Below are positions 1-64,000 of a DNA stretch of 64,000 nucleotides, piece after piece; position 1 is the first letter of the stretch, and every line of letters begins with the position of its first letter. The notes beneath the pieces were generated by a model. It was given only the letters and a program-made list of their open reading frames with translations, was not told the origin of the DNA and did not search any database. The stretch comes from Chrysomallon squamiferum (lineage: Eukaryota > Animalia > Mollusca). The position numbers and the translations under genes are program-made. Where the stretch lies: contig CM022665.1 in assembly GCA_012295275.1 (NCBI GenBank), positions 6,324,001 through 6,388,000 on the forward strand, in the 5' to 3' direction.

Positions 1-561
1 CGGCAAGCAAAGCCTCATTATTCTAATAACATTACAGAATATATGCAGAGTGATTCGTTCAGCTCTTTCTTGTGGTCTTCTAGGACATACAGTGTTGAAT
101 CCTTGAATATGACTCAGACAGTACTGCAAGTAATAAGCAAACTGATCGTCTGCCACCTAAGCACGTGCGGCAACCTAAGAAGCTCCATTACATGGACTAT
201 GTCATCACTTACACTTCGATACTACAGAGTAAGGTTAATGAGAAACTCTGTCGTTTTAAGGCACCTGATGGATCTGTTTACTACTGCATTTTTGGACAAC
301 AATTGTCTTTTCTTGAAATCAATGAACACTGACATTTTTAACAGTTGTTAAGCATTGTGACCTTCATCTAACCTGAATAGAAACTGTCAGAACTGATTAT
401 TAGTCAAACTGAAACACCGAATATTATCTTCTCCGTCTCATTAGCTGTAGAATCATCACATCCTTGAGATCATTGTATTATTTAAATCCAGTTCAGCTTC
501 GTGTATATTTTTATAACTTCAACTTATATTTATTTCTGTTGTTCATTCGTTCGTTCATTTA

Positions 562-595
<34 letters not shown>

Positions 596-1144
596 TATTT
601 TTATTTATTTATTTAAATTTATTACATACATTTTTATTTATTTATTTATTTGTTTATTTGTTTTGGGTTTGTTTTTTGTTTTTGTTTTTTGTTGTTGGTT
701 TCGGGGGGGCATTTTTTTTTTTTTTTTTTAATTATCTTCAAATAGTTAATAAAAATGAAAAATTGCAGGTTATTTTAGATAATATTATCATATTACTGTT
801 CCAGTTTTATTTATTTATGTTTGTTTTCAGTCTTTGTTGTTGTTTTTTTGTTTGTTTTTTTTTACAATCAAATATATTTTGTTTTACTAATAAAACACAA
901 ATGTCTCAAATAGTTTTTATGTCTTTGTCTTATTATTTTTAGTAGTATTTGTTTTATCAAGAAATATATTTTTTTAATAATAATAAAAAAAAAGGAGTAA
1001 ATCTCATTAAATGAGCCATTAGACAGAGTGACTCTTTTTCTGTCATAATATGACAGCAAAAGAAAAAAAAAAAAAGCTAGCTGACTGAAGGAAATGTCAA
1101 ATAGAGTGATGGCATGTGGAAATTAATACCATAATCTTCAGAAT

Positions 1145-1321
1145 ATTCCCATGGCAACTAATGGATTTTTGTTGTTTTAACTGTTTCATGTGGAAACGAA
1201 TGTAAAATCAGTGACATACAGTTAAATCGGCTAGTTATTTCGAGCAAGCGACGAAATGCTGACAGTAACTAAGTAGAAACAGACTACATACCGGCAAAGG
1301 TACGCTAGTAACCAAGGAAAC
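1145..1321. promoter_or_regulatory. Two RFX X-box-like motifs (candidate promoter or enhancer)
   Basis: ATTCCCATGGCAAC at 1145-1158 (reverse complement GTTGCCATGGGAAT) and GTAACCAAGGAAAC at 1308-1321 resemble the RFX consensus GTTGCCATGGCAAC. No target gene was identified. Confidence 0.4.
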
Positions 1322-2490
1322 GTATCACAAATTTCTAGAATGTTTTTAATTAGATGATAACCTCGATCGTACGTCCAAGTGAAATGAAATAATTACTATA
1401 ATATAATGTTCGTGTTTTGTTTCAGTTTATAGTTAGGTGGTACGTAAGACACGTATTTCTTATAATAATCTTTTTCTGACCATTAATACACTCATTCGTT
1501 GTGCTAAAAATATCTTCATCCAATCCCTTTCACTAAAACAATTCGAATTTTTCGTCGTAGTTTACTATTTGCGATTTAAAACGGAGAAGCGACTGTTTCG
1601 TTCTTTTGGACAATCAGCTTATGCAAGCAGAATAAAACAGTTACACACAATAAAAGCTAAATGAAAACACTGCACGTCATACTACTTGATTTACTGCAAA
1701 ATTTCGGAATGCCTCTTGAGATTAATTAGCTCGTACATCGACATGTCGAAGTACAAAGTGGCACATTGTTTATAAAAATATTAAAGAAAAAAAAAATGAA
1801 AATGCAGGAAAAATCGTACTATTTTTATATACAAAGCTAATACAAACAAAAGGAAATCTGAGTACGGAAATGACTTCGGGTAATGTACGAACAAGGCATT
1901 AAACTTTAAATTTGTCGGAAGTACCAATTAATGTAACGTTGAGAAACGTTAATCTGAGTGCAGAGATGCATGGCTTTATACTCAGATGCGTCTGAATGTT
2001 GTAAAAAAACACAAAAAGACAACAAGAAAGCAGCAGCCGCGTCATCTGAGATAAAGAGATAACATCTGAGAGGAAAAAATTCCCATCAGATTTCATCAAC
2101 CGCAGAAATAACCCATGAGTACATAATATTTTATACGTAAGCAGACGTTTGAAAGTTTTTTAACTGACGAGGATGCAGAACCACCGAACAAGATTAGAGC
2201 TGTTTCTCCAGTCCATCAAAAAAATGAAAATCTACTAAAATGGTTTCATCATCAAAATCGCTTTCAAAGTAACATATTGTTCAGTTGTTTTGCTTTATGA
2301 TTCTCACGAATCAGTGGAATGACTAATGTGTTTGAATAACTCACTGAAATGAAATCAGTGTAAGCCATACAAATAACAATCAACAGCTTCATCGTGACGC
2401 ACTCAACATTAATTCTCAAAGTAAGACAATAAATGCAGGTAACAAATCCGTCCTTTATCCATAAAATCGACGTCACAAGTTAGAAGAGTA

Positions 2491-2527
<37 letters not shown>

Positions 2528-5242
2528 TGAGGTTAATATATAATAATTATTAGAAAACGTTAATTGCGAAAAACAAATAAAACAACTACTTGTAAAAATA
2601 ATAAATGTACTTAGGGGTTTTGTTTGTATGATCCAAGATAAACACTTTAAAACAAAGGAAAGATAAAACTGGCTCTATTTAGGATACTGTCAGAAGTAGC
2701 AAAAATCAGTTACAATTTATTTCTGCCTATCTGTCTGTCTGTATGTATGTATGTATGTATGTCTATGTGTGTGTGTGTGTACAGTGAAAGATATAGAGAC
2801 AGAGACATGCATTTGCGTTTTCGCTAATCTATTATACACATAATCACACATTCACGTACATGAGTAAATAATCATTCATACAAAATAATGAGAAAAGGAA
2901 ACAAGTAATGATAAAATATTTTATAAGATTATTAGTCCAGCCTCTAACGTGTTCTTTCTGGATGTGAAATCTCTTTTCTAGACTGTAAAAGGTTAATCGT
3001 GTAACCATGGTGTCTTCTTGTTCCTCGCCATTATTAATGGCAACCGCTGGGAATATTCGTACAATTAGAAAAAAAAAAAATATGGTGCGACTCAAAAGCA
3101 AATCACGTTTGATACAGACAAATAACTCGCAAAGTACTTGTCTTCCGGCATTTTCGTCCAGACTAAACAAACAGAGCAACTGGACAAATTAAAAATTTAT
3201 ATTACTAGATATTGCGATCATCAAAACATTCAAGTAATGAAAAAAGTTCTGAAGAGTTCCAGTCAAAAACATGTGGTAAAATTTTAATAAGAAAATAAAT
3301 GTTGTGACATTATGGGTACTTCTGCACTGTTCCAGACATCCTGCTTTTTCTTGAATTTTTTCATTTCTTTAATTTTACCCTAAAATTGCAGAAAGCTATT
3401 TTTGTAAATGGCTTCTTTTCAATTCGGCGTGTTTTGTTTTACTTTTCATGCTGAAAGTTTTGTTCCGTAGGGGTGATCCTATCACAGTCAGTTATTACTT
3501 GTTTCAGTTTACTCTAAGTTTCATTTATTGTCATGTCTAAAAGTCTAGCAGAAACGCACACCGCTAGTGAAAAGCGTATTCTGTATAAGTATTATTTTAA
3601 GAGTTTTAAGTGATTAATAAAGATCAAACAGATCCTGTCTTGCTTTGGAGACGTATTAAATTGTATCTGTTAAATAAATACATTGTCATTCTTTATTTCA
3701 TATTCTAAATAAGGATTTATTTAGCCTGTATCCGAAGAATCCAGATCTCCTTCGGCCCCAAGCGTGTCGGATAAATTGTCAGGTACAGTCACAAGTCATT
3801 AGGCAGATTATATTACTGACATACATGTTTAACAGACAATGTTAGTTTTCTGTAACAAATAAAAGACATTTAGGGAAGTTCACATAAAAGAAAAAAGGTA
3901 TTTAGCCATTTTTGCTTTCTCACTCTGGAAATAAAGTTGAAAACCAGTGTTTTCTGACTGGATTAACTAAACTTATTTTAAACGTGACGTGAACGCCGTA
4001 TTAGCTGATCTGAAGGCTACTTGACATTCGACTTTCTGTATTTGCCAAATGGAAAGAGGTGCAATTTATTCATATTTCTGTAATAATGAAACCTAAAATT
4101 AGCTGTCGGTCCATCAGAATAAATAAACGTAACAGGACGAATTGCTCACCACTTTTGATAATTATACAAATAATGGCGACGGGAAATGTCATAGAAGACA
4201 GAGAGATCTGAGACACACAGAGTTTGAACTGAAGATAACATTTATATCAGTACAGAAAGTATTTACAGGATAATTTCAAACGATCCAATAAATACTGTGA
4301 CCTTTGTAAGTAGAATAAACAGACATAGAAACGTGGACTGTCACACACGTACCTGTAGCAGTGAAAAAACTGAAAAGAAATGTAGATACTGTACGTTTAT
4401 GAAAATGGTATCAATAAATCAATAAATAAATAAACTTTACTGAATATCTTTAAAAATGCAACTCAGTTTGTCTAAAAATGAAACTGGAGTAACTTCCATT
4501 TCTTAATTAACTGTAAGTTAATGTTTAGACACATGACTGTTTTTCAAAAACTGCAGTATGAAACGTGTCAGGCTTCTGTTTACAAGTCTGGCATCTACAA
4601 AACAAGAGAAGTAATGAAGACTGATACAGCATGAAAGACGAACTGATGGCAATATTCTCCTTTTGTTCAGGTATCTCGTACCGGTAGACAAGAAAGCACG
4701 TCCTTTCTACGAGAGCCTCGTCTTGTTACCGGTGTTTCTGATAGATCTGCCTATTCTGTTTCAGCAGTTATTCCGGTTATGCTACTTATCGAATATTTTG
4801 TTTTCAGTTGTTCTGATTACAATTAAAAAAAAACACTAGCTTAACCGGTACTTTTAAGACTGCCTCAGGATGGACGTATTTTCGAAAACTGTTATAAAAC
4901 CGATTGTCCTGTCTACTCTTGTTTGTTGAATGAAGATGGGGGCGACTGGACGCATGCTGGCAATTCTTTGTTAAGTGTGAAGCTTGGCTACTTGTGTTTG
5001 TTACGCAGGTTGTTAAGAAGACTTATTATATCATAATATATTTGTCAACTGCTTAACGAAGACAGAAAGTGCCCGAGGATAACGAACTAGTTTTTTTGTT
5101 TGTTTTTTTCTGAAATGAAGAACACAATACCGACAGAAATCGTGAAAACAAAAAATATATGCGATCTAGAAATGGATATATTCTTCATAGAGCATTATGA
5201 AACTATTTTTATTTTACTGATTTCACTAGAGGATATTGCTCT

Positions 5243-5279
<37 letters not shown>

Positions 5280-6755
5280 CTACAGAACACATTTACTGTA
5301 AACATATCCCAATGAGCCGATTATTATTTTTTTTTCTTTCTTACAGTGAAACTCATTTCATTCTCAAAGTTATATCTATCACAATAATGGGTTCCACCAT
5401 TTTCCAGAATCTCTCACTGTTTACAAAAATCTTAATCTGATTTGCTGAAGGTTAGAAACGTGGCGTGTCTGTAGAAAATGAATCATGCGTATTCTCTAAA
5501 GAACAGCGATGTTTGTTTGAATCTGTAAAGAAATTATTTAAATTCATTTTTTTTTTTCTTTTCTTTAATATAATAGCACTAGAAGATTTCCCCATCTAAT
5601 TTTGTAAGACAGGTGTATCACATTTCGAGACATTTTCATACGTTGTTGTAATACAACGTTTATTTTGCGCTTAATATTTTACTCGTTGTTCATGATGACG
5701 ATGAAATGACTAACAGCAATGTGCGACGGAAGATATCGAATAATTATTCCCCCCCAAAAAAAGTAAGAAAAGACATGTTCTAGTCATTTTCTTTTCCTCG
5801 GGCATTTGTTTCTTGAAATTAAGCTGAACATCATCTGAATAATTATTTCTGCCTGCGGTCAGCAGACAGACCTGATGGACATCAGTGACGTGTCATTTTG
5901 AAAAACAGCACCACAGCACGATTCCAATAAGCTTTGTTCCAAGAGTCATATGATGAATTACGTCAGGCGGTTTCCGTATGAAGAATGTCCACAAGATTCA
6001 GAAAAACAGTTGGTTTTTTTTTTTTTTTTTTTATCAGATTAGAAAACTGTGGGAAGATCTGTAAACGAAATTAATTGTTAGATACATATTAAAAACAGGC
6101 CTGTGACAAGATCTTAGAGATAAGACTGGCTAAAATAAAACATTGATTTTAACGGTAAACGTTACTTGTGTGCTATATATTACTTAAATGATATGTTTTA
6201 AAACAGTTAAAAAGAGAAACATCTAATTGTACAAATATCATCTTCTAAAACCTTTATAACATTATTTTATTCTGCATGGTATACTTACTGGATTAGAAGC
6301 CAACATGCATAGCTACGTATAATTATGCGTGTGTGTACCTCTAATTATAACACTAGTTATCAAAGACTTTATGTGCCGGTCTATGGAAAAGTGAAGAAAA
6401 ATCTTATATATGGTTACTAGTAACATTTACTATTTTGGATACGATAAACATACATTCACTCATTAATGTATGTCAAATTTTCTTACATAATAAGACAGAC
6501 ATTTAATAACTGGATATATCTTTTGTAGACACTGAAACTGTAGTTGTTTTTTCACTTAGTTGACATAATCATTAGAAGAGGACAAAAACAAATTTAATTT
6601 ATATTCAAGTTAATGTGTTATATACATGCTGGAAGCAACGTTAATGATTGTATTACTGTAATAATTACGTCAAAATATTTTGTCTCCTGTAAGCGAGGAA
6701 TTATTTTCACACTGACATAGATTCACAAATCAGTGAATTTAATTCCACTGAGATA

Positions 6756-6885
<130 letters not shown>

Positions 6886-7335
6886 GCACGTAACTGGAAC
6901 AAAAAATATTATTTCATGAAAACAAATACCAAAAAAAAAATAAACAGTTTTCTTAAGGACATATTTATATTTAAACAAACAGAAATGCGATCACGCACGC
7001 ACGCACGCACACATATACATTTTAACACGTTGTAACCAAAAAGTGTGTCTCAGCACCAAATATGTGAGTTAATACTTACACTGCGTAATTATTTATACCG
7101 TTCTTACGTCTATACTAAATCATGCTTTTATTTAGATTAACTTGGCTGTGACAAAACTGAAATGTCGTCTTAAATTAAATTTATGTTTGCGAATAATCTT
7201 TCTTATTAAACACTTTTGATTTAAGAAATGTGTCAGTACACTCACACTCACAGATAGAGAGAGAGAGATGGAGAAAGAAAGATAGATGGAAAGAAACAGA
7301 CATATATATATGTATACAGTGACAGAAAGAGGTAG

Positions 7336-7339
<4 letters not shown>

Positions 7340-7425
<86 letters not shown>
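7340..7425. repeat. (GA)n microsatellite
   Basis: Directly visible run. Confidence 0.97.
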
Positions 7426-7429
<4 letters not shown>

Positions 7430-8642
7430 TTGAAATCATCTTTGCTAAACCATATCTTATCATTAGTTACTTTTAATTAAATAAATATATTTTTACAGTA
7501 CTTTTTTGTCTTGATGTCAGACTTAGAAAAATATACTGTAAAGAACATTTGTATCTTGTACAAAAAGACTAAAGGAGTTTCTAACGTAATGTGAAAGGTA
7601 GCGTGTCAAGTTTAACAGAAACCTCTCTGGGGTGTAACAACCAGTGGACAATCCTATTACGCTAAGATTGCCTGTGAACAAACAGCACTTAATGGTTAAC
7701 TTTTAACTACATGCTTTCCACTGGAAACAAATCAACATATTTAACTTAAAGTGGGCGAAAGTTTCACAGCAGATTAAAAAGACAGCACGGTTATTATTAA
7801 TTCGGTGTTCCCAAGTTTTCTGCTTTAAAAAGTAATATCCAGCAATACCACCATCCCGCTAGGCAAAGAGAAAAACAAATTAAGTCTTTTACTCCCACAG
7901 ACTGCTGATCTCGTTACGATCAAAATCAGACTGTTGAATGAATTTAAAAAGATTTCCAGGGGGACACAGATATTTAACCTTTGGGTGGCTAATTTCACCG
8001 GATCGCTTGAAAAAGGAGTTGCAAGTTTGAAATTACACATTCAGTTTCATAATGAAGTAGCAAATTTTTGTGTTAATTGGCTGCATATTGGAGAACGAAT
8101 GAATGGATATCAAGATCTTTCTTAATTACGGATAAGTGAACCAGTTTAAAGATGAATGGCTGCAATATGGATAACCGATGAGGAATTGACACTAATCCTC
8201 CGCGATTCTTAAAACAGCACCACGAGATCATTGTTCTGGCAGGAACAATAAATAAAAACTGTAGTAATTATTCGCTGTTACGTTCACTGGAGATCACAGA
8301 TTACTAGCGGTTTATGGGGCTTAAGAATCCAATAAAGATGTGGCCAGCTTGTATCCCTTGTGTGTCAGTGCCATTCATCACCACACAGGACGCGTTTAAC
8401 AACAGTATTGACAATCCAAACGGTTCAGCCTGTGTTGCGTCAAATTTGCGTTCCTATCCAAGAGTTTTCTATTCTCTGTTTGTCTTTTCTTTGAACTATT
8501 TTGGGGTTGTTTTTTTTTTTTTTCTCAGGGTTCTTACTTTTTTGTCACTGATTTATTTTCTTGCTATATTCATGTGATGGTGGTGCAGTCTGAAATTTAA
8601 AAATGGTTATTCTTTTTTTGATTGATTTTTCTTTTCTTTCTT

Positions 8643-8686
<44 letters not shown>

Positions 8687-8764
8687 CTTTAATTAAATTT
8701 AACGTTTGCTCGCAATTCACGTTAAGGAATTTTAATCTCCAAAGACTTTAATTTTATCAAATAA

Positions 8765-8820
<56 letters not shown>

Positions 8821-8836
8821 CGACGACGATGATGAT
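8765..8836. repeat. (AAT)n microsatellite with (GAC/GAT)n tail
   Basis: Directly visible trinucleotide run. Confidence 0.95.
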
Positions 8837-9733
8837 AATTTACAAAATATTTTATTTTGCGCCAGAGAAAATATATCTGTATCTTCATATTTGTATTTTA
8901 AATATCATTACTGATGAATCAACACACACGTCATAACGACATCACAGTAATATGTTTTGACATGTTATTTCAATACATCGAAATCACAACGACCACTTCT
9001 TTCTGACAAAATTAAAATTCCCTGTGGACTCTACACATAAGGTTAATACTAAAAGCGTAAAATGGAGACAGAAATATGCCATTCAGAATAGTTCTCCTGC
9101 CAGACAAGCATATTAGTGGGATTTTTTTATTTTATTTTTTTTCAAAATTCCATTAAAATATATTTGTTGGGATGAGTTGAGATGAACTGAATTCCAGATG
9201 AAATGACAGTGCATTAACGTTTAACCAGTCTATTCTCCCGTCTGTGGTTGGTCGTGTCAAGAATAGCACTTGGGTCTGAAATCTAGCGGAAAAAAAAGAA
9301 GTTTCAATTATGGTAAAACCCGACTGGTGTAACCATACTGATCCAATAATTGTGTAAAGTATTAGCATATTCATTTGTAGCGGCTATGATCTGAAATACG
9401 CACTGGTGGCTTGTTAAAATGAACTAGTGATGACATTGTCTAAAACCAAAGTCGTCGACAAGGAAGACAAATGAATTTCGCTTAATTGGATATATATTAC
9501 AGTGCACTATTCGATTGTGTATTAAAAATAATGATGTGTCAGGAAGAAGAAGTAAAAAATACAAATATCACAAATTGGTTTAGTGTAGCTTAATAAAGAC
9601 AAGCTTAGTAGAGGAAAATAATAAAGAAATTAAATTAAAGAATGAAAGAACAATGAGAAAAAGTCCATTAATTTCTATCTGCTTCTAAACAATTACTATT
9701 GCATCGTTATTAAAAAAAATTGTTATTATATCA

Positions 9734-9734
9734 G

Positions 9735-9820
<86 letters not shown>
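9734..9820. repeat. Compound microsatellite (TA)n(GA)n
   Basis: Directly visible runs. Confidence 0.95.
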
Positions 9821-9823
<3 letters not shown>

Positions 9824-12800
9824 CATCCGGCAATCACTACCAATAACGGCAAGATATGAACACTAACCAAACTACACATCTTTTTATTACTTCGACAAAT
9901 TACTTGTTTTATATAAAGTTAATTCTTTAGTGTTTAATTGCTAATGTCAAAAGTAAAAATAAACTATTATGTTTTTATGTATAGTGTTTGCAGGCGACAA
10001 CGAAATCTATTACTCTCGGGAGCAGTAAGTTGAGATACAAATCATTCAATTTCATTTAGTCTTTGTATTATTTTGGAATTGCAGGATGAAACCTATAACT
10101 GGTTACTGTCTTAAGATATCAGCTTTATCCTGCTCAGGTCGATTGCTGAATGCATCTCGGCAGAGCCTCACTGCAGTTTGACGTTCAAACCTTCGCACAT
10201 TAAAGTTGGTATATTAAGGCAGTACTGAGTTATTCCATATTTGTGTGTGCGTGCAGAGAGAGAGATCAAATCATTACTTATCAGTGGGAAATTTCCAGTT
10301 CCATCATGTGCCAACACTTCTTTATTAAAGCCATTATGTGTGCTTTTTTGTGTGTGTGTGTGTGGGAAAGATATCTCGATGCTGTCACTTCATCATTATA
10401 CTACTGAACGTACGATTGAAACTAGTAATCGTAAATATTAAAACTTATTGAAGTTTTTTCCTTTTCTTTCATTTAAAAAAAAAAAATCTTTTTTAAAAAT
10501 AAAAAAAATAATAATAATAATAATTTTGTACTTGTTGTTGTTGTTTTTTAAATTATTAATTCTGCGATCTCACAGACCAAAAATAGTTCGTGAAGATTCA
10601 TATTTGAATATATTACATCGGTTATCAGATTGTAAATATGCTAACTTCTCAGGTTTCCATTATTACCTGCATATGTATATTACAAATATACATATATATT
10701 TTGGGCATGTGTTTTTGTGTGTAACCTTTGTTCATGTACAAACTTATATGTTCATAAAACAACATAATATTAAGATATATTTATATAAATAATTATAATT
10801 TACAAAATCCATTGAAATAATAAGCAATTCTGCGGCCAATCTTCATTACCATTTAATGCCTGACTTCGATTCTTAATTTATGGTCTCCGTGACAGGAACT
10901 ATGTTTAGTTGCTGGAATTACCATGTAATTATTCCAAAAATAAATCTGAAATGGAGAATCATCAATTTTATCATGAGAAATTACCGTATAATTTTGTTTT
11001 GATATTGTTTACCAATATTCTATAGCATGTTATATACATTTTAATTTTTACCCTGCTCAAATATTAGGCAAGATTATACGGCATAATGTATTAATCCAGT
11101 GACATGTCGTATCGAACTATATAGTTACTATTATTTTGATAAGATCGTTTTATTTTTACATTTTATGTTAAAATGCCGACCTACACACTTCATTTCATTT
11201 CTTTCTTTCTTCGCATTTTTGTCTTTATTTAATTGAACTTAATTTTATTTAATTTTTATAATATATTTTATTTAGTGTTATTTTATTATAATTGTTTGTA
11301 ATATCTCTGTATGTATGTATCTGTACGATATTATTATTCTAAAAAGATTTATGAAAAAACTTTTTATTATAACAAAATATTTATTTGTTATATATATTTT
11401 TGTTACTGATACATTGTTTATGTAATCATCATACGCAGTCCAAACAGACACAAAATGGCATTTGTTACAAAACATTTCTCACGAAACTGCTTAAAACATC
11501 TAACTTCCTCCTTCCCAACCTCAGTTATCGCACCAACATTTTCTTAGTCTTTTCCGTCACTGTATAGCATATATTAAATTCAAAATGTTACTTATTTAAT
11601 TTTCCTTTTTACATATTTTTAGTTACTCTTTTAACTTTTTTCTTCTTCCTAACTTTTCTGTATTGACCTATTTTATTTAATTTTCTTTTTCTTTTTTTTT
11701 TTTTTTTTTTTTTCCCCTCACACAACGGGCCAAAAAGGAAAAGAAAGATTTTGTAAGCCGAAGGCACTGTATCTAATATTTACCAAACGTGAACACGTTC
11801 TTTGTTCAAGATTCTGTTTGGCTTGTAAAGCGAACTCGTTATATATTAATCAATATTTGAAGATTAGGCACATGTGCACGAACGTGCATAATCGATAGTT
11901 TTCTAGCTAGTGATTTATTTTTGTTTGTTTCAGTACAAATTAATTTTTATATAAATAATTATCATATTTATACTTCCAACTACTTTTCAAATGAAAAGGA
12001 AGCGCTAAGAAAACATCTCCGTGACAACAACAGTAGCAACAACAACAACTATAATAATAATAATAATAATAATAATAACATAAATACCTCAAATATAAAT
12101 TAGGTATTTAATTACCAAAAAAAAAAAAAAAAAATTCTTGGTATGAGTAACCATTTGAAACCGACTGACCATTAAAAAAAAAAACACGTAGTGACGTATA
12201 TTTTTTTTTATTTTGACTTTTTCCACATCGGCGCCTGGAATGAGCCGTTTGTCATCATATGCTAATTTCAAAGGATAAATACTAATATAACAAACAAACA
12301 AACAAATAAATATATAAAAACAAAAACTGACCCCACCCTCAAACATGATAAGACAAATCTGGAGCAACCAGTATGTAAATCTATTGAAAATGTTTTAAAA
12401 ATCAAAAATAATTATAGCAGAACAATATTGGTGAATAAATAGTTTATTTCTGTACTCTTTAAAATACTCATTTGAAAGTTGCATTTAATAAGAAAATTAA
12501 CACTTCCAACTTTAGTTCCATTTTCTTAAAATTATTTGAAATAATAGTATTAAAAATAATATCTGATATAAATACTAATATAGTAGACTGTTTCACAGTA
12601 TGAGGCAATAAATATCTTATAACCTTTTTAGCTGTGATATGATTAGCAGCCATTGCAATTCAAATTGTCATAAAAGCAGATGTAAAATAATAAGTTCTTT
12701 CCACACGTTTATTTAACAACATCAAAAATTAATTTTTAATATGTTTTTACAGCATCGTAAACAACATGTGTATATATATATATGTCAAAATCACAAACAA

Positions 12801-12910
12801 AAAATTTAAGATAGGTATGGTGAGTGCACAAATAAAACTTGTCTTCTCCCAGCAATGTATAAATTAAAATGAAAAAATAAAAATGTGTTTTTAACTGAAG
12901 AATGATAAAT

Positions 12911-14706
12911 TTAAATAAAGAATTCTGCAAGTCGAGGGTCCTGCCGAAGTTTTTTATCCAACATCATGTACTTTTCAGGTGCACTTTCTTTGTGTCTGAA
13001 ATAAATAGAATACACAGGTATTAGATATCTTGACATCTGAATTTTGTACTGAATAATTAAAAGGAAATATGAACAGTGGCCTGAAAAAATGCTCAAACAT
13101 ATACACTCTGATTTTGAATAAAAGTGATACAAATTATTTTAATTAAAACGAATATATAAATATAGATAGACAGATAAATAGACCAAGATTACAGAAAACA
13201 GACAGACAGATATAAAAAAAGAGATAGACATATCAAATAAAATTTAATGTTATTATTTTCAGATCATCTTGAAGAATATTTTATCTTCTCTAATATATAT
13301 ATATATATATATATTTTTTTAAATATCTATCAAAACCATAAATGAAACCTGCTTTATTTGTCCAGCTCTTGCGTCCATAACTGAAATTTCCCTCCTAATA
13401 ATCATTATGGATAGTTAAATAATTGCAGACTACTGCTAACTAATTCACCAAAACATATTTGTCATATCTTGTCAGTTTAATAAAAGGAACACTTCATGTT
13501 ATTTAAGATGTGTGTGCTGCCAACCTGTTAAGCCTTTGTTCAAGAATGTGAATTCTGAACATGGCCTCACTGCAGTAGTTGAGATACTCCTCTTCATCAT
13601 CTTTCTGCATGGACACCTGGTTCTGCTGGTACCAAGCCTGCTTCTTCTGCAATTCTTGAGTTTCCTATATTATAGAGTTAACAAAAAAAAATGTAATTGT
13701 TATATAAACAAAATGAAACACATTCAACACTACTTACTATTTAAAAGAAAGGAAAGAAGAAATTAATTCAATGTATTTTTAATTTATGGTTATACGGTTC
13801 AGGATATAAAGATCATAGTGATAATGAGAGAGGAAACCTGCTTCTATTATTTAATGATTATTTTGTTTGATGGTCAATGGGTTTTTTTTGTATGCATTTT
13901 TCATAGTTAGATAAGCATTTAGTATGACATGTGACAAACCAACATTTATCTTAGTGGGAAATAATCCAACTAACATTCCACTGATCTAAAGACAACACTC
14001 AGTAACTTTAAAACAATAAATATCTGTCCATCTAATATATATTATAACATGGATAATTATGATAACAACAACAATATAATAATAATTAACAAAAAAATAA
14101 TAATAATAATAATAATTAATTAATTAACTAACAGAATGATAGCCCCTTACAAAGTAATACATGTAAACCTTCAAGAAAAACACTCTCATATTACCCAAAT
14201 AAACAGTGACAGGAGTTAAAATAATGTCAATTTTTCTGTATTATGGTTACACTGTCAATACAAATGACTTCTAGTGGCAAATGACTTTGGACTTCAGTTT
14301 CTATACCTTTTCAAAACGAGCTTGAATAAGGTTTGCTTTGTCAATAAGTCGTTGTTTGAGATCAGCTAAGCAATCTTCTTTGAGTTTGAATGCCTGGTTG
14401 CGAGTTATTTTCTCTGGATCGCCAATCTGAGCCAAGAATGGAGCCAGGTAATCAATTTCCATTTCTTGTTTCCGCATTTTTTCTTCTTCCTTTAGACGCT
14501 CCTGTAAATTCAATGACACAACACCCATGTCGTTATCAAAACAAGAAACTTTTCTGACACGAAAAAACAATGCAAATTTAATTACATTAGACCTTTCATG
14601 TGAAATAAATACATACAGGTTCTTGCTTTTTTTTCCATATCATTTTTTTTCTTCTCTATGTCATAGCTTCCAGAAAAGTGTTTATAATTCTCATGATTTT
14701 TATTTT

Positions 14707-14737
<31 letters not shown>

Positions 14738-14792
14738 TTTTTTTTTTTTTTTTTTAAATTTTTAAATGTTTTTTTTATTATTTTTTTTTTTT

Positions 14793-14859
<67 letters not shown>

Positions 14860-15053
14860 AAATGTTAATGTTACAGGTTTTAATATTTCAAACATCTAAA
14901 AATGTGTATTATACAAACTTGTCAAACTATTTATCCAAGGAAGAACAAAACAAATTAGTTCAAAAATATATTTAAAAAATAATAACGAAAAAAAAAAAAA
15001 ATTAAGTTAGTAAATAAATGAATGAATAAATAAATAAAAATAATAAAAATATT

Positions 15054-15141
<88 letters not shown>

Positions 15142-18100
15142 TAAAACAACAACTACTAAAAAGAAACCACCCCAGAAATCTGCTCCTTAATAAGATGAAA
15201 ACAGAAAAAAAAAAAAAATAATAAACGTTCCCAAATTAATCAATAACTTTTAAAATGCCAAATCAAAGAAAATCAGATATTTTATTGATGGTGGAGTGAA
15301 GAAATGAGTTTTAATTAGAAGAATGTACCACTTCACGTCTGTGTTTCTTTGCTTTTTCATTCCTCTCTGTGTCGTACACGGAGATTTCCAGTTCACAGAC
15401 AGCTTCTTCTTTCACTCTTTCATTGAGGATTTCAAAAACCTGCAAATCAATAACCTGCAGTTTTCTAAATCTATATATGGAAACTCAACAACATCCAACA
15501 ATAACGACCAAATTATTGTACTGAAGATGGAATTCTTTTTAATTGCTTGTGTTGAAAATATTTCGTTTTCTGACTAAATATATCAGAGTGATTAAATAAA
15601 TTTAACTACATTAATGAAGCATTAATAAACATGTAAAAAATAATAATAATAATAATAATATATCAATAATTTTCATTTATTTTAGATTTGTTATTTCAGA
15701 TGGATTTTCTTATCCAGCCATGAAGTCCATAGAAATTCTGATTCATAAAATACCACTGTTCCATAATTTAGTGTGCTTATTTGCTTATGAAAAATAGCAA
15801 AGAAAAAAGTGTGTGATCAATGCATCTGCATTTATATGACTGGATTATACAGTCACCATTTGTTGATTGTTACCTTAAATAGATTAAATAGATCTCGTTT
15901 ACAACTGAACAAATCTAAATATATTCTATAATGGGGTTTTATTTTACAATTTCAAATAAGTGAGAAATATTTTAGAAATTTAAAGAAAACATTTCTGAAC
16001 ACATTTACAAATAAATAAATGATTGATTAATTAAATAAATAAAATTCATTTCAAAAGCAATTTTACTACCAAATAAATATCCTGAAGAAATAACAGATAA
16101 CACACCATAAATGATTTCCCAGGTGAAATAGAATTATTCTTTGTTCATTTAATTTAAGTTATCGCGAAAATATTGCAAATAAACCGTGGCCAGCAGTGAT
16201 ACCAGTATACACAGCATGAAACAGACAGTTTTGTTCTATTCATACTGAAGTATGCTGTGTGTAGTCGTATCACATTTTGTAATATACAGAAGGAGACAGT
16301 GATTATTAACAAACAAAAGTTATGTTACCTCTTCTTCTGATTCTCGGAAACGTTCCCGAGCAATCTCCTCAGCTTTAAGTAATTCCAGTAGAGTCTGGTA
16401 CAGTTCAAGCTGTTTTCCTGGTCCTGCATTGGGATCAACCTTCACAAAAAATAGTTAAATATTTACATTAAATGAAGGAGTTTGTTTATTCCAAAATGGA
16501 AAATAATTTATAAAATAAATATAAAAAAAATATTTTTTTTTTTTTTTTTTTTTATAAATTACTGAAATATAAAATCAACTGATTTTTTAAATTTCAGGAA
16601 ATCATTATTAAAAACAGTTAACATTTCAATTTGTACATTTTTTTTTTTTTTTCATTATTTTTATTTATTTATTTACTTACTTATTTTAAAAATAGAAATT
16701 AAAACATTTGACAATTAGAATAATTGGGGAATAAAATGGATAGGAAATTCATGTATCTTTTTTTATGACTCTAAACAAGGTTTTGTCAGGTAAATATATA
16801 TTATATAGATAGATATATAGATATAGATACAGATATAGATACTGATATAGATACTGATATATATATGTGTGCTATTTTCTTTCTGTTAACTGAATTTATG
16901 TCAAATCTGCAATCTAGCTGATCAAAATGGCTGCTGGTACCTGGAAGGTTTGATGCATGTCGCTTGACCACGTGAGAATAGCACCTTTCTCATCCCAGTT
17001 TGCTGGTTTGATGAACTCTCTGGTGGATGATGCAATGCGTTTATCCTCAGTGTGGTAAGTTATTTGAATTTTGTCTTCAGCAACCAGGAACACCATTTCA
17101 GCAATGTCATTGTTAGCAGGCTTGCTGTCATTTCTGTGAAACTTCATAATCATTTTCTGCCAAATACAACATAATAATAACTTATTGTTATTTTCAGCAC
17201 CACAGTTAAAGCTGGTAATAAGCAGATAGTAAGAACACTGAAAACATTAATATTTAATGTAACCACAAAAATGAATACTTTGGGTTTATGTATTCCTTCC
17301 ATATATAAGAATAAAAAAAGACCTTGTGAAAAACAAAAATAATTTCATGATGAGATTTTATTATTATTATTTTTTTTTTTTTATGTATATATAAATATAT
17401 ATTATGTTAATATTAAAATGCTCTAGATTACAATAAAATACATCACCCATTGTTATATAGTTTTAGGTTAGTGAGGTTGCTATTTATTTTTTTCACAGTA
17501 TTTATTTCACAAAAGACAAAGCTAACAGCTTGAGGATAAAGAGAATTGAAAACTTGAGTGACATTCTCTGGCTTCAGAGCTTCTTTCTGAGAACAGTCAG
17601 CAGAGAGAAGAAAAACAAAATATGTGATTCAAAACAAGGTAATTATTCCCAAACTAATGGACAGCAAAGCCAAGCTGAAAATACAAGGATATGCCAACAG
17701 CGATTTTCAGAGAGTGACGTCAAATGAAGCAAGAATAATGTGCCATGATGGCCACACTTAGAAACCCTCCAGCTAGACAGAACTCTGCCAGACAGTAATG
17801 AACAACCAGAATGGCAAACTCCTGATGTCTTACATATATATAACAGTACGGCAGATTATTTTTTTAAAATTAAAAAATTAATAATAATAATAATAATAAT
17901 AATCAGTGAAAAATAAAAATAAAGAAATGAGATAGAGCAAAAATAAAATTGATGGGATATTTTTTAATATTTGGATGATCTTTGACGTTGAGGAATAAAA
18001 TATTTTCAATAAATTGAACTGAAATATATAAGTAAAAATAAACGCTAAATAAAATTTTAAAAATAATAAAAATAGAAAATTAAAATTAAAATAAAATAAA

Positions 18101-21100
18101 ATAAAATAAAACAAAAAATAAATAATAAAACAAAAAAATAAAATAAAATAAAAGTCTGTTCAAAATAAATGTTTTTAATACAGATCATTTTCACATGTAT
18201 CTTTTCATGATAATATAAATTCTGGGAGTCTGTTTAGTTTGTTTGTTTGTTTGTTTGTTTGTTTGTTTGTTAGTTTTTAATTTTTTAATTATTTAATTAT
18301 TTTAAGATTACTTATACCAAAATTTAAATTAATACATCCTTTATACTTTAAAAAAAAGAGAGAAAAGATTCGATCATGAATGTGCTAATTAACAGTGGCA
18401 TGGCTTGCCTGATTCTTTTCTGCTAACATATTCCAACACATTTATCACAGGCAGGAGATGTTAAAATACCGGTGTGTTCTGACACTGATCATGAAAAATA
18501 ATTAATTTAAAAGCAGTGTCAGACAGACAAAACACATCTGAGTTGTATTATAAAATCTTCATTAATTTGTTTTCTTATGAAAGGGACAAAAATAAATTAC
18601 ATCAAAGTAAAAGTCTGGTTTTTTGATTCAAAATAACGACAAGAAAGAAAAAAATATTTTCTTTTTTTGTTTTGTTTGTGAAGAGAAGTACATTTCAATT
18701 TCGACTGTTATTATAACAAATTAATTTGATACAAAGCCTCAAGCAATGTGGCAGTGGTTATTAATTTCCTGTGTGACAGAAAATTAATAAATATTGTCTT
18801 AATGAAATGAAATAATTCAAATATCCCTGTCATATTTAAATAAATATTGAAAACTGGTTTTCCTTAATTGATTTTAAATGCCACACACTGTTTGTTAATG
18901 GAAAATTACAAATATATGTAGATAATCAAGGGAACTGAATTTATTTAAACAAGCAAAATTCAATCATGTGTCAATAAACACATTTTGAACATGTCTGTTT
19001 CAGAAAATAAATTCTGTTTCTACGTGTTTTATTCAGAATATTCGTTTAATATGTGCATAGTATGAAAGACAAAAAATACTTTTTAGTAATTATGACGTGT
19101 ATGTAAAATGTATAACAAAATTAAATGTAAACACATTTATCATACATTTCACATATAACAACAATTAACAATATTATTAATTCTTCCTTTTCTTGTTCTC
19201 AAAAGTAAAATCAGTGTAAAATTGGATTGTAAAATTTCTTAGTGAAATTAACTATTATTTAAAAAAATAATAATAATTTGGTGATTAAAGAAGTATAAAT
19301 AAGGGTGGCAGATCCAAATAATTCCTTTACTGTAATGTAATGCTTTTCTTTTTACAATGTGATGTTTCTAAGTATAAAGAAAACAACTAAGATGAAAGTG
19401 CTATAGCTTTTCAAACAGTTTTGAGTTAAGGGGAACTAACTGTATTAAATTAACATGCGTAACAAATACGTGCTTTAAATTACACAAGAATTTTCTAATG
19501 TTACTGGTGTTAAATATATTAATTTAGCATTCACTATACATCCTGATATGCATGCATCAAACATACAAAAAATAGAAATATAATTCTCTTTGAGTTCATG
19601 AAAATTAACATATTTTTTTCAGTAAGTTTCAATATATAATGTTTATCATCTTCACTTTTGAAATTATAAGGGTATGCATCCCGTGAAAGTGAAGTAAGAG
19701 TTAACCTTCATGTAGACATTTTCAAATCATCTCACCTCAATTGGACGCAGATTGTTTTGAGGACTTCCGTCTTGAGGTCCAAATTTCTTTGTTCTTTTAC
19801 CCAGGGAGATGAACTTGTAGTAGAGAAAATCATCCCGATCTGTGTAGTCTTCTGTCATCGATGTAGATGTCTCCATACGCTTGATAAGACCATCCACGCG
19901 AGCCTCATTGTAGAAAATCATCGTTCTGTCATTTTCTATACCTGGGCTGTTCGCTCGATACTGGTGTTCTGCACATTTTAAATTTGAAAATTTTGAGGAC
20001 ACACAAATAAATAATAAAGTTCTGGTTGTTAATCATTTTCAAATTTTTGTGGCATTTTTATAGCCAAATTATGTATTAAAGAAAAATAATTTTGGTGTTT
20101 TATAATATTCCTTAGTGTTTAGTTTATTTTTTTTTACTTTAAAAATGTCTGAATACAATAACAATGATTATTAAATAAATATTTTGTCTTCTTTTATTTA
20201 TCTTCCACATCCAAATGACTCAAGATATACTGACTACTGTATGAATAAACTATTACTGGGTATTTGAATGTACAGGATTAACTGACCAATTAAAAGACAA
20301 ATGATTATCTGATTAAAACAATCTGTTCTCAGTGTGAAAATCTGTCACTGAATTATTTCTTCACAACTGTGTAGTTTGATTCAGTGAACAACTTTACACG
20401 GATTTTAAAATTATATTAGACTTTGAAATAAACATTATTATCCTTTCCATTTGGCTACAAAAGACTTTTTAAATAATAATTACCATGGTATTGTAACTAA
20501 TTACCCCTGAATCAACAGCTCAAATATAAGGTTTAATGACTTTCTGAAGAAATTTTCTTATGGTTTTAATTATTTAAATACATAGTCAAAATTAACCTTG
20601 AATGCACCAAACAGAAATTAATATCATTGTATGTTTATTAAATGCAAAATACACATAAAAGATATTATTGCTTTAAATGTATCAGTCAGAAGCACAGCTT
20701 TACCCTGTATTACCTTAGATAAACTGCTACTGTTATATTTAACAAGGAGTGTGTATTCTGGGTGTGCTAAGTGAGCACTGCACAACCAAGATGGTAAATT
20801 TATCGGCAGGACATTGTGAAAGTGACAAGAATAAGGGCTGAACACTGAGCAGTGTTCCATTGGCACATCCTGTGATAATAACTGCTACACCCCACTGTCT
20901 GTGAGAATGACCAGTGATTTACCTTTGAGACATCTAGAACGACCGGGATGAAAGTATTCTATGATCCAGTCCATTCGGTGGTTGTGAACTCTGGTGTGGA
21001 GCTTATCTTGTCGGTGAGAATAATACTCCTTTGTAAGTATCAGATCTGTCACTGAAAAATTTACAATTTAAAGCTACATTTGACAATCTTAGAAAAATAA

Positions 21101-24100
21101 AATAATATTTTTGAAGAAATAATAAGAGTAAACTATTAATTATGATTAATTAATAAAATGAAATTATTTTATCATATCTGTCAACAGTGTTCATACTGGT
21201 CAATTTGTCCATATATAAACTGATTCCTTAAATATAAATTATTAACCTTGGAAGCATTACACTGATTCTGTTAAGATACAAGAAAAACAGTGTAACTCAA
21301 AATATATTAATTTCAGTAAATAAATTAAATTTCTTTTTATGCACATGTAGTTTAGTTATATGGTTTCTTAATGCTAAAAAAAAAAATAAAGATTATGAAA
21401 TTATACTTACATTCTCTGTTTTCATACACTGAAAGTCGAGATATAAGGCCATCCTTCATAAGATATGGAGCAAACTTCTCAAGCTTAGAACGTTTGTACA
21501 ACTTTGTTTTAATGCCTTTAGGACATCGCATCTCATAATCTTAATAGAAGAAAAAAAAAATTCATGAGCTGCTAAGGTTGTTTTTTTTATTCATAAATTT
21601 GAACATTTAATCAGTACAAGCAGTTTAAATATTACTTTCTGCTGTGTGCAATGTCACAAATATACTACTGAAGAACACAGAGTAAATATTTTATGTGTTT
21701 CTGAATTGATGAATCATCTTTAAAACAGTGTTATTTTTCTCAAAAAAGAAAACATCAACACAAAAGGAAGACAATTACTGTTTTGTTGATATTATGGTTT
21801 GTAATTATTGTATTCCTTCTTTTCTAGAACTTGTTGTCAAAATGTGTTTAAATGTATGATCAGAATTATGATAAAGTTAGACCAAGAACATGTAAATGCA
21901 TTGTTAAAACAGGAAATAATTAATATACCTCTTTGAGAAAGTCTTAATGGTTCAACCCAAGAAGGTGGCATATCCAAACATTTCTCAACACTAATTTCTT
22001 TTTCCTGAAAAACACAAATTAAAAGTACAGTAATAATTTTTTTTAAATTCAAAAAAAAGACAAAAACCATTCTGTCATTACTGATGTCTACAGTGTTAAA
22101 AAATATATACATTTATTTTGGAACATGAAAGCAGTTATATAATTTATAAACCTATAAGTTGCACAACTGTGGACAATGTTTTTTAATAATATACAAGATA
22201 AATAACTTTGTAAGATGGTTTTGGATTTAAAAATTTCACAGTTCAATCACGATATTTATCAGTAATCATTAACACATAACTCTGAATTACCTCATCATCC
22301 TCATTTTCAAGCAGATCTTCCTCAGATTCTGGAATTAGCAGTTCTTTGTCCACTCCAGGAAACATGTACTCCCACAGGGTGCAGTCTCCAAGGTCATAAC
22401 TTAGCTCCTGAAAAATATAAAATAGACATTCACGTTTAAAAAAAAAAAAAATTATTTTCAGAACTGCAGAATAAAATAACTATTTCTGTACAGCTTATTT
22501 TTGTTATTAATAATATTGTTTAGAATGACTGTTAAATTCAGATTTGATGTCACCATCATAATTAGTTTTACACAACAGTAGAATGTTGAAAACAACTAAA
22601 AAAAAAAAAAAAAAATGAATATTTGGATACCTTTTCATATATGGTTATAGGAAAAATGAGAAAGCCATACTAAATTATTTTAAAATAGATTTTGTCTGTC
22701 ACTTTGATAAATTATCTTGCTATTCCTGTTTTACCTTAACTCCTTCAGAACAATCCTGCATGTTGACCCAGTAGTTGAAATTATTCCACAGTGATTCAAT
22801 TCCGTGGTAATTGTCACTTGTTGCCTCGTGTGAGAGTCCAGTGAACGGCTCTATGAAGAAAGTTTCTGGAACTTCTCTCTTTCCAGCCAGAACCAACACC
22901 CAGGAGTGAACTCTGAGACCAAGAAGTGGATCTGGTGGAGGTTTTTCTCTCTCCTACAAAAATTAAAATAACACAATCCATAATTTGGATTTTACTGGGG
23001 AAAATCCCCTGCTTTTCACTTGTTTTTTTTTTTTTTTTACATTTTATTATTATTATTTTTTTTTTACAAATAATTACACATACCTATGAAAAATAAACTA
23101 TAAATTACATAAGCTAACATGATTAAAATAAAAACAGTGCTTCTTATCGTACCAGCTGTTTCAGTTCCTCTTCTAAACGGCGCTTTTCTTCTTCTGCTTC
23201 TTGTTCTGCAATCTTTCGGCGCTCTTGCTTCAGTATAAACCTACTCCGAAGATCCCTGGGTGGTTTTACAGAATACTTTTTCATTTCTTCTTTCTTTTCT
23301 TCTTCTCTTTTCTACAAAATATAAATTTGAAAACTAACGATAAACATAACAAAATCACGCAAAGAAATAATTGTTTCTACATAAAAACATTAAACGTAGT
23401 CATATCAGCATGAAACAATAAAATTGTAAAATAAGTGATTTAATACAATCACACACACACACACACACACAAACTATAAAATAGTAATAAACACAACCTT
23501 TTCAACAGATACTGTACATGACTATTTCAGGATTTTATATTTTAAATATAACTGTTGGGCTCTTAGAAACCAGAAACATTCTATTCCCTATAATATATAA
23601 ATGAATACAAATACAAATTTTAGAAGAAAATGTAATTAACCTCTTCTTTTTTCTTTAGGATAGGACAGATCTCCCTTGATTCATCAGCAAAACAAGTTTC
23701 TCTGCAAGCATACCCACTCACAACATAAGCATCATAGCCAGCAGCAATGAGCAAGGAACACAGCAGAGTACTGCATTCAAAGCAATTCCCTTTTTGACGA
23801 TTAAGAACTGTGGAAGGAGACAGGAGACGTGATGGCTGTTAAAGAAAAAAAAAAAAACCATGTTAACAAATGTCTTATTCAAATAAATAAATATTAACAT
23901 AATCATATTATAAAAAGGGGTTGTAATCACATTCATCATCAACAACAACAACAACAACAACAATAACATAAAAATTAATAATAATAAAGTATTTGTTAAC
24001 AATACTGAATTAAATTACTATTTGATCATGATGCATACGGTCAAACACAAAGAATATAACTGAAGAAAAGACATGTGGAATTTAAAATTAACTTAAAGCT

Positions 24101-24761
24101 TAGTTGAACAAAATAACTAAGTTATATAAACAGAAGATCCTTCTCTTTTTTTATCATGCAGGGAACAAATGTCACCAGTCAGTTTTACACATTCAGCAGA
24201 ATGGATATTTTGTATTGCCAGTCCCTGACTTACAACAATACACTAATCATTATCAATATCATAATAATTTTAATACATTCTGATTTCAATCTGATAAATC
24301 AAATCAAGTTTCTTAATTGTCAATTAAATGTAGTCTTTTAACATTCAACAAAGCAGCAGTTTTTAATTGTTGCATTATGTCGGATAATTAATAAAGTTAT
24401 TATAAACACTTACAAGTTCATATGGTGGTTCAAGCATTTCAAAGCTAAGATAATCAGCCACAAAATCGGCTGCACCTTCCCAGTTGTAAAGTTCTTTGTA
24501 TGGCAGCTGAGTAGGGCGGATTGTTGTGCATACAAATTTCTGTTAATCAAAATAATCAAAATTATTTTTAGAGATGATATATGTTGCTTCTGGGAATTTT
24601 AATAACAATAATAATTTTACACAAATGGCATATAAATCATTATGAAGTATACTAACTAAAGCTTTCTAAACATTAAATAAAACCTTTCTGAAAGTTATTG
24701 TAATAAACCATGCACTTAAAGTATAAACCAAAAATTATGCTGGGTCCTTTTAGTTCAATCC

Positions 24762-24803
<42 letters not shown>

Positions 24804-26558
24804 TAAAAATATCTTTTGGATATACATATAAAAGCACACAGCATAATTTTTGGTTTCATTAAACATACATAAACATCATTAAGGCATCTTAGGTTTATTT
24901 CTCTTTGTTCATACTTAAGGTAATTGGGGAATTCCTCCAAGACATTTGAGACGTTAATATATGGTAAACACTGTCAATATGGCTATCTTAAGGAACCCAA
25001 GACAATAAAGGTATGCTGGTACTGGTAAGGTGTTTGATGTCATTGGTGTGACTGAGGTGAAAGATAGTTCAAGAGAGAAGCAGAAATATCTAGCAAGGAA
25101 GAAAGACATTTGGGGCCAATTCTATCCATTATAATTATTACACATTATTGTACTATCGTTATGAATTAAAGATGTAATCAAGATCAAACTTGTGTAGTTT
25201 TTGTGTCAGGGAGTCTTTGCACCTGTCCACATATAGTTATGCATATGTAACTAACAGACTAAGGATAAAGCTACTTTGCTATGATTTACTCTCTTATTCA
25301 AGGTTTTATGGGCTAGGCAATTTATGTAACCCAATACTATGAAAAAGGTAATCCATATGAATCTTCTTGAGCTTGTAAGGTGTTCTCTTTATTTATTATT
25401 ACTAGTACTGGTTCCAAAGATAAATATGTTGAAGTATTTTGACTATTTGGCAGGACAATCAAACTTACAGACCTATAATTTACATGAAAATGTTGTTTTT
25501 TTTTTTTTTTTTTTTAATAAGGACCAGAAGAAAAAGAAAAGGAGATTTATATATTAAAAAAAATTAAAATGTTGCAATGTAAATTATCTAGTAGTGATAA
25601 TATTCTAACCTCAACACCACATTCATTGACAGGATTAACAAAAAGTGGTTTCCTGTCCCTGTAGAGATGAACATACTGTCGACAGAAATTGTCTGCATAC
25701 TGTAAAACCAACTTTTCTTTTGGTAAATTATCCTTGTAGGAAGCAGGAAACTCAGTTGGGTCAAAAGTCTCTTGAGGTTTACTACAAAGAACATTTTTAT
25801 ATGTAAGATTTTAACATAATTAAAAAATTCCAAAAGTGGCAATAATTTCAAAAGATATTTAATTCAACCAGATTTCAATATTATAATAGTGGTTTACATG
25901 TACAGTCTGTGTTTGTTGTTTGTGTTTACATCTGTGTATGATGTGTGTGTTTGTCAAAAAATAAAAATAAAAATACAGTACTGAAAGCATAAATTTGTTC
26001 ATCTTTTATATTCAAACTTTCAGTTAAGCTATGTTTGCACTCTGGTCTGAGATATAACTGTTTACAAAATCAACTGTCACCGATATTCCAATTAATTTAT
26101 AACACAGTAGATATATATTATATTTTATAATAATATTTTAGAGCAAGGCAGCAGTTAGATATAATTTTATCAATTAAAACTAATTCATCAATTTATTAGA
26201 CACATATTTACATTCAGTCCTTTAAGCCAATAATCTAATTTGACCAAAATATAAAAAAGAAAAAAAAAAAGACTTGCGTGTCGTACTTTGAGGGTACGTT
26301 TCATTACCTTTCTGGAGGATATACTGTTATTTTCTCTAATTCTTGAGTAAGTGCTTCCGCATCTTCTTCCAAAATGACCTCATGTATTACTTTACCGTCT
26401 TCTTCTCCAAGTTTGTCCGATGCACTCTCTCCTAACGTTTCAGCCGAGCCATCGGTATGTTTAACTGCATCATCTTGATCATGTTTATCGGATTCATTTT
26501 CAGTCTTATTTGAATCAATAACTATTGTTACTGGCGTTTTATCAGCATTTTCTTCCAT
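12911..26558 (-). CDS. DRC7: Dynein regulatory complex subunit 7 (CCDC135), 17 coding exons
   Basis: GT-AG exons join in frame. Approximate exons: 26558-26308, 25783-25609, 24539-24414, 23835-23641, 23310-23153, 22953-22735, 22408-22291, 22005-21929, 21539-21411, 21051-20923, 19968-19736, 17156-16941, 16439-16329, 15439-15329, 14501-14307, 13663-13524, 12994-12911. Motifs: KFVCTTIRPT, QKGNCFECSTLLCSLL, LRVHSWVLV, DYLAPFLAQ, KQRLIDKANLIQARFEK and C-terminal RHKESAPEKY...DPRL, all matching DRC7 orthologs. Confidence 0.95.
13770..13990 (-). mobile_element. Degenerate tRNA-derived SINE fragment
   Basis: TTTATGGTTATACGG...GATAATGAGAGAGGAAACCTGC...TTTTTGTATGCA resembles a common gastropod SINE as I recall it. 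A related fragment lies at about 53085-53260. Confidence 0.45.
15056..15135. repeat. (CT)n(TA)n microsatellite; long poly-T nearby at about 14795-14855
   Basis: Directly visible runs. Confidence 0.95.
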
Positions 26559-26693
26559 GTTACACAAATCCAAACGATTATTTAATTTAGTTCAGTGCAA
26601 TGCTGTTTTAAAGCAATTTTTGACAAACGTAAACAAGTATTTTGATTTCTTCTTTTTTTAACTTACCAAAGCCCCGCTAATATAAACTATTGC

Positions 26694-26707
26694 GCTGTCA
26701 TAGCAAC
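26694..26707 (-). promoter_or_regulatory. RFX X-box at the DRC7 promoter
   Basis: GTTGCTATGACAGC on the minus strand, about 140 bp upstream of the DRC7 ATG and just upstream of a G|GTAAGT donor at 26667 (probable 5'UTR exon). RFX regulation of motile-cilia genes is well established. Confidence 0.7.
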
Positions 26708-27239
26708 ATGAAAATATAGGGCAAGAGGAAAACAGGACGTAATTCAGTATCAATTCATTTTATCATATTAACGATTAAAAACTTCATTTGTAGGTTTTGG
26801 GCACAAATACTACATTAAAACAAATAATTTTTTGTAATGCGAAAATAAAATTTATTAGTACGTGGAATAATACATTTGTTAAGATCTTTTCTTCTAAATC
26901 TAGAGTAGTTTCCCTTTAAATAAATGTAAAGTCTCGTAAGGGTCATTCCACATTGTGGGATACAATTTAGAATTTAAAAAAGAATAAATAATTAACAAAA
27001 TCAAATTAATTATGCAAATAATAGTATATATATAAATTAAATTAAAAAACTGGACGACATGGATAAAGAGGACATTAGATAATCATTAAGCTAATGTCAA
27101 TTTGTGTTTGCCAGTGTATACCCTTTAGATGTATGGCTTATCATACTGCTTTCCTTACAGAAATAAATAAAAACAAAAATATAAATGTTTATAAACGAAA
27201 TTATGTGTATGAATCTCTTATAGTAACAACAACAACAAC

Positions 27240-27275
<36 letters not shown>

Positions 27276-27695
27276 ATATTTATGTGGGGTTTTTTTTAAT
27301 TTTATTTTATTATTATATATTTTATTTTTTTTTAATTATTTTTTTATTTATTAAACATGGTGAGTAAATTTGACGTTGGTTGCACGTTTTCTGACATATT
27401 ATCACATGGGAAAAGCTAGTATTTGACGTCTAGTAACCCAAAATAAGCAACATTTTTAGGTGTTGCAATATATGCGCTTTATCACAATGTAACAAATTGG
27501 TGTAACCGATTTTGGTTTGCGAAAAACGAACGCGATTTCATCTGAACACTGAAGAGACAAATAAGTCCGATAACTCTGAAACACAAAGTGGAGTGATTCC
27601 GTTCGTAATCTATGATTTACTTGCACAATTTACATCTGATACCCCGACTGTTATTTTCAAAGACAGGATTTGCCATAAGAACACTGATTGTGAAA

Positions 27696-28415
27696 ATGTC
27701 AGGAGATGCTCAAACAGGTAAAAAAGCAGCATCTTATAATGTTGTAAATGAGCATGTCAAAGATAACCAGGTGATAGGAATCGGCAGTGGGTCGACTGTA
27801 GTTTTTGCAGTTCAGAGAATAGCGGAACGAGTGAAATCGGAAAAGCTAAATGTAATTTGCATACCAACTTCATTTCAAGCAAAAGAACTAATTGTGAGTA
27901 ATCACCTAACATTGGGAAGTTTGGAAATACATCCACAGATAGACGTGGCTATTGATGGTGCAGATGAAGTTGATGGCGAAGTGAACTGCATCAAAGGCGG
28001 AGGAGGGTGCCTGACACAGGAGAAAATAGTTGCTTCCTGCGCAAAAGATTTTTATATTGTTGCAGATTCGAGCAAGTGTTCTACAAATCTTGGTACAATT
28101 TGGAAGAAAGGAATTCCTATCGAAGTTATACCAATGGCATATAAACCAATTCAGCATAAAATCCAGAAAGAACTTGGAGGAAAAGCTGAACTTCGCATAG
28201 CAAAGATGAAATGTGGTCCTGTTATTACAGACAATGGCAATTTTATACTTGATTGGCAATTTAAATCGGCAGGAAACTGGCAAGAAATAAATTCAAAACT
28301 TGTTAGTATTCCTGGTGTCATTGAAACTGGATTGTTTATAAACATGGCAAAAATGGCCTATTTTGGAAACTCGGATGGAAAGGTTACAGTTCAGAAAGCC
28401 CCGTGGGCTTCATAA
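27696..28415 (+). CDS. RPIA: Ribose-5-phosphate isomerase A, single coding exon; in-frame upstream ATG at 27612
   Basis: Uninterrupted ORF with [54 protein letters not shown] and [10 protein letters not shown] motifs. Confidence 0.97.
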
Positions 28416-29958
28416 CATGCAGCAATTATATGAAATGATAAACCATAGTGTATTAATATTAGCTATATTTCTACATATTTAATCTTTTCCAAATTTTTGA
28501 TGCTTTTTTTTTTTTTTTTTAAAACAAACAAACAAAAAACATCAAACTATTTGGCCTTCTATTAGATTTTTGTCATTTTCTTTCTGGTGATGGTCATTAT
28601 TTTATTTATTTTTTTATATACCGTGATAAAAATTAAAATGTATAATTTTTTAAATGATTCAGTAGTACATTTAAAATGTAACATTTGTATTTAGAGAAGC
28701 ATTTTTATAAGTGATACAAATGATTGTAACAAACTATATGATAGATTACAAATATTCTTCACTGAGAATAGTTTTAAAATGTTTATGCAATGATATATAT
28801 GTACTGATGCCTACAAATGACAAATAAAAACACCAAACAAAATTTATAGTTTATGCGTTCTTTATTTTAAAAAGCTAAAAAAAAAACAAATTGCACAGTT
28901 GTTATGTATTAAAACATTTAATAGAACAACATGACTTTATTTGTGTATTTTGAATTTTATGACATTTTTAATAACAGGAAATTAAACAAAATCTCGCAAT
29001 CACATTACTCATTTAAATATTGAATCCAAGATAATGAGATAAATAAAAGCTACTAAAGGGCCCACTACCCAGCTAGATGACAAATCTATGCTGGAATAAT
29101 TGTAATGTCTGGCTGCAAGTACAAGAGTCCTTACATAAGCCACTGACTTTGCAAAATAATAATGAAAACGACTTTTAACAATGAGAGGTAACAATGCCAT
29201 TTTAAAATAAAATAAACCAGTAAGTAAAATGTGTATAAATAACAAATAAAAACAATGTTTCTATCGCACAAATGGCAATTTATACAATTAAATCAGTCTT
29301 GATTAATGTTTGAAAATGCATAAAAATCCAACCTCTCACTGTATAGAATTAACACTAATGACGTAAATGTGGTATTACTTCAAAAACGTTTTGTCAATCC
29401 CAAGTTCACCTGCAAGAAGAAATTGAATTTATAAAGAGAACTACAAGATTAAAAAAGGTGATATTTTTTTTTTTCTTTTTTCATATAATCTATTTAATTA
29501 CCTTTTAAATGATTTGATTCTATGAAAATATAGGTTATTTAAGAGCATGAAAATTACATGAATGATTGCAAATCCTCTTGTTGTCTTTTTTAGTTTCACT
29601 TACAGAATTATGCAGGATGCCTTTTCCCATGCAAAATTCCCCAGTTGTGATAAGAAACCAATAAAAACTTAAAAGATGTGGTTCATGAACTCATATATGT
29701 TTTTCTCGGATGCTTGCCACAATTTATTTGTTTGATGGCAGAATGTAAATTTTTTTTTCAAAATGTCACAAAATGTCTCATGTTTAAAGATTACAGGCCC
29801 GTTCAAATGGTTAATAAAGTAAAATATCGTGGGCTCCTTAAAATTATTATAATAAAGAAAATGTTTCTTTCTACTTACATTACAACACAAAGAGAACAGT
29901 TTGATCCACATTTTTCATCAAAAATAATAGATGCAATACGTTTCATTATTTTGGATGG

Positions 29959-30458
29959 TTATTCCATTGGAAAATCTTTCTTAACTGAGCAACAAGAACA
30001 GCACAGCTAAACAAATACATGAAATTAAAATAATAATAATAATTAAACTATTGTACTGTGAATAAGCTGAACTGCATTAACATCAGGACTTTTTTGTTAT
30101 TACTTTAAAAAATTTCATCTATTCATTTGATTGCTTACAATATAATTTATAACTCAAATTATGTCTTACTTAAATATCAAGTATAATTTATTTAATTAAA
30201 TTTTGGATGTGTTTTACTTTTATTTTATACATTCTTTTCATTTGCAGCACTTGAGTAATATTATTTTTTTGCTATTATGTAATTCTTTTCAAGACACTTA
30301 ATTTTGCCAAATTCTTTTGATACTTTATAAATATTTATTACTTCTAGAAGACACGTAATTTGCTTTAAATGTTAAAGGAATAAAATATTTGAATAAAGGA
30401 CATCATATCTGGGGCCAGATTAAAATACTTATTCTGAATTTTTTATATACTAGGTTTT

Positions 30459-30508
<50 letters not shown>

Positions 30509-31431
30509 CTATTGTTTTTTAAATATTTATCTTTGTGTCTGTTATATAGGATTATACAAAGCATTTACCTTACAGCACAACGCACAAAAACTGCATTTGC
30601 CAGGTCTGTAAAGTGAAATGAAATATGGGGTACTAAGCAACTACCATAATTAAAACGTATCAAACCTGAAATTATTTTCAGTATATAAAAATAATAGGAA
30701 TAAACATGCAGAATAGTCATATTTTGTCTGGGAGGGGTGATAAACTGTAAATTAATATATACAACTGTTATTTTATATATAATTATAAACAATAATTAAT
30801 AAATAAAAATTAAACCTCTGAATGATCTTTTACAAATTTATTCAATTCTTCACCCTGAACAGTTGTATTTACACTTACAAATATAGTATTGTTTAAATCT
30901 GTATTTTAGAGAACTGATTTGGGATTCTCAAAAATAACTAAACCTAAATCTCAAGATTAGAAATAATATATTGCAAGTAACTTCTTACACTTCTTGAGAT
31001 GGTGGTAAAGTCAGTGATGCACATGGAGTTGAAAATCTTCTTTTCTCATCAAATTTATTGCCACTACTGGTAACTGGTTTGATTTCAGCAAATGGTTCCT
31101 CTTTTATGACTTTACCACTTTCAGGAGGCGATTTCTTTATTTCACTCTTGTCCAACTGACTTTCTGCTTTTGATGAACTTTCCTTTTCAAAACTTTCTGC
31201 TTTTGATGAACTTTCCTTTTCAAAACTTCCTGCTTTTGATGAATTTTCCTTTTCAAAACTTTCTGCTTTTGATGAATTTTCCTTTTCGAAACTTTCTGCT
31301 TTTGATGAATTTTCCTTTTCCAGTTTATCGTTTGTCACAGCTTTTCTACTCTTCCTGTTTAAAGGACTTGCATCAGTTTCTAAATTATTCGCATCTGTAA
31401 TTGGCTGAGCAACGTCATCGTTGTCTGCCAT
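29959..31431 (-). CDS. Uncharacterised 175-aa protein with five 11-aa repeats and a Cys-rich C-terminus (3 coding exons)
   Basis: Exons 31431-30989 (donor GTAAGA), 30605-30569 (TTACAG acceptor, GTAAAT donor) and 30006-29959 (TTTAG acceptor, TAA stop) join in frame to end ...QEVPGKCSFCALCCKLCCSCCSVKKDFPME*. I do not recognise a homolog. Confidence 0.65.
31158..31322 (-). repeat. Coding 33-bp tandem repeat, five copies, encoding (F/L)EKE(N/S)SSKA(E/G)S
   Basis: Units of the form CTTTCTGCTTTTGATGAA(C/T)TTTCCTTTTC(A/G)AAA are directly visible on the plus strand. Confidence 0.95.
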
Positions 31432-32206
31432 TTCTTATAATGTGCATCATTATTATTTTTTGTATTAATTCCCCTGCACTTCAAATCTGGCAAATGAATG
31501 GTTCGACTTAGTTACTACATCCAAAACTGATAACCATTATGATCGCAACATCTTTTTAACATATGGCAAATAGTAACGTTATAACACAACGGATTTAAAA
31601 ACAATAATTAAATATATATATAAAGTTTGAGTTCCTAATGATTAGCTAACGACTTTAATGTAACTAATGAACATGCCATAAAAAAGAAAGTTAGAAGAAA
31701 AAAAACAATAAAAAAAAAAAAAGAGAAAAAAGTCCTTAATTTTTCTCCCCCCCGAAATATTAATCGTTGGTGAAAAATCAAAATGAAGATGTAGAGTTAC
31801 CTATCTTGCCGGAACACAAGGCCCAAAGGGGGTATATGCTGTATATTCAATTACAATTTACACGAATAATATTCTTGGATGTACATATTTTGCATCACAA
31901 ACTCTCAGTTGTCTTCTATAAAAAAAACATATCTTCAGCAACAATGCACGCACCAACAATTAAGAATCAATACCAAAAATACACAAACAACCACAAAAAC
32001 AAAACAAGAGCTATAATATTTTTTTTATTTGGCAATTATTATTTTTAGGACCATCAAGTATCATAAACAATTTTCTGTAACAATTTCCATATCTTTGTAT
32101 ACAATAATTTCACATCATTGAACTATCTGAAAAATGTACAATTATTACAACCAATTATTCATAACATAAAACAGTTATATTGTTCATAATTATATCATTC
32201 TGTTAA

Positions 32207-35200
32207 TCAGTAACCAAACTTTTCATTTAAATGTGTTTTGCCATCTCCAGATTGACCTGAAATAAATAAAATATAGTAGAACAGTCAGGCTATAGAAATG
32301 ATTAAATTATTGATTTGCAATATCTTTAATGAATTACGATTATATTAAAATAAAATTATTTTTCATATTTTTATTCATCGTTTTTTTTTCCTAATAAACA
32401 TGAAGTAGAAAAAATGATTATATTTACAGCTAATTGTAAAACAATTCAAATGATGAATTAAAGCAATTAGAATTCTTTGAATGCCATAATATTTTAAGAA
32501 AATGTTTATTTGTTGTTTTAAGTTATATATTAATAATACCTTTTGGAGGCAACCAGACTGCGTAATCTGGATCAGATGCATCATAATCAACACTCAATTC
32601 ATCTGACTTTGACTTTTTTGTCTGAAAATAATTAAAATAGTTAAAAATTATTATTATTTCATATCTTAATGAATTAATTTGTATTCCAGTAACACACACA
32701 CAAAAAAGAAGGTTTTAATTAATAACTTTTCCCACCAAATTTTATTTCTAGAATCATTTGTTTATATTCCAGAACAATTTATTTCATTTATTTATTACTC
32801 AAGATAACCAACATATAATAACTGTCTGTAGCATTTGAAAAAAGTTATTTAAATATGTACACAGTAAAATCCATTTAAAATGACAGAACTGCTAATCCTT
32901 TTATGTTTTTTTTTGTGTTTTTTTAATTTATGTGATATTCAGTATATCTGGATATCTTCATGAAATTTGTTTGTTTATTTTAACAATATATATATAATCA
33001 ATTAGCACATAAATATATTTATTTGGTTTTTTTTTGTAAAATGACTAAATAAAATTTTGCAGGGGGGAAAAAGAATTAAAAATTAAACATATTTACTTAC
33101 AACAGATTTAGTGGTGAGATCATTAGAACTTCTTTTTGTGGGTTTTTTGCTAAGTGCAACATCCATATTGATATCTGTAATTTGAAATAAAATCATAAAA
33201 AAATTAATTATTGCAGATGTTTTAAAAATTGAGGAACGTTTTGAATCTTCTTTATTTTCTCTTTATAATTCACTTGATCTTTACCATTAAAACATTCATT
33301 CATATTCACATAACCATTCAAATTTCCAACAGTCTGAATATTTCAACAGCCAGTTATTGGCTAAGTCCACTGCAAAATAACTATTTTTATTCTTCCTTGG
33401 AAGTTAAATGAGTTTGGAATAAGAAGGAAGGAGAGGTCAGGTTGACCCATCCAGAAATGTAAGCTTAAATAAACTAGCATTTTTTCCCAGGTTAATCTAT
33501 ATATATATATATATATATACAGTGGTATCTTGACTTGCGAGTTTAATTCATTCTGTGACCTAGCTCATATCTCAGAATGCTCGTATGTCAAATCAATTTT
33601 CCCAAATGAAATTAACTGATATACCATTAATTATTTCCAGCCACCCAAAAACCACCCCAATTTTTTGTAACTTGTTTTTAAATAAGAAAAATATATGTAT
33701 AAATGACAAATATTGTGTAAAAAACAAAATAAAAAAATGTTAAGAAATAAATTGGTTTTGTAAAGTGTATAGGGTTAGGGTTTCTCCATCTTTTCATGGA
33801 CAGAGGTCCACAGCTTAGAAATTATTTTAACACCTTTGGCTGAAGTTATAGCCTTTATTGACTCCTTCTGCTTCAGTATGGTACATATTGTAAAAGTACT
33901 ATGCTTGTACTGGCTAGCCATGTTGACTACACGCACACCTCATTCATGTTTTTCTATGATTTCATGCTTTAATTCAGTGGACATCATCCGCTTCTTCTTC
34001 TCAGAACTGTCCTTTGCACTCACTTGCTTAGGATCCATGGAATTTTTGCTAAATACTGCACAAAACATGAGCACAACACAACAGATGCTTCCACAGCGAG
34101 GTAACCATGTGAAGCAAACGAGTGAGATGCAGGATGCTTGGTGGATGTTATGTTGTGTTGTTCAGTGCACCAACTAGCAGCAGCATATCTGAAGCTCACT
34201 CATAAGTCAGATTTTGGCTCGCAACTCAAAGCAAAAAATCGACCAGGCAACTGCTCATAACTTGGAACTCATAAGTTGGAACACTTGTAAGTCAAGGTAC
34301 CACTGTATAATGTATCTAGATTTTAATTAGAACTGTGCAGCTCAGATGTCCAAAGTCTATGTGCTAAAACACCAACATTTCAGTAAATATAAGACTATCA
34401 TCTACAGTATGTCACCAGTATACATGGTCACAGAATACAATCTTAGTCTTGTCATCTGCAGTCCTTCTAAATAAAACAGTTAAAAAGGGGTTTGGCAGTT
34501 GATGTCTAAATACAAAAAAGGTACAAGTTTTCGTAAGATTCTGCATTAGTTGGTAACATTCTGGATGACCAGTGACTGAAAAAAACACAAAGTGTACAAA
34601 GTCTGAAAAACTCAAAGGTTCTGCAGGATTCAGTGGAAAATCTTGGGTTTTGTGGAAGATGAAACAAAATACCTTTTGTAAGCAAATTAAAGATACTTTT
34701 AAAATGACTAATTACAGTATTTGAATGCTGCAAAAAAACTATACCCAAACAGTGGTAGTTAAAGAATGTAAAGACCATCCCAAAGATGGAAGAGAAACCC
34801 TATAGGGGCAGAGGTCTCTTTAACTGTACACTAAATAAAAATTATCTGGTTTCAGGTGAAAAAAATATAACTGTACATATTTCTGCAAAATGAATTTTAT
34901 AACTAAATTATTACACAATCTTCCAAAACTGTAGAAGTATTAGTAATGTTAAAAAAATGACTTTTACATTATCAAGCTATACCTGGAGAAGGTTGACTAG
35001 GTCCTTTTATTTTTGTCTCTGTCTGTTTTTGTGTTATCTTTTCACAGTCAGCCACTTTATCTGGAATTGATTCATGAAGTTTGTCATCTGATGTCTGTGG
35101 ATCTTTCTTTTCTTTGACTGAAGATTTTTTATCTCTCTGTTCTTCATCCTCTTCTTCCTCCTCCTCATCGTCACTGTCATCCTCCTCTGGTTTACTGTCC

Positions 35201-38200
35201 ACAGGCTAGAACAAACATATTGAAACCTATTACAAATATGAATCTGTTTCTTAAATTATGTAAAAAGAGGAAGGTGTCAATCAATCTGATCAAGTATGAA
35301 ATATTTATATATTAAATGACTGTAATTCTTTAATTATGAAATAATAATTAATTAACTGGCTGGACTGATGCCAGGTATGTCTTGGAGTCAAATCAATCCT
35401 CCTCTCAGTCCCAGACCAAAATCAACTTGACCCGTTTAACATTATTCACACCAATCCGATATAATAACTAAAATCCAGAATTAGTAACTGATTTAATGAT
35501 GGCTCTAATATACCATTGTTAACATTATAGTATAATCATAACAAGAACTAATGCAGATGTTCCATCTGTACCTGAACTACAAATTTCTTCAAATTTGTTT
35601 TATGTATTTTCATTCTTCCCACTAATGCTGGATTTGGTTGAACTACTGTTTTACTTTGTAATGTGGGTCTGGAATAACAACAAAGAGTAAAATATGTTAG
35701 TTGTAAACAAAACAAACCATAATATCTGAAAATTATTGGAAGAAAGAATTACTGATTGCAATTAGAAAATTTATAGCGTTTGTTAATCACAAGGAAGAAA
35801 CCAATATTTGTTGACAAGGAGATGAAAACAAATATAATATAGTCCTTCATTTAAAATTGACATCAAATACAGAAAAACATGTAATAAAATATTGTACAAA
35901 ACCAACAATATCTCATTCTTTGCTAGGTACTAATGTGTAATTAATTCAAAGAAAAATTAAATTTGTGATAATTCTGTGATGCACACTGTAACAGTTAAAC
36001 AACCTCCCATAAATGATTTCCCTCTACAGAACATGCATATCTTTAATTTGATGGAGGCCAATCATTAATTCTAACAGATGTCTTTTAACTGTGTTTTGAA
36101 AGAGGTCTTCTGCATCAAACAAACATGAAATCCGTCAATGTTATTACGAACTAACTTAATGATTTCTGGTAACGTAGCAGGTTTTGCAATATTAACCAAA
36201 CTCCTCAGTCTCATTTCATCTTTTTTTAGCTCAATAAGCTGACATTTCAGATTCATTCGAGTTTTAGTGTCCATGACACCACACTTAATGGCTGACATGT
36301 AAGCATCTAGAGCATCCTCTTCTTCATTTTCAAACACAGTAGCATCTGTAAGGACAAAGATATTCTAGAAATAATTTTACTTGCAAAGACAATCATAGTA
36401 CTTGCTGACTTACTAAGATCTTCATATTTAAAATAACACCATCTTTTAAATGTGGTTCTTCTAACTAATAAACTATAGTCATGTAAATCCATTAGCCATT
36501 TAGAGATTTATAACACAAAGCTCTAACAAATATTGAATATAATTTGAATTAAAATGAAAGCAATCACTCAGTTGCAATCTTCACAGCATTCAGTACTTCT
36601 GAACACAAATGCAGGGGTTGGATAAGGAACAGCATTAAATAAACCTCTTTATGGCAAAACTGAAACATTTCTTTTCTTCTGTTATGGTATAAATACATAA
36701 ATGACCGTATATCTTTATTTTTTGTTCATATACATCTAATCAAAAACATATCTACCTTCTTTTGCTTGTGCTAATTTGTTTTCAATTTCCTCTATCTGGT
36801 TAGAAACATCCTTGTGTTTTTCAAGCTGAGAAAAATAAAGGTAACAGATATAAAAACACTTCCATTATGAGAACAGTTCAATTTAAATTGTCTTTTGCAA
36901 TTAAATTTAAATAATTCTTAACTGAAAGCAGTTTATCATTTTTTGTGAATGTAAAACAAAATGATTAAGATTTACAAGAGATTCGTATGTTTCCGTTTTG
37001 TTTTCTGCCTTTCCCATTTTTTTCATTCGCAAAATTCTTTTTTTCTCTATGGTCCCAGTGCGGTCCAGAAATGTGTCTTCATCACTGTCATAGAAATCAT
37101 CGTCTTCCCAGTTTTTTCCCTTCCTCTCTCTGCTCTCTGAAAAAAAAAATATATATAAAATAATAATAAACATTTTAAATATATTTATTTTTGTATTATG
37201 TATTTATAATACAATTCCACACAAATGCTGCACTATAGCTATTTTTCACTAGGTCAGTATTATTTCAACTGTCCTAGTGTTGCTTTTATAATTATAATTC
37301 ATAGAAATTAATTTACCAACTGCTGGTAAAATATTAAATAATGTGAAATATCTTTCTTAAAATAATTTTAAGTTTTTTTTTTTTGTTTTTTTTTTAACTT
37401 TTTTAACTCTTTTTTTTATATATATATATTCTAGGAAATAATGTAAACAGCCTTACCATGTTTTGATGCTCTGAGCACTCCTAACTTGTCAAGGATTCTG
37501 CAAGCCTCAAGTGCACACTGAACTACAGCATCTTTTCTCTTTCCTGAAACAATAGCCTCAGCAACAATTGGTTCACCAGTTGGACTATCCACAGGAAGTC
37601 TAAGATAGAAAAGATAAATGATTAATAAATTTCAAACAAAATTTAGCAGATTTATCAGCAGGTTATAATGAGGTACTGATCAGTATATCTTTATCAGGAG
37701 AGAATGAACACTATCTGTTTAACAGTAAATCATTAATGAACAGAAAGATAAGGGTCATTCCGTGTCAAATCACCCAATGGTTTAAACCCGACCGTCTCAG
37801 ATTTTTATGAAACTTGGTATACTTGTTGACTGGGATCCCACAGCACCAAATCTGAAATTTTAGCTCAATCAGACCAGTGGTGTGGGAGATACGGCCCACC
37901 AAAAATGGGGGTGACCACCAACCTTAGAACCCTCATATCTTAGAAACTACTGGGCCAATCTTCATAAAATTGGTATTGTTAGAAAGGCAAAATGACAAGG
38001 ATTCCAAATTTGCCATTTTTGTTTAGTTTGCAAAATATTGGAGTACCTTGACCTTTTGACCTTTGCTATGACCTTGAAATTGACCATGTGGATCACGTGA
38101 TCTTGAGATGACCTTTATTGAAATTTAATCTCCCACATATTAACTAAAACATATAAAAGTTTCCTGGGTGTAATATTTTTTGTTTAGCCACAATATAGAT

Positions 38201-38722
38201 TTAAAAAATGCACATATATGAAAATAACACCTTTTCAGCCATTAACATCTGATTAACTAAAACCTGAATGATCAATTCTGGATGCTAGGAATCACCATCT
38301 CTCTTTTTTTGGGGGGGTGATTTGACACGGAATGACCCATAAGTAAAAATTTAATATGCAATAAAACAAGTATGATGTTACCAACTGCAGTCAAATAAAG
38401 TAAAACAGAAATAGACTGATTCAATTTTTTTTAAAAAACACCCTTCTAATTAAGGAAACTACTGTACAAAAATGTCCAGTACTTACTCAACTGTGCACTT
38501 ATGTTTTCCAATGGCTGCTTCCACAAACTGATAGTCTGGAAGATCATAACCTGTAGAACAATAATGAGAAAAAAACAATATTACAAACTGATTATAAAAG
38601 TATCTTAAATTTCAAGTTATATAAATTCCTTATTTAGATAGCAGTGGATGGTTTACAGTTTTCAACATTCTAACATTAAAACACATTGTAGAAAATGTAT
38701 TTAGGTTATTTCTAAAATACAA

Positions 38723-38774
<52 letters not shown>

Positions 38775-41741
38775 TTCACATACACTTTAAATAATTACAG
38801 ACCTTCTCTTTCAAAATATCCTTTGAGTGCTTTCTTTGGATCATCTATGTAAAGATGTTCATCTTTAGCCACCAGTGAAATAAGTGGATTTCCTTCTACA
38901 GGCTCTTCGGCATCTTCACCTAAATGTTCAATGCAAATCTTTATAATACAACTTAAAACAGTTTGGTAAAGAAATATAAAATAAGCATGAGCCTAAGCCT
39001 TCATTATTCATATTAATATATAAAGCTGAGGCTTAATTACCATGTAAATTATTACTATGAAAATACCACAAACAGACATCTGCAAATTTAAGAAATAGTA
39101 ATTAAAATCAACCATGTCAAAAACATATGCTTAATAACATTTTCAAAAAAAAAAATAATTATAATAAGATAAGACAAGAAGAGATGAGATGAGATGAGAT
39201 GAGATAAGATAATAAAATAAAATAAAATAATAATAATAACACTACTACTAATAATAATTGTCTGTTTGTAGAATTGTAATGTTCATACTAATGCCCCAGG
39301 AACATCCTTCACTGTCAAGGTTCTGACTCTCTAAACTTGCTCTCAACTGCTCCTCGTGAAGTTCAGCTTGTCTCAGAAATTCTACTTCTCTCTTTTGACG
39401 TTCCCTCTGTTCTTTCAGTTCTGAAACTGTCAAATTTGATTCCTCTTCCTGATCATCGTCTGGTCCCTCAAAAAATTCAATTTGATCATTTAATCTTTGC
39501 ATGCAGACATTTTCTTTCTTTTTTTTACATAAGCAGTTTCAAATGATAGTTCCTATTCAGTACATATCTGAGATCTATGATTTATCAGCATATGTACTGT
39601 ATAAATATGACCAAATTTGCTTTAGTTTTTAAAACCATTTTTAAACAAATAATGCACCAACAGAGTAGATTTGAAACATACAGAATTTAGTAGTAGTAGT
39701 TTAACAAGGAATCAGCTGATCTCACCACAGGTTATCTTTCCATGGGTGAAAAACTGAAATCACCATAAATTTCATTTCTTACTGGGCAAAGTCACTGTAC
39801 ATGATATTGTTAAAACACATTAATATATAAATGTATTATCATTCAGTGCATGTTGTTTATATATTTTAATAACTTGTAGGTGGCATGCTTTTCTTCAGAC
39901 TTTGGTGTTCCAACTTTCAGCATATAGGATGTGAATACATCCATAAATGAATGAATTATGAAAAATATTTCTTTGCAATGAATTCTGTACAAATTAGTAG
40001 GAATAAATCTGATTTTTTTTTTATTACAATTCAAGTCAATTAACTGTTCATACCAATACTGTGAAGTGATATAATTTAATCCACTTGATAGTGATGGTCT
40101 TAGAAAACCATGGTAATGATCAAAAGATGGTAAGATTTAAGACAGCATTGTGTACATAAACAGAATAGGATCAGCTGTGATTAATCTTACATCTGATCCT
40201 TAGCATCAAAAACTGCATTTATTAAAAAACTGCTCCCAGAAATGCAGTCATCATTCACATTTAAATACATACACACATACTTTGATTGCATGTATTTCAT
40301 TCATGAGAAAATATATTTAAAAATGCACTGAACGATTATCAGTTTAATAATCTGATCATATTAAACAGCACCAATACTTTCTATTTGCACATAAAATGCA
40401 TGGTGACTTTGCCCATTGTGAAATGGAATTTACTCTGATTTCACCTGTGGATTGATCACCTGAGTGAGATCACTCTACTCCATTTATGTTTATTCATTTT
40501 TTTTTTTTTTAATGGATTCAGTGTTTAAACTAATGCATTTTCTTGTTTATTTACATGTTAAAACATCTAAAATCCATGCTTTGACAAATAAATACACCAA
40601 AATTACATTAATTGCAACTAAATTAATACATATTTAGACATTTTACATTTTTCATTTTAATGCGAGTTAAAAATCAAAAATAGTTTTAAAACTTAAATAA
40701 ATTGCAAGAAATAGAATTTCTACTAATAACAAAAGTGAGTGTCATAATGGTAAATGTTTATCATGTGATAAGCAAATGTCTGTGGTCAGTCCGTATTTTA
40801 TGAAAATTCTAGAACTGTTTATTTTGAAAACAGTTTCTCAGTGAAAATAAATATGTGTGTTGTTGACATTCCTACTGATATTAAATTTGCAACAGAAGGT
40901 ATTATCAAATTAAGTATTATGTTAATCAGAAAATACAAAACCATTACGGCATTAGAAAATCACTGAATATACATTATGCAGGTTATTAAAATAGTCACTT
41001 TCTATATATGTTTAAATACTATGTTATGGCCAGAGATTGTTTAGGAGTGGGTTAGATTGAAAATCTAACAATATTTACTTGTAAAACATGAAGTCTTGTG
41101 CTTCCGCCGAATTTAACTACATGTCCCACTCTAACTCGATGGTAAATTTTAGGTTTCACTTTTATTTTGTTCACCCATGTGCCATGTGTACTGTCTAAAT
41201 CATACAAATACCACCCTTTGTTATGTTCGTCACTATGATCACCACAGTACTGTAAAACAGCATGATAGCGAGATAATGATGGATGCTCTAAAGTATAATC
41301 ACAACTTGGTAGTCGACCGAAAACGTAATATGGTTTCTTAGTTAAGTCAATATTATCGATAATTGCTCCATTTTTTAAAACTTCAAAGCTATATTTTGCA
41401 TCTGCCAATCCGCTCCATGCAGGTTCTTTATACGGAAAAACAACTTGTGGCTGTTTCAGTATTTCCGCTGGTGAAAGGTTTATTGGTTTCACGTTTGGAA
41501 TTTCTGATTGTTGTTTTGAATCATCATCGACATCGTGACTATGACCAACTCTACCACTATCTAAAGTATATTCGGGAAGCTTCTTTGTTTTATCTATAGG
41601 TTTTAATAATCCTTCAGGAACTTTGAAACTGTCTTTGTTGGCATTTTCTGTATCACAAACTGACGTAGGATTAACTGTTTCATCGCTGTTTTGACATGAA
41701 TTGTCTGAGTTCACAATTTCACAAGTCGCATCTTCCGCCAT
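32207..41741 (-). CDS. SLC4A1AP: Kanadaptin (FHA domain plus dsRBD-like region), 13 coding exons
   Basis: Exon 1 (41741-41079) encodes an FHA domain (VFGRLPSCDYTLEHPSLSRYHAVLQ, DLDSTHGTWVN, FGGSTR). Later exons give DPKKALKGYFEREG, CALEACRILD and NWEDDDFYDSDEDTFLDRTG. The C-terminus is DPDYAVWLPPKGQSGDGKTHLNEKFGY* with TGA at 32207-32209. Confidence 0.95.
33520..34305 (-). mobile_element. Tigger/pogo-family (Tc1/mariner) internally deleted DNA transposon
   Basis: Imperfect TIRs of about 23 bp (CAGTGGTATCTTGACTTGCGAGT ... ACTTGTAAGTCAAGGTACCACTG) flanked by TA. Minus-strand remnant 34038-33781 reads MDPKQVSAKDSSEKKKRMMSTELKHEIIEKHE*GVRVVNMA...TILKQKESIK, a CENP-B/psq-type HTH with an in-frame stop. 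Confidence 0.88.
37752..38338. mobile_element. Non-autonomous DNA transposon (MITE) with a 4-bp TSD, Sola-like
   Basis: Perfect 24-bp TIR GGGTCATTCCGTGTCAAATCACCC at both ends. ATAA is duplicated at 37748-37751 and 38339-38342. No ORF. Confidence 0.88.
39708..40481. mobile_element. Old MITE-like element with degenerate inverted repeats of about 90 bp
   Basis: TGATCTCAC...TGAAATCA..TAAATTTCATTTC..TGGGCAAAGTCAC at about 39717-39797 is matched in inverted form by GTGACTTTGCCCA..GAAATGGAATTTA..TGATTTCA...GTGAGATCA at about 40403-40472. Confidence 0.65.
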
Positions 41742-42714
41742 TATGATTTTGTTTTTATTGAATTATCTCCCTTAGAAATACAACTATAATAACAATATTA
41801 TTAATAATATATTAAAAATATTTGAAAATCTATAAATGTTTGAACGAAACTGTGAACTCTGACTTGGTGGTTAAAACAGGTCTGCATATTTTTTAAAGAT
41901 TTCTAGTTATATATTATACTGGTATAGATTTTAGGTTGAGAAAGAAAAAAGAACCAACAAGACAACTAATACATATTTCATAAAACACTTTATTACATAT
42001 CCAACAAATATAGAAGTAAAAAGTGGTTTTGTTTTCTCAACTCAGTTAGTGTGGAAAATTTACAAACATTATTTAAACATTTTTAAAATGTTTAAATTTT
42101 TACAACCTGAAAAAATTAACTTTTACAAGTAACAAGAGTCTTATTATTACTAAACTGAAACCAGCAAAACTGATCAATATTTTTGATTTTTCTATTTATA
42201 AATCAATATCAACAAACAAAAATGAAAAAAAAATCTACCATTATTTAACTATACATACTCAGAGATGATTAACAGAGTAAACAAAAACCTTCAAAGAAAT
42301 CATCTTGCATTATTAATTACATTCATTTATAATATTTATCAAAATCATGATGAAAAATATTAAACTAATTAAATATAACATTTAAAACCAAATATATTAT
42401 ATTTTATGAAAATATAATGTAACCATTTTCTGACTGAACAATTTTCACTGTTTCAAAAAGAGCTTTTGGTTTCTCACAATTCCAGTGGTTTTCTAATGAT
42501 ATGTATGTTTCAAAGATCTTAATAAATTTTAACTAGAACAACTCACCAGTGTATCTGGATAAAAAGGAAGTAAATATCAAACATATTTTGAGTAATGTTT
42601 CAGTCTAACAATATTCTACATACATAATGATCTTCTGATTTCATAACTGATGAAACAAAGTCATAATTTATGACATAGCTTATTAAAACATCTTTCTTAA
42701 AAATTAGAAAATTG

Positions 42715-45700
42715 CTACCTTAACCAAAGTTTTAGTCTCAGTGCGTCAACACCATTTAAATAATATCTAAAAAGTCTCTTGTCTCTAACAAATCCTAAAT
42801 TTTCATAAAGATTCAGTGCAGCTCTGTTTGTGATCTCTGTTTCTAACACAACCTGAAAAACAAAATAAAATAAATGATACTTCCTACATTAGTGAACAAA
42901 TATTATGCAAAGTTTATTATTAATATATGTCTTATATCCTATCTTTGGTATGTAAAGCAGTTTTACGAGTCTTGCAGTATTAACACATTTGTTTTGTCCT
43001 ATGTAATATGCAGTGTGCCTATACGTTTGTAGATATGAGTGTTGTCACTGTTTGTGTAAAATGTGTAAAACAAACACACACATGACACGTGCAGAAGTAT
43101 TTAAAGTGTCTTGATATTTCACATGGGTTATATAAATTTTGTTTATGTAGTTTAGGTTTAAGAATGAAAGAAATATATTACTTCGATATATATATATATA
43201 TATACAAATAAAAATGGGAAACTCAGTGTACATGTCACCATTAAACTTATAATTAATTTCATGTAAATGCTTTTTGGATTAAAGCTTTTGCATCTCTAAG
43301 CTGTCGACATACCTCATCACAGTGATCATATATCATTGCTCTGATAGCCTTTGTAACAAGATTTGAACCTGGAAAGAGTAACAGAATAAAATATTAAATA
43401 ATATTTGATACAATTCAGGAATAAAAATCAGTAAAATCTATTTGTGTATTTCTTTCTAGACAGAACATTAGTATTCTGCTGACATGTATCTAATGTAAAA
43501 AATAAAAACAACAATCTCATGAAACTGTGGCCCTGTGTAAATTATACTTTAAATTTCACAATAACTCTACAAAATTCCATTTAATTAGCAAATCTGGTAA
43601 ATAAAATTCTGAATAATTGAAATCTTGTAACATGTGAAAATATCCATATAATTGTTAATTATAAGAACAAACACTGCTGTTAACCAATTTTTTTCCTCCG
43701 ATAATTCTGATCAACTGCCAGCATTGCAATATAGCCTCGTCTAACCATTTTCTTATGCATATCCAGCTTACACACAATAGCACCAACACAGGTATCTCCA
43801 TCCATGGCCTGCAATATAAATCATAAAATGAAAAACAACTTTGCTAATAACCAAGAATAAAAATAATATAACAAGTCCAAGATAATGAAGAAAAAAAAAA
43901 ATTTACTTCATTTACCCCTTCATTTAGTATACATACATATATATATATATATATATACCCATGTTTAAATTTGTCCTGATGAAATGAGGATGCTAAATAC
44001 TAGAGTTGTCAATGATCTGGTTAGTTTGTCTGATTATTAATACCAATTTGGTGCTAGTATTATTTATATTTCATTGTTTACACAAGGGGTCCCCGAACTA
44101 TTTAGACCACAAACCCTTCATGGAATCCTTGATCCCAATGCACTGTTTTATTAGTAAATGAAGGTATAAATCCAAATTTCAAATATTCTTGTGAATATTG
44201 TCTGCACTTCTTATTAACAACAGCAACTGCCATTGTGCTTACTAGAAATATGGTAAAGTTTAACAATAAATGTACAGCTATCAGTTCACCGACACCACTC
44301 CATTAGCTGCAGTTGTTGAGTATGTCCTGGCTGTATCTGGTTGGTGCCATCAGACAGAAAATGGCAAGCTGGGGTGATGCCACAACCCCATTTTTAATTA
44401 CATAATTGAAAATAAAGCTAAGACTAAGCTAAAATGTTTTAAAATGTTAGACAATATAGTTAATATGTTTATCAAGTATTTAAAAAAAAAAAAATAGAGC
44501 ATATGAGTAAAGAGGATTTAAGTCAATTCATTTACATGAAAACAGGTATTACAATGGTCCATTACCTTTTAACTATATTATTATCATTATGTTTCACTAA
44601 AGTTCAAACAGAATATAAAAACAGACCCTGATTTACACTATAAAGCATGCCTGTAACATAAGTACAGTTACACACTTAATTGTGTAACCTTTGTTATACT
44701 GCATTTAACATTAATTTCATTTCTAGTCATAATTATCTTTCTGATTTGATGAGCAACACACACAGACACACAGATGTACACACATACATGGACACACATC
44801 AGCCATCTATTATCTAAAGCAGACCTGGACATTTCACATCCCTTTGGTTGACTGACCGGCCTATGTAAGGTTAATTGGGATTTACAAAATAAACATATTT
44901 TCTAATTTCACCTCATGCATGGACTAACGCTGCATTGCTTTTATTTTGAAAGTGGTTTTTATTCACGTACAGATCCCTGTGTTTAAGGATCACAATTTGA
45001 GTCGGCATTATGAGACGAAACACGTGGAAAAATACATAAAACTTGAAAGGGCGTGGACATCAGAAGCTTTGCTAGCTAAGCTACAAAAGCAGCAAGGCTT
45101 TTTTCACCAAGCTTCACACATCCAGGGATGCAGCAACCAAGACTAGCTGTCAGCTTTGCTTCACATTTCCACCTCAGACATTCAAACTGACTTTGATGCA
45201 CTAGTTAAAGCCCAACAGAAACTAGATTTCTTTCACTGAACAAGAAAAAAGAAACAAAAAATACCAAATGTGGTGGTTAGAGTACAAATGAAGGCATGTA
45301 AAGGCACCAACTAGCAGTGAACTGGAACACTTTCTTTGGAGACCTTTTTCTCAAAATCACAGTTCAGTGACAATCATTAATATGTTGTATCTTGCTTAAT
45401 ATTTGGAGTACAAAGACAATATTGTGATGTCTTTAGAAAGCTAAGAACCTCTTTCCAAATGTATATAAAACTCAAAATGTGTTCTGGGGTGAATGTAACT
45501 GAAAATGATCACTAATATAATGAGTCACAAATGTTAAAAATGTTCACATTTTGTTTACCATTGTTTTGAGAAATTTTATTGAATAAATGACATTTTTTGT
45601 AAGGCAACCTCACTTTTTCATTGTTTAATCATAATATATACTCTTATCAGTCTTACCAGCTTGTCAAAACAATGCTATTTACTGCTTTTTATAAGGAAAT

Positions 45701-46440
45701 ACAATTAATGTTATGCAGAATTGAGTTACGCCTTTTGGCCCGGCCCTCCACAATATTATCTGTTTTTCATGTGGCCCCATGGAAAAAATAATTGCCTACC
45801 TGATCTATAGGATGCCTGTAAGTCTAAGGTGAGGGAGGTTCCATTTTGATATTCCTGTTCACAATTTATTATCATTTATTACTACTTATTAAAAACAATT
45901 TTCTAGCAGACAACAGGTATCATAACAAACACTAACAGAAAATATACGTATATTTTTACATAATAACATCAACACTTAATTAATAAATAAATAAATAAAT
46001 ATAGCTTTCTTGTCAATTTTGTTTTCTTCTGTCACTGAATCATGTAAATTTACTGCCAACATTTAGCTGACACTGTTAACTGTAATTGTGTAAAGTACCA
46101 TACTGCAATAGATTCAATAATAATAAGAGACGTTTAGCTGATTTTAAATATTATATTAAAATACATCCATGTATTAAATTTCAGTTACAAATTTTAGTCA
46201 CAGTGTGTTTATCAAAGTTTACGTTGAACTCACCAAAAAACATAATTTCGGCCAGTTGTGAATGAAGTATCGATATGTGTAAATGGAATAAGGTTCAGAC
46301 AAATCTTTTGTTATTAGACGCATTATATCAGGCATTTGCTTCTCTGATTCGTAAACAACATATTCAATGCCATCTCGGATGTCTTTCATATTTTCATCAC
46401 CAACTTGTGATTCATGTGTCAAGCTTTCTCCTTCACTCAT
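42715..46440 (-). CDS. NAA30: N-alpha-acetyltransferase 30 (NatC catalytic subunit, MAK3), 4 coding exons; alternative ATG at 46470
   Basis: [98 protein letters not shown] with TAG at 42715-42717. Confidence 0.96.
44820..45802 (+). mobile_element. hAT (Charlie/SPIN/GTF2IRD2-like) internal-deletion derivative
   Basis: CAG...CTG termini with an 8-bp TSD ATCTAAAG/ATCTATAG (one mismatch). Transposase remnants: [15 protein letters not shown] at about 44980-45030 and C-terminal [26 protein letters not shown] at about 45160-45239. Confidence 0.82.
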
Positions 46441-48285
46441 TCGTAGACTGTTGATAAGGCAAATGCACATTTACAGCGAACCATTTAAAAGAATAGGTTT
46501 ATAAAATATATTCAGATTCTTTATATCATCCTGTATCTAGTATATGAATATAACTGAAATTATTTGATTGATCATTAACTGTTTAAATATAATGATTTTG
46601 ACTAAAACATGCTCTGTGTTAAAAACCAAAACATAATGAACCAATTTTAGAGATTAAATTTAAAACAAGTTATTATATAGTAGACATATAAATTTTCAAT
46701 GACATCATCAGAATGTGTGTAGTTTTCCATTTTACATTCATACGCATTGGGGTTTTTCGGGGCGAGGGGGGGGGCAAATATCCCAGCTGAAAACGTTAAA
46801 TAATTTATAATTTTATACGGTAATATTTTTTCTCGTTCACGATAAATACTGAACGACACTAACCTGCCATGCAAATTGTAAAACAATGAATTTATAAAAG
46901 TAGTTTATTTAGGTACTATTTTAATGAGAGATTGCTTCCGTTTATGTTATGAGGATCCAGTCTTGCATTTGCTTTCGATTTGACATTGAAAGGAAATGAA
47001 TTGAATTTTGGTATAATATTTTATTGTTGTCGATTTTCTGTTGTAACAATATTAATGAAATTATTTACATTATTTATTTATTATATTACTGGAAACTTTG
47101 TTTGACCAGAAGGTTAAAAATACGAATATGGCTAGCTGAAAATTGCATCATACATATTATCGGACGTGATCAAAACAACCTCTATTCGACGTTAGTCCCA
47201 GCTAAATAAGAAGGTACTTGTGGCTTATCAGAGGTATAAGTGATTTTTGTGACACATTTTGCGTTTTTACTGAATATAAAGCATATGTCATACATTAGAA
47301 TTAGTACTGTGTATTTAAGAACTTCAAATAGTGAACATTTGAATTTTTGTTTAGCTTTTCTTCTGCAGTATCTGATTATAAGTGTCATCTTAATATGTTC
47401 TTAATGTTCAGTAGTGTAGTATAATTTATTTATTTTAAATCAGTTACCAAGTTTAAGTTAGTAATTACTCGGTTTAAATTTTATCCATTCCCGTACAAAT
47501 GGTTTAAAAAACGTCTTGGTGACTTTTTAGTTATTTTATTGTTTTGAGGAACCTACCGTCACCAGTAACAAAATAATGCTGTTGAACGTCACCTTTTTAC
47601 CCTTTACTGATGTGTATATGGTAGACTGATAATTTTATTTTCAGTGACATCACAACTACATAATAATGGTAGTATAATACTATCCACATATTTGATAACT
47701 TTACAATGTTGTTATTCTTTGCAATAAATTAAATGGAATTACAAAAACCAAAGAAAATAAATCTTGAAAGTATTTTTCATATCTTTTTCAAAAAATCATA
47801 GCAACCATGAATCAAATATTGTTGTCTATGTCAATAGTTTATTATTATTATTATTATTATTAATCAAAATAATAATTTTTAAAAAGAACATTACTATATG
47901 TAAAATATTTTCTACTAAAAATGCACCTTGTTGTTCTACATATTGAAGAACACCAAGTATAGGATTTTTAAATTTATTGCCTACATTTAATACCTATTTG
48001 TTTGAATTTGATTTTATTGCAGTGTGATTAGATAAGATATATAATGCAAAATGTAATTTGTTTATGCACAACCCAAATTACTGATATAATGCTGATTCAT
48101 ATTTAAAAAAAAGAAGTTTGCAGCAGGAAAACTTTATTTTATTTCATTTTTTAAAGTCTGTCTTTTTTTAATAATTTCACCCTTATATGTTCACTTGAAA
48201 CACAATTCTAATTCTCTCTCTGTATATATATATATATATTTTTTTCCAAACCCAGTAAGATTTCATTTAATAATACTAAGAGAGA

Positions 48286-48795
48286 ATGTCTTCACCACCA
48301 AAGAAAGATGAAAGAAAGAAGTGCTGGGATGCCAGAGATGCCTATTTTAAGTGTCTGGAGGATAACAACGAGGATAAAAGCAAATGTGGAACAATCAGAC
48401 AACAGTTTGAAAGTAACTGTTCAAACACCTGGGTAAGTAAACTTTTCAGTTTGAATTATAAATCTCAACTTTTATATTAAAGAGTAATTTATTAACTTCT
48501 TTTGAAAAGAACCTCTTTGTAACTGAACTTTGCTCGATTTCTTTCCAGTATCAGAAACAGAACTGAGTTATGGAAAAAGATTAATCATTATACAGAATTA
48601 GTACTTTATTGTATCAGTTTTTGCAGTGTAGATCATAAAAATTCAATAGTCGCTGCATGCATGTCTTTCATTTAATTAACTTGTATGTTTTTATTTTTCC
48701 AATTTCAGGTAAAGTATTTTGAAAGAAGGCGAGAGTATTTAAAATATTCTGCAAAACTAGAAGCTGGATTTGAGCCTGCCCAACAAAAGGCATAG
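48286..48795 (+). CDS. COA6: Cytochrome c oxidase assembly factor 6 (77 aa, 2 coding exons)
   Basis: Exons 48286-48432 and 48709-48795. CX9C...CX10C motif (CWDARDAYFKC, CGTIRQQFESNC) followed by WVKYFERRR. Confidence 0.9.
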
Positions 48796-50485
48796 TACTG
48801 AGAGGTGCCAGCATCAATTTAACCTAATAAAGAGGTTCTGAACATTTAATGAACTATTTCTATGTCCTTGTGAAAAGAAGTGACAAATGAAATAAATATT
48901 TGATAATGAAAGTTATTCATTAAGTCAGATATACTAAAACTACTATGATAACCAATTGTAAATAAGTCTGGATTAGATTTTCCTTTTTCCAGACTTCACT
49001 CTTAACATTAATAAAACAGAAAATTAAACATGTTAACATAGTTTTTATTGTATAGATAACAAGTGGTATAGTTTGTAAAACACTGCTTTAAAGTGTTTAC
49101 AAAATAAGTAAATTGATATCAATTTGAAACTTATGTTTCTCATTTCATAAGATAATCAGTGCTCCATAAGATTTTTTTTTCTTTTTTAAAGCATTTTTGT
49201 TTACATTCTTTTTCATGTATGTGTGTAAATTAGTGAAAACAATAACAAATTTATATTGATTGTACTAATAAATAAAATTTGACAAAAATTACGTTTTTAT
49301 TTTTTTGTTCTTTTAAATTCAGATCAGCAACAGGTTCAGGTATTCAGGTGTAATGATACTGAATGCAATATTGAGCCTTGCTGTAACTATTAAAAAAAAA
49401 AAATAATAATTCTTTTGAACTTTGTAGTGTAATATTGTTTAATTAAGATTGATTTATTTCATTTAAACCAGTATTAGTGAATTATATGGCCTGTTCATTA
49501 AAACTAAGAACAAAAAGAAAATCAACAAAACACGTAGTGAAAACAAAATGATTATGGAATAATAGGAAGTTGTGAAATTTGCCATTATTAATGTTGAAAA
49601 CCAAATTTTGAAATTATTTTTAAAAAAGTAAAAAAGAACAACATTTTTTTTTTTTTTTTTTTTTTTTTATCACTAAATAGAATATCAGATTTCACATAAA
49701 ACTTGATATTTCAACAGATGTTGGTATTATCCAAACACTTAAAATTCAGAAATGCTTAGCACTTTAATAACTTGTATTACATGATTATGTAAAATAAAAA
49801 ATAATTGAAGCAATCTTTCAGAAGAAGACTCATCTACAAAGCAAGTGAAAAAAATAAAAACATTAAATGATTACAAGATGTTCAATGGTTTTTGTACTAT
49901 AGTACAAATATAACTTGAAAATACAAATGGCAGAAACAAGTATCAAGTCAAATGACACGAACAACATAAATTGTGAAATCTACTGGAAAATGTTTATTTC
50001 TATTTTTCCTCATTATTCTCACACAACAAGTCCTGTTGTTGTTACTAAAGAAACAATTATACATAATGAAATCTTTTAATTATAATCCAGTAATTTAAGA
50101 TTTCAAAAATATTCTGCAAATCATCAAATTTTAGAAGTTATAAAAAATGTCTTTTTTCTGTGAACATTTGTGTGGCCACAAGTTCATAGGATCAAAATAT
50201 ACAAATATGTATATTGAAAGTTGTTGAACATAAAAGTGACAGGTTTTTGTATGGTGAAATACTACTTCAACTCAGATACTGGGTAATAAATGCCGAGAAT
50301 TTTGTATCAGGCATACTTATCTGATGAATAAAAAGAAAATGGCAACAAGAACAAAACTGTTTTTCTTCATGAAAAACAAACAGTCTGAATCACAAACACT
50401 GTTTTGTTTTATGTGATTTACTCCTTAAAAATATGTAGGTTGTTTTTACTTCTTGCAAGAATTACATCAGTAATGATTTGTTGTA

Positions 50486-53400
50486 TCACACTGAAACAGA
50501 AAGAGAATAAGTAATAAACTAAATGTAACAAAAAGATAGTGGTCAGTTGCTGTGACATAATGGTGAGATGTTTAAATTATACTTAGTTCATTTTTGTTTG
50601 CTTTGCAGTCTAAGTACATCTGACATATTTTGCATGCTACCTCAAACATATTTGCTAAATGTTTCAACGAATACTTTGCTAATTTTGTCTTATAATTTAA
50701 GTATTAATTAGAATAAAAAACTTTTTTTTAAATAAATCAGACCCAAATAACTTACATTCTGACTTCCGTCTTTGTGCTTGCTGTTTTAATGCCTACAAAA
50801 TAAAAGGATCAGAATTCTCAGAAACAAAAATATATTGTTATATAAATGTATTGTCAGTTCAAACCATTAAAAATAAATTAATAGTTAAAATATTTATTTA
50901 AATTTATATATATATAATTAATATGAGATAAATTATAAAAACAAATTCTGTGTGCTTATCTTCATTTTGTACTGTGAGAACTAATTCATGTTAATTCTAG
51001 CAATTAATCTTTCTTTCTACTTTCTACTAGTATAATGCAAATTTTAAGATAAAAAAGTATTAAACTATTGTTTAAATGAACAAACCTTTTTTATGTCTGT
51101 CCAGTCTTCAATAATATCAATTTCCTTCAGCATATAAATTATATATGGTCGTACAAAAAAATTAAGGAAAATTACTTGTATTTCAATAAGTTTCAGTTTT
51201 TGTAAAACTATCTACACAGCTATTGAGTCACATTTATTTTTCAAATCTTAACTAAATGCATATGTTAAAAAAAAAAGTATTGTAACTATACAAAAATGTT
51301 TGTGGATAATATTACTTTCTGGTATCTGATCTCAGATTTATATTCTAGTGACTACAATTTCAGTTAACAATCTTAACATCAAGGGTCTAATTAAATTATG
51401 GTTAGAATCATGTTTGTATTCAAACAGTATGTTGAAATACACATACAGTTGAAATGTTAGTGCACTGCAAATATTCAAAAATGTATATTTGTATTATGAT
51501 ATTTCTGTGCATACACTAAAGACTAAACTAAATAATACACAGAACTTCCACAGCTATGTTGTAAAAGTAAAAAGGATATCTGTCACTGTGACTGGTTTTC
51601 GCCTTCGGTCTGTACTAAATGGATCAGTACTTTTCTTCCTCTTCTTTTGTGTCTGAGATTCATTCCAGAGATCTATATAAAAATAAAATAAAACAAAAAT
51701 TCAGAAATATTAATTAAAATCTTTTCAGAAATCAGTTTTCTTTGATAAATATATAGTTTTAATACATTATAAAAATTGTATCCAACCTGAAGATATGTCA
51801 ATGTTATGTCTATCTTCTTCCAGCCTGCGTATTTTTTCTTCAAGTTCTTGTTTCACACTGTCATACAATAAAAGCTTTTCACTCTGAAAATAAAGCATAT
51901 TATTAGTGTGTGTGTGTGTGTGTTTAGTGATAACTAACATTAATTTGAAATTCAATTTGTTTATGTTTTTGGTAGAAAACTACAGGTACATTTTGTTCTT
52001 TTCAAAACTGTTCAAAAGAGAAATAAAGGTTTTAAATATGAACAAAGTGCAATATGATATTTTAAATAATTCTTTTAACTTTTGTTTCAAGTAATTAATT
52101 AAATTTATTTGCAGTAATCAATGATATAAAATTACATTTTCTGCCACATATAAAGTGTAAATAAGAGCACATATAGTACCTCCATGTGCTGTAAGGAACC
52201 CAGTTTTTCACTTTCAAACCTGTTCTTGATGCAAGCTATTCTCAGATCTTTCAGAATGCCTGAAAAGAAAAGAATGAATCAACCAAATATTTTTCAATGA
52301 TTTAAATTTTACAAATAGGTGAATGTTGGAAAATGAAAAACAAAATTCACATTTACTAGTAAAATGATTATAAAAAATAAAATTAAAAAATACATATTTT
52401 TGTGTGTGTGTGTATAATGTACATGTACATGTACTTGTATATAATAAATAATAAATGCTAAATATGTTATTAAACCTGAAACTTCTGTTCTTATCCTCAT
52501 GTTTTCTTGTAGTTGTGCAAGTGGATTTAAATACTCAGCAGCTTTCCCAGCAATCACTTCTTTCAGTTTTGCTTCCATCTGACACATACGCTCAGTGTAC
52601 AGACTATAAACAATAAAAATTGCATTTCAATAACAATAAATATAAAACCAGTATGTTTTCAATTTATTGTTCAATGTGAATTATCTACATTTTTAATAAT
52701 AATTCTAAACTACATTTTATATACATTTATGGTTCAATACCATTCAATGACTGTATGTTAAGAGTAAAATATTACATTACGTCCTGAAACAAAACAGTCT
52801 ACTGTGTCATTTATAAAATATTAATGACTGAATCCTTACTGTTCCTTGAGTTCACTGAACTGCCTTTCCAATTCATACATGTCTTCCAGACATTCCGTTT
52901 TCCGGTTCTGGCATTCTTCTTCATCAATTTCTGAAATAACAATTTATAATATCCACAATATAACAATAATAATAAACACCATAGAACACAAAATGTGTTC
53001 ACCTGAAAAAAGAAAGAATGAAAAAACAGAGGTTTTCTTACAGAAATTGAAAGACAATGAAAAGAAAATGGCTTTTTTTTTTTATTAGTAGCAATTAATC
53101 TTTTATACGCACCATACTACAGGTTTCTGTCATCAGATATGGAATAAAGGATAGAATGATGCAATGGAATACTGCCTGGAATGAGAACCTGTCAATAGGC
53201 CACTAATGGGGTTTGTAACTAAGCAAATCAGATAAATGTTTTATCAGAACTACACCATGTCCCTTGGACTTTTGCCAAAAAGGGTTTAAGCTAGGCTAGT
53301 AAAGTAGGGAGAAGGGACTTTTCCCTATAGATGCAAGAGGTTTTGTGAAAGAGAAATGAGACAATACAACATAACTAAGCTGTTGTCATAAACATAAAAT

Positions 53401-54727
53401 TAAACATCTACATGTATGCATCAATATTCTGTTTCTAATAAATAGTACCTTTAGCAAAATATTTTAAACAGACTCAAACCATAAGATTATATAATAAGTT
53501 TTATTTTTAAATTTGTTTCTGATTACTTGCAGCCTGCTTCCTTCAGATGTGGAACCCTAGTTGAGTAGATTTGTAAATTGTAATCTTTCCTGTACATGTA
53601 CTTATGTTTATTCAATCAGCTGGTCACATGATCTCCTTCCATATCTCTATTAAATTTGTTCACAGACACAAAGTCTGCATCATTTAATGAATGGCATATG
53701 GAGAAGATTTGTGTTGTTTGTCATTAAACAAGTCAAATGAGGCTCCCAGAGTAAAAAAAGAATACATTTTAATGATCTTTACACAGTTTCTTTGTGGATG
53801 AAAGCAATGAAACTGGAAAGGTCTGCAGCATTATTTAGGTTTGTGATTTATTTATTCAGTCCTTTTGGTTTATAAACCAATATGTAACAGACGTAGAATA
53901 TAAACAAACTAATTTTGTTTTTCCCCCTACGATGTATTAATCTGTGATTTTCTTGTTGGGGGTGGTTATATTTGATTTTATTTTCAAATGGATAGTTTGC
54001 TGTGAACCACTTTTACATTTCTATAGCTATATGGTCATAAGTTTTGGTATGCATGTGCAATTGTATCATGTTTCAACATTTTACTGTTTACATTTATCAA
54101 TGCATGAAACGATTCTCATAATAGCAGACGAATTTTCATCATTATCTGCTGTTGAAAGTGCCGTGAAAGAGGGTGTTTCATACTGAAAAATTGTGAAACT
54201 GTCAATATTATTGTGGAACAGTAGGATTTGTAGTCTCATACAGGTAGTCCCGATGACACATTTCAGAAAAAGAATGAAATACAATTGATGGAGACAAGCT
54301 ACAGAGTAACATAATGCTGCTACTGACAGCTGCACCAGTAATTGTCGTAAAATAGCTTGATGGTAAAATGTCACAACTGCTCATATATAATATATATAAA
54401 GGCTTTAACTTCTGTCTTTAAGACTTAAGGCAGTGAGCTATCATTCATCTTATTAGAGTTGCGTCCCTTAATATAAACTACATTCAGTGCATAATTCGAA
54501 ATATTAAATAAAGATAATTTTATTTTTAAAAGATATTTATATAACAACTATGATACATAACCTTTAAAAATTAAATACAAACCTGAAGAAGATTCTGCGT
54601 CATCTTCAGAAGATGCCGTACCAGTTTCATCGTCAGAACTTTTGTCGCTGTCTGGAGTCTCATGCTCCATATCCTCTTCTTCCGTTAATTCATTTTCTGG
54701 CATGGTTGTTATCTTTTCGTTCGACAT
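50486..54727 (-). CDS. BRMS1: BRMS1/BRMS1L-family Sin3-HDAC subunit, 9 coding exons
   Basis: Acidic N-terminus, [77 protein letters not shown]...IEDWTDIKK, ending RRKSEL* with TGA at 50486-50488. An alternative start ATG lies at 54703. Confidence 0.92.
51151..51579 (-). other. U12-type AT-AC intron in BRMS1
   Basis: 5' end ATATCCTTT, branch TTTCCTTAAT (51170-51161), 3' end TAC. Removal restores the conserved ...VTG|PYI... frame. Confidence 0.95.
53085..53262 (-). mobile_element. Degenerate tRNA-derived SINE fragment
   Basis: ATTAGTAGCAA..TCTTTTATACGCACCAT...GGAATACTGCCTGGAATGAGAA...AATAGGCCACTAATGGGG resembles the same SINE family as 13770-13990. Based on recollection, not a search. Confidence 0.45.
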
Positions 54728-55269
54728 TGGCAAATACGTTAAATAATTACCAAGTCAGGGAGAAAAAATATAAATAAAATAAAAAAGAAGCAGCGGCATT
54801 TGTTGTCAACACATCTAGGCAGTGTCTGAGCATGCGTCAAGGGAATACCCGGGAATTCCACTTCCATCTGGTTAAAAACATTATTGGTCTCAAACAACAT
54901 TTAGTTTTCGTTAGAATGTCTGTTCAATTGTCAGACGGAAGAAGCTTGATAAAAACGTCTGTATTAAGAGCTGTGTTACCAAGACAATACCAGTATATTT
55001 TTATTTTATTATTATTTGTCTAATTATTACTATTATTTAAAAAATAATAAATAAATAAATAATAAATTAACAAACAATATGTATATGTTTTGAGGGGTGA
55101 GGTAGATTATAGTTTTTAACCAATAATTGAAGTAGTTAATTATATTAAAAGTTTTAATTGAATAGCTGCATTTATATAAAGTTTATTTATCAGTTTTCCT
55201 TTATTATTATTATTTTTTAATTATTATTATTATTTCCACCGCCCTGATTAAAGCTAGACCCTCAAATCA

Positions 55270-55375
55270 GATGTAGATATCTTTCTGGGGCGTCCTTGCT
55301 ATCTCTTCCACCAGATAACGATTTAATTGTGTTTTAGGGATGCTTACATTTGACTTAATACATGCCCGATACACT
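55270..55375 (-). mobile_element. Highly decayed RTE-like LINE ORF C-terminal fragment
   Basis: The minus strand gives IGHVL and, after a frame change, KR*QGRPRK, resembling the W.GHVLR...GKR.RGRP motif at the end of RTE ORFs. Confidence 0.4.
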
Positions 55376-55388
55376 CCAGGTTTTTATT

Positions 55389-55423
<35 letters not shown>

Positions 55424-55965
55424 GTGGTATAGTGTTCATTTCATCTTGTTTTTATTTTCTTTATGTTCCTTTTTTTTTTTTTTAGTATTATAAATGACGA
55501 AAATATTTTAGGTAGCTGCACAGTGAGCGAGAGGAGGCATACCTTTCTTAAATGACAAACCAAACACACCTCTGACTCTCATAAACTACCAGCTATAACT
55601 GATCAATAACTGACATAAAGTTTGCGACTGTGCATCGAAGAGTTGAAAAAATAGCCCACATCAGAAGTCAGTACGATCATGATGTTATAATGTATCTGAA
55701 TTTTACCATTTATATTTACGGTATTTTCTTTTATTTCTATCATTAATTGTATCATGGATTATCCTGAAATTTGGAATCAGTTCACTGAGAGAAACTGTGT
55801 TATCTTTGCGGATCACAGATTTAGAAGCTTACTGAAGATACATAACAAAATCGTAATTATCATCATTACACGACGGTTAATCAAATTTTAGCAAAACCCA
55901 TTTAGTTGGCGGTCTGGATCACATGATTAAATACTGCCATTTGATTGGATGTTTATAACTGTATC

Positions 55966-56153
55966 CTTGGCCATCTTAACTGCATTATAAGGCTTCTACA
56001 TACACAATAACATACAGAATTATCAAAAAAAAAAAAAAAAAAAAAAAAGTGTATTAATACACCAATCCATAGCGTTAATGGATTGCTCGGGCTCCTAGAC
56101 TAATGTGACCGGGAGGCAACTGCCCAGTGTGCCCATACCTTACGACGGCTCTG
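55966..56153. mobile_element. Short hAT-like MITE remnant
   Basis: Degenerate TIRs CTTGGCCATCTTAAC ... CTTACGACGGCTCTG, a GC-rich subterminal GGCAACTGCCCAGTGTGCCCAT, and a partly matching 8-bp flank ACTGTATC/GTTATATC. Confidence 0.5.
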
Positions 56154-56529
56154 GTTATATCTACATACAATTATTAGCTACGAGTTATATTTTAATCACA
56201 TGCAAAGAACTTGATATGCTGAAAATATGATTATAGTTATCTTGTTCTTTTATTTAAGGGAAATATGAGAATTTAATGAACTTCGTTCACAGCATCGACC
56301 AAAATTACAGGAATTTTAGGAACATAAAACTGCCATTATTTCGATTTTTTTTTTTTTTTTTTTTTTTTTAAAGTTTATTGGTAGTTTTATTTTATTCACC
56401 CCCTTGCTTTTTTTCAGTGATGCAGAAATAATTTTAATTTGGCGCCTTTTGTTGTTGTTTATTAGCTTTTTTATTTTTTCCTCCATTATTATTTTATTGA
56501 TTTTCTTTTCTTTTCCTTTTCTTTTCTTT

Positions 56530-56569
<40 letters not shown>

Positions 56570-56678
56570 CATGGTGTTAAAAATAAGGATGGTCTTATTT
56601 GTATGTGACGCTCAAATATAAATATCGGAAATCTTCTGTCGAGGAAGATAATAAACAGTAATTAACTAGAGCTTTGCA

Positions 56679-57111
56679 ATGGAAAATACACGTGAGACAA
56701 GTGATTTGGATGAAATTATAAGACTTAAAAACGAATTGGCGTCCAAAGATGATGAAATCAGAAAATTAAAGAAACAGCTGGTATATAATAAGTTAATAAT
56801 ACGAAATATATGTGCTTTTGTTGGCTGTCAGTTGCATCCGATGCTTCTTATTGTTGCTTTTGTTTATCGATGTCACGTGGTTTGACCTTGATTATTACAA
56901 ATATTTAAGACGATAGAAATATCATATGAAAAAAACAAGTCAAACTGATTCAGGAAATTTACACACACGCTTTGTTAAAGTACCAATTATGAAGTGTATT
57001 TATTTATTGTTATTACTGTATTATTATTATTGTTATTATTATTATTAAATATATAATTTTTAAATTTTTATTGGGGGCTTTTTTTGTTTTGTTTTTTCAA
57101 ATTATTTTTTT

Positions 57112-57158
<47 letters not shown>

Positions 57159-58206
57159 TTATTTTGTTGTTTAAACGCTAAAGGGAGCAATGGGAACTTC
57201 CATTTCTTAAAAAAAATTATTATTATTATTATTATTATTATTATCAGCAAATATAAGTTAATACATAAATCTTCAAAATTATCAGTCAAGACAAATGTAA
57301 TAAATTATATTATCCTATTAACAAAAAAAAATATTCAATATCAGACAGTAAACTAAATGAGAAGTTATTTTATTTACTATCATATTTTTAAGTATTGTAA
57401 ATATTAACATAATGTCTTTTTTATATTGCAAATTTAGGAAAGTAAGTTAAATGATCCTTTCGTATCGGAAGTTTTACCAGAACAAGCTACAGAAGATGTC
57501 ATTCATTCTGCATTTCTCAACAATGAAGATATTGCCAGATATAGCAGACAGCTAATTCTACCAGAAATTGGAGTCAAAGGTGAAAAAAACACCAAGTTAA
57601 TTAATCAGTCAATCAGTCAACTGTTTTTAATATACTTATGTCCACTGAAGGACAAAGCATATTTGTCTAGGCTTTACAGCCTAGGATCATCTGTTGACTA
57701 ATAGTGTGTTAGAGTAGTATTTTAACATGTTCGAGAAGTGAACATGTGTTGTTGTCGTACCTGAAGAATATTGAATCATATAATTACTGGTCTTCTTTTC
57801 TGTGGAAAAACAAAATTAAATTAAAAAAATAATTGATTAAAGTAAAGCTGCTTTTTACAGATGATATCTAACACTTTTTTTTTCTCTTCTGTTTTATATG
57901 CCCTCAACTTTGCTCTAGATTTGTTATGTTAAAAAAAAACAACAACAAAAAAACACATTAAAAATAAATTAACAAAAAACCCCACTCAGAACATCCTGGT
58001 ACAGTTACTGCATCCATTACTTAAATATAATGGTTTTGATATGCTTTATTTTTTGTATTTAGGACAACTGAAGCTGAAATCAAGCAGTGTTCTGATAGTT
58101 GGAGCTGGAGGACTTGGATGTCCTGCTGCTATTTATCTCACAGCTGCTGGAACTGGTGAGAATATACATAATAAATTAAAATATATTTTATATCTTAATT
58201 ACTTTT

Positions 58207-58250
<44 letters not shown>

Positions 58251-61200
58251 CACACACTCACATAAAATTCTTTTTTTTAAAAATTTCTGCCAGAGGAGAA
58301 GTCGATAAGTTTTATGTTTATGACTTGTAATAATATGTAAATAATCCTGCAAATGTTTTTAATTCTCTGTGACAAGAATTTTGCTGTATCTTGATAATCA
58401 GTAAAAACTCCACATAAATAACTGGTTTTAGTCAATAAATATTTAAAAGACAGATATATAATAAGAATAACTGACCAGTATTTATATCCAGGAAGACTTG
58501 GTATAGTTGATTTTGATGAGGTAGAGATCAACAATCTCCACAGGCAGGTTCTGCACACAGAAGACAGAGTTGGTGTGTCCAAGGTGATCTCAGCAACACA
58601 GACATGTAAAAGGTATAAATAAAAGAAAATGAGATGGAACCATTATTCTGCGACGGACGCGCCCGCTGACCTGTGAAAGAAAGCATGCCCGTCGCAGACG
58701 TGCTTCACAACAGCTTGCTCTGATTAGCACGTTAATTTTTTTCCTATTCCTATTCCTATGGAACCATTAGTTGAAAGTGCTGTTTTATTTAACGAAATGT
58801 AATGCTTCTTTGGAATATTTTGATACCTGATGTACCAATAATAATTCAATTCTGAATAATTATGTAAATGAATTTCAATTTCTAATTTTATTTCCTTTTT
58901 TTCATTTGTTTTTTTTCTATTTGTTTTTTTGTTTTTATCTGTTTGGTGGTGGGTGGAGTTCGCTACAATTGAAATAGAGCACAATGTTTTTCGCTGACAT
59001 CATATAACTACTATATCAGATGAAAAAGAGTGAAAAATAGCTAACTAGTCAGCCTTTGAAGAGCTTGGATGATTGACATAATATAGAAAACTGTTTCTCT
59101 AACAAGTGGTTATTATTTTTTTACATTTTCTAAATTATTTTAATCCCAAACACATTCAAGAAGACTTTTTTTTTTCACTGAATATGCTGATAATTTTCTA
59201 AATCTTTTACATTGGAAGTTCCATTCAGTTTGTGTGTCTCAGCTAGATAATTATTCTTCTTCTACAGTTGAAAGACATTTGTCCACCATCTGTATCTTGT
59301 GGACACATTTCTTTCTATAAAATTATAAACATTGACATGGATGTATTAACAACTAGCAAATTCAAAAGGGTGCCAGATTTTTGTATATTCATTTTGTCTT
59401 TTCAGATTAAACTCCTCTGTGACATTTGTACCATACAGGCTGCAGCTGAACAGTCAGAATGCTCTACAGATCATCAAAGAGTATCTTTCAAAAAGTTATG
59501 GTTAAATTTCTTTGGTTACATTTTATCCCTGCTGATAGCTAGTATGTTTTACTGTAATCCATCCTTTCAGCTACATTCCTTAAGACCAGCTATGATATTG
59601 TTCTGGATGCTACTGATAATGTAGCCACAAGATACCTGCTCAATGATGCCTGTGTTCTGGCAAAGAAACCTCTTGTCTCTGGCAGTGCTTTACGATTTGA
59701 AGGACAGGTAAAACATAATCAAATGAGTAGAAATTGTGTATAATTACATTTCAAACATTTTAATGTTAACATTAGTCAGGTGTCTACTTATAACATTTGT
59801 GTTATTTTATATTTTCTAAAAAGTATTTAGAAGTACAAATCAATTATTTCCATTCCATGGATTAGAAATGAATAGCAAATAACATTTTTTATTTATATAT
59901 ATACCTGTTCAAAAAGAAAAAAGTTACATAACATCTAATAAACATTTGTTTTATTTGTTTATGAAAACTACTTAAAAAAACAAGAAAAAAAAATCATTAT
60001 GCGATACACCAAATTTATTTAGTCTGTGTTCATAAGATATAATTTAATTTCAGAGTTGTCCTTCTTACATCAGTTCAACCCAGATATATAGTAATATAGA
60101 AAATAATTTATGCAACATTCATTTAAACAATCAGATCACATTAAGATGTTCGTTTAATTGTGAAGTTGTTTAGCAAAGGAAAACATTAAATGAGCATCTG
60201 AACATTATTACAACATTTACAACATTTACAAGTTAAGTTTTGGTGTTCTGTATTTATTTGTAATTGTTTCATTTATTTTATTTTTTGAAGCTGACTGTGT
60301 ACAACTACAGAGGTGGACCTTGTTACAGATGTCTTTATCCAAAACCACCTCCACCAGAAACAGTAACAAATTGTTCTGATGGTGGTGTCCTAGGTGTTGG
60401 TATGTTGCTTTAATTTTAATTTTTTTAACTGAAAGAAATGTTATGAAAGTATCCAAATTCATACATTGTTACGTTTGTTATTTTATCGTTACATTTTATT
60501 CCTAGGCGGAAAAAAATGGTTACTAGACAAAATGCATACTGACTATATATTGTACCAGAAATTAATATTCTGGAATATAATTTTAGCACTTCATTTAGTT
60601 AAAATATAGCAATAGGTTTTTAAATTTTAATTATATTCTTTCCAAATTGTCTGGAAAAGATCTAACAGTCAGAGCTTATTTATGTCTTGAGCTAAACCAT
60701 TTATTACAGTAAGTATTCAAGTTGAAGACTAGACAGAAAAGGACTGTGAGTTATATGAGTGTTTTGTTTTCAGTTCCTGGAATTATTGGATGCCTTGAAG
60801 CACTGGAAGCTATCAAAATTTTGATAGACATTGGCAGTATCCTTTAATATTTGCTCAACCTTTTAGAGTAATTTTCAGATTTTTCAGATTTTAATCTGTT
60901 CTTTTAAGATTTCTATATTATGTCAGTAGAAGGTAGAGAAATCTTTATTATTACCCCCAAAAAGGATAGAAAAGAATGAAAATTAATTAATTAAATAATG
61001 AACAAATCATAGGTTTTACATTTGTCCATTATCATTAAGTAAAGTAATTTCTTTTAATTGTTACATCATTATGAAATTTCTATCTCTTTAACAATTAAGC
61101 CAGTTATTTTCAGCGTCTGTTACTGTTTGATGGCCTAGATTTGACTTTTAGGACGATAAGATTACGTCCACGTCAGCCATCATGTGTGGTTTGTGGAGAA

Positions 61201-62418
61201 ACTCCATCTATCACAGAGCTTATTGACTATGAGCAGTTCTGTGGAGCAAGAGCTACAGATAAAGTAAATAATCTTTACAAAATATTTAATGTGTGAAACC
61301 AGACTAAATATTTTTATAATAAAAATATAATTGGTTATGAAACAACTCCTCAATTTTGATTTTACCTGTAATTTTGTTTTTAATTTGAATAATTGTTAAG
61401 TTTTGGGAGTTTTTTCACGGTTTTTTCTTACTTGTACAGGATCATTGCAAGAATATTTTAACTGCTGATGAAAGATTATCAGCAAAGGTAAGACATACTT
61501 CCTTCTTTGAGATCTAATCTTTTCCAAACAGTGATTAAGATGAATTGGATAAAATTCTTTATAGTTTCTACTCTCAAAAAGTTATTAATTTTTCAGTATT
61601 CCATAATATACAATTTGTTTCATTCACTTTACTCATTTGTTTTATTTAAATTTCATTTTGTGAAATGTTTTTCTTGGTTACTGCCGTTAAGACATGAGGT
61701 TACTTTTTTCAAATTATTTGTTCTTTTTGTAGGATTACAGAGAAATGTTGAACAGAAGTGTCCCTCATTTGCTCATTGATGTGCGCCAGCCTGTGGAAAT
61801 GGAGATATGTCAACTTCCACACAAAACTATTATTAGTATCCTTTGTGTAGTGTTGATAGCTATTTAAAAAAATAAAAATAATAATAATGTTCAATTCAAC
61901 GTAACTCAGGTAATTGTTTAACAAATATTTTTTTAACTGTTAATGAAAATTGTTTTTATTGAACTTGATATATTAATAATTTATTTAAAAATGTTAAAAT
62001 CCACTAAAAACTTTTCTTAAAGTTATCTATTGTCTGCTGGTTCATGAATTCATTTGATATGCAAAAACAAAAAAGAACGGTCAAAACCAATGAAAAACTG
62101 TATGAATAAAAACTATTTAAATTTCTCTACTTTCCAAAATGTATATAGCAAATAAAGCTTTACAATTTTCCTTAAATAATTTTAGACATTCCAATAGATG
62201 TAATAGGTAAAGAAGAAAGTATCAAAAAGATTGGAGAAGTAGTGAAATCTCATAATGTAAAAGAGGTTGTACTAGTGTGTCGTCGTGGAAATGATTCTCA
62301 GATTGCAGTGAGAACTCTTCAGGAGAAATTAAAAGATTTCAGTATTGTTCTGAAGGACATTTCTGGTGGTTTGACTGCTTGGACCAAACAAGTGGACCCT
62401 AAGTTTCCAGTGTACTGA
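56679..62418 (+). CDS. MOCS3: Adenylyltransferase/sulfurtransferase MOCS3 (UBA4), 12 coding exons
   Basis: Exons 56679-56780, 57438-57579, 58063-58156, 58492-58612, 59406-59480, 59590-59707, 60291-60399, 60774-60836, 61100-61263, 61440-61487, 61733-61835, 62186-62418. Motifs [50 protein letters not shown], rhodanese VCRRGNDSQ and DPKFPVY*. Confidence 0.96.
58646..58757 (+). mobile_element. 112-bp 5'-truncated retroposon (SINE/LINE 3' end) with a 12-bp TSD
   Basis: Perfect direct repeat ATGGAACCATTA at 58634-58645 and 58758-58769, a GC-rich body, and a T-run plus (TTCCTA)n tail. Confidence 0.8.
59481..59589 (+). other. Probable U12-type GT-AG intron in MOCS3
   Basis: 5' GTATCTTT (variant of GTATCCTT). 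TTCCTTAAG lies immediately before ACCAG with no polypyrimidine tract. Removal restores IIKD|[10 protein letters not shown]. Confidence 0.7.
60837..61099 (+). other. U12-type GT-AG intron in MOCS3
   Basis: 5' GTATCCTTT, branch TCTTTAAC at 61085-61092, 3' AATTAAG. Removal restores [14 protein letters not shown]. Confidence 0.9.
61836..62185 (+). other. U12-type GT-AG intron in MOCS3
   Basis: 5' GTATCCTTT, branch TTTCCTTAA at about 62167-62175, 3' TTTAG. Removal restores KTIINIP. Confidence 0.92.
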
Positions 62419-62841
62419 ATTTTTTACAGTGGAATTACAAATGTAGCTTTTTAATAAATTTATATTCTGAATCTGTAGCCAGCTCTTTTTTGTTACTACC
62501 AAGGACTTTTGACCACTCCCAAAATGTCACAAAAATACATAATTATTATTACTGTGTTTTTTTAAATAAAAATAAAGAAAACTGCAATTTGCAAAACATT
62601 TATTTATAAATATTTATAACCAAATATTTTTCTTTACATCAGCTAGGCATCATATTCAAAAAAAAAAAAAAAAAAATTATTTTAAACATTAATAAAGGAA
62701 AATAATATAACCAGAAGATCATTAATAACGTATAATCAAAAGTAGTTAGAATGAATTCTGTAAATAGTCATAATACTCTACGATATTCATCACACATTTT
62801 ATTTTAGTTTTAAACTATTACCAAACATTTGAATGCAATAT

Positions 62842-63948
62842 TTATACATACGTAATTTCTTTGTAGCTTTTCTTTTCTATTTTCTTCGGTTTGTATGTCC
62901 TCTTCCTCCTTTAAAACAGCAAAGAAAAATGAATGTGACATACATATTTAACTGAGCAAAAAAAACCCCAGATTTACAAAATAAGATTTTAAAAAGAATG
63001 AGAAATGCATAGAAAATTCAAAAGAAACTGATGAACTTCAGTATTTTCACAGAGGGATTGCTAAGCAATTCCCATAAAAAAAATGTAATAGTTTTATCTT
63101 AATTTTTATTAATACATTAATAACTTACTTGGCCCTGACTCTGGGTTCAATGATATTTCTCTTCTGGAGACTTTTAAATCTATCTTCCAAAAGATGACCT
63201 TCGGGCTGCAATAAAGAGAAACAAATTGGATTTGTTTTATTACATAGCATGTATCCTATTTCTTTTTCCACCATTTAAAATAAAAAATAATTTAAAAAAG
63301 TTCAAATTCATCTAACAAGAAGATACATACAATGTTTCCTCAATGTTTTTAAATTCAACTTTTTACAAAATTTACAAAGCACTATCTTAGAATAAAGAAT
63401 GAAAATAAGTGAGTCAAAATATTTAAATATGTTACCTTCAGCAATCTGAGTGAACCTACAAGTTCATCTGTGAGCTTCAACTCCAACTCTGGTTCCTCAA
63501 ATCTGTTCTAGTTAAGGATAACATTTGTGACAGAATGGCATTCCATGAATGCCAGTTTAAATGGAATAAGAACTAATCGTGTTTTGAGCTTTAGAGAACA
63601 AAATACTGAATGCTAATATTAAAAATATGATACTGATGTAAAAATTGACCTCTGAATCAATGATTGGATTATCTATCAGACAATATGTGTAATTGTGAAA
63701 CTTATAAATTGTGATTTGGATTAGTTTACCCGTACTCTTCATGTATAAAGAAAAAAAAGGCAAAATCTAATATGCACAAACTGTTTCCATTTTTTAAAAC
63801 TGAAGTTGGATAACAAAATTAAGGATACTTGTGTTTTCCAAGTCTTTTAGGCTGTAATTTGCTTTTTTCTTTAATTTCTTCTTTTTTCATCAGCCTCTGT
63901 TGGTATTCTCTTGTTTTCTTTTCTATTTCTTTCTTCAGTGATTTAACC
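62842..63948 (-). CDS. NOP53: Ribosome biogenesis protein NOP53 (GLTSCR2/PICT1), last 4 coding exons; gene continues beyond the window
   Basis: Exons 63948-63829, 63502-63436, 63205-63129, 62908-62842 give [77 protein letters not shown]. Confidence 0.92.
63503..63828 (-). other. U12-type GT-AG intron in NOP53
   Basis: 5' GTATCCTTA, canonical branch TATCCTTAAC (63520-63511) followed by TAGAACAG. Removal restores GKHK|FEEP. Confidence 0.93.
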
Positions 63949-64000
63949 CTAAACATGGAGAGAATATTTTAAATAAAACTTATCTGTATATGGCTCTGTT

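Follow-up and report, generated by a model that had tools for sequence, protein, structure and literature searches.

U12-type introns carry the extended donor consensus RTATCCTT; U11/U12 base-pair with these two signals, the donor and the branch box, and excision of the intron is the work of U4atac/U6atac together with U5. Examples of donors of this type are given in Table 1 of PMC7367187, and section 15 of the same paper describes the clustering of U12 introns within genes as a known general property. Minor introns typically lie in old, intron-dense genes and account for 0.17-0.29% of the introns in oyster, Lingula and Lottia (347 of 118,729 in Lottia). Molluscs are relatively rich in them according to an excerpt of PMC10639083, and all four minor snRNAs are listed as present in Lottia (PMC11347168, Table S7).

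The closest described cases are found in vertebrates, where human BRMS1/BRMS1L and zebrafish brms1la are listed as minor-intron genes (PMC11347168, Tables S6 and S8) and where zebrafish mocs3 has a minor intron at chr17:42,829,244-42,829,344, with retention in each of the two rnpc3 datasets (PMC11347168, Table S6). Minor introns have thus already been published for BRMS1 and zebrafish mocs3. Table 1 of PMC3548309 gives human MOCS3, an intronless gene, as an orphan retrogene. Three minor introns within one gene are rated as "a few cases" for human and mouse in the excerpted text of PMC3584512, which also describes ion-channel genes as the group in which multiple U12 introns are commonest and biosynthetic genes as nearly free of U12 introns; the relevant part of PMC6717393 counts 50 genes with two minor introns and 3 in the class that follows.

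In the window, i.e. the whole stretch of 64,000 nucleotides analysed here, which comes from a probable snail, a gastropod close to Gigantopelta, a U12-type donor and a 3'-proximal branch box occur together in only five of the 54 modelled introns, and these five reside in the adjacent genes BRMS1, MOCS3 and NOP53. Compared with animal U12-type introns as described in the excerpted parts of PMC3584512 and PMC7367187, the set shows the same donor and branch box, a ratio of four GT-AG introns to one AT-AC intron, no intron in phase 0 and several introns per gene. The snail set, as far as its signals tell, does not appear to differ in kind, apart from the short branch distance of MOCS3 intron 5. 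From our point of view, the five introns are probably ancestral and were kept in three old genes, and these genes would likely have come to lie side by side in this snail incidentally, as the genes of an old linkage group were shuffled.

U12-type signals in three adjacent genes

The three genes belong to a block of eight recognisable conserved genes and one orphan in 51 kb. The features concerned are:

50486..54727, minus strand: BRMS1/BRMS1L coding region, nine exons and eight introns, one of them U12-type, open frame
51579-51151, minus strand: BRMS1 intron 6 of 8, U12-type AT-AC, 429 nt, phase 1, ATATCCTTT...TCCTTAAT...AC, branch box 51161-51168
54728..56678, no strand: spacer of 1951 nt between the start codons of BRMS1 and MOCS3, head-to-head, 29% GC, with poly-T/poly-A tracts
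56679..62418, plus strand: coding region of MOCS3/UBA4, open frame of 456 aa in 12 exons, with three U12-type introns among 11
59481-59589, plus strand: MOCS3 intron 5 of 11, U12-type GT-AG, 109 nt, phase 2, GTATCTTTC/TCCTTAAG, branch box 59577-59584
60837-61099, plus strand: MOCS3 intron 8 of 11, U12-type GT-AG, 263 nt, phase 1, GTATCCTTT/TCTTTAAC, branch box 61085-61092
61836-62185, plus strand: MOCS3 intron 11 of 11 (last coding intron), U12-type GT-AG, 350 nt, phase 1, GTATCCTTT/TCCTTAAA, branch box 62169-62176
62839..63948, minus strand: 3' part of NOP53, last four coding exons, tail-to-tail with MOCS3; the gene exits the window
63828-63503, minus strand: NOP53 intron, U12-type GT-AG, 326 nt, phase 2, GTATCCTTA/TCCTTAAC, branch box 63511-63518

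A first-pass annotation had described these as five frame-restoring introns of phase 1 or 2 with an RTATCYTT donor and a TCCTTAA-like branch site near the 3' end, the 5' signature being missing from the coding-region introns of DRC7, the orphan, SLC4A1AP, NAA30 and COA6. All five are present, restore the frame and bear out the phases, and the U12-type class, the gene names and the gene orientations given there hold as well. The donor RTATCCTT is exact in four introns and has one mismatch in the fifth, and a TCCTTRAY-like branch box with at most one mismatch is found in all five, its branch A lying 7-12 nt before the 3' end (counted from the second A of the box, 12 nt in BRMS1, 7, 9 and 11 nt in MOCS3 introns 5, 8 and 11, and 10 nt in NOP53). 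It is likely that these introns are removed by the minor spliceosome, with the class assignment being based on mismatch counts to the consensus.

None of the other 49 modelled introns has a donor with one mismatch or fewer, the runner-up showing two mismatches and no branch box, and the combination of such a donor with a branch box of at most one mismatch at 7-12 nt occurs in none of 48 control introns. The 54 modelled introns are coding introns of the conserved genes, the orphan being modelled as far as exon 1. On the orphan's strand, RTATCYT is absent between 28.4 and 31.5 kb, and the four neighbours that contain introns, with 32 modelled introns between them, have none of U12-type. ATCYTT directly follows 8 of the 6614 GT dinucleotides in the window, and a branch box with at most one mismatch is found in 19 of 861 intron-interior windows of 12 positions; against these two backgrounds, a chance origin of the motifs is excluded. 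Further RTATCCT matches (plus strand 38816, 55961 and 63251; minus strand 2687, 13807, 17692 and 26322) coincide with no modelled donor.

Phase 0 is seen in none of the five U12-type introns vs 25 of the 48 others (Fisher p=0.053), so that the phase bias is weak when taken by itself, and the pyrimidine count in 13 positions ranges from 7 to 10 in the five introns and from 5 to 12 in the controls, a measure that is blurred by the AT-rich genome. No Rfam family was matched in the window.

RNA junctions and predicted dependence on the minor spliceosome

The junctions were compared with RNA contigs from four runs of one study, which provide neither transcript starts nor transcript levels. All ten modelled introns in the compared stretch, including MOCS3 introns 5-11, are joined as predicted. 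The four borders of the MOCS3 and NOP53 U12-type introns are exact (four of four compared), with the joins 59480>59590 (MOCS3 intron 5) in three of four runs, 60836>61100 (intron 8) and 61835>62186 (intron 11) in four of four runs each, and 63502>63829 (NOP53) in two of four. As a set, these mollusc minor introns are clean and backed by RNA, and they should be of use for annotation.

U12 introns had further been put forward as often rate-limiting, which is disputed in the literature. Here, unspliced pieces touch U2 as well as U12 introns: one contig spans MOCS3 intron 5 in unspliced form and one reads into the NOP53 intron, and among the 32 contig pieces listed, U12 introns are unspliced in two records and U2 introns in five. 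In one RNA record, the U12-type intron 8 of MOCS3 is already out and the U2-type intron 7 is still in. These 32 listed pieces, which are not quantitative, thus give no support to a preferential retention of U12 introns.

Retention of any of the five introns would lead to a stop within 3-10 codons, so each would have to be removed for the protein to be made, and BRMS1, MOCS3 and NOP53 should therefore all depend on the minor spliceosome. Such a dependence would act in trans, as in several hundred other minor-intron genes, and would not require that the genes are neighbours. It is predicted to be strongest for MOCS3 with its three sites.

Counterparts of the host genes in other animals

The spliced BRMS1 model is identical to Gigantopelta aegis BRMS1L at 228 of 245 residues, and Pfam PF08598 was found on BRMS1 homologs. 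The two frame-keeping GT-AG alternatives to the AT-AC intron were rejected because they would delete a conserved motif (11-13 conserved residues); the AT-AC junction is fixed by homology, as judged from the aligned proteins. In another animal (locus L011), an intron with AT-AA ends is located at the same BRMS1 codon, and five of the six metagenome loci covering the site have no intron there. Human and zebrafish BRMS1/BRMS1L belong to the same family with one minor intron each, a likeness at the level of the gene.

The plus-strand gene is one that we take to be MOCS3/UBA4 on account of its E1-like and rhodanese motifs and of the name given in the first-pass annotation. Its intron 11 precedes the rhodanese active-site loop. 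Of the five U12-type introns, its intron 5, with GTATCTTT and a short branch distance, is the weakest. With three minor introns, MOCS3 is a rare configuration and the unusual residue of the cluster. The gene resembles zebrafish mocs3 in that MOCS3 is a minor-intron gene outside mammals too; the snail gene has three minor introns, the zebrafish gene at least one (the table lists responsive introns only) and the human gene none. Fish would have kept at least one MOCS3 minor intron, and the human lineage would have lost every MOCS3 intron through retrogene replacement. In their number, the snail introns match the three-minor-intron genes of human and mouse, but the host is a biosynthetic enzyme. 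A rare three-minor-intron gene, one with an intronless human counterpart, is thereby added in a biosynthetic pathway, and MOCS3 offers a test case for minor splicing as a possible limit on tRNA thiolation in non-mammalian species. A literature search for MOCS3 with U12-type or minor introns or their retention found no paper, and the MIDB, IAOD and Larue figshare tables may already list the five introns.

NOP53 was identified by a match to human NOP53 in the PDB (E 1e-7) and by named NOP53 homologs. A homolog search with a 40-aa coiled-coil stretch gave no match, and a conserved 32-aa stretch retrieved 99 proteins, 20 of which were looked up for their names. Its minor intron, a further addition, is missing from the human minor-intron lists searched. 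For both NOP53 and MOCS3, we infer that the introns are old.

Adjacency of the three genes and alternative readings

According to whole-genome models in which the gene counts were assumed, a genome should contain 0.06-1.3 runs of three consecutive minor-intron genes. The higher values depend on the assumption that old genes cluster; if genes are placed uniformly, with counts like those of Lottia, only about 5-8% of genomes contain such a run. Since three of the introns lie in one gene and within-gene clustering is known, the five introns do not represent five independent events. The window, moreover, was chosen for this feature from a scan of many genomes.

The first-pass annotation had proposed that the trio may be a co-regulated minor-splicing neighbourhood that links chromatin repression with tRNA thiolation/Moco synthesis and with 60S biogenesis. 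On this reading, the genes would be kept together for the sake of shared transcription and a local supply of minor spliceosomes, by which the three processes are tuned jointly. We found no positive support for this and regard it as very unlikely, although three minor-intron genes do lie in a row, head-to-head and then tail-to-tail, which speaks in its favour. The trio is split in human (BRMS1 on chr11, BRMS1L on chr14, MOCS3 on chr20) and also in zebrafish, where brms1la (chr17:12.8 Mb) and mocs3 (chr17:42.8 Mb) share a chromosome but lie apart. A check of synteny, limited to BRMS1 and NOP53 and judged from matching sequence lengths, gave a divided answer: the two genes are on the same chromosome or scaffold in three of seven species (Pecten, Tubulanus and Ridgeia, the latter on a 1.33-Mb scaffold) but on different sequences in the other four (Owenia, Lingula, Physella and Acipenser; in Lingula, XP_013407838 and XP_013408584 are on different scaffolds). 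Even in Ridgeia, the locus tags 16g05040 and 16g10004 suggest separated, non-adjacent positions. The shared sequence in three of seven species suggests an old linkage and counts in favour of the neighbourhood, as does the common chromosome of zebrafish brms1la and mocs3. Also in its favour, three pairs of minor-intron genes in zebrafish lie within 50 kb of each other vs 0.52 expected, a mild excess that was obtained after several distances were tried, from 119 genes in 121 of 258 table rows, and with a uniform per-base null that ignores gene density. Locally, three head-to-head pairs exist among the nine genes of the block, the other head-to-head pairs being without minor introns, and the start codons of BRMS1 and MOCS3 are 1.95 kb apart, with neither a CpG island nor a structured repeat in the spacer. 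The minor spliceosome works in trans, and no paper on minor-intron gene neighbourhoods was found in the parts of the literature consulted. One could go further and speculate that BRMS1-MOCS3-NOP53 is the remaining core of an ancient minor-intron block of lophotrochozoans, held together so that Sin3-HDAC repression, tRNA thiolation and 60S assembly come under the joint control of minor-spliceosome activity. The triple-U12 MOCS3 would then be the most sensitive switch, escaped by mammals via retrogene replacement; we consider this highly doubtful. Conservation and co-regulation of the neighbourhood, should they exist, would be the first sign, within the literature consulted, of a positional arrangement of minor-intron genes and would bear on the neutral-versus-regulatory debate over the persistence of minor introns.

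Two other accounts concern the introns themselves. One, which we regard as very unlikely, is that minor introns are unusually dense in this lineage or were gained recently, so that the window samples a generally enriched genome. A share of 9% (5 of 54) is far above that of oyster, Lingula and Lottia, and the human lists searched contain no match to the NOP53 intron; the selection of the window for the feature itself, the lack of U12-type introns in the neighbouring genes and the gene-level vertebrate counterparts of the BRMS1 and MOCS3 minor introns all argue against it. It is also very unlikely that the major spliceosome in fact removes at least one of the GT-AG introns as a hybrid or converting intron, which would lower the true minor count to four or fewer. 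MOCS3 intron 5 would be the foremost candidate, as it has GTATCTTT and its branch A is 7-8 nt from the 3' end vs an optimum of 11-13 nt (excerpted text of PMC3584512), intron 8 has TCTTTAAC, and RNA junctions are silent on which spliceosome acted. On the other hand, donors and branch boxes of all five introns stay within one mismatch at 7-12 nt, a combination absent from the controls, and MOCS3 intron 5, with its 109 nt, is close in size to the zebrafish mocs3 intron of 101 nt, which responds to the loss of rnpc3; the likeness is one of size only.

None of 13 BRMS1 loci contains MOCS3 or NOP53; most of these loci are short or break off close to BRMS1, and several are near-identical copies. In locus L010, a tetraspanin-like gene is located upstream of BRMS1.

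Splice signals and RNA junctions of the five introns

Judged by their splice signals, the five introns that the first-pass annotation had assigned to the minor (U12-type) class are real U12-type introns and represent further cases of a known intron class; all of them lie at the claimed coordinates, and each restores the reading frame. They lie in a region tightly packed with conserved animal genes, nine including one orphan:

DRC7, minus strand; name presumed from the first-pass annotation and characteristic motifs
RPIA (ribose-5-phosphate isomerase A), 27696-28412, plus strand; intronless ORF, Pfam E 3e-64
Orphan, minus strand; first exon 30988-31431
SLC4A1AP, minus strand; Pfam FHA domain
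NAA30, minus strand; name presumed as for DRC7
COA6, plus strand; Pfam
BRMS1, minus strand; spliced model and homology; minor intron 6 at 51151-51579 (AT-AC)
MOCS3, plus strand; name presumed as for DRC7; minor introns 5, 8 and 11 at 59481-59589, 60837-61099 and 61836-62185
NOP53, 3' end, minus strand; PDB match; minor intron at 63503-63828

The class call was scored by mismatches to the consensus (donor RTATCCTT, box TCCTTRAY) among the modelled coding introns. Only these five of the 54 carry a donor with at most one mismatch, and each has a TCCTTRAY-like box, again with at most one mismatch, the second A of which is 7-12 nt from the 3' end. The next-best donor among these introns has two mismatches and is without a branch box, and the 54th modelled intron begins with an ordinary GTAAGT donor. 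Since the background is 8/6614 for the donor motif and 19/861 for the branch box, the signals are not a matter of chance. As had been claimed, all five are of phase 1 or 2 (1, 2, 1, 1 and 2 for BRMS1, the three MOCS3 introns and NOP53); phase 0 is found in none of them versus 25/48 of the other modelled coding introns (p=0.053, consistent but weak). That the neighbouring genes lack a U12 donor holds for modelled introns; for the orphan, whose introns lie outside the models, no RTATCYT occurs on its strand within 28.4-31.5 kb.

In RNA contigs (four runs of one study), MOCS3 junctions 5, 8 and 11 were joined exactly as modelled in three, four and four runs, respectively, and the NOP53 junction in two; within the covered stretch, 10/10 modelled introns agreed. 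Unspliced contig pieces touch U12 introns in at least two records and U2-type (ordinary) introns in at least five (among 32 pieces listed, with 23 further), which is no measure of retention level.

The BRMS1 AT-AC junction is placed by homology. It can be regarded as fixed because a KPxxxx-GP motif is read through at the site in 136 of 141 homologs (132 scored directly plus four from Haliotis in which the scoring stopped at a preceding KP although the motif is there), and because both frame-keeping GT-AG alternatives would delete this motif. Four of the remaining five homologs are without the region, and one is a transcript-derived variant from another animal (P0005), which diverges exactly at the minor-intron junction residue and reaches a stop eight residues on, suggesting alternative processing at this intron. 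Six of 13 BRMS1-bearing animal loci from metagenome contigs cover the site. Five have no intron there, whereas the sixth, L011 (3161-3413), is interrupted in the identical codon by an intron that shows ATATCCTTG and a TTCCTTAAT box. Its termini are AT-AA, which PMC10639083 describes as the most frequent of the non-canonical minor types. L010, whose assembly prefix is that of L011, holds a second BRMS1 gene, and there the intron is missing.

Probable dependence on the minor spliceosome

U11/U12 are described as binding donor and branch box, after which the minor spliceosome excises the intron (PMC3584512). When the models are translated, retention of any of the five introns leads to a stop within 3-10 codons, from which it follows that BRMS1, MOCS3 and NOP53 likely all need an active minor spliceosome, MOCS3 for three separate introns. 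The last minor intron of MOCS3 lies ahead of the rhodanese active-site loop, with no modelled intron further downstream; if it were retained, the predicted product would be a truncated enzyme, and junction-dependent decay may be evaded. The statement that minor splicing is often rate-limiting is itself disputed (PMC7367187).

Human BRMS1 and BRMS1L and zebrafish brms1la and mocs3 are listed as minor-intron genes in PMC11347168 (Table S6), where the mocs3 intron (101 nt) is retained in both rnpc3 datasets; NOP53/GLTSCR2 was not found in that supplement by name or by a presumed Ensembl id. According to PMC3548309 (Table 1), human MOCS3, on chr20, is an orphan retrogene without introns. U12 introns are reported to cluster within single genes generally (PMC7367187), and three per gene to be rare, with 'a few cases' in human (PMC3584512; cf. 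PMC6717393). The most reusable point is the presence of three minor introns in MOCS3; a search of the literature, as distinct from online intron databases, found no paper on MOCS3 and minor introns.

Adjacency of BRMS1, MOCS3 and NOP53

It had further been proposed that the three genes form a co-regulated minor-splicing neighbourhood, which we consider unsupported and very improbable, as the trio is split in vertebrates, such runs are expected by chance across the scan, and the dependence on the minor spliceosome would act in trans and require no adjacency. In zebrafish, 30 Mb separate brms1la from mocs3, and human BRMS1, BRMS1L and MOCS3 are on chr11, chr14 and chr20. Records for BRMS1 as well as NOP53 were available from seven species (20/99 NOP53 matches looked up), and in four of them, Owenia, Lingula, Physella and Acipenser, the two genes are on different-sized sequences. 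In favour of the proposal, they are on identical-sized sequences in Ridgeia, Pecten and Tubulanus (P0038/P0178, P0042/P0147 and P0027/P0221), and both zebrafish genes are on chr17. In Ridgeia, however, the tags 16g05040 and 16g10004 on one 1.33-Mb scaffold suggest a common region and not neighbours. This sharing hints at one old linkage group, and the picture is one of old chromosomal linkage with local reshuffling, in which the trio may be a looser relic neighbourhood. MOCS3 and NOP53 occur in none of the 13 BRMS1 loci, most of which are short; in L010, a tetraspanin-like gene (weak Pfam matches) lies upstream of BRMS1. The head-to-head layout of BRMS1 and MOCS3 (start codons 1951 nt apart, AT-rich spacer) is not special either, DRC7/RPIA and NAA30/COA6 being divergent pairs as well.

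A naive binomial for 5/53 introns at 0.29% gives 5e-7, but three of the introns belong to a single gene and the window had been picked for this feature. At the gene level, with gene counts and clustering as assumed values, runs of at least three minor-intron genes are expected 0.06-0.4 times per genome (uniform) or 0.3-1.3 times (old genes in runs), and under these models a run of three is to be expected across a scan of many genomes. Molluscs are described as relatively rich in minor introns (PMC10639083), with reported counts of 347/118,729 in Lottia, 275/160,569 in oyster and 503/224,736 in Lingula, and minor introns as biased to old, intron-dense genes. Close pairs are ordinary elsewhere: in zebrafish, three minor-intron gene pairs lie within 50 kb, where a uniform per-base model predicts 0.52 (119 genes, from 121/258 table rows of PMC11347168), an excess that could reflect gene density or a real tendency. 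At the level of titles and listings, a literature search on positional clustering found nothing on neighbouring minor-intron genes.

Further features of the window

RPIA, which the first-pass claim does not name, is head-to-head with DRC7, about 1.1 kb apart, and its single coding exon amid an intron-rich block may represent a retrocopy replacement. In the product of the orphan's first exon (30988-31431, -), an 11-residue unit is repeated about five times; a Pfam search gave no match. SLC4A1AP intron 10 contains a broken stretch (33760-34300, -), the translation of which presumably resembles a Tigger/CENP-B-type transposase fragment. RNA contigs repeatedly end loosely at 63279, inside a NOP53 intron (2/4 runs), and at 62852, where further letters match sequence near 62640; the latter could mark a 3' splice in NOP53 or an alternative end of this gene. 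Spliced BRMS1 is identical to Gigantopelta aegis BRMS1L at 228/245 residues and to Haliotis at 172/245, which places the host among the gastropods. It has a tiny last coding exon (50490-50755, -) with the ending of Gigantopelta isoform X2, and an alternative acceptor 28 nt upstream could allow a longer tail.
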